NCBI GenBank assembly: GCA_963810275.1 | Contig: CAWENF010000006.1 | Coordinates: forward strand, 1 to 13,200 | DNA: 13,200 nt | Direction: 5' to 3' | Origin: an uncultured archaeon | Lineage (GTDB): Archaea > Thermoproteota > Bathyarchaeia > Bathyarchaeales > Bathycorpusculaceae | Position numbers and translations under genes: made by a program | Shown here: one piece after another, positions 1 through 13,200 of the stretch | How the letters are laid out: every line of letters starts with the position of its first letter | Numbering within the stretch: the first letter of the stretch is position 1 | The notes under the pieces: generated by a model | Seen by the model: only the letters and a program-made list of their open reading frames with translations | Databases searched by the model: none | Told to the model about the DNA's origin: nothing

Positions 1-60
1 CGCATTCTGGGTAATGTCATCTAGTTTTGTGTAAGGTTTTGCTGCTTTAGTTGCATAGTG

Positions 61-79
61 TTATAAGTTAACGTTAACT
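61..79 (+). promoter_or_regulatory. TATA-like box (TTATAAG, 61-67) overlapped by a perfect 14-bp palindrome AGTTAACGTTAACT (66-79)
   Basis: TATA-like element about 27-33 nt upstream of the TTG at 94. Palindrome read directly from the sequence. Confidence 0.5.
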
Positions 80-93
80 ATATTTTTTTTGGG

Positions 94-456
94 TTGGCTT
101 TATGGCAAAAAACTAAAAAAGATATTCTAATAGCGGGTCGTACTGTTGATGAAGTTTATAGTTTTGTTCGGGATTGGTTTAATCAGAATAAAATAGGTGT
201 CATCGAGCACACTATTAACTACATCAAGGGACGCTGGGGAACTGGCTTTTTAACTGCTCCAAAATATTTTCAGGCAACTTTAACTGAAACAGCTGGTGGT
301 GTACTTGCTCAGACAGAAGGTTGGATATCGGTTTATGGTATATCTGATCAAGATTTTTCGCCAAAAGCTATTGGTGGAGGCCTGCCCCGTCGTGAGGGAT
401 GGAGAACTATGGAACGGCTTTGGAGTGCTCTGGAAGGTTTCTCGAAACCATTGTAA
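94..456 (+). CDS. Hypothetical soluble protein, 120 aa, alpha/beta pattern
   Basis: Open frame with protein-like composition, TATA box at leaderless spacing, T-run after the stop. No family recognised. Confidence 0.75.
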   Translation: MALWQKTKKDILIAGRTVDEVYSFVRDWFNQNKIGVIEHTINYIKGRWGTGFLTAPKYFQATLTETAGGVLAQTEGWISVYGISDQDFSPKAIGGGLPRREGWRTMERLWSALEGFSKPL

Positions 457-565
457 TATTTTTCAGTGTGTGTGAGCATCCAAATTTACCAACATATTTG
501 TTATTTTAAGAAACTGTTAGGATAAATGTGTGTGACACAGAGGGAAAAGCAAAGCTATGACTAAG

Positions 566-573
566 TATAAATA
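566..573 (+). promoter_or_regulatory. Archaeal TATA box (TATAAATA) for the gene at 603
   Basis: Consensus TATA about 30-37 nt upstream of ATG 603, with no SD, consistent with a leaderless or short-leader mRNA. Confidence 0.55.
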
Positions 574-602
574 TAGATAATAATTACTAGTCAAATACAA
601 AA

Positions 603-1106
603 ATGGCTCTTTTAAGAAGTAAAGAATTCTTGGCTGCAACAGCAATTATCATAATTACGATTCTTCTGATGATTGCCGATAATCTTCGTTTGATTCATTT
701 TGGATTTTTTGTCGGTCCTTTCCGCGCCAATCACTGGTTTGTATGGATTGGAACCTTATACATCGCAGTATCTGTGCCAATAATAGCTTACTTCAAAAGG
801 CACAAACCAAAAAAGTACTTGACTCTATTTAGAGTTCACGTTTTTGGCAACTTGTTGGCTTTTCTGCTTGTCTCCCTTCATTTTGCAGGGCAAATAAGCA
901 GACCAGCAACAGCCTATCCCGAATTAGGAACCGGACTAGCATTATACATTATCATGATTTTGCTTGTTGCAACAGGTTTTACGCATAGATTCCAGTTACT
1001 TCCTCAGATAAAATCTACAACAAGACGGTTCATTCACATAGCATTAAGTTTTTCGTTTTATATAATAATAGGCATCCATATTTTACATGGATTAGGACTA
1101 CTGTAA
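603..1106 (+). CDS. Ferric-reductase-like / cytochrome b-type transmembrane protein (putative di-haem b)
   Basis: About five hydrophobic helices. Two helices each carry a His pair 14 residues apart (H79/H93 in RVHVFGNLLAFLLVSLH; H145/H159 in FIHIALSFSFYIIIGIH), the pattern of bis-His di-haem membrane cytochromes b. Confidence 0.7.
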   Translation: MALLRSKEFLAATAIIIITILLMIADNLRLIHFGFFVGPFRANHWFVWIGTLYIAVSVPIIAYFKRHKPKKYLTLFRVHVFGNLLAFLLVSLHFAGQISRPATAYPELGTGLALYIIMILLVATGFTHRFQLLPQIKSTTRRFIHIALSFSFYIIIGIHILHGLGLL

Positions 1107-1251
1107 GATCATATAGTGTGTGGGCTTAAATTTTGTCTTGTGTCTACTGGTTTCTGATGTTATAAGTCACGATAAGGAAATATTGAATGTATTCTTAAAA
1201 AAAATAGTTTTCAATAAAAGGGGTTTAGTTGCGGAATATGGGTTGGTTTGT

Positions 1252-1542
1252 TTAACGCCATGCCCAGCATGGACCATACCCATATCCGTAGCCGCCTTGG
1301 TATGGTGCGGGAGCTGGCTGGTTAACAGCGGCTGGGGGCGCTACGTATTGGTCTTGTGCAGTGTTGTAGCCAAAGCAGTTTCCTATCCAGCCCCAGAAGC
1401 CGTTGTTTTGGGCTTGGGTGTTTGGGGTGGTGTTTGTGTAGTATTGGTTTTGGGCTACTTGTGCTGCTGCTGCGACTCCAACCACAGCTAGTGCTAATGC
1501 CGCTATGGCGGCTATTGCGATTATGATTTTTGTGGTTGTCAT
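1252..1542 (-). CDS. Small secreted or membrane-anchored Gly/Tyr/Gln/Pro-rich protein, 96 aa
   Basis: GGTGA SD upstream, N-terminal signal peptide (MTTTKIIIAIAAIAALALAVVGVAAAA), low-complexity body with GFWGWIGNCFG and GGYGYGYGPCWAWR, T-tract downstream on the minus strand (A-run 1197-1204). Confidence 0.8.
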   Translation of the reverse strand: MTTTKIIIAIAAIAALALAVVGVAAAAQVAQNQYYTNTTPNTQAQNNGFWGWIGNCFGYNTAQDQYVAPPAAVNQPAPAPYQGGYGYGYGPCWAWR

Positions 1543-1551
1543 TCTTTCATC

Positions 1552-1569
1552 ACCATATTATAATATGGT
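1552..1569. promoter_or_regulatory. Perfect 18-bp palindrome ACCATATTATAATATGGT, candidate operator
   Basis: Exact inverted repeat 10 nt upstream of the minus-strand start at 1542, within the divergent intergenic region. Confidence 0.6.
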
Positions 1570-1727
1570 AATGGTTTCTTATAGGTGTTTAGGTCAAAAA
1601 ACCAAAAATACACCATCAAAAGTCCATAAAACAAAGGAAATTCGATAATCAGCCGCAAACTGCAGTTAAGATAATAAGCTAACTTATTGGAAGCAAACTT
1701 AAATTTCATAACACAATAGATTTTTCT

Positions 1728-2453
1728 GTGAAACAAAACCAAGTAATTACCCTATTTACTGCTGCAACCTCAATTACGCTACTACTCATAGTCGGAACTT
1801 ACCTGCTACTGAATTCAACCACTACCCAAATGATGGATATGACATCAACCACCACCGACAACAGCGCCATCGCTCTTATTCTAATTTCTGCAGCAATCAT
1901 CATCTCAATAGCTCTGGTTTTGTATTTCTCATTCTCCAAAAAAAAGAAATCTCCAATACCTGAAAAAGACGAAGGGAACATCAGTTGCCCTGCAAACACA
2001 CAACCTATTGAGGAAAAATCCGCTCCAACAGAAATGAAACCTTTTGATGTCTTTTTGTGCTACAAGAAGAGTTCGGGAAAAGATTTTGCCGATCATTTAA
2101 AGACCGGTTTAGAAGAAGTTGGGTTTCACACATTCCAAGATTGCAAAGATATACCCCGAACGGTTAATACTCAAGAAGGCTGGGCTAATTTCCGCGATAA
2201 AGCATTAGAACAAAGCAAATATTTTGTCCTCATAATGACCCCCGGATTCCACTTGTCCTCTGAAGTAGTTAAAGAAATTGGACTAGCTAGAAAGCAACCC
2301 AGTAAAAAATTCATATTTTTTAGGCTTCGAGGGATGAAAAGAAACATTACAATAGATTTAGGAACTGAAATTTTAGATATAGGAAAGTTAGAGCAGGTGT
2401 CTTTTGAGTCCAAAGAGGAATTACTAAGACTTGCCCTAAATATTCTATCTTGA
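1728..2453 (+). CDS. Membrane-anchored TIR-domain protein (2 N-terminal TM helices, C-terminal TIR)
   Basis: TM segments at about aa 6-28 and 47-69 followed by KKKK. TIR signatures: FDVFLCY (box 1), DFADHLKTGLEEVGFHTFQD, ALEQSKYFVLIMTPGF, and SSEVVKEI with the catalytic-position Glu (E183). Confidence 0.85.
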   Translation: MKQNQVITLFTAATSITLLLIVGTYLLLNSTTTQMMDMTSTTTDNSAIALILISAAIIISIALVLYFSFSKKKKSPIPEKDEGNISCPANTQPIEEKSAPTEMKPFDVFLCYKKSSGKDFADHLKTGLEEVGFHTFQDCKDIPRTVNTQEGWANFRDKALEQSKYFVLIMTPGFHLSSEVVKEIGLARKQPSKKFIFFRLRGMKRNITIDLGTEILDIGKLEQVSFESKEELLRLALNILS

Positions 2454-2484
2454 GATCGGCTTGCTTTGAGTTTGCTTAATTTAA

Positions 2485-3939
2485 TTATTCTCTTGGAATC
2501 ACTGCTAAAAATGGTTCAGGCTCCATGTCAGCGGTGGCATAAACCGCAAGTGCTATGCTCCAGAAAACGTCGTCATGGGTACCCGTCGGATGATAAAAGC
2601 CCACGTTGCCGTCTCTTCGCAGTTCATAGCGTTCAACGTTTAGTTCATTGCAGATTTCGCCATGGTAAGGTCGCTCCCAACTCAGCAATGGATAGAAGAA
2701 TTGTTTTGAGAGCATACGCTGCTTTAGCAACCCAGCCATTTCGCTTTTTCTGGGTACACTAAAGTTTACGCCCTCAGCGTTATCTATGTCAGCAGCTTGC
2801 ATGTCAGCGATGAAGCTGGGGCCTTCTCTTGTGAAGTCTACCCGTATTTTTTCAAAGCCGCCCCAGCGGTCCTGTAGCGCTTTTATGTAGCCTAAAACGT
2901 TGGCGTAGACGGTGGGTTGCTGGAATATTTTGATGTGTCTCAGAAGCAGCCGGTCATTTAGGCGTTCTATTACTGAGAAAACAGTGAAATCTCGGGTTTG
3001 GGCTAGATCCAACCCAGCGAAGAATTCTCCTTCTTTTTCAGTTTCGAAGTCGTATATGCGTAGTTGTTGGTTGCAGTTGGCAGCTGTGCCGATGCAGGAA
3101 GCGATTAGGCTTTGGGGCAGCCAGACATCGTCGTCTTCGGCCCAGTCCGCCTCCATTTCTCTTCGCCATCGTGAGAGGTCGTCGCCCATCTGGGTTTTGA
3201 TTCGCTGGATTATGTTTGGTTTGAGTGGACCGGCTGGACTTAGAGCTTTCTGTACTGGTACATAGCTGGTTTTGAAGTCGGCGTAGTCTTTGTGGTTGAA
3301 AATCTTGAAAAATACGCTGTCTGTGTGCCATGGGGTGCTGCTGCAGACGAATTTGCCATCGGTGGTGCCCAACGTATAGAGGATGGCATCATAGAGTTCC
3401 TGGTCGTTAGCTACGAAGTTAAACTCGTCCGCATAGACCACGTGCAATGTAGGGCCTCGGATTGTGTCGGGGTTGTTTGGGTAGGCTTCAATACTGCTGC
3501 CGTTCGTGAATAGGATTTGGGTTCGTTGTGGTTTTAGGGCGTTGTCTGGTGGGAGTTTGTGTGTTAAGGTGGCTATTTGGCTTAAGATGCGTTTTGTTTG
3601 TCGCCATGATGGTCCCACTATGCCTATGGCGCTGTTCGGGTGTGTTGTAGCGTACCATAGTAGCAGTGCGCTTATGATGTAGGTTTTTCCGCTTTGCCGG
3701 CACCATCTGGCTGCGGTGAACTGGTTGTTTTGGAAAAGGTTTGCGAATTCTTTTTGGTAGCTGTATGGTTCGAAACCCATGACTTCTTTAAAGAAGTCGT
3801 TTGGGTTTGTGGAGAGCTCTTTTGTTCGTTGATTAATCTTTTGCTTAAGGTTGTTGTCAGATTGCTGGAGATTACGCCACCGTTCCAGAAGCTGGTTGGG
3901 GCGCATCGTTCTTGCTTCCTTCTTTAAGTAGTTTGGCAT
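2485..3939 (-). CDS. terL: Terminase large subunit (TerL; ATPase plus RNase H-like nuclease). Start may be the ATG at 3906
   Basis: PYSYQ Q-motif, Walker A RQSGKT, IRG, Walker B VVYADEF, coupling motif STP, RREMEADW linker, and nuclease acidic residues in AGLDLA, RDFTV, RVDFT and HDDVFWSIAL. Reading frame intact. Confidence 0.9.
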   Translation of the reverse strand: MPNYLKKEARTMRPNQLLERWRNLQQSDNNLKQKINQRTKELSTNPNDFFKEVMGFEPYSYQKEFANLFQNNQFTAARWCRQSGKTYIISALLLWYATTHPNSAIGIVGPSWRQTKRILSQIATLTHKLPPDNALKPQRTQILFTNGSSIEAYPNNPDTIRGPTLHVVYADEFNFVANDQELYDAILYTLGTTDGKFVCSSTPWHTDSVFFKIFNHKDYADFKTSYVPVQKALSPAGPLKPNIIQRIKTQMGDDLSRWRREMEADWAEDDDVWLPQSLIASCIGTAANCNQQLRIYDFETEKEGEFFAGLDLAQTRDFTVFSVIERLNDRLLLRHIKIFQQPTVYANVLGYIKALQDRWGGFEKIRVDFTREGPSFIADMQAADIDNAEGVNFSVPRKSEMAGLLKQRMLSKQFFYPLLSWERPYHGEICNELNVERYELRRDGNVGFYHPTGTHDDVFWSIALAVYATADMEPEPFLAVIPRE

Positions 3940-4327
3940 TTTGCTCCTCCATGTCTCTTAATTTTGCTTCGATTCCGCAATAATTGACAAAATCCGCTAA
4001 GTGATCTTTGTAAGTTTTAGCAATGTTTGCTATAACTTGGAGTCGCTGAACTTCGAGTTTGTCTAGACCTGGTTTAGTGGCGCTTTTGAGTGCTCCGGCA
4101 AGCATTCGCAAAGTTTCTTCGGGACTGGGAATGTCGTTGGGTAGGGGGATTGTTGTGTCAATGTAGCCTTTGGTTTGGACTCTTAAGCCTAGGCGTTGAC
4201 ATTTTAGTATTATTGCGCCGGGGGTTTTTTGGGTTATTTCGGCGATTTCTTGAAGGTTTTTGTTTGCTTCCACTAGGTTTTTTAGTTCTGTTTCTTGTTG
4301 AGGTGACCATTGTTTGCCTTTTGTCAT
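3872..4327 (-). CDS. HTH (Myb/GcrA-like) plus helical/coiled-coil protein; candidate terminase small subunit
   Basis: N-terminal WSPQQETELKNL...EIAEITQKTPGAIILKCQRLGL HTH pattern and a helical C-terminal half. Lies directly upstream of and overlaps terL. The TerS role is inferred from position and architecture. Confidence 0.65.
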   Translation of the reverse strand: MTKGKQWSPQQETELKNLVEANKNLQEIAEITQKTPGAIILKCQRLGLRVQTKGYIDTTIPLPNDIPSPEETLRMLAGALKSATKPGLDKLEVQRLQVIANIAKTYKDHLADFVNYCGIEAKLRDMEEQNAKLLKEGSKNDAPQPASGTVA

Positions 4328-4350
4328 ATGTGTATTGCTTGTAGCTACGC

Positions 4351-4358
4351 TTATATAA
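4351..4358 (-). promoter_or_regulatory. TATA box (TTATATAA) for the HTH-terL unit, leaderless spacing
   Basis: Palindromic TATA 24-31 nt upstream of the ATG at 4327, in an 87-bp divergent intergenic region. Confidence 0.6.
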
Positions 4359-4414
4359 CAATTAATGTTAATATTTGACTGTGCATAAACATTTACTGTT
4401 AGCGGTGTTAGGAT

Positions 4415-4858
4415 ATGCTTGGCAATTCAATGAGAAAATATGTTATGAGTGAAAAGAAGAACGGCTACAGTAAAGCCGTGCAAGCCGTCTACAATAACCG
4501 AATCAAAAACTATGCAAAACAAGCCATCCAAGACTTAGCATTACTAGCAGAAAAATTGCCTGAAGACCAACAAGCTGACATCTTTAATTGTGAAAACATG
4601 AAGCCATTATTCAAAGCCATCCTAAAACCCAGCATAGAAGAAATCACACAACTTACCCAAAACAAAGAATCGGCAAAAAAGAAAACAAACCGCTTACGTC
4701 CCCTCACCTACCAGATAATAACCCTACTAAACAACTCAGACTTATCACGGTTAATTGCACCCATTGGAACAAGATACATGGTCAGAGAAGGCGGACAGTT
4801 AGCGCATTTAAAGGCGATCTATTATCGCAGCCTAGACGGCCAAGACGATGAAGAATAG
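4415..4858 (+). CDS. Hypothetical helical protein, 147 aa, divergent from the terminase unit
   Basis: Long open frame with amphipathic helices (YNNRIKNYAKQAIQDLALLAEKLPEDQQADIF) and an acidic C-terminus, followed by a T-tract. Confidence 0.8.
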   Translation: MLGNSMRKYVMSEKKNGYSKAVQAVYNNRIKNYAKQAIQDLALLAEKLPEDQQADIFNCENMKPLFKAILKPSIEEITQLTQNKESAKKKTNRLRPLTYQIITLLNNSDLSRLIAPIGTRYMVREGGQLAHLKAIYYRSLDGQDDEE

Positions 4859-4914
4859 CGCAATGGGCGCTGCTTCGCTTAATCTTAAACAATTAAATTC
4901 CGAATAGGCTGTTA

Positions 4915-4928
4915 TTGCTTTCTTTTTT
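4915..4928 (+). terminator. Oligo-T archaeal-type terminator candidate
   Basis: TTGCTTTCTTTTTT about 60 nt after the stop at 4858. Confidence 0.4.
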
Positions 4929-5021
4929 AATATTCAAACATTTACCTGATTTGTAGAGTTACAACCATTGATACCATAATGCCACTCAAGACAAGGAAGT
5001 GGTTGGTATACCCATATGTGG

Positions 5022-5049
5022 GAAAGGGTTTGCTTCAACAAACCTTTTC
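5022..5049. other. Stem-loop with 11-bp stem (one G-U) and 6-nt loop between convergent genes
   Basis: GAAAGGGTTTG-CTTCAA-CAAACCTTTTC read directly. Confidence 0.55.
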
Positions 5050-5102
5050 GGATTCAAGTGGGTCACATGCAGGCAAATCATTTTGATGGATACTTACCAT
5101 AA

Positions 5103-5849
5103 TCAAGGCTCTTTAATCTCTACAGAAGAATTCTCATCAAAAGGATTAATTCTTAATGCTAAAGAGAATAAATAAGGATAATCTCTTTTTAGGTCTCTAA
5201 TATAATCCAACCACTGCAAAATAAGAAGATTATAGACTCTTTTTATGTCATCAGACAAGTGTTTGTAGTCAGACTCAGGCAACAACGAGAAATCATGCCT
5301 ATTATCTAATTCATCAGTCAAATGTAAGATAGCCAAAAGCAAATTTGTAAAAGACTCATGTTCAACTAAATGTGGGTTCTCCAATAATATTAATAAGAAA
5401 TGTCTTTTGCTTTTCAAAAAAGTTCTAACTTCGCCAAGGTCATATCTCTTACTATCTATGATGCCACTAAAATGGAGATTTTGCTTTAAAATTAAAAAAT
5501 CTTTAGTGGACCATTCCCTTTTTACTATAAAGTTCTTTCTGAATTCGTCCACATTAGAATCAAATTTTAAGCATATATTCAACAAGTCAGTACCCACTTC
5601 GCTAAAAAAAGTGTCAATTACTATGTTAAGTTTCTTCAGAACGGATTGTTTCTCCCTGTATACAAGCAAGCGGTTTAAAACCAGTGTCACAATCATGACA
5701 TCTATGAAAAGAAAGGCTATATCACCTATCAAATAGATGAAAATATGGTGCAGATCGCGAAACACTATGTAATGAAATACATAAAAGAACACTGAAAGAG
5801 TCACTAAAATTAGCGCAAGAATTATTTGCCAATTATGAGCTCTTTTCAT
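5103..5849 (-). CDS. Hypothetical membrane protein (2 N-terminal TM helices plus helical soluble domain), 248 aa
   Basis: GGAGA SD upstream, two TM segments, motifs KKLNIVIDTFFSEVG, LLENPHLVEHESFT, LHLTDEL and YPYLFSLALRINPF. Resembles an uncharacterised family recalled from methanogens and anaerobic bacteria. Confidence 0.85.
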   Translation of the reverse strand: MKRAHNWQIILALILVTLSVFFYVFHYIVFRDLHHIFIYLIGDIAFLFIDVMIVTLVLNRLLVYREKQSVLKKLNIVIDTFFSEVGTDLLNICLKFDSNVDEFRKNFIVKREWSTKDFLILKQNLHFSGIIDSKRYDLGEVRTFLKSKRHFLLILLENPHLVEHESFTNLLLAILHLTDELDNRHDFSLLPESDYKHLSDDIKRVYNLLILQWLDYIRDLKRDYPYLFSLALRINPFDENSSVEIKEP

Positions 5850-6227
5850 TTTCAGTCTCCAATATCCTTCTAAAGTTTAACTTATAAATTTAGAGCATAA
5901 AGTCTTTAGCGTCCTCTAAAGTGCATGGAAATATTGGCCATGCAAAGACTGATAGGTTGTTATCAGTCCGTGTGAATTTCGAAGCTTGTGAAGCAGAATT
6001 ATTATTGGCACTAACTTGGCTGTAAATCTTTTTATCAAGAAATTGCTTAATCCAATAACAGGCAAAAACTTGGAATCTTTTGAATTTGCTCTGGTCATCA
6101 TAATGATTCACATCTTATATGAGCGAGTTATATCGAAGCCTCAAGAGAGTGTCCTTTTAAATCTCTATTTAATTCTGGCAGCAGCATAAAATCGTCGCTA
6201 CTCACACTTTCTTAATGTATTGAAAGA

Positions 6228-6431
6228 TTAATTGCCAGTTTTTTCATTTGTTACTTTCTTTATGTTTTCCCACATTTCTTCGTAGGTTCGGTCGCTAGTT
6301 GAATCAGGGAAAAGCTTCTTGTAAGCTAGATTGATGATGGCTGCCGTTGTCATGAGCTCAATAAATGACTCTATTGTTAGTCCTTCAGTTGCATTAGCCA
6401 ATACCTCAATGTACTGCTCTTCTTCACTCAA
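6228..6431 (-). CDS. Small acidic hypothetical protein, 67 aa
   Basis: TTG start preceded by a GAGGT SD-like motif, protein-like helical composition. Short, with no family recognised. Confidence 0.55.
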   Translation of the reverse strand: MSEEEQYIEVLANATEGLTIESFIELMTTAAIINLAYKKLFPDSTSDRTYEEMWENIKKVTNEKTGN

Positions 6432-6700
6432 AGCTTGAACCTCTAACGCTTTCTTGTGGTTTTTACGCTTAAGTGCTTTGCGGGTAGCCCATATGTGCCA
6501 TCTATAAACTTTTTCCGTTCTTTGCCCTAAGAAAGCCCAAATTATTTCTCAATGCGTTTATACAGAGAATGATGAATGTTTGGGTTAGGCTTTAGAACAT
6601 CAGCATTTTTTTGGTATATGTTATTTCTTTTGACATAGAGTTGAAGTCTTTGCTTTCGATATATTATTAAATGCAAACGTCAACTATTCAATTGGTGATT

Positions 6701-6991
6701 ATGTTGATTAGTTTTGAATCAATGATAGGTAAACAAGTTATTGGAAAAGGCGGCTTTATTATTGGAGAAGTTAAGGGTGCAATTATTGATACCAGTTCTT
6801 GGCAGGTACCCACGCTAAATGTAAAGTTATCCGATAATGCTGCAACTGAACTTGGTTTCAAAAAGAGATTTCGCAGTTCCGTTGTTTGCATACCAACAAA
6901 AATGGTTCAAGCCGTAGGTGATGTCATAACAATTGTGCCTCCTCTAAAAGAACTCGCAGAAAGCGAAGAAGTAACTGAATGCAAAACATAA
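6701..6991 (+). CDS. PRC-barrel domain protein (start re-placed at ATG 6701)
   Basis: GGTGA SD at 6694-6698. PRC pattern MIGKQVIGKGGFIIGEVKGAIIDTSSWQV...VCIPTKMVQAVGDVITI. Pyrimidine/T-rich tract after the stop. Confidence 0.85.
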   Translation: MLISFESMIGKQVIGKGGFIIGEVKGAIIDTSSWQVPTLNVKLSDNAATELGFKKRFRSSVVCIPTKMVQAVGDVITIVPPLKELAESEEVTECKT

Positions 6992-7078
6992 AGTTGCTTC
7001 TCTTTTATTATTCCTCTTCTTGATTATCAAATATCTTTTGGCTACAATTAAAGGAACAGAGTTTTTTTATGAAAGTAC

Positions 7079-7096
7079 AGGGGGACTTGACCCCCT
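7079..7096. other. GC-rich hairpin AGGGGG-ACTTGA-CCCCCT in AT-rich intergenic DNA
   Basis: Perfect 6-bp stem with 6-nt loop. Confidence 0.5.
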
Positions 7097-7303
7097 TAAA
7101 GTGGATATATCACCCGAATTTCTTATTTTTCTTTAACAAAGAACAGGAACGAAAGATCTTTTTAGCAATATTAACCTACGAGAACAAATATGAACCAGCC
7201 CCAAGATTTTCGCTGCGTAACTCTTCTTGATTTTACTTTAGCAAAACGTCAAACAATGTTTAAATAGATTTTTAAAGGAAAATTATGATAACTGGCGCTA
7301 ACT

Positions 7304-9220
7304 ATGGAATTTGAATTTATTCTTGTAGCTGTAGCCTCAACGTTAATCCTAATCGACATACTCCTACCCTTATCACCAAGTTTTTTTCGCAAACGATTAA
7401 GCAAATATACACTTGCATTCAGTACGCTGGCCTTCATCCTCATAGTCGGGGCATACATCCAACTGCTATTGGCGTTTGTTAACAATGATTTTTCTTTCTC
7501 AAACGTTTACTCGTTTAGTTCCTCAAATCTACCAATACTATCCAAAGTCTATGCAAGCTGGGCAGGAGCTGGAGGTTCAATGCTTCTACTTTCAATTACT
7601 TTGAGCTTTTTCTATTTCGGCTCAAAGTTAGCAGCGTACAAAAAGCCGGAAAAATTCCAAATCAGCTACAGCCAGATTTTAGGATTTGTAGTTTTAATTT
7701 TCTTAATAGTTACACTACTGCGAAATCCCTTTGAACTCCTTCCCACTGCGGCGGTGGAAGGCTTAGGGCTCAATCCGCAGCTCCAAAGTTTCTGGATGGC
7801 AATTCACCCGCCAATCGTGTTTTCCGCTTATGCCTTTGTGGTTTTAGCCTTTGCTTTGACCGTTGCCAGCTTACGAACCAACCAAGACCTAGAAAAGAAC
7901 ATTCTTTTCAAAATCTCTACATATGCCGCGTGGATTCTTCTAACAATTGGAATAGCATTGGGGGGCGTATGGGCGTATGCCGTTTTAGGGTGGGGCGGAT
8001 ACTGGGCCTGGGATCCAGTTGAAACCGCGTCACTTCTACCTTGGCTTCTACTTACAGGATATTTCTTAACTCGGACGCTATCAAAACACAAAACGAGTCT
8101 AACCCAAGAAACAATGATTATGCTAACTTTTGCCAGCCTTGTATTCCTCAGCGCCTTAACTCGAGGGGGCTTAACGCAGTCTGTCCACTCATACGCAACC
8201 TCCGCCATAGGCCCAGTTATGCTTTCCTTCGCAGCAATCATGGTGGGTTTATTCTTTTTCTTTGCTAGGGGCAAAAAGAAGCCTTTCTTTAAACTCGAAA
8301 CTAAGAGGACCTCGCTGGTTTCCCGGTCGAGTTATGTTGCTTTTCTGGCGTTAACCCTAATATCAATCGTCTGTTTAGTGGGATTGGCTTTTAGCGATTT
8401 CCCTTACAGCTACTTAACGTATCCGTTTGTTCTGTTGTTTGTTATATCCCTGGTTGGTTTTAGCTTAGATGACAAAACCCATTATGCCAGGCAGTTCCTA
8501 ATCGTTGTTGCCTCGATAATTGTAGGTGTAGGACTCTCTGTGGCAGGGGTGTTCTCGGTTAACATCTTGCTGACTTTGACTACTCCATTGTTTGCAGTGG
8601 TGTTTGCTTTGATGCTTTATCGCATTGTTAAGTCTGCGAGAAGAAAAACGATGCTTTGGCAGCGCCTCTTTGGATTGGCGGTTATAGTTATGCTGATTGG
8701 CGTGTTTGTGAGCGCAGGGGCAAAAACTTCCCAAACAATAACCGATGTAAAATCTAACATTCCCACAGAAGCACTGGATATGACTTTAGAAATAAGTAAC
8801 CTCAAAGTCGTAAACGCAACCTCAGAAGTTTACAGTCCCCAAGCCCAAAGCGTGCTTCCCCAGTACTCAGCAGTCACCGCAGACATAACCATCAAGCAAT
8901 CAGGCGCTACCTATGCTGGCGAAATTTCTGCCAGTTTTTACCCAAATTACGGCTTAGCATTGACACCTCTAATAATTAGCACGGCAACTGGCGACCTATA
9001 TGTGCATATGGAAATCGACCAAGAACTCTACGATATCTTAACCGCTCAACTTACGGGAAATAGCACTACCCCTACCGTAGTGTCATTGACCGCCCAGAAT
9101 ATCCCACTGGTTTACTTAGTCTGGGTAGGTGTCACTTTGATGGTTGCTTCAATGATGATAGAGTTTGTGGTTGATTTGCGTCAAACCCGCCGTCAGCAGC
9201 TTATGGTCAGCCAAAGCTAA
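7304..9220 (+). CDS. ccmF: Cytochrome c maturation protein CcmF/NrfE family (System I haem lyase)
   Basis: NDFS, WAGAGGSMLL, GLNPQLQ...IHPP, WWD domain WAYAVLGWGGYWAWDPVETASLLPW, TRGG...SVHSY, many TM helices, extracellular C-terminal domain and final PLVYLVWVG helix. TTTAAATA at 7259-7266 upstream. Confidence 0.92.
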   Translation: MEFEFILVAVASTLILIDILLPLSPSFFRKRLSKYTLAFSTLAFILIVGAYIQLLLAFVNNDFSFSNVYSFSSSNLPILSKVYASWAGAGGSMLLLSITLSFFYFGSKLAAYKKPEKFQISYSQILGFVVLIFLIVTLLRNPFELLPTAAVEGLGLNPQLQSFWMAIHPPIVFSAYAFVVLAFALTVASLRTNQDLEKNILFKISTYAAWILLTIGIALGGVWAYAVLGWGGYWAWDPVETASLLPWLLLTGYFLTRTLSKHKTSLTQETMIMLTFASLVFLSALTRGGLTQSVHSYATSAIGPVMLSFAAIMVGLFFFFARGKKKPFFKLETKRTSLVSRSSYVAFLALTLISIVCLVGLAFSDFPYSYLTYPFVLLFVISLVGFSLDDKTHYARQFLIVVASIIVGVGLSVAGVFSVNILLTLTTPLFAVVFALMLYRIVKSARRKTMLWQRLFGLAVIVMLIGVFVSAGAKTSQTITDVKSNIPTEALDMTLEISNLKVVNATSEVYSPQAQSVLPQYSAVTADITIKQSGATYAGEISASFYPNYGLALTPLIISTATGDLYVHMEIDQELYDILTAQLTGNSTTPTVVSLTAQNIPLVYLVWVGVTLMVASMMIEFVVDLRQTRRQQLMVSQS

Positions 9221-9647
9221 TGTGCAAAAGATAGTACAAGATGCCCAAGGTCAAAGAGAGCAGCCAAAACGATAGGATTTTCCACATGGTCTTTTTTCTA
9301 GGGGCGCAGTAGGCGGTGCTGCTGTTCTCGTTTATCGCCCAGATCCACAAAAGCCATACGCCTAAGACAACAGCGACTACTCCGATTATTCCGTGTATAA
9401 CTCCTGACAATGCTACAAAATCAAACGTTAACACTAATTCAGAGACTGCTTCAACAAACGATGGCCCCATGTGGGCAATTAATAGTAGCACTGTGATTAA
9501 CATGACTACTATCATAGAGTTTCCGTGCCAAACCCATTTGCGCTTTCTCTCCAAGTACAGGCTTAAGCCAATTAGGCATAACGCAGCAACAAATAGGATG
9601 ATGTTTGCCTCTGCCATCCATTCATGAACTACCTCGTAAGTAACCAT
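9207..9647 (-). CDS. DUF420 / CtaM(YozB)-like 4-TM membrane protein
   Basis: Four TM helices, KRKWVWHGNSM, VIHGIIG and C-terminal WLLSLTLGILYY patterns, GGAGAG SD. Divergent from ccoN and overlaps the ccmF 3' end by 14 nt. Confidence 0.7.
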   Translation of the reverse strand: MVTYEVVHEWMAEANIILFVAALCLIGLSLYLERKRKWVWHGNSMIVVMLITVLLLIAHMGPSFVEAVSELVLTFDFVALSGVIHGIIGVVAVVLGVWLLWIWAINENSSTAYCAPRKKTMWKILSFWLLSLTLGILYYLLHISFG

Positions 9648-9679
9648 GCGCTCTCCAAGTATCTAATGTAGGGAACAGG

Positions 9680-9740
9680 AATTTTTAAAAATTTCTAAAA
9701 AACAGGTCTCTAACGATGCCAAATTGAAAAAATTTAATAA
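9680..9740. promoter_or_regulatory. Divergent archaeal promoter region for the DUF420 gene and the cco operon
   Basis: Palindrome AATTTTTAAAAATT at 9680-9693 (TATA-like for the minus-strand gene). Purine-rich BRE GAAAAAA followed by TTTAATAA at 9733-9740 upstream of ccoN. Confidence 0.55.
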
Positions 9741-9782
9741 ACCCTACCTACAAGCTAGTTAGCGGAGTTAAAGGTTGTTTTT

Positions 9783-11222
9783 ATGCCGATCGAACAAGAT
9801 AGCGCTAAAGCTGATGATAAGGACAATAATTCTTTTGATTTAAAAACGGGCGACTCTGTTGTAAAATACTGGTGGTACTCAGCCATTTTATGGTTCCCAA
9901 TTTTCACCATTTTCGGCATGATAATGGCTATAAAGTTTTTTTATCCAACCTTCATGATTGATGCCGCCTGGGAAACCTTTGGCCGAATACGACCTGCACA
10001 CGTAAACGGTTTGCTCTTCGGATTCTTATCTTCAGGCTTAATCGGCGCAATGTACTACGTAACACCAAGGCTAAGTCATAGATCCCTTTTCCAACCTCTA
10101 ATTGGCAAAATTTCTGCGGTCCTATGGAACGGCGCCGTCTTATCGGGAGTACTTCTCATCTTAAGCGGCAACACACAAGCACGTGAATACGCCGAAATGC
10201 CTTGGGTAATAGACATTTTAGTCCTGACAACCCTCATATTAATTGGCATAACAATCATTGGAACCATTCTCAAACGTCGAGAACGCAAACTCTACGTCAG
10301 CCTCTGGTTTTTCGCTGCTATATTTCTCTGGTTCCCCATCGTTTACTTCATAGGAAACGTAGTGTGGAACCCGCCGTCAGGTGCGCTTTTTGGATTAACA
10401 GACGCCATAGTCAACTGGTTCTATGGCCATAACGTTTTGGGTCTCTGGTTCACACCTTTTGGTTTAGCTCTGTGGTACTATTTCATACCTAAACTCTCAA
10501 AGAGAGCCCTCTACAGCGTTACTCTTTCGTTAATCAGCTTCTTTGCATTAGCCTTCTTTTACACTGGCGTAGGAGGACATCATCTTCTTCAGTCTTCGAT
10601 TCCAGAGTGGCTTAAGACAATCGCAGTTGCAACCAGTGGACTGATGATGCTTTCAGTTTTAACCTTCGCCACAAACATTGGCATGACACTTCGTGGCGCA
10701 TGGAAAGAAATCATGAGCAACGTGCCGCTAAGGTTTATCGTTTTTGGCTTCGTTTGCTACATATTCGTTTCGATACAGGGAACCTTCCAAGCCCTAAGAG
10801 ACATGAACCTTTACCTACATTATTCACAATGGACCGTGATGCACTCTCACCTTTCTCTTTATGCGTCGTTTGGCATCACAATCATGGGCATGATGTTTTG
10901 GGCGCTTCCAAAAATTATTCAAAAACCTCTTTACAGCAAAAAACTCATGGATGTAACCTGGTGGGTATCTCTACTCGGCTTCGTAATCTTTATGTTAGGC
11001 ATGATGCTAGCTGGTTTAGTGGCCAATGCTAACTGGTTCACTCACCAAACAATCGCCCAAGCCCTACCAACATTAGAACCCTACTTCGTGATCAGAGCGA
11101 TAGGCGGAGGCATAGTTGTAGTTTCAGCCTTCCTCTTCGCAATAAACATTATTATGACCATTATTTCAAAAAGAAAAATTCCCCCTATGATTGAAGACAC
11201 ATCAGAGGTGCAGCAACAATGA
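9783..11222 (+). CDS. ccoN: cbb3-type (C-family) haem-copper oxidase subunit I
   Basis: About 12 TM helices. TFGRIRPAH (H73), REYAE, LYVSLW, NWFYGHN (H216), YYFIPK, YTGVGGHH (helix VII Tyr260, H266/H267), LHYSQWTVMHSH (H354/H356). All six His ligands and the C-family cross-link Tyr are present. Confidence 0.93.
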   Translation: MPIEQDSAKADDKDNNSFDLKTGDSVVKYWWYSAILWFPIFTIFGMIMAIKFFYPTFMIDAAWETFGRIRPAHVNGLLFGFLSSGLIGAMYYVTPRLSHRSLFQPLIGKISAVLWNGAVLSGVLLILSGNTQAREYAEMPWVIDILVLTTLILIGITIIGTILKRRERKLYVSLWFFAAIFLWFPIVYFIGNVVWNPPSGALFGLTDAIVNWFYGHNVLGLWFTPFGLALWYYFIPKLSKRALYSVTLSLISFFALAFFYTGVGGHHLLQSSIPEWLKTIAVATSGLMMLSVLTFATNIGMTLRGAWKEIMSNVPLRFIVFGFVCYIFVSIQGTFQALRDMNLYLHYSQWTVMHSHLSLYASFGITIMGMMFWALPKIIQKPLYSKKLMDVTWWVSLLGFVIFMLGMMLAGLVANANWFTHQTIAQALPTLEPYFVIRAIGGGIVVVSAFLFAINIIMTIISKRKIPPMIEDTSEVQQQ

Positions 11223-12808
11223 GCAACTTCGAGAAGAAACTCGAGCATAAACTAGAAAAAATCGAAAACACAGCCAATAAACAAATTAAAACTATGAGCA
11301 AAAAAACCACGATAAGAAACCTTTTTCCTATTGCCGCTGGTGGGTTAGCAGTATTTCTGCTGATGGTCAGCATGGTTGTTGTTGCTCCTTACATGTTTCT
11401 GCTTGATGTTCCAGCGTCCGATACTGCTCACCCTTACACCACACAAGAGCAGGAAGGCAGAACGCTTTTCATGAGTTTGGGCTGCTTCTACTGTCACTCC
11501 CAGCAGGTTCGTGAAGCTGACTGGGGGTTAGGTAATGTTTCCCAAGAAGGTGATTACGTCTACGATAGTCCAAACGCTTTAGGCACAGAACGTACCGGAC
11601 CGGATTTAGCCCAGATAGGTGGTATGCGGCCTTCAATTTGGCATCACCTCCATGATCGTGATCCCCGTAGTGTCAGCCCTGGCTCAATTATGCCTAACTT
11701 TAAGTTCTTAACTGACGACCAAATCGATGCATTAACTGCTTACATCCAGAATCTAGGGCAAGAAAACCTCCAAGTGCAGCAGTCAGTCACCAACGGCTCG
11801 GCATTTCACCCAGTTGTTCCTGAAAATTACCTTAATGTATCTAACCAGTTCGGCCCAATCTACATGACTGCGCTATCAGAGTACGATGCAGAAAATGACG
11901 TGTTCAACGGAAACCAGTCCCTTGCAGACCAGTGGGCAGCAATCTACAACACTGCCAAAGCAGACTATACTGCGCGTTGCCTGCCGTGTCATGGATGCTC
12001 AGGAAACGCTCAGGGACCCTACGCCCGCCATGTTGTTACTCAACCAGCTAACTTACACGAACGAATAGCAACATTCCCCGGCGACAATTACCACATCTGG
12101 CGTGTTACTGAAGGAGTACCCGGCACAGCAATGCCTGCATGGGGATTAACACTTAATGATACACAAATTCAAATGATTGCAGTTTACGAAATGAGCTTTG
12201 TTTTTGGCTCAGCCAGAACAATCGATGGCGCAATCTCTGATATGGAAGGCGACGCTTTTGCCCAGTCAACCCTAAATTCTCCACCAATTGCTGGCACGCA
12301 GCAAGAGTTCCAGAAAGGCAGTGACCTCTTTACCTTGTACTGTGCCCAATGTCACGGCACGGATGGACAAGGAGATGGTCCTGCCTCCGGCGAAGTTTCG
12401 GGGGGCTACATTGTGCCTGTTCCAGCGAACTTTACCGAATCGGGAAGTGACTTTGAAATGTATGGCAGATACGTCTGGAAAGTTAAGGAAGGTGTAGAAA
12501 CAACAAATATGCCACCATGGAAAAACGCTTTGACTAACGATGAAATCTATCAGGTCGTATTCTTCATTCAGAGCTTTGCTACCCCGCAGGATTATAACGC
12601 AAAGTGGGGTCCACAATACAGCGATCCATTTGCCAAAAATCTGAAACTCAACCAGTCAAGCATATCCACAAACCCAGCTGCAGCCTTGGTTCTTTTAGCT
12701 GCAATTGTGTTGTGGGAGAAAAAGTTAAGCCGCCAAACAAACCTTTTCAAATACGTCAATAATAAGAAGCTAATCCATAAAATTGGTTTGTGGAGGTGTA
12801 ATCATTGA
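11219..12808 (+). CDS. ccoO: cbb3 oxidase subunit II (CcoO) fused to two further class I cytochrome c domains; three CxxCH, N- and C-terminal hydrophobic anchors
   Basis: CcoO motifs GCFYCHSQQVR, LGTERTGPDLA, PRSVSPGSIMP, then CLPCH...AMPAW and CAQCH...NMPPW. ATGA overlap with ccoN and a GAGGTG SD. Confidence 0.9.
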   Translation: MSNFEKKLEHKLEKIENTANKQIKTMSKKTTIRNLFPIAAGGLAVFLLMVSMVVVAPYMFLLDVPASDTAHPYTTQEQEGRTLFMSLGCFYCHSQQVREADWGLGNVSQEGDYVYDSPNALGTERTGPDLAQIGGMRPSIWHHLHDRDPRSVSPGSIMPNFKFLTDDQIDALTAYIQNLGQENLQVQQSVTNGSAFHPVVPENYLNVSNQFGPIYMTALSEYDAENDVFNGNQSLADQWAAIYNTAKADYTARCLPCHGCSGNAQGPYARHVVTQPANLHERIATFPGDNYHIWRVTEGVPGTAMPAWGLTLNDTQIQMIAVYEMSFVFGSARTIDGAISDMEGDAFAQSTLNSPPIAGTQQEFQKGSDLFTLYCAQCHGTDGQGDGPASGEVSGGYIVPVPANFTESGSDFEMYGRYVWKVKEGVETTNMPPWKNALTNDEIYQVVFFIQSFATPQDYNAKWGPQYSDPFAKNLKLNQSSISTNPAAALVLLAAIVLWEKKLSRQTNLFKYVNNKKLIHKIGLWRCNH

Positions 12809-12954
12809 ATTTTGACTTGCTAATTTACTCCATCGGTGCTTTGATGATTACAATGATTACCGCCGGTTTTGTGATTTGGGCGTTTAAAACTAAACAGTTT
12901 GAAGCTAACGATTTTCTCCGCTACTACCCCTTAGAGGAGGATGAAGAACAATGA
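12805..12954 (+). CDS. ccoS: cbb3 oxidase assembly protein CcoS/FixS-like, 49 aa (not in ORF track)
   Basis: Manual translation MNFDLLIYSIGALMITMITAGFVIWAFKTKQFEANDFLRYYPLEEDEEQ. One TM, a WAxKxxQF motif and an acidic tail. GGAGGTG SD at 12792-12798 and TTGA overlap with the upstream stop. Confidence 0.8.
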   Translation: MNFDLLIYSIGALMITMITAGFVIWAFKTKQFEANDFLRYYPLEEDEEQ

Positions 12955-13200
12955 GTTTTGTCGTAAGAATAGTGGAGTTATCCGCCAACGACGTGTATTT
13001 AGCCTTGTTCCTTATTGCTGCTGTTATAATAGCCATTGCTTTAATTGTTAGAAGCTCAGACGAGTACTCTGTAAAAAAGACTCAGGATAACTCTGAGGAA
13101 TTCGCTGGAGAAATCCGCGACTCCAAAGGTCCAGTAACTAAGTGGCTTTGGGTAGCCTACATTGTTCTGATTATTTGGGCAGTTGCGTATTTGGCCCAGC
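12951..13200 (+). CDS. CcoP/FixP N-terminal membrane domain-like protein, 3'-truncated by the window (not in ORF track)
   Basis: Manual translation MSFVVRIVELSANDVYLALFLIAAVIIAIALIVRSSDEYSVKKTQDNSEEFAGEIRDSKGPVTKWLWVAYIVLIIWAVAYLAQ. TM-loop-TM layout resembling CcoP FDGIEEYDNPLPRWW...Y. GAGGAGG SD and ATGA overlap with ccoS. Confidence 0.7.
   Translation, partial: MSFVVRIVELSANDVYLALFLIAAVIIAIALIVRSSDEYSVKKTQDNSEEFAGEIRDSKGPVTKWLWVAYIVLIIWAVAYLAQ

Follow-up and report, generated by a model that had tools for sequence, protein, structure and literature searches.

Organization of the locus

The window, meaning the whole 13.2-kb stretch of DNA analyzed, corresponds to the entire contig C6 of a Bathyarchaeia genome (GCA_963810275.1, CAWENF010000006.1, positions 1-13,200). 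Three genes had been placed here by an earlier note on this DNA, and all three (TerL, the HTH gene and the divergent p147 gene) are intact open reading frames. Together with the adjoining features they are arranged as follows.

1728-2453, + strand: gene for a membrane-anchored protein with TM and TIR domain (PF13676 TIR_2, E 7.8e-11), convergent to TerL, stop codon 31 bp from the TerL end
2485-3939, - strand: TerL, large terminase subunit, 484 aa, with a packaging ATPase in its N-terminal part and a putative nuclease region in its C-terminal part, belonging to a stand-alone clade
3872-4327, - strand: HTH and coiled-coil protein, read as a TerS-like partner, 151 aa; the 3' end of the gene overlaps the TerL start by 68 nt
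4328-4414, unstranded: divergent intergenic region, putatively a control region, with a box and an inverted motif conserved in the alignment of seven p147-carrying loci
4415-4858, + strand: p147, 147 aa, all-helical, divergent to the HTH gene, found in one sub-lineage

TerL and the TIR gene lie head-on, as had been described, their stop codons being 31 bp apart. The expectation that a portal gene should follow TerL was mistaken, because an ABC-ATPase/GNAT gene, and not a portal gene, occupies that place in this virus family. Profile searches detected no portal, capsid, tail, integrase or replication genes in the 13.2-kb window, in agreement with the earlier note, but virion genes are missing because contig C6 ends there: a second contig of the same assembly (C2) carries a capsid-tail cluster beyond p147. 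Positions 544-7073 and 13021-13200 of C6 are ~95% identical to C2:128765-136742, and the TerL-HTH-p147 cassette is present in C2 as a near-identical twin of the window copy. Scans of the window for tRNA genes and Rfam families gave no match. None of the sequencing runs listed for the locus is an RNA run, and assembly at the locus from four DNA runs yielded low-depth contigs of 150-520 nt and no joints.

The terminase genes

TerL matches PF03237 Terminase_6N (E 2.4e-17, 63.7 bits vs. a cut-off of 22), and the profile phrog_2 ("terminase large subunit", E 8e-35) covers residues 34-468, phrog_5909 residues 200-468. The ATPase motifs had been called complete, and the alignment to T4 gp17 agrees: Walker A (RQSGKT), Walker B (VVYADE) and the coupling motif SST all line up. 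Across 29 relatives, 22 of which are members of the stand-alone clade, residues R81, Q82, G84, K85, E172, S201, T202, D311, D368, D456 and D457 do not vary; each of these 22 retains every invariant catalytic-type residue. D311, D368 and D456/457 may be the acidic residues of the nuclease; no solved nuclease domain aligned to TerL by sequence.

The model of the HTH protein (pLDDT 79.5) features a three-helix HTH at residues 9-45 followed by helices at 69-83 and 90-138, in line with the overlapping HTH and coiled-coil gene previously described, and its N-terminus is similar to the GcrA/Myb-type DNA-binding domain. Fold searches with this model gave no match in the PDB at E 0.001 or better and, in a viral library, one marginal uncharacterized match (E 9.7e-4), the rest being generic HTH and GcrA-like proteins. 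No solved TerS was found by sequence or fold among the matches obtained. The HTH gene lies directly upstream of TerL in the C2 twin and at the genome's remaining TerL loci, whether full or broken (C21 and C2a), and equally so in 12/12 distinct loci in which TerL is at least 50% identical (L014-L024 and the window locus). All loci compared retain the HTH partner as well as its overlap with TerL. Position and architecture thus suggest that the HTH gene encodes the small terminase (TerS-like) subunit.

The TATA-like box attributed to the HTH gene is present and conserved: a TTATATAA box occupies 4351-4358, which places it 24-31 nt ahead of the HTH start, and is kept in 7/7 aligned p147 loci. In the same alignment an inverted motif, AACA..TGTT, is conserved before p147, at ~4388-4401. 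The region may act as promoter and operator.

p147 has no match in Pfam, PHROG and PADLOC and no usable match in the atlas, and its structural model is poor (pLDDT 52.8). None of its 107 homologues is named; several reside on contigs equal in size to those listed for TerL homologues. The gene adjoins HTH in eight loci (W, L009, L043/L090, L091, L094, L096, in which it is broken, L114 and L116), and is missing from the other loci, including the C21 paralogue. The view of a stand-alone three-gene cassette holds as to the stand-alone lineage, not as to the three genes: the conserved unit is HTH-TerL, with p147 restricted to a sub-lineage.

The variable slot downstream of TerL

DNA homology of the window to other genomes extends no further than the TerL stop codon, and the TIR gene, which gives weak ThsB-like and SAVED-TIR matches in PADLOC, was not found after TerL in any other genome compared. 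By these comparisons the TIR gene is cargo in a variable slot, outside the conserved unit. Elsewhere the slot holds PIN toxin-antitoxin genes or other inserts (6/28 clade loci). Same-strand copies of the last 16-62 TerL codons, located 0.7-4.4 kb downstream, were found in 6/28 clade loci vs. 0/15 operon-type loci, and these displaced TerL 3' ends bracket the inserted genes. In L102, an insert of 3.7 kb separates the current TerL end from a displaced older end, the latter being continuous with the flank of L100. No TerL 3' remnant was found beyond the TIR gene of the window.

No integrase was detected downstream of TerL, either in 10 proteins scanned singly or in the 25 commonest families of 97 ORFs. 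In PADLOC 2.0, TerL, HTH and p147 matched zero families; only the neighboring TIR gene and a PLD nuclease gene in the C2 twin were matched, both weakly, the latter by DrmC/MkoC-like models. Direct or inverted repeats beyond chance were not found around the cassette. Identity with a transposon or IS was rejected, since terminal repeats are missing and homology to other loci ends at stop and start codons.

The capsid-tail cluster of the same genome

The earlier note had proposed looking through the genome for portal and HK97 capsid genes. On C2, an HK97 capsid-tail cluster starts at a distance of 9.5-9.9 kb from p147, on its far side from TerL. The isolation of the pair from virion genes is true of the window, not of the genome, where the twin is collinear with this cluster. 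The same order, from TerL-HTH-p147 into scaffold-capsid-portal, is found in L116 across a gap of 584 bp, with the matches to capsid and scaffold genes split there. Exactly where relatives carry HTH-TerL, the pair is missing from the C2 cluster, the missing segment extending from start codon to start codon. At least seven frameshifts lie from cl9 to cl2 and affect six genes (cl9, tail tube, gp10-like, cl6, tail protein and cl2); head genes are unbroken. Homopolymer errors are an unlikely source of them, the sites in the assembled sequence not being at long homopolymers. With cl9 to cl2 frameshifted, the cluster can probably not build tails, which counts against packaging in trans. Around the twin, inspection of 35 kb revealed neither integrase nor replication genes.

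Other TerL traces in the genome are the broken TerL of C2a, which keeps 30 codons of cl3, and a 3' fragment in C27. The paralogue in C21 has an ABC transporter gene and a nitroreductase gene as neighbors.

Origin and distribution of the free-standing pair

In the ancestral setting HTH-TerL is flanked by cl4-cl3 on one side and the ABC-ATPase/GNAT gene on the other, and terminates a structural cluster with scaffold, decoration protein, HK97 capsid, portal-like, tail tube, gp10-like and tail protein genes. Pairs of this operon type reside in G157, G114 and G082 (two copies each), in G090, G151, G072, G163, G145 and G160, and in other genomes. Across Bathyarchaeia, TerLs up to 64% identical to that of the window sit in head-tail provirus clusters, whereas closer ones do not.

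Counting copies and neighborhoods and building a TerL tree, both suggested by the earlier note, delimited a discrete free-standing clade. It is monophyletic (SH-aLRT 100), includes the window TerL, spans 24/62 tree rows and is nested among operon-embedded TerLs. cl2, cl3 and cl4 are missing beside TerL in 24/24 clade rows, as they were in 9/9 of a smaller comparison, and for most members the nearest 7 kb contain no virion gene. Along the tree, the label free-standing changes seven times or more. In the complete genome G201 the clade TerL, at 2.107 Mb, is more than 600 kb from either capsid gene; in G202 and G203, likewise large assemblies, the distance from any capsid gene exceeds 300 kb. The tree and the neighborhoods show that the pair is derived from an HK97-capsid, siphovirus-like provirus family endemic to Bathy-6-type Bathyarchaeia, and that it left the operon once and has since been free-standing and often multicopy.

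The distribution of the pair is patchy, TerL being found in 6/11 genomes of the genus and 58/121 of the family. Capsid genes reside in 42 of these 121 genomes, 11 of the 42 without a TerL match; conversely, 27 of the 58 TerL-positive genomes have no capsid match. Terminase-less capsid-tail clusters are found in G201 and G204, both holding clade TerLs, and capsid fragments adjoin HTH in L068 and L103. Widowed TerL and widowed capsid modules fit plain decay as well. Some data speak against packaging in trans: the sole capsid cluster of G203 has its own terminase, and L106, L112, L115, L122, G193:C4 and G205:C4 are broken clade members. With the capsid of this family as query, no match was found in G205 and G214 (98% complete), both containing clade TerLs, so that any capsid in these two would need to be of another type or be supplied by an infecting virus.

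Selection

The earlier note had named relaxed selection on this copy as an outcome that would mark a simple provirus remnant. The opposite was found, TerL being under strong purifying selection (dN/dS ~0.1). The median dN/dS is 0.11 for TerL (120 pairs with dS <2, of 276), 0.21 for HTH and 0.16 for p147, and the window TerL compared to its C2 twin gives 0.106. Four loci (L100, L102, L106 and L107) share both flanks and lie beside priS and a GINS gene. In these syntenic loci TerL dN/dS is 0.057-0.073 at dS 0.45-0.59, and PriS dN/dS is 0.058-0.088 at dS 0.71-0.82. Since the four are syntenic orthologues, the free-standing state predates their divergence. Judged from substitution rates, the free-standing pair is constrained as strongly as the neighboring replication genes, and is not simple debris.

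Proposed function and alternative explanations

The function of the pair is most likely, judging from its genes and their conservation, that of a terminase working with capsids supplied in trans. In its full form, which we put forward tentatively and rate at somewhat less than an even chance, the proposal is that the cassette comprises the small and large terminase subunits and the accessory p147, is provirus-derived, and works as a minimal packaging "pirate". The HTH protein would bind DNA and recruit TerL, which would cut the DNA and pump it into procapsids not encoded alongside. Procapsids would come from linked head genes where these survive, or else from viruses of this family, whether resident or infecting. 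In this way the pair could divert capsids from the virus and mobilize the variable cargo 3' of TerL, here the TIR gene. No pac or cos site was found for the pair.

A bolder extension, rather unlikely in our estimate, is that the free-standing pair is a host-retained "launch pad" for capsid-mediated archaeal gene transfer, a counterpart of lateral transduction and satellite piracy that lacks a virus. Procapsids would be supplied by a virus of this family, and the pair would make its cut at its 3' end or directly behind it. The chromosome would be packaged one way, exporting downstream cargo (TIR, PIN toxin-antitoxin and other genes) and starving the virus of capsids. Exported fragments would re-enter by recombination, with the conserved TerL 3' end as anchor, which would explain both the inserts bracketed by displaced TerL 3' ends and the break of homology exactly at the TerL stop codon.

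Much of what ties the pair to a provirus might also be read as debris, the pair being a functionless leftover whose low dN/dS dates from active viruses, before each copy decayed. The twin of the window adjoins a decaying capsid-tail cluster, C2a is broken and retains its 30 cl3 codons, C27 has a 3' fragment only, and capsid fragments lie beside HTH in L068 and L103. Moreover, several clade members are broken, widowed TerL and capsid genes are both common, and the free-standing label switches at least seven times on the tree. Yet four syntenic orthologues persist beside priS-GINS, with TerL constrained like PriS and GINS (dN/dS 0.06-0.07, dS ~0.5), operon neighbors are missing in 24/24 clade rows, the 22 aligned clade sequences keep the catalytic-type residues, and the HTH partner and its TerL overlap are kept throughout; we regard debris as quite improbable. 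It is very improbable that the pair belongs instead to an ordinary functional provirus, with the terminase at one end split from the structural genes by cargo and not standing alone at all. The collinearity of TerL-HTH-p147 with scaffold-capsid-portal in C2 (9.5-kb gap) and L116 (584-bp gap) and the unbroken C2 head genes would suit such a provirus, but six C2 genes from cl9 to cl2 are frameshifted, the L116 capsid and scaffold matches are split, and integrase and replication genes were not detected in the 35 kb inspected. Besides, most clade members have no virion gene in 7 kb and, in complete genomes, are hundreds of kb away from capsid genes.

As a purely anti-virus system, possibly part of a defence island, the diverged pair would sabotage the packaging of related viruses by cutting DNA or blocking portals. 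Defence-like genes flank it (the TIR gene after TerL, the PLD nuclease with DrmC/MkoC-like matches in the C2 twin, PIN toxin-antitoxin pairs after TerL in other genomes), and the pair descends from viruses abundant in the same hosts and persists in genomes with no capsid match. The lack of any PADLOC match for TerL, HTH and p147, and the ordinary cellular neighbors of many copies (the ABC transporter and nitroreductase genes in C21, priS-GINS in L100-L107), make this explanation improbable. Alternatively, the pair could form the central part of a mobile or integrative element whose insertion is driven by TerL, or by a recombinase working at the TerL 3' end, with that end as attachment site. 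Variable copy number, patchy distribution, the displaced TerL 3' ends that bracket inserts in 6/28 clade vs. 0/15 operon-type loci, and the 3.7-kb insert of L102 between current and older TerL ends would be expected of such an element. We give it little credence: terminal repeats are missing, homology between genomes ends at ORF boundaries, no integrase was found in the downstream proteins and families scanned, vertical descent in synteny is seen, and the window itself has no remnant. The remnants also vary in length, and so fit homologous recombination better than a fixed site.

Bathyarchaeia are abundant, uncultured archaea of sediments and soils, and we know of no gene-transfer mechanism described for them. 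Should the pair still be able to package DNA, these organisms may have capsid piracy or gene flow resembling transduction. Whatever its function, a whole terminase lineage has long persisted with no virus, constrained like adjacent replication genes, and the TerL 3' end is a hotspot at which toxin-antitoxin and defence-like genes gather. Terminases count as hallmark genes by which viruses are recognized; in Bathyarchaeia genomes TerL matches alone over-call proviruses.

Comparison with known systems

The window TerL shares with large terminases of the T4 gp17/Mu gp28 type (Terminase_6N; PHROG 2) the ATPase motifs and profile coverage from the ATPase to the putative nuclease region, and with those of tailed viruses a small DNA-binding partner gene directly upstream. 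Large terminases of tailed viruses are encoded with portal and capsid genes, whereas most members of the window clade have neither alongside. Identity to catalogued phage and archaeal-virus TerLs is ~20-26%, the best full-length matches being HGTV-1 and Meiothermus phage MMP17.

The source lineage is the Bathyarchaeia head-tail provirus family, in which an ABC-ATPase/GNAT gene lies beside the terminase; TerL and HTH are 47-64% identical, and one cluster resides in the same genome as the window. Compared to that family, the window clade has lost the cl4-cl3 and ABC-ATPase/GNAT context, and a sub-lineage has acquired p147 and lies either divergently ahead of the scaffold gene or away from any virion genes. 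A 46.8-kb Bathy-6 provirus is mentioned in PMC11697101, and the head-tail family probably corresponds to it, as far as this mention goes; the same paper refers to Bathy-6 enrichment cultures and to proteomics. The literature on Bathyarchaeia and terminases, available in part, covers complete viruses and the 46.8-kb provirus, with no free-standing pairs among them; supplementary tables may list such loci. Literature searches on orphan, stand-alone, solitary or isolated terminase genes found no report.

SaPI/PICI phage satellites redirect packaging via small terminases, and capsid-forming PICIs exist. The likeness lies in chromosomal packaging genes that, as proposed here, would rely on the capsids of another element, C2 having an intact head and terminase and a broken tail. 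Unlike PICIs, the window and the region of its C2 twin have no integrase, replication or helper-sensing genes, and both terminase subunits are found, not TerS alone. Gene transfer agents may have their genes at several loci, as outlined for RcGTA in PMC5026251. Comparably, terminase-less capsid-tail clusters (C2, G201, G204) share their genomes with terminase genes at other sites; in contrast, the pair shows a patchy distribution and not a clade-wide, vertical one, some genomes contain the pair with no capsid match, and the tail genes of the window's own genome are broken. Lateral transduction from in-situ pac sites also mobilizes defence genes, according to accounts in PMC8575950 and PMC12829572. 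Known cases are complete inducible bacterial prophages or PICIs, whereas here no complete virus lies at the locus. The likeness is in the cargo, which is variable and defence-like and lies directly 3' of TerL, in the expected direction of packaging.

Genes of the terminase cassette

The three genes described in an earlier note on this DNA are all present, and a TIR gene faces them:

2485-3939, minus strand: TerL, large terminase, 484 aa; Terminase_6N (E 2.4e-17), PHROG 2 across residues 34-468
3872-4327, minus strand: HTH gene, TerS-like, 151 aa; three-helix HTH and long helices in the predicted fold (pLDDT 79.5)
4415-4858, plus strand: p147, divergent gene of 147 aa
31 bp from the TerL end, convergent: membrane-anchored TIR gene

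Walker A, Walker B and the coupling motif of the TerL ATPase are all in register with T4 gp17. The HTH gene shares 68 nt with the start of TerL, and its product resembles GcrA/Myb DNA-binding domains at the N-terminus. A TTATATAA box, a putative promoter 24-31 nt upstream of the HTH start, is kept in all seven p147-bearing loci. Neither Pfam, PHROG, PADLOC nor an atlas search assigned p147 to a family, its homologues being without names, and no PADLOC defence model matched the HTH-TerL pair. Hint/intein domains (PF07591, PF14890) in some TerL homologues (P0081, P0120; 635-645 aa) indicate that inteins invaded the TerL family.

Copies in the same genome

TerL copies on other contigs of the assembly
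C2 twin: intact, 98% identical; neighbours as in the window
C21: intact, 69% identical; neighbours ABC transporter and nitroreductase
C2a, a separate copy on C2: broken; neighbours TrmB regulator and epimerase
C27: 3' fragment only, at the contig end

The HTH gene lies upstream of every full or broken copy, p147 only beside the window copy and its C2 twin. The cassette proposed earlier thus recurs as a pair, but not, in this genome, as a three-gene unit beyond these two sites. Large PQQ beta-propeller and Ig/filamin-repeat proteins, probably variable surface proteins, are encoded near free-standing terminase loci of several genomes, including this one (L091 10782-13418; L112 8843-11515; C2:139507-141864, 88087-89376 and 120993-123526).

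The window makes up a complete contig, C6, which may come from a co-binned strain or from a duplication. It is ~95% identical to C2:128765-136742 across 544-7073 and across its last 180 bases, three insertions/deletions apart, one being a 5.9-kb oxidase block. The remainder of the window has a gene for cytochrome c assembly and genes for cbb3-type oxidase subunits. The block (7073-13021) holds genes for CcmF-like cytochrome c assembly, a DUF420-like membrane protein, CcoN and a fused FixO/cytochrome c, and is replaced by ~100 bp at the same point of the otherwise collinear C2; such a haem-copper oxidase island is unexpected in a Bathyarchaeia genome. Public soil and salt-marsh runs gave contigs that cover, at low depth, both the block and the terminase region. 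Contigs from three public runs end at 7991/8024, within the cytochrome c assembly gene, where 8215-8259 (45 nt) and 8780-8817 (38 nt) match C2:136493-136569 in opposite orientations; breaks and short matches may mark a repeat or the oxidase-insertion junction. A small gene at 1252-1542 (minus strand) encodes a Q/N/G/Y-rich signal-peptide protein, and its diverged copies on C2 (two), C1, C17, C26 and C15 place it in a family of small secreted proteins that recurs in this genome. On C2, a gene for a PLD-family nuclease, with PADLOC matches of DrmC/MkoC-like type, lies between p147 and a 248-aa gene (133529-134377; L009 13529-14377); the window has no such gene at the equivalent point (about 5015).

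Linkage to head-tail clusters

In relatives, TerLs 47-64% identical to that of the window reside in a conserved head-tail cluster: scaffold-like protein, decoration protein, HK97 capsid, portal-like gene (named from position only), tail tube, gp10-like gene, tail protein, cl4 and cl3, HTH and TerL, and cl2, an ABC-ATPase/GNAT gene. The latter (L048 6745-8193 and homologues), whose product joins an ABC-type ATPase to a GNAT acetyltransferase domain and which comes after TerL in this provirus family, weakly matches the PADLOC ATPase models mad3 and mad8.

A cluster of the same kind is found at C2:142.9-156 kb, devoid of HTH-TerL from start codon to start codon (L063 14480-14620 vs L048). The related genome G157 has 1.87 kb exactly where the C2 cl3 stop overlaps the ABC-ATPase start, an overlap resulting from an (A)ATGA motif common to both junctions; at this microhomology, a two-gene cassette was cleanly excised or inserted. 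At least seven frameshifts, none at long homopolymers, interrupt six genes (cl9, tail tube, gp10-like, cl6, tail protein, cl2); the head genes have no breaks. C2a, 89% identical to the G157 operon TerL and retaining 30 codons of cl3, is the remnant of a second head-tail cluster. Terminase-less capsid-tail clusters also occur in G201 (C1:822-836 kb; L123, L124) and G204 (C2:290-303 kb; L125, L126), both of which carry free-standing TerLs elsewhere. These run from scaffold to tail protein, with a single-piece match per gene, and lack cl4, cl3, HTH, TerL and the ABC-ATPase.

The lack of virion genes reported earlier holds for the window itself, but the C2 twin is collinear with a capsid-tail cluster, and the window stops about 6 kb short of the start of the head genes. 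Another MAG has a locus, L116, that keeps the gene order of C2 all the way from TerL-HTH-p147 to scaffold-capsid-portal, with 75-78% identity in nucleotides; 584 bp separate p147 from the head genes there, as against 9.5 kb on C2. The cassette of the window thus forms the terminase arm of a head-tail element, with the terminase genes set divergently upstream of the scaffold gene, and it is linked to a cluster in decay.

A free-standing TerL lineage

TerL matches were found in 87 of 201 genomes of the class, 1-8 per genome, many broken or at contig ends. The nine TerLs nearest the window, all free-standing, form one clade nested among operon-embedded TerLs (SH-aLRT 100) in a 47-row tree that left out five broken or partial rows (L008, L074, L075, L035, L038). 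In a 62-row tree, to which 19 of 33 loci of a species-genome scan were added (excluding four duplicates, nine broken, partial or unextracted loci and L108) and from which four long-branch rows were removed, the clade has 24 rows (SH-aLRT 100); both trees come from quick searches, with no bootstrapping. The free-standing lineage had a single origin. No virion gene lies within about 7 kb of 22 of the 24; two are beside a capsid gene or fragment.

The complete genome G201 has a clade TerL at 2.107 Mb and capsid genes at 0.82 and 1.46 Mb. Clade TerLs are >300 kb from any capsid match in G202 and G203, and 12 kb from a capsid fragment in one case in G204. In a family sample of 121 genomes, TerL was detected in 58 and the capsid gene in 42 (TerL only in 27, capsid only in 11), counts subject to MAG incompleteness.

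Insertions at the TerL 3' end

Insertions have a hotspot where the TerL gene ends. Alignments of the window with DNA of other genomes break off exactly at the TerL stop codon, and the only variable stretch of the syntenic loci starts at the TerL 3' end. Displaced TerL 3' ends (16-62 terminal codons, on the same strand, once or twice per locus) were found 0.7-4.4 kb downstream in 6/28 clade loci vs 0/15 operon-type loci, bracketing PIN-type toxin-antitoxin pairs or other genes.

Inserts between TerL and its displaced 3' end
L092 2173-3916
L093 2589-3446
L100 8460-9838
L102 8425-12180
L104 5234-7701
L114 8367-9161

L102 has two TerL ends, 3.7 kb of inserted DNA apart: the present one and a displaced older one, which runs on into the flank seen in L100. 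The inserts contain PIN (VapC-like) toxins with AbrB/MazE-, RHH- or UPF0175-like antitoxins, or blocks of small ORFs. PIN (8/97) outnumbers every other family in the ORFs downstream of TerL. No integrase was found among 10 downstream proteins scanned singly, nor among the 25 families most frequent in the 97 ORFs. The window's TIR gene occupies the insertion slot; no TerL 3' remnant was found in the window.

Selection and possible function

The pair is a virus-derived terminase. According to the earlier note, a plain provirus remnant would have its homologues mostly in complete proviruses and show relaxed selection. The 47-64% identical TerLs do reside in proviruses, but cl2, cl3 and cl4 are beside none of the 24 clade TerLs. 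Relaxed selection was not seen: dN/dS is 0.106 between the window TerL and its C2 twin, and its median is 0.11 within the clade (120 of 276 pairs, with dS <2), 0.21 for HTH and 0.16 for p147; operon-type TerLs range from 0.03 to 0.06 (4 pairs). Since low pairwise values may be inherited from active viruses, a stronger test is offered by four syntenic loci (L100, L102, L106, L107) with both flanks in common, beside priS and a GINS gene. There TerL (dS 0.45-0.59) has dN/dS of 0.057-0.073, near PriS (0.058-0.088; dS 0.71-0.82) and GINS (0.056-0.080), so that the free-standing state is old and the pair has, at these loci, been kept by selection in place; the L106 TerL has an internal stop codon.

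As to function, the pair may still cut and package DNA, with capsids supplied in trans; such activity could interfere with viruses, mobilise downstream cargo, or both. A supply of capsids from the same genome is countered by G205 and G214, which have the pair and no capsid match (G205 with three clade TerLs, the capsid of this family being the query), and by the broken tail genes of this genome's own cluster. A literature phrase search on orphan, stand-alone or solitary terminases found no description, and the accounts of Bathyarchaeia viruses, in the portions available to us, deal with complete viruses and a provirus only.

Follow-up and report, generated by a model that had tools for sequence, protein, structure and literature searches.

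Soil and wetland Bathyarchaeia probably possess a genuine chromosomal cassette in which a C-family (cbb3-type) O2 reductase is encoded together with its own CcmF-type haem-attachment enzyme, apparently autonomous, and a putative DUF420 assembly factor; O2 consumption is its probable activity. Bathyarchaeia are usually regarded as anaerobic. The stretch of DNA analysed here, hereafter the window, comprises 13,200 nucleotides and corresponds to contig C6 of the source genome G000. All genes that an earlier note had named between positions 7304 and 13200 are present at those positions and form a six-gene module. The oxidase is not the first of its kind, because C-family enzymes are already known sparsely in Archaea (Murali 2024) and a (micro)aerobic soil genus of Bathyarchaeia with A-type cytochrome c oxidases, 'Houtuousia', has been described (Hou 2023); the assertion that this family is essentially bacterial is qualified by the former report. 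The newer aspect concerns maturation: judging from gene content, the CcmF-like gene appears to function in the absence of its customary partners.

Subunits of the oxidase

Subunit I, CcoN, is encoded on the forward strand at 9783..11222 (479 aa) and matches the COX1 profile with 266.4 bits. Residues H73, H216, H266, H267, H354 and H356 align with the histidines of solved cbb3 CcoN proteins, and Y260, located six residues before the HH pair, aligns with the helix-VII tyrosine of 9G6B chain A ('LYIWAGPHH'). The six histidines (two for haem b, one for haem b3 and three for CuB) and the tyrosine, as had been claimed for this gene, are thus found in place, and they are invariant across 21 orthologues. 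The CcoN model TIGR00780 scores 274.5 bits, compared to 46.2 bits for CtaD. This score fails the NCBIfam equivalog cut-off of 583 bits, a threshold set by the curators that corresponds to no structural feature; the clade is therefore marked as divergent.

Comparison with solved structures bears directly on the enzymatic identity of the subunit. The best relatives are cbb3 CcoN proteins (227 bits), followed at a distance by ba3 oxidase (48 bits) and NorB (32 bits), and subunit I accordingly groups with CcoN when checked against NO reductases. In vitro, C-family enzymes are reported to reduce NO when its concentration is high, and the NOR families to have descended from them (Murali 2024), which could suggest a nitric oxide reductase, or some other enzyme within the C-family branch that does not use oxygen. 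This alternative is nevertheless very improbable in view of the low NorB score and because the protein retains the active-site tyrosine together with all three histidines of CuB; the tyrosine is described as absent from the new non-O2 families, namely NOD, the putative N2O reductase, eNOR, sNOR, nNOR and gNOR. As far as its sequence indicates, this subunit belongs to the C-family O2 reductases and not to the NORs.

The following gene (11219..12808, forward strand) encodes a putative tri-haem CcoO-CcoP fusion of 529 aa. An N-terminal membrane anchor precedes a FixO domain with CFYCH at 89 and two class-I cytochrome c domains with CLPCH at 254 and CAQCH at 375, giving three CXXCH motifs in total, and a hydrophobic segment lies near the C-terminus (480-498). 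The predicted ccoO fusion is hence real, with all of these domains contained in a single ORF and FixP_N residing in a separate one. The FixO domain PF02433 is matched with 117.5 bits (cut-off 29.6), and CcoO falls under the NCBIfam equivalog cut-off (102.4 vs 200.65 bits). Within G000, the fusion is the only ORF with at least two CXXCH motifs among 4254 ORFs of at least 80 aa, as well as the only PF13442/PF00034 protein. In 15 of the 16 module-bearing genomes of the genus, all PF00034 matches fall inside the CcoO-P gene. A search for an electron donor, as proposed in the earlier note, found none: no further cytochrome c turned up, none of the 16 genomes yielded a bc-type cytochrome b, and Rieske matches did not lie in bc-like loci.

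Two small genes complete the module. The first (12805..12954, forward strand) encodes a 49-aa single-helix protein that resembles FixS (CcoS) or FixQ (CcoQ) by its profile matches (PF03597 and PF05545, respectively) and gene position, and that occupies the place of ccoQ in the ccoNOQP gene order. In the window, FixQ reaches 15.1 bits (E 0.022) and FixS 14.4 bits (E 0.033), both under the cut-offs. Among 40 scanned proteins, of which 18 are of the 49-aa type, FixS was matched by 15 (best E 2.5e-8) and FixQ by 13 (best E 4.7e-7). The small ORF announced as ccoS is present, and it may encode either CcoS or CcoQ. The second gene (12951..13200, forward strand) encodes a FixP_N-like two-helix protein, which would represent the membrane domain of CcoP alone and corresponds to the CcoP-like membrane piece suspected earlier. 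PF14715 is matched with 23.0 and 23.6 bits (cut-off 24.9), orthologues measure 94-101 aa, and 20 sequences show strong conservation of the motif. The contig end removes the last ~11 codons, and the missing 3' end is visible in a scar that lies on C2, another contig of this genome with a length of 222 kb.

Host and genomic setting

The host of the module is an archaeon, and a contaminant origin is excluded within the limits of the present data. The SSU rRNA of the genome scores 1489 bits on the archaeal model and 1090 bits on the bacterial model, and the records of relatives are titled Bathyarchaeota or Bathyarchaeia, in agreement with the suggested affiliation. The ccmF-like gene, the DUF420-like gene and ccoN occur together in 21/21 loci titled Bathyarchaeota/Bathyarchaeia or uncultured archaeon, and the three downstream genes in 19/19 loci that extend past ccoN; two of the module records are labelled as chromosomes (2.68 and 2.94 Mb).

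Additional evidence comes from the genome itself (completeness 92.6%). The flank at 544..7073 of the window, which carries genes for a TIR-domain membrane protein, a terminase large subunit, a D5-like HTH protein and a PRC-barrel protein, has a 93.5-95.7% identical copy on contig C2. Beside this copy, a 45-bp piece of ccmF abuts the 3' part of the FixP_N gene, and this junction is a deletion scar of the module. The window contig may derive from a sister strain, ~95% identical to the strain behind contig C2, in which the module was deleted. A superoxide reductase gene adjoins the scar, and a PQQ-propeller gene, located beside the module in 6 loci, is found downstream of it as well. Public contigs that cover the two halves of the window come from 4 runs of 3 studies, one of these contigs spanning 7171-7543; no RNA run contains the stretch. 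The contig is short, has the lowest G+C of the assembly (0.414) and belongs to a bin with 4.45% contamination, all of which could point to a mis-binned bacterial contig or a chimera. Such an origin is exceedingly improbable, given the records labelled as whole Bathyarchaeia or archaeal chromosomes that contain the module, the flank copy and scar on contig C2, the public contigs mentioned above and the fact that the closest bacterial CcoN is only 43% identical.

The metabolic background of this archaeon also deserves mention. G000 retains the oxygen-sensitive acetyl-CoA synthase CdhC (216 bits), which makes an anaerobic background plausible for the genus. Isocitrate lyase was not found in G000, and the genome additionally has an A-family oxidase operon with cupredoxins.

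Distribution and evolutionary history

The distribution of the module is patchy: in the genus, 16 of 120 genomes carry it, and at the level of the class it occurs in 11 of 401 genomes and 5 of the 131 genera sampled. Within the genus, the full-length CcmF-like gene is present in 16/16 CcoN-bearing genomes and in 0/104 of the others. The CcoN proteins of Bathyarchaeia form one clade on a long stem (22 rows, SH-aLRT 92) and share no more than 43% identity with bacterial CcoN, which leaves the idea of an acquisition by recent bacterial transfer unsupported. The nearest CcoN proteins outside Bathyarchaeia (39-43% identity) stem from Melainabacteria, Armatimonadota, Coriobacteriia and Hydrothermarchaeota, the last of which form a clade separate from Bathyarchaeia. 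Several module copies in long-read genomes have frame breaks, which may be either sequencing errors or signs of decay.

The flanks of the module differ among genomes, and one genome (G106) has two copies; the cassette is part of the flexible genome and readily lost. An alternative reading is that the module is the cargo of a virus or another mobile element, that is, an auxiliary metabolic gene set, and not a chromosomal trait. In addition to the variable flanks and the duplication, a terminase large subunit is encoded 3.4 kb upstream (phrog_2, 121.7 bits), its relatives with 45-52% identity are found on 4 viral contigs, and locus L024 has terminase fragments near the module. Nonetheless, CcoN patterns matched no viral contig, and the other 8 flank ORFs, besides the terminase and the D5-like HTH protein, have no PHROG of known function. 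Transfer RNA genes adjoin the module in just 3 of 18 sources, each of them a different tRNA. Contig C2 moreover keeps the terminase flank though the module is deleted there, and the recurrent PQQ-propeller gene likewise speaks against mobile cargo. We thus consider mobile cargo unlikely and favour a chromosomal cassette.

The CcmF-like protein and its undetected partners

The first gene of the module (7304..9220, forward strand) encodes a CcmF-like haem lyase of 638 aa. The existence of a ccmF gene, as proposed in the earlier note, is supported by PF01578 (104.8 bits, cut-off 29.9) and by the WWD motif and both P-His residues; TIGR00353 is matched with 172.9 bits, short of its cut-off of 569, and the CcmF structure 6ZMQ with 133.9 bits over residues 39-317. 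Alignment to 6ZMQ places the WWD motif (WGGYWAWDPVE) from residue 230, P-His1 at H168 and P-His2 at H295. These elements are invariant in 115 sequences, as are H568 and C357. The roles of haem ligands in WWD proteins have been tabulated in a Sutherland-type analysis (mBio 2023). The positions of TM-His1 and TM-His2 are taken by L255 and G457; these columns hold His in 93% of 118 CcmF representatives. According to this alignment, the protein has lost both transmembrane haem-b histidines.

Canonical partners were sought in the 16 module-bearing genomes of the genus. CcmE was found in 0/16, with a positive Methanosarcina control, and ResB in 0/16. In 8/16 the gene of the module is the sole match to PF01578 (the CcmC/CcmF family), whereas the other 8 have a second gene of this type, the match in G105 being under the cut-off. 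Matches to CcmB occur in 16/16 but are weak and partial (23-32 bits): they cover only profile positions 40-167 of ORFs of ~395 aa located far from the module, and Thermotoga was also positive in the control. The proposed search for ccmABCE thus returned no recognisable relay. A different arrangement is displayed by G228, a genome of another family within the same class, in which a ccmF with both TM-His, ccmC, ccmE, ccmA, ccmB and tatCA lie beside the oxidase; among 5 searched genomes of other genera it is the only one with CcmE. The loss of both TM-His hence coincides with genomes in which CcmABCE was not found. Of the proposed link to cytochrome c maturation, what stands is that a maturation gene travels with the oxidase; this gene is a single atypical CcmF-like one, and no Ccm system accompanies it.

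From these observations we tentatively propose that soil Bathyarchaeia may make their only c-type cytochrome with one re-engineered CcmF that has shed its haem-b site and acts without CcmE, CcmC or CcmAB, so that the oxidase could constitute an oxygen module that is portable, easily lost and sufficient in itself, in archaea otherwise devoid of cytochrome c. If true, System I would have given rise to a one-protein descendant, which would add a further route of cytochrome c maturation.

The weak CcmB matches and the second PF01578-type gene make unrecognised helpers possible. The cassette might accordingly be genuine but its haem attachment non-autonomous: the CcmF-like protein could need helpers from elsewhere in the genome that went unrecognised or have diverged strongly. 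Candidates are an ABC exporter, a CcmE analogue, the second PF01578-type protein or, in the role of haem carrier, the DUF420-like protein. The latter has three invariant and one nearly invariant His and always accompanies the module, and Methanosarcina is reported to need all of CcmABCEF (Gupta 2022). On the other hand, CcmE was not found in any of the 16 genomes despite the positive archaeal control, half of the genomes have no second PF01578 gene, the CcmB-like ORFs are subject to the caveats given above, and the loss of TM-His goes together with CcmABCE not being found. We regard dependence on such partners as somewhat unlikely, and autonomous haem attachment by the CcmF-like protein as the preferred, if still tentative, reading.

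The DUF420-like protein and promoter elements

A four-helix membrane protein of 146 aa is encoded on the reverse strand at 9207..9647. In the window its match to PF04238 (18.5 bits, E 0.0026) remains under the gathering cut-off of 30.5. Among 40 scanned proteins, 22 of which belong to the DUF420-like family, 14 match DUF420 at E<=1 (best E 4.4e-6). The gene reported earlier as DUF420 is thus present as a DUF420-like one, with the window protein itself scoring below threshold. In an alignment of 22 orthologues, H41, H59 and H85 are invariant, and H142 and C114 nearly so. The structure model displays four helices (pLDDT 86.8), and 28-32% of the members of its Atlas neighbours are annotated with DUF420. 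The protein is best treated as a distant DUF420 relative.

A TATA-like box, TTTAAATA, lies at 7259..7266 on the forward strand, 45 nt ahead of the start codon of the ccmF-like gene. Allowing for 1 mismatch, it recurs 26-56 nt upstream of ccmF in 15/18 loci (searched from -75 to -16), compared to 180/720 shuffles and 8/180 coding windows. Between the DUF420-like gene and ccoN, a divergent A+T-rich intergenic region (9648..9782) contains TATA-like stretches; a box with at most 1 mismatch precedes ccoN in 9/18 loci, and the window itself shows 2 mismatches. An archaeal promoter has its TATA box ~25-30 nt ahead of the transcription start, preceded by a BRE. The TATA-type promoters suggested for the genes are thus putative, the motif being conserved before ccmF and less so before ccoN.

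Relation to known systems

The module shares with bacterial CcoNOQP enzymes (3MK7/5DJQ, 9G6B, 6XKW) the same six His and helix-VII Tyr in subunit I, a FixO-type mono-haem subunit, two more haem c domains, a small peptide of one helix and a FixP_N-like membrane domain. It differs in that CcoO and the di-haem part of CcoP are joined in one polypeptide, which carries an additional hydrophobic segment at its C-terminus, in that FixP_N is a separate protein of ~94 aa, and in its archaeal host; ccoGHI were not seen within the window. Fusion of CcoO to a cytochrome c domain is also known from NF011054 variants ('bifunctional subunit II/cytochrome c') of Melainabacteria, Armatimonadota, Coriobacteriia and Hydrothermarchaeota, but these are di-haem CcoO fusions, mostly plus a second di-haem protein, and a ccmF-like or DUF420-like neighbour occurs in 0/28 of their loci.

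With respect to maturation, the WWD motif, P-His1 and P-His2 are shared with CcmF of the streamlined archaeal System I, CcmABCEF of Methanosarcina acetivorans (Kletzin 2015; Gupta 2022). Unlike that system, the module genomes have no detected CcmE, no CcmC in 8/16 and no credible CcmB, and both TM-His are lost. The ligand set, WWD plus P-His1/2 and no TM-His, resembles that of CcmC, and the putative job resembles that of CcsBA, in which haem delivery and attachment fall to a single protein (roles tabulated in mBio 2023). In contrast to both, the length of 638 aa and the full-length profile match are CcmF/NrfE-like, and there is no ResB/CcsB part.

CtaM (DUF420) is a factor required for aa3 oxidase function in Firmicutes. 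The DUF420-like protein, whose matches to DUF420 are weak, is comparable to it as a small membrane protein of four helices that is encoded beside a haem-copper oxidase; unlike CtaM, it scores under the Pfam cut-off and lies next to a cbb3 and not an aa3 enzyme. At the level of the organism, 'Houtuousia' likewise represents soil Bathyarchaeia with haem-copper oxidases, of which G000 has an A-family operon too; it is described as having a glyoxylate cycle and no Wood-Ljungdahl pathway (Hou 2023), whereas G000 has CdhC and no detected isocitrate lyase.

Proposed mechanism and implications

In the mechanism that we propose, CcoN would hold haem b, haem b3, CuB and the cross-link tyrosine, and electrons would enter through the membrane-anchored tri-haem subunit, in which CcoO is fused to the two haem c domains of CcoP. 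The CcoP membrane part and the CcoQ/CcoS-like peptide may serve as separate small subunits or assembly factors. The CcmF-type WWD protein, with its outer haem site (WWD, P-His1, P-His2) kept and the transmembrane haem b site gone, would load haem onto the three CXXCH motifs of the cell's sole c-type cytochrome without a CcmABCDE relay. By analogy to CtaM and aa3 oxidases, the DUF420-like protein might act as an assembly factor. The assembled enzyme is expected to reduce O2, by which an otherwise anaerobic, acetyl-CoA synthase-bearing archaeon would probably consume traces of O2, either in microaerobic respiration or in O2 scavenging.

A high-affinity oxidase in a minority of species would mark those populations that are able to use or remove O2 traces, and such populations matter for carbon turnover at oxic-anoxic interfaces. 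The distinct archaeal C-family clade, with its new subunit arrangement, is relevant to the debate on how old the C family is and how it originated. Finally, one lineage with ccmFCEAB beside the oxidase and relatives with only a CcmF that lacks the haem-b histidines together provide a natural experiment in cytochrome c biogenesis.

Genomic context and archaeal host

The genome that contains the window, G000, comprises 2.26 Mb in 28 contigs (92.6% complete, 4.45% contaminated), and the window makes up its entire contig C6 (13,200 bp, G+C content 0.414). The earlier note had placed the oxidase locus in an apparently archaeal genome, and the analysis confirms an archaeal genome and not a contaminant. 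The small subunit rRNA of G000 scores 1489 bits with the archaeal model as compared to 1090 bits with the bacterial one. Taking a single genome from each species, a locus scan yielded 49 loci, and in 21 of them CcoN is 71-91% identical to that of the window; the titles of all 21 records read Candidatus Bathyarchaeota, Bathyarchaeia or uncultured archaeon, and two are labelled chromosomes (2.68 and 2.94 Mb). The ccmF-like, DUF420-like and ccoN genes occur together in 21/21 of these loci, and the three genes 3' of ccoN in all 19 that extend beyond ccoN. Finally, window positions 544-7073 have a 93.5-95.7% identical copy on the 222-kb contig C2 of G000 (C2 128765-136742), after which 45 bp of ccmF (window 8215-8259) run straight into the 3' part of the FixP_N gene, matching the window from 13021 onward at 97% identity with one base lost. 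C2 therefore bears a deletion scar of the module, and C6 is the intact form of this locus, stemming from a sister strain or else from a further copy within the same genome. The two halves of the window are each covered, at low depth, by public contigs from four runs in three studies; one such contig bridges 7171-7543 and none covers the entire window. C2 also carries inserts not present in the window, namely a PAS/GAF histidine kinase and a PLD-like gene, and a gene for a desulfoferrodoxin-type superoxide reductase follows the scar at a distance of about 2 kb downstream (G000:C2:138828-139256; extracted locus L087, 16828-17256).

The region 1-7100 encodes a TIR-domain membrane protein, a terminase large subunit, a D5-like HTH protein and a PRC-barrel protein. 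The first of these (241 aa; 1728-2453, plus strand) joins a membrane part with a weak cation-efflux match to a TIR domain (43 bits), and its gene may serve in defence. The intact terminase gene (2485-3939, minus strand) has relatives on four viral contigs at 45-52% identity and adjoins the D5-like gene (3872-4327, minus strand); the pair recurs on C2 at 95% identity and again, at 74%, at the end of contig C21, and no recognisable virus genes beyond the pair were found beside it. A virus-borne module was considered and rejected, as a search of viral contigs with the CcoN patterns gave no match. The same applies to tRNA-linked integration: any tRNA was present in 3/18 sources, each time a different one.

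A divergent C-family oxygen reductase

The ccoN gene (9783-11222, plus strand; COX1 266.4 bits) encodes a C-family enzyme with six histidine ligands and the helix VII tyrosine, as had been read from the sequence. In a search of all solved structures, cbb3 CcoN chains were the best matches (227 and 222 bits), as compared to 48 bits for ba3 subunit I and 32 bits for NorB. The ligand histidines of solved CcoN align with H73, H216, H266, H267, H354 and H356, and Y260 aligns with the tyrosine six residues ahead of the HH pair; none of these seven residues varies in 21 Bathyarchaeia orthologues. The active-site tyrosine is reported to be missing from the non-oxygen families newly described in this superfamily (Murali 2024); the Bathyarchaeia CcoN retains it. 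With TIGR00780 the protein scores 274.5, under the NCBIfam equivalog cut-off of 583, and the clade is therefore divergent.

The CcoN tree comprises 46 rows; 9 of 53 loci were left out because they offer no full-length ORF. All 22 rows from Bathyarchaeia cluster together (SH-aLRT 92, not starred), and the stem of this cluster measures 0.92. A Hydrothermarchaeota row and one further archaeal row make up a separate starred pair amid Elusimicrobiota and Bacillota. The closest bacterial CcoN proteins, from Coriobacteriia, Melainabacteria and Armatimonadota, are 39-43% identical. The A-family outgroup branch has a length of 10, so that the root position is not reliable and long-branch joins are possible; a donor of the clade was sought in the tree and could not be placed on account of this branch. 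The proposed acquisition is not supported as a recent bacterial transfer, given an own clade on its long stem and an identity to bacterial CcoN of at most 43%.

Subunit arrangement

Downstream of ccoN, a 529-aa CcoO-P ORF (11219-12808, plus strand) contains three CXXCH motifs and combines a FixO domain with a pair of class-I cytochrome c domains. Bathyarchaeia have CcoO united with both haem domains of CcoP in a single tri-haem protein, which carries an anchor at its N-terminus and a hydrophobic segment at its C-terminus. The FixP_N membrane domain is a highly conserved protein of its own (94-101 aa); in the window its ORF (12951-13200, plus strand) is interrupted by the contig end. The "CcoP-like membrane piece" and "ccoO fusion" of the earlier note can accordingly be specified as this FixP_N-like ORF and as a tri-haem fusion that includes the CcoP haem domains. 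The supposed ccoS exists as a small ORF of 49 aa (12805-12954, plus strand), but its FixS and FixQ assignments are not separable. The near bacterial relatives differ: their 28 loci encode a di-haem CcoO-cytochrome c fusion, most of them also a second di-haem protein, and none (0/28) has the ccmF-like or DUF420-like neighbour found in Bathyarchaeia.

Cytochrome c maturation

The CcmF-like gene (7304-9220, plus strand; PF01578 104.8 bits) is the first of the module's six genes, which occupy 7304-13200. Its full-length form is present in 16/16 CcoN-bearing genomes of the genus and in 0/104 others; in three further genus genomes a different WWD gene gives partial matches that are weak. The expectation of cytochrome c maturation genes next to the oxidase holds for this gene, but not for a ccmABCE set. 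CcmE was found in 0/16 module-bearing genomes, with controls matched, Methanosarcina included, and ResB likewise in 0/16, while CcmB gave weak partial matches only, to ORFs of about 395 aa that lie well away from the module. In 8/16 genomes, G000 among them, the module gene is the sole match to PF01578, the CcmC/CcmF/CcsA family. Another PF01578-type gene, shorter than that of the module (140-390 aa), occurs in 8/16 module genomes (e.g., G014:C1:115118-115483 and G116:C15:33493-33855), in one of them with a score below cut-off, and also in three genus genomes without oxidase. System I is described as the only cytochrome c maturation system reported in Archaea (Kletzin 2015), and CcmABCEF are described as necessary and sufficient in Methanosarcina (Gupta 2022); the 16 module genomes differ from this in the missing CcmE match and the weak, partial CcmB matches.

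The gene content of these genomes suggests that the tri-haem subunit would be the only possible substrate of the CcmF-like protein. In G000 it is the only PF13442/PF00034 protein and the only ORF with at least two CXXCH motifs among 4254 ORFs of at least 80 aa. All PF00034 matches fall inside the tri-haem gene in 15/16 genomes, and in the sixteenth the locus breaks off where its contig ends.

The CcmF-like protein retains the WWD motif and the outer-haem ligands P-His1 (H168) and P-His2 (H295). At the TM-His1 and TM-His2 positions, 93% of 118 CcmF representatives have histidine, and the window protein has L255 and G457. The two histidines are described as holding the transmembrane haem b of CcmF, proposed reductant of the outer haem, with holoCcmE as haem donor (mBio 2023). 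A genome of a different Bathyarchaeia family, G228, whose CcoN is 62% identical, encodes a ccmF with both transmembrane histidines. Its locus (L078, G228:C13:13000-31000) contains ccmF, a ccmC-sized PF01578 gene, ccmE, an ABC ATPase (ccmA), ccmB, tatC and tatA at 104-9745, directly adjoining the DUF420-like, FixP_N-like, ccoO-P and ccoN genes; among five further genomes of other genera it is the only one with CcmE. G228 thus has a full ccmFCEAB set beside the oxidase, whereas the 16 genus genomes have a CcmF-like gene without these histidines, and this comparison indicates that CcmABCE absence and haem-b ligand loss go together. In locus L079 (G472:C13) the CcmF-like frame runs into an amino acid permease (1176-aa ORF, 4386-7916), which may be a fusion or else stem from misassembly.

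On this basis the chances seem evenly balanced that the CcmF-like protein works alone. Alternatively, it could act together with the DUF420-like protein, encoded next to it on the opposite strand (9207-9647, minus strand) and matched weakly at 18.5 bits, below the cut-off of 30.5. The predicted complex of the DUF420-like protein with CcoN scored zero, which gives no verdict on binding either way. For its fold, Foldseek found no PDB structure at E<=0.001; subunit III of bo3 and aa3 oxidases ranked highest, at E 0.7-5, which is no more than a lead.

Expression and electron donor

A TATA box, TTTAAATA (at most one mismatch), is found upstream of ccmF in 15/18 loci and upstream of ccoN in 9/18, with 180/720 shuffles and 8/180 coding windows as controls. 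Of the TATA-type promoters suggested for the locus, the box is conserved 5' of ccmF, but less so 5' of ccoN. No RNA run was listed among the sequencing runs that contain this stretch. The donor search covered cytochrome b, Rieske, bd and cytochrome c families. A bc-type donor was dismissed: bc-type cytochrome b (PF00033) is found in 0/16 module genomes, and the Rieske genes lie outside bc-like loci. Cytochrome bd was found in 0/5 genomes. As donors, the cupredoxins encoded in the A-family operon are candidates only where both oxidases occur, in three genomes.

Distribution and relation to A-family oxidases

CcoN is present in 16/120 genus genomes (14/73 among high-quality ones) and in 11/401 sampled genomes of the class, representing 5/131 genera. 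Most genomes that carry it are contiguous assemblies (1-40 contigs), and short-read bins may therefore overlook the region. The flanks of the module differ largely from genome to genome; a PQQ-propeller gene adjoins it in six loci and also lies downstream of the C2 scar. One genome, G106, has two whole-module copies on a 2.47-Mb contig (C14; L023 and L030), at about 1.46 and 2.27 Mb, both with frame breaks in ccoN and/or ccoO-P that may reflect long-read errors or decay.

A-family subunit I occurs in 33/120 genus genomes. The two oxidases rarely share a genome within the genus and are nearly exclusive: 13 of the 120 species genomes have cbb3 only, 30 the A-type only, 74 neither and three (G000, G106 and G112) both. 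The A-family operon of G000 (G000:C21:68555-73894; L075 2556-7895) consists of cupredoxin, COX2, COX1, COX3, cupredoxin and a UbiA-type prenyltransferase; the 16S rRNA gene of G000 is on the same contig.

Aerobic soil Bathyarchaeia have already been described, among them "Houtuousia", a (micro)aerobic genus reported as devoid of the Wood-Ljungdahl pathway (Hou 2023). The genus of G000 is not "Houtuousia", because G000 encodes the acetyl-CoA synthase CdhC (216 bits) and has no match to isocitrate lyase. Our literature search found no paper describing a cbb3 enzyme in Bathyarchaeia, although supplementary tables may list such genes; in the portions of related papers that were available, cbb3 is mentioned for other organisms or unspecifically. 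Neither did it find a report of a natural CcmE-less CcmF. The oxidase is a new representative of a known kind and has a new subunit arrangement, and the reduced maturation system is a new, testable variant.
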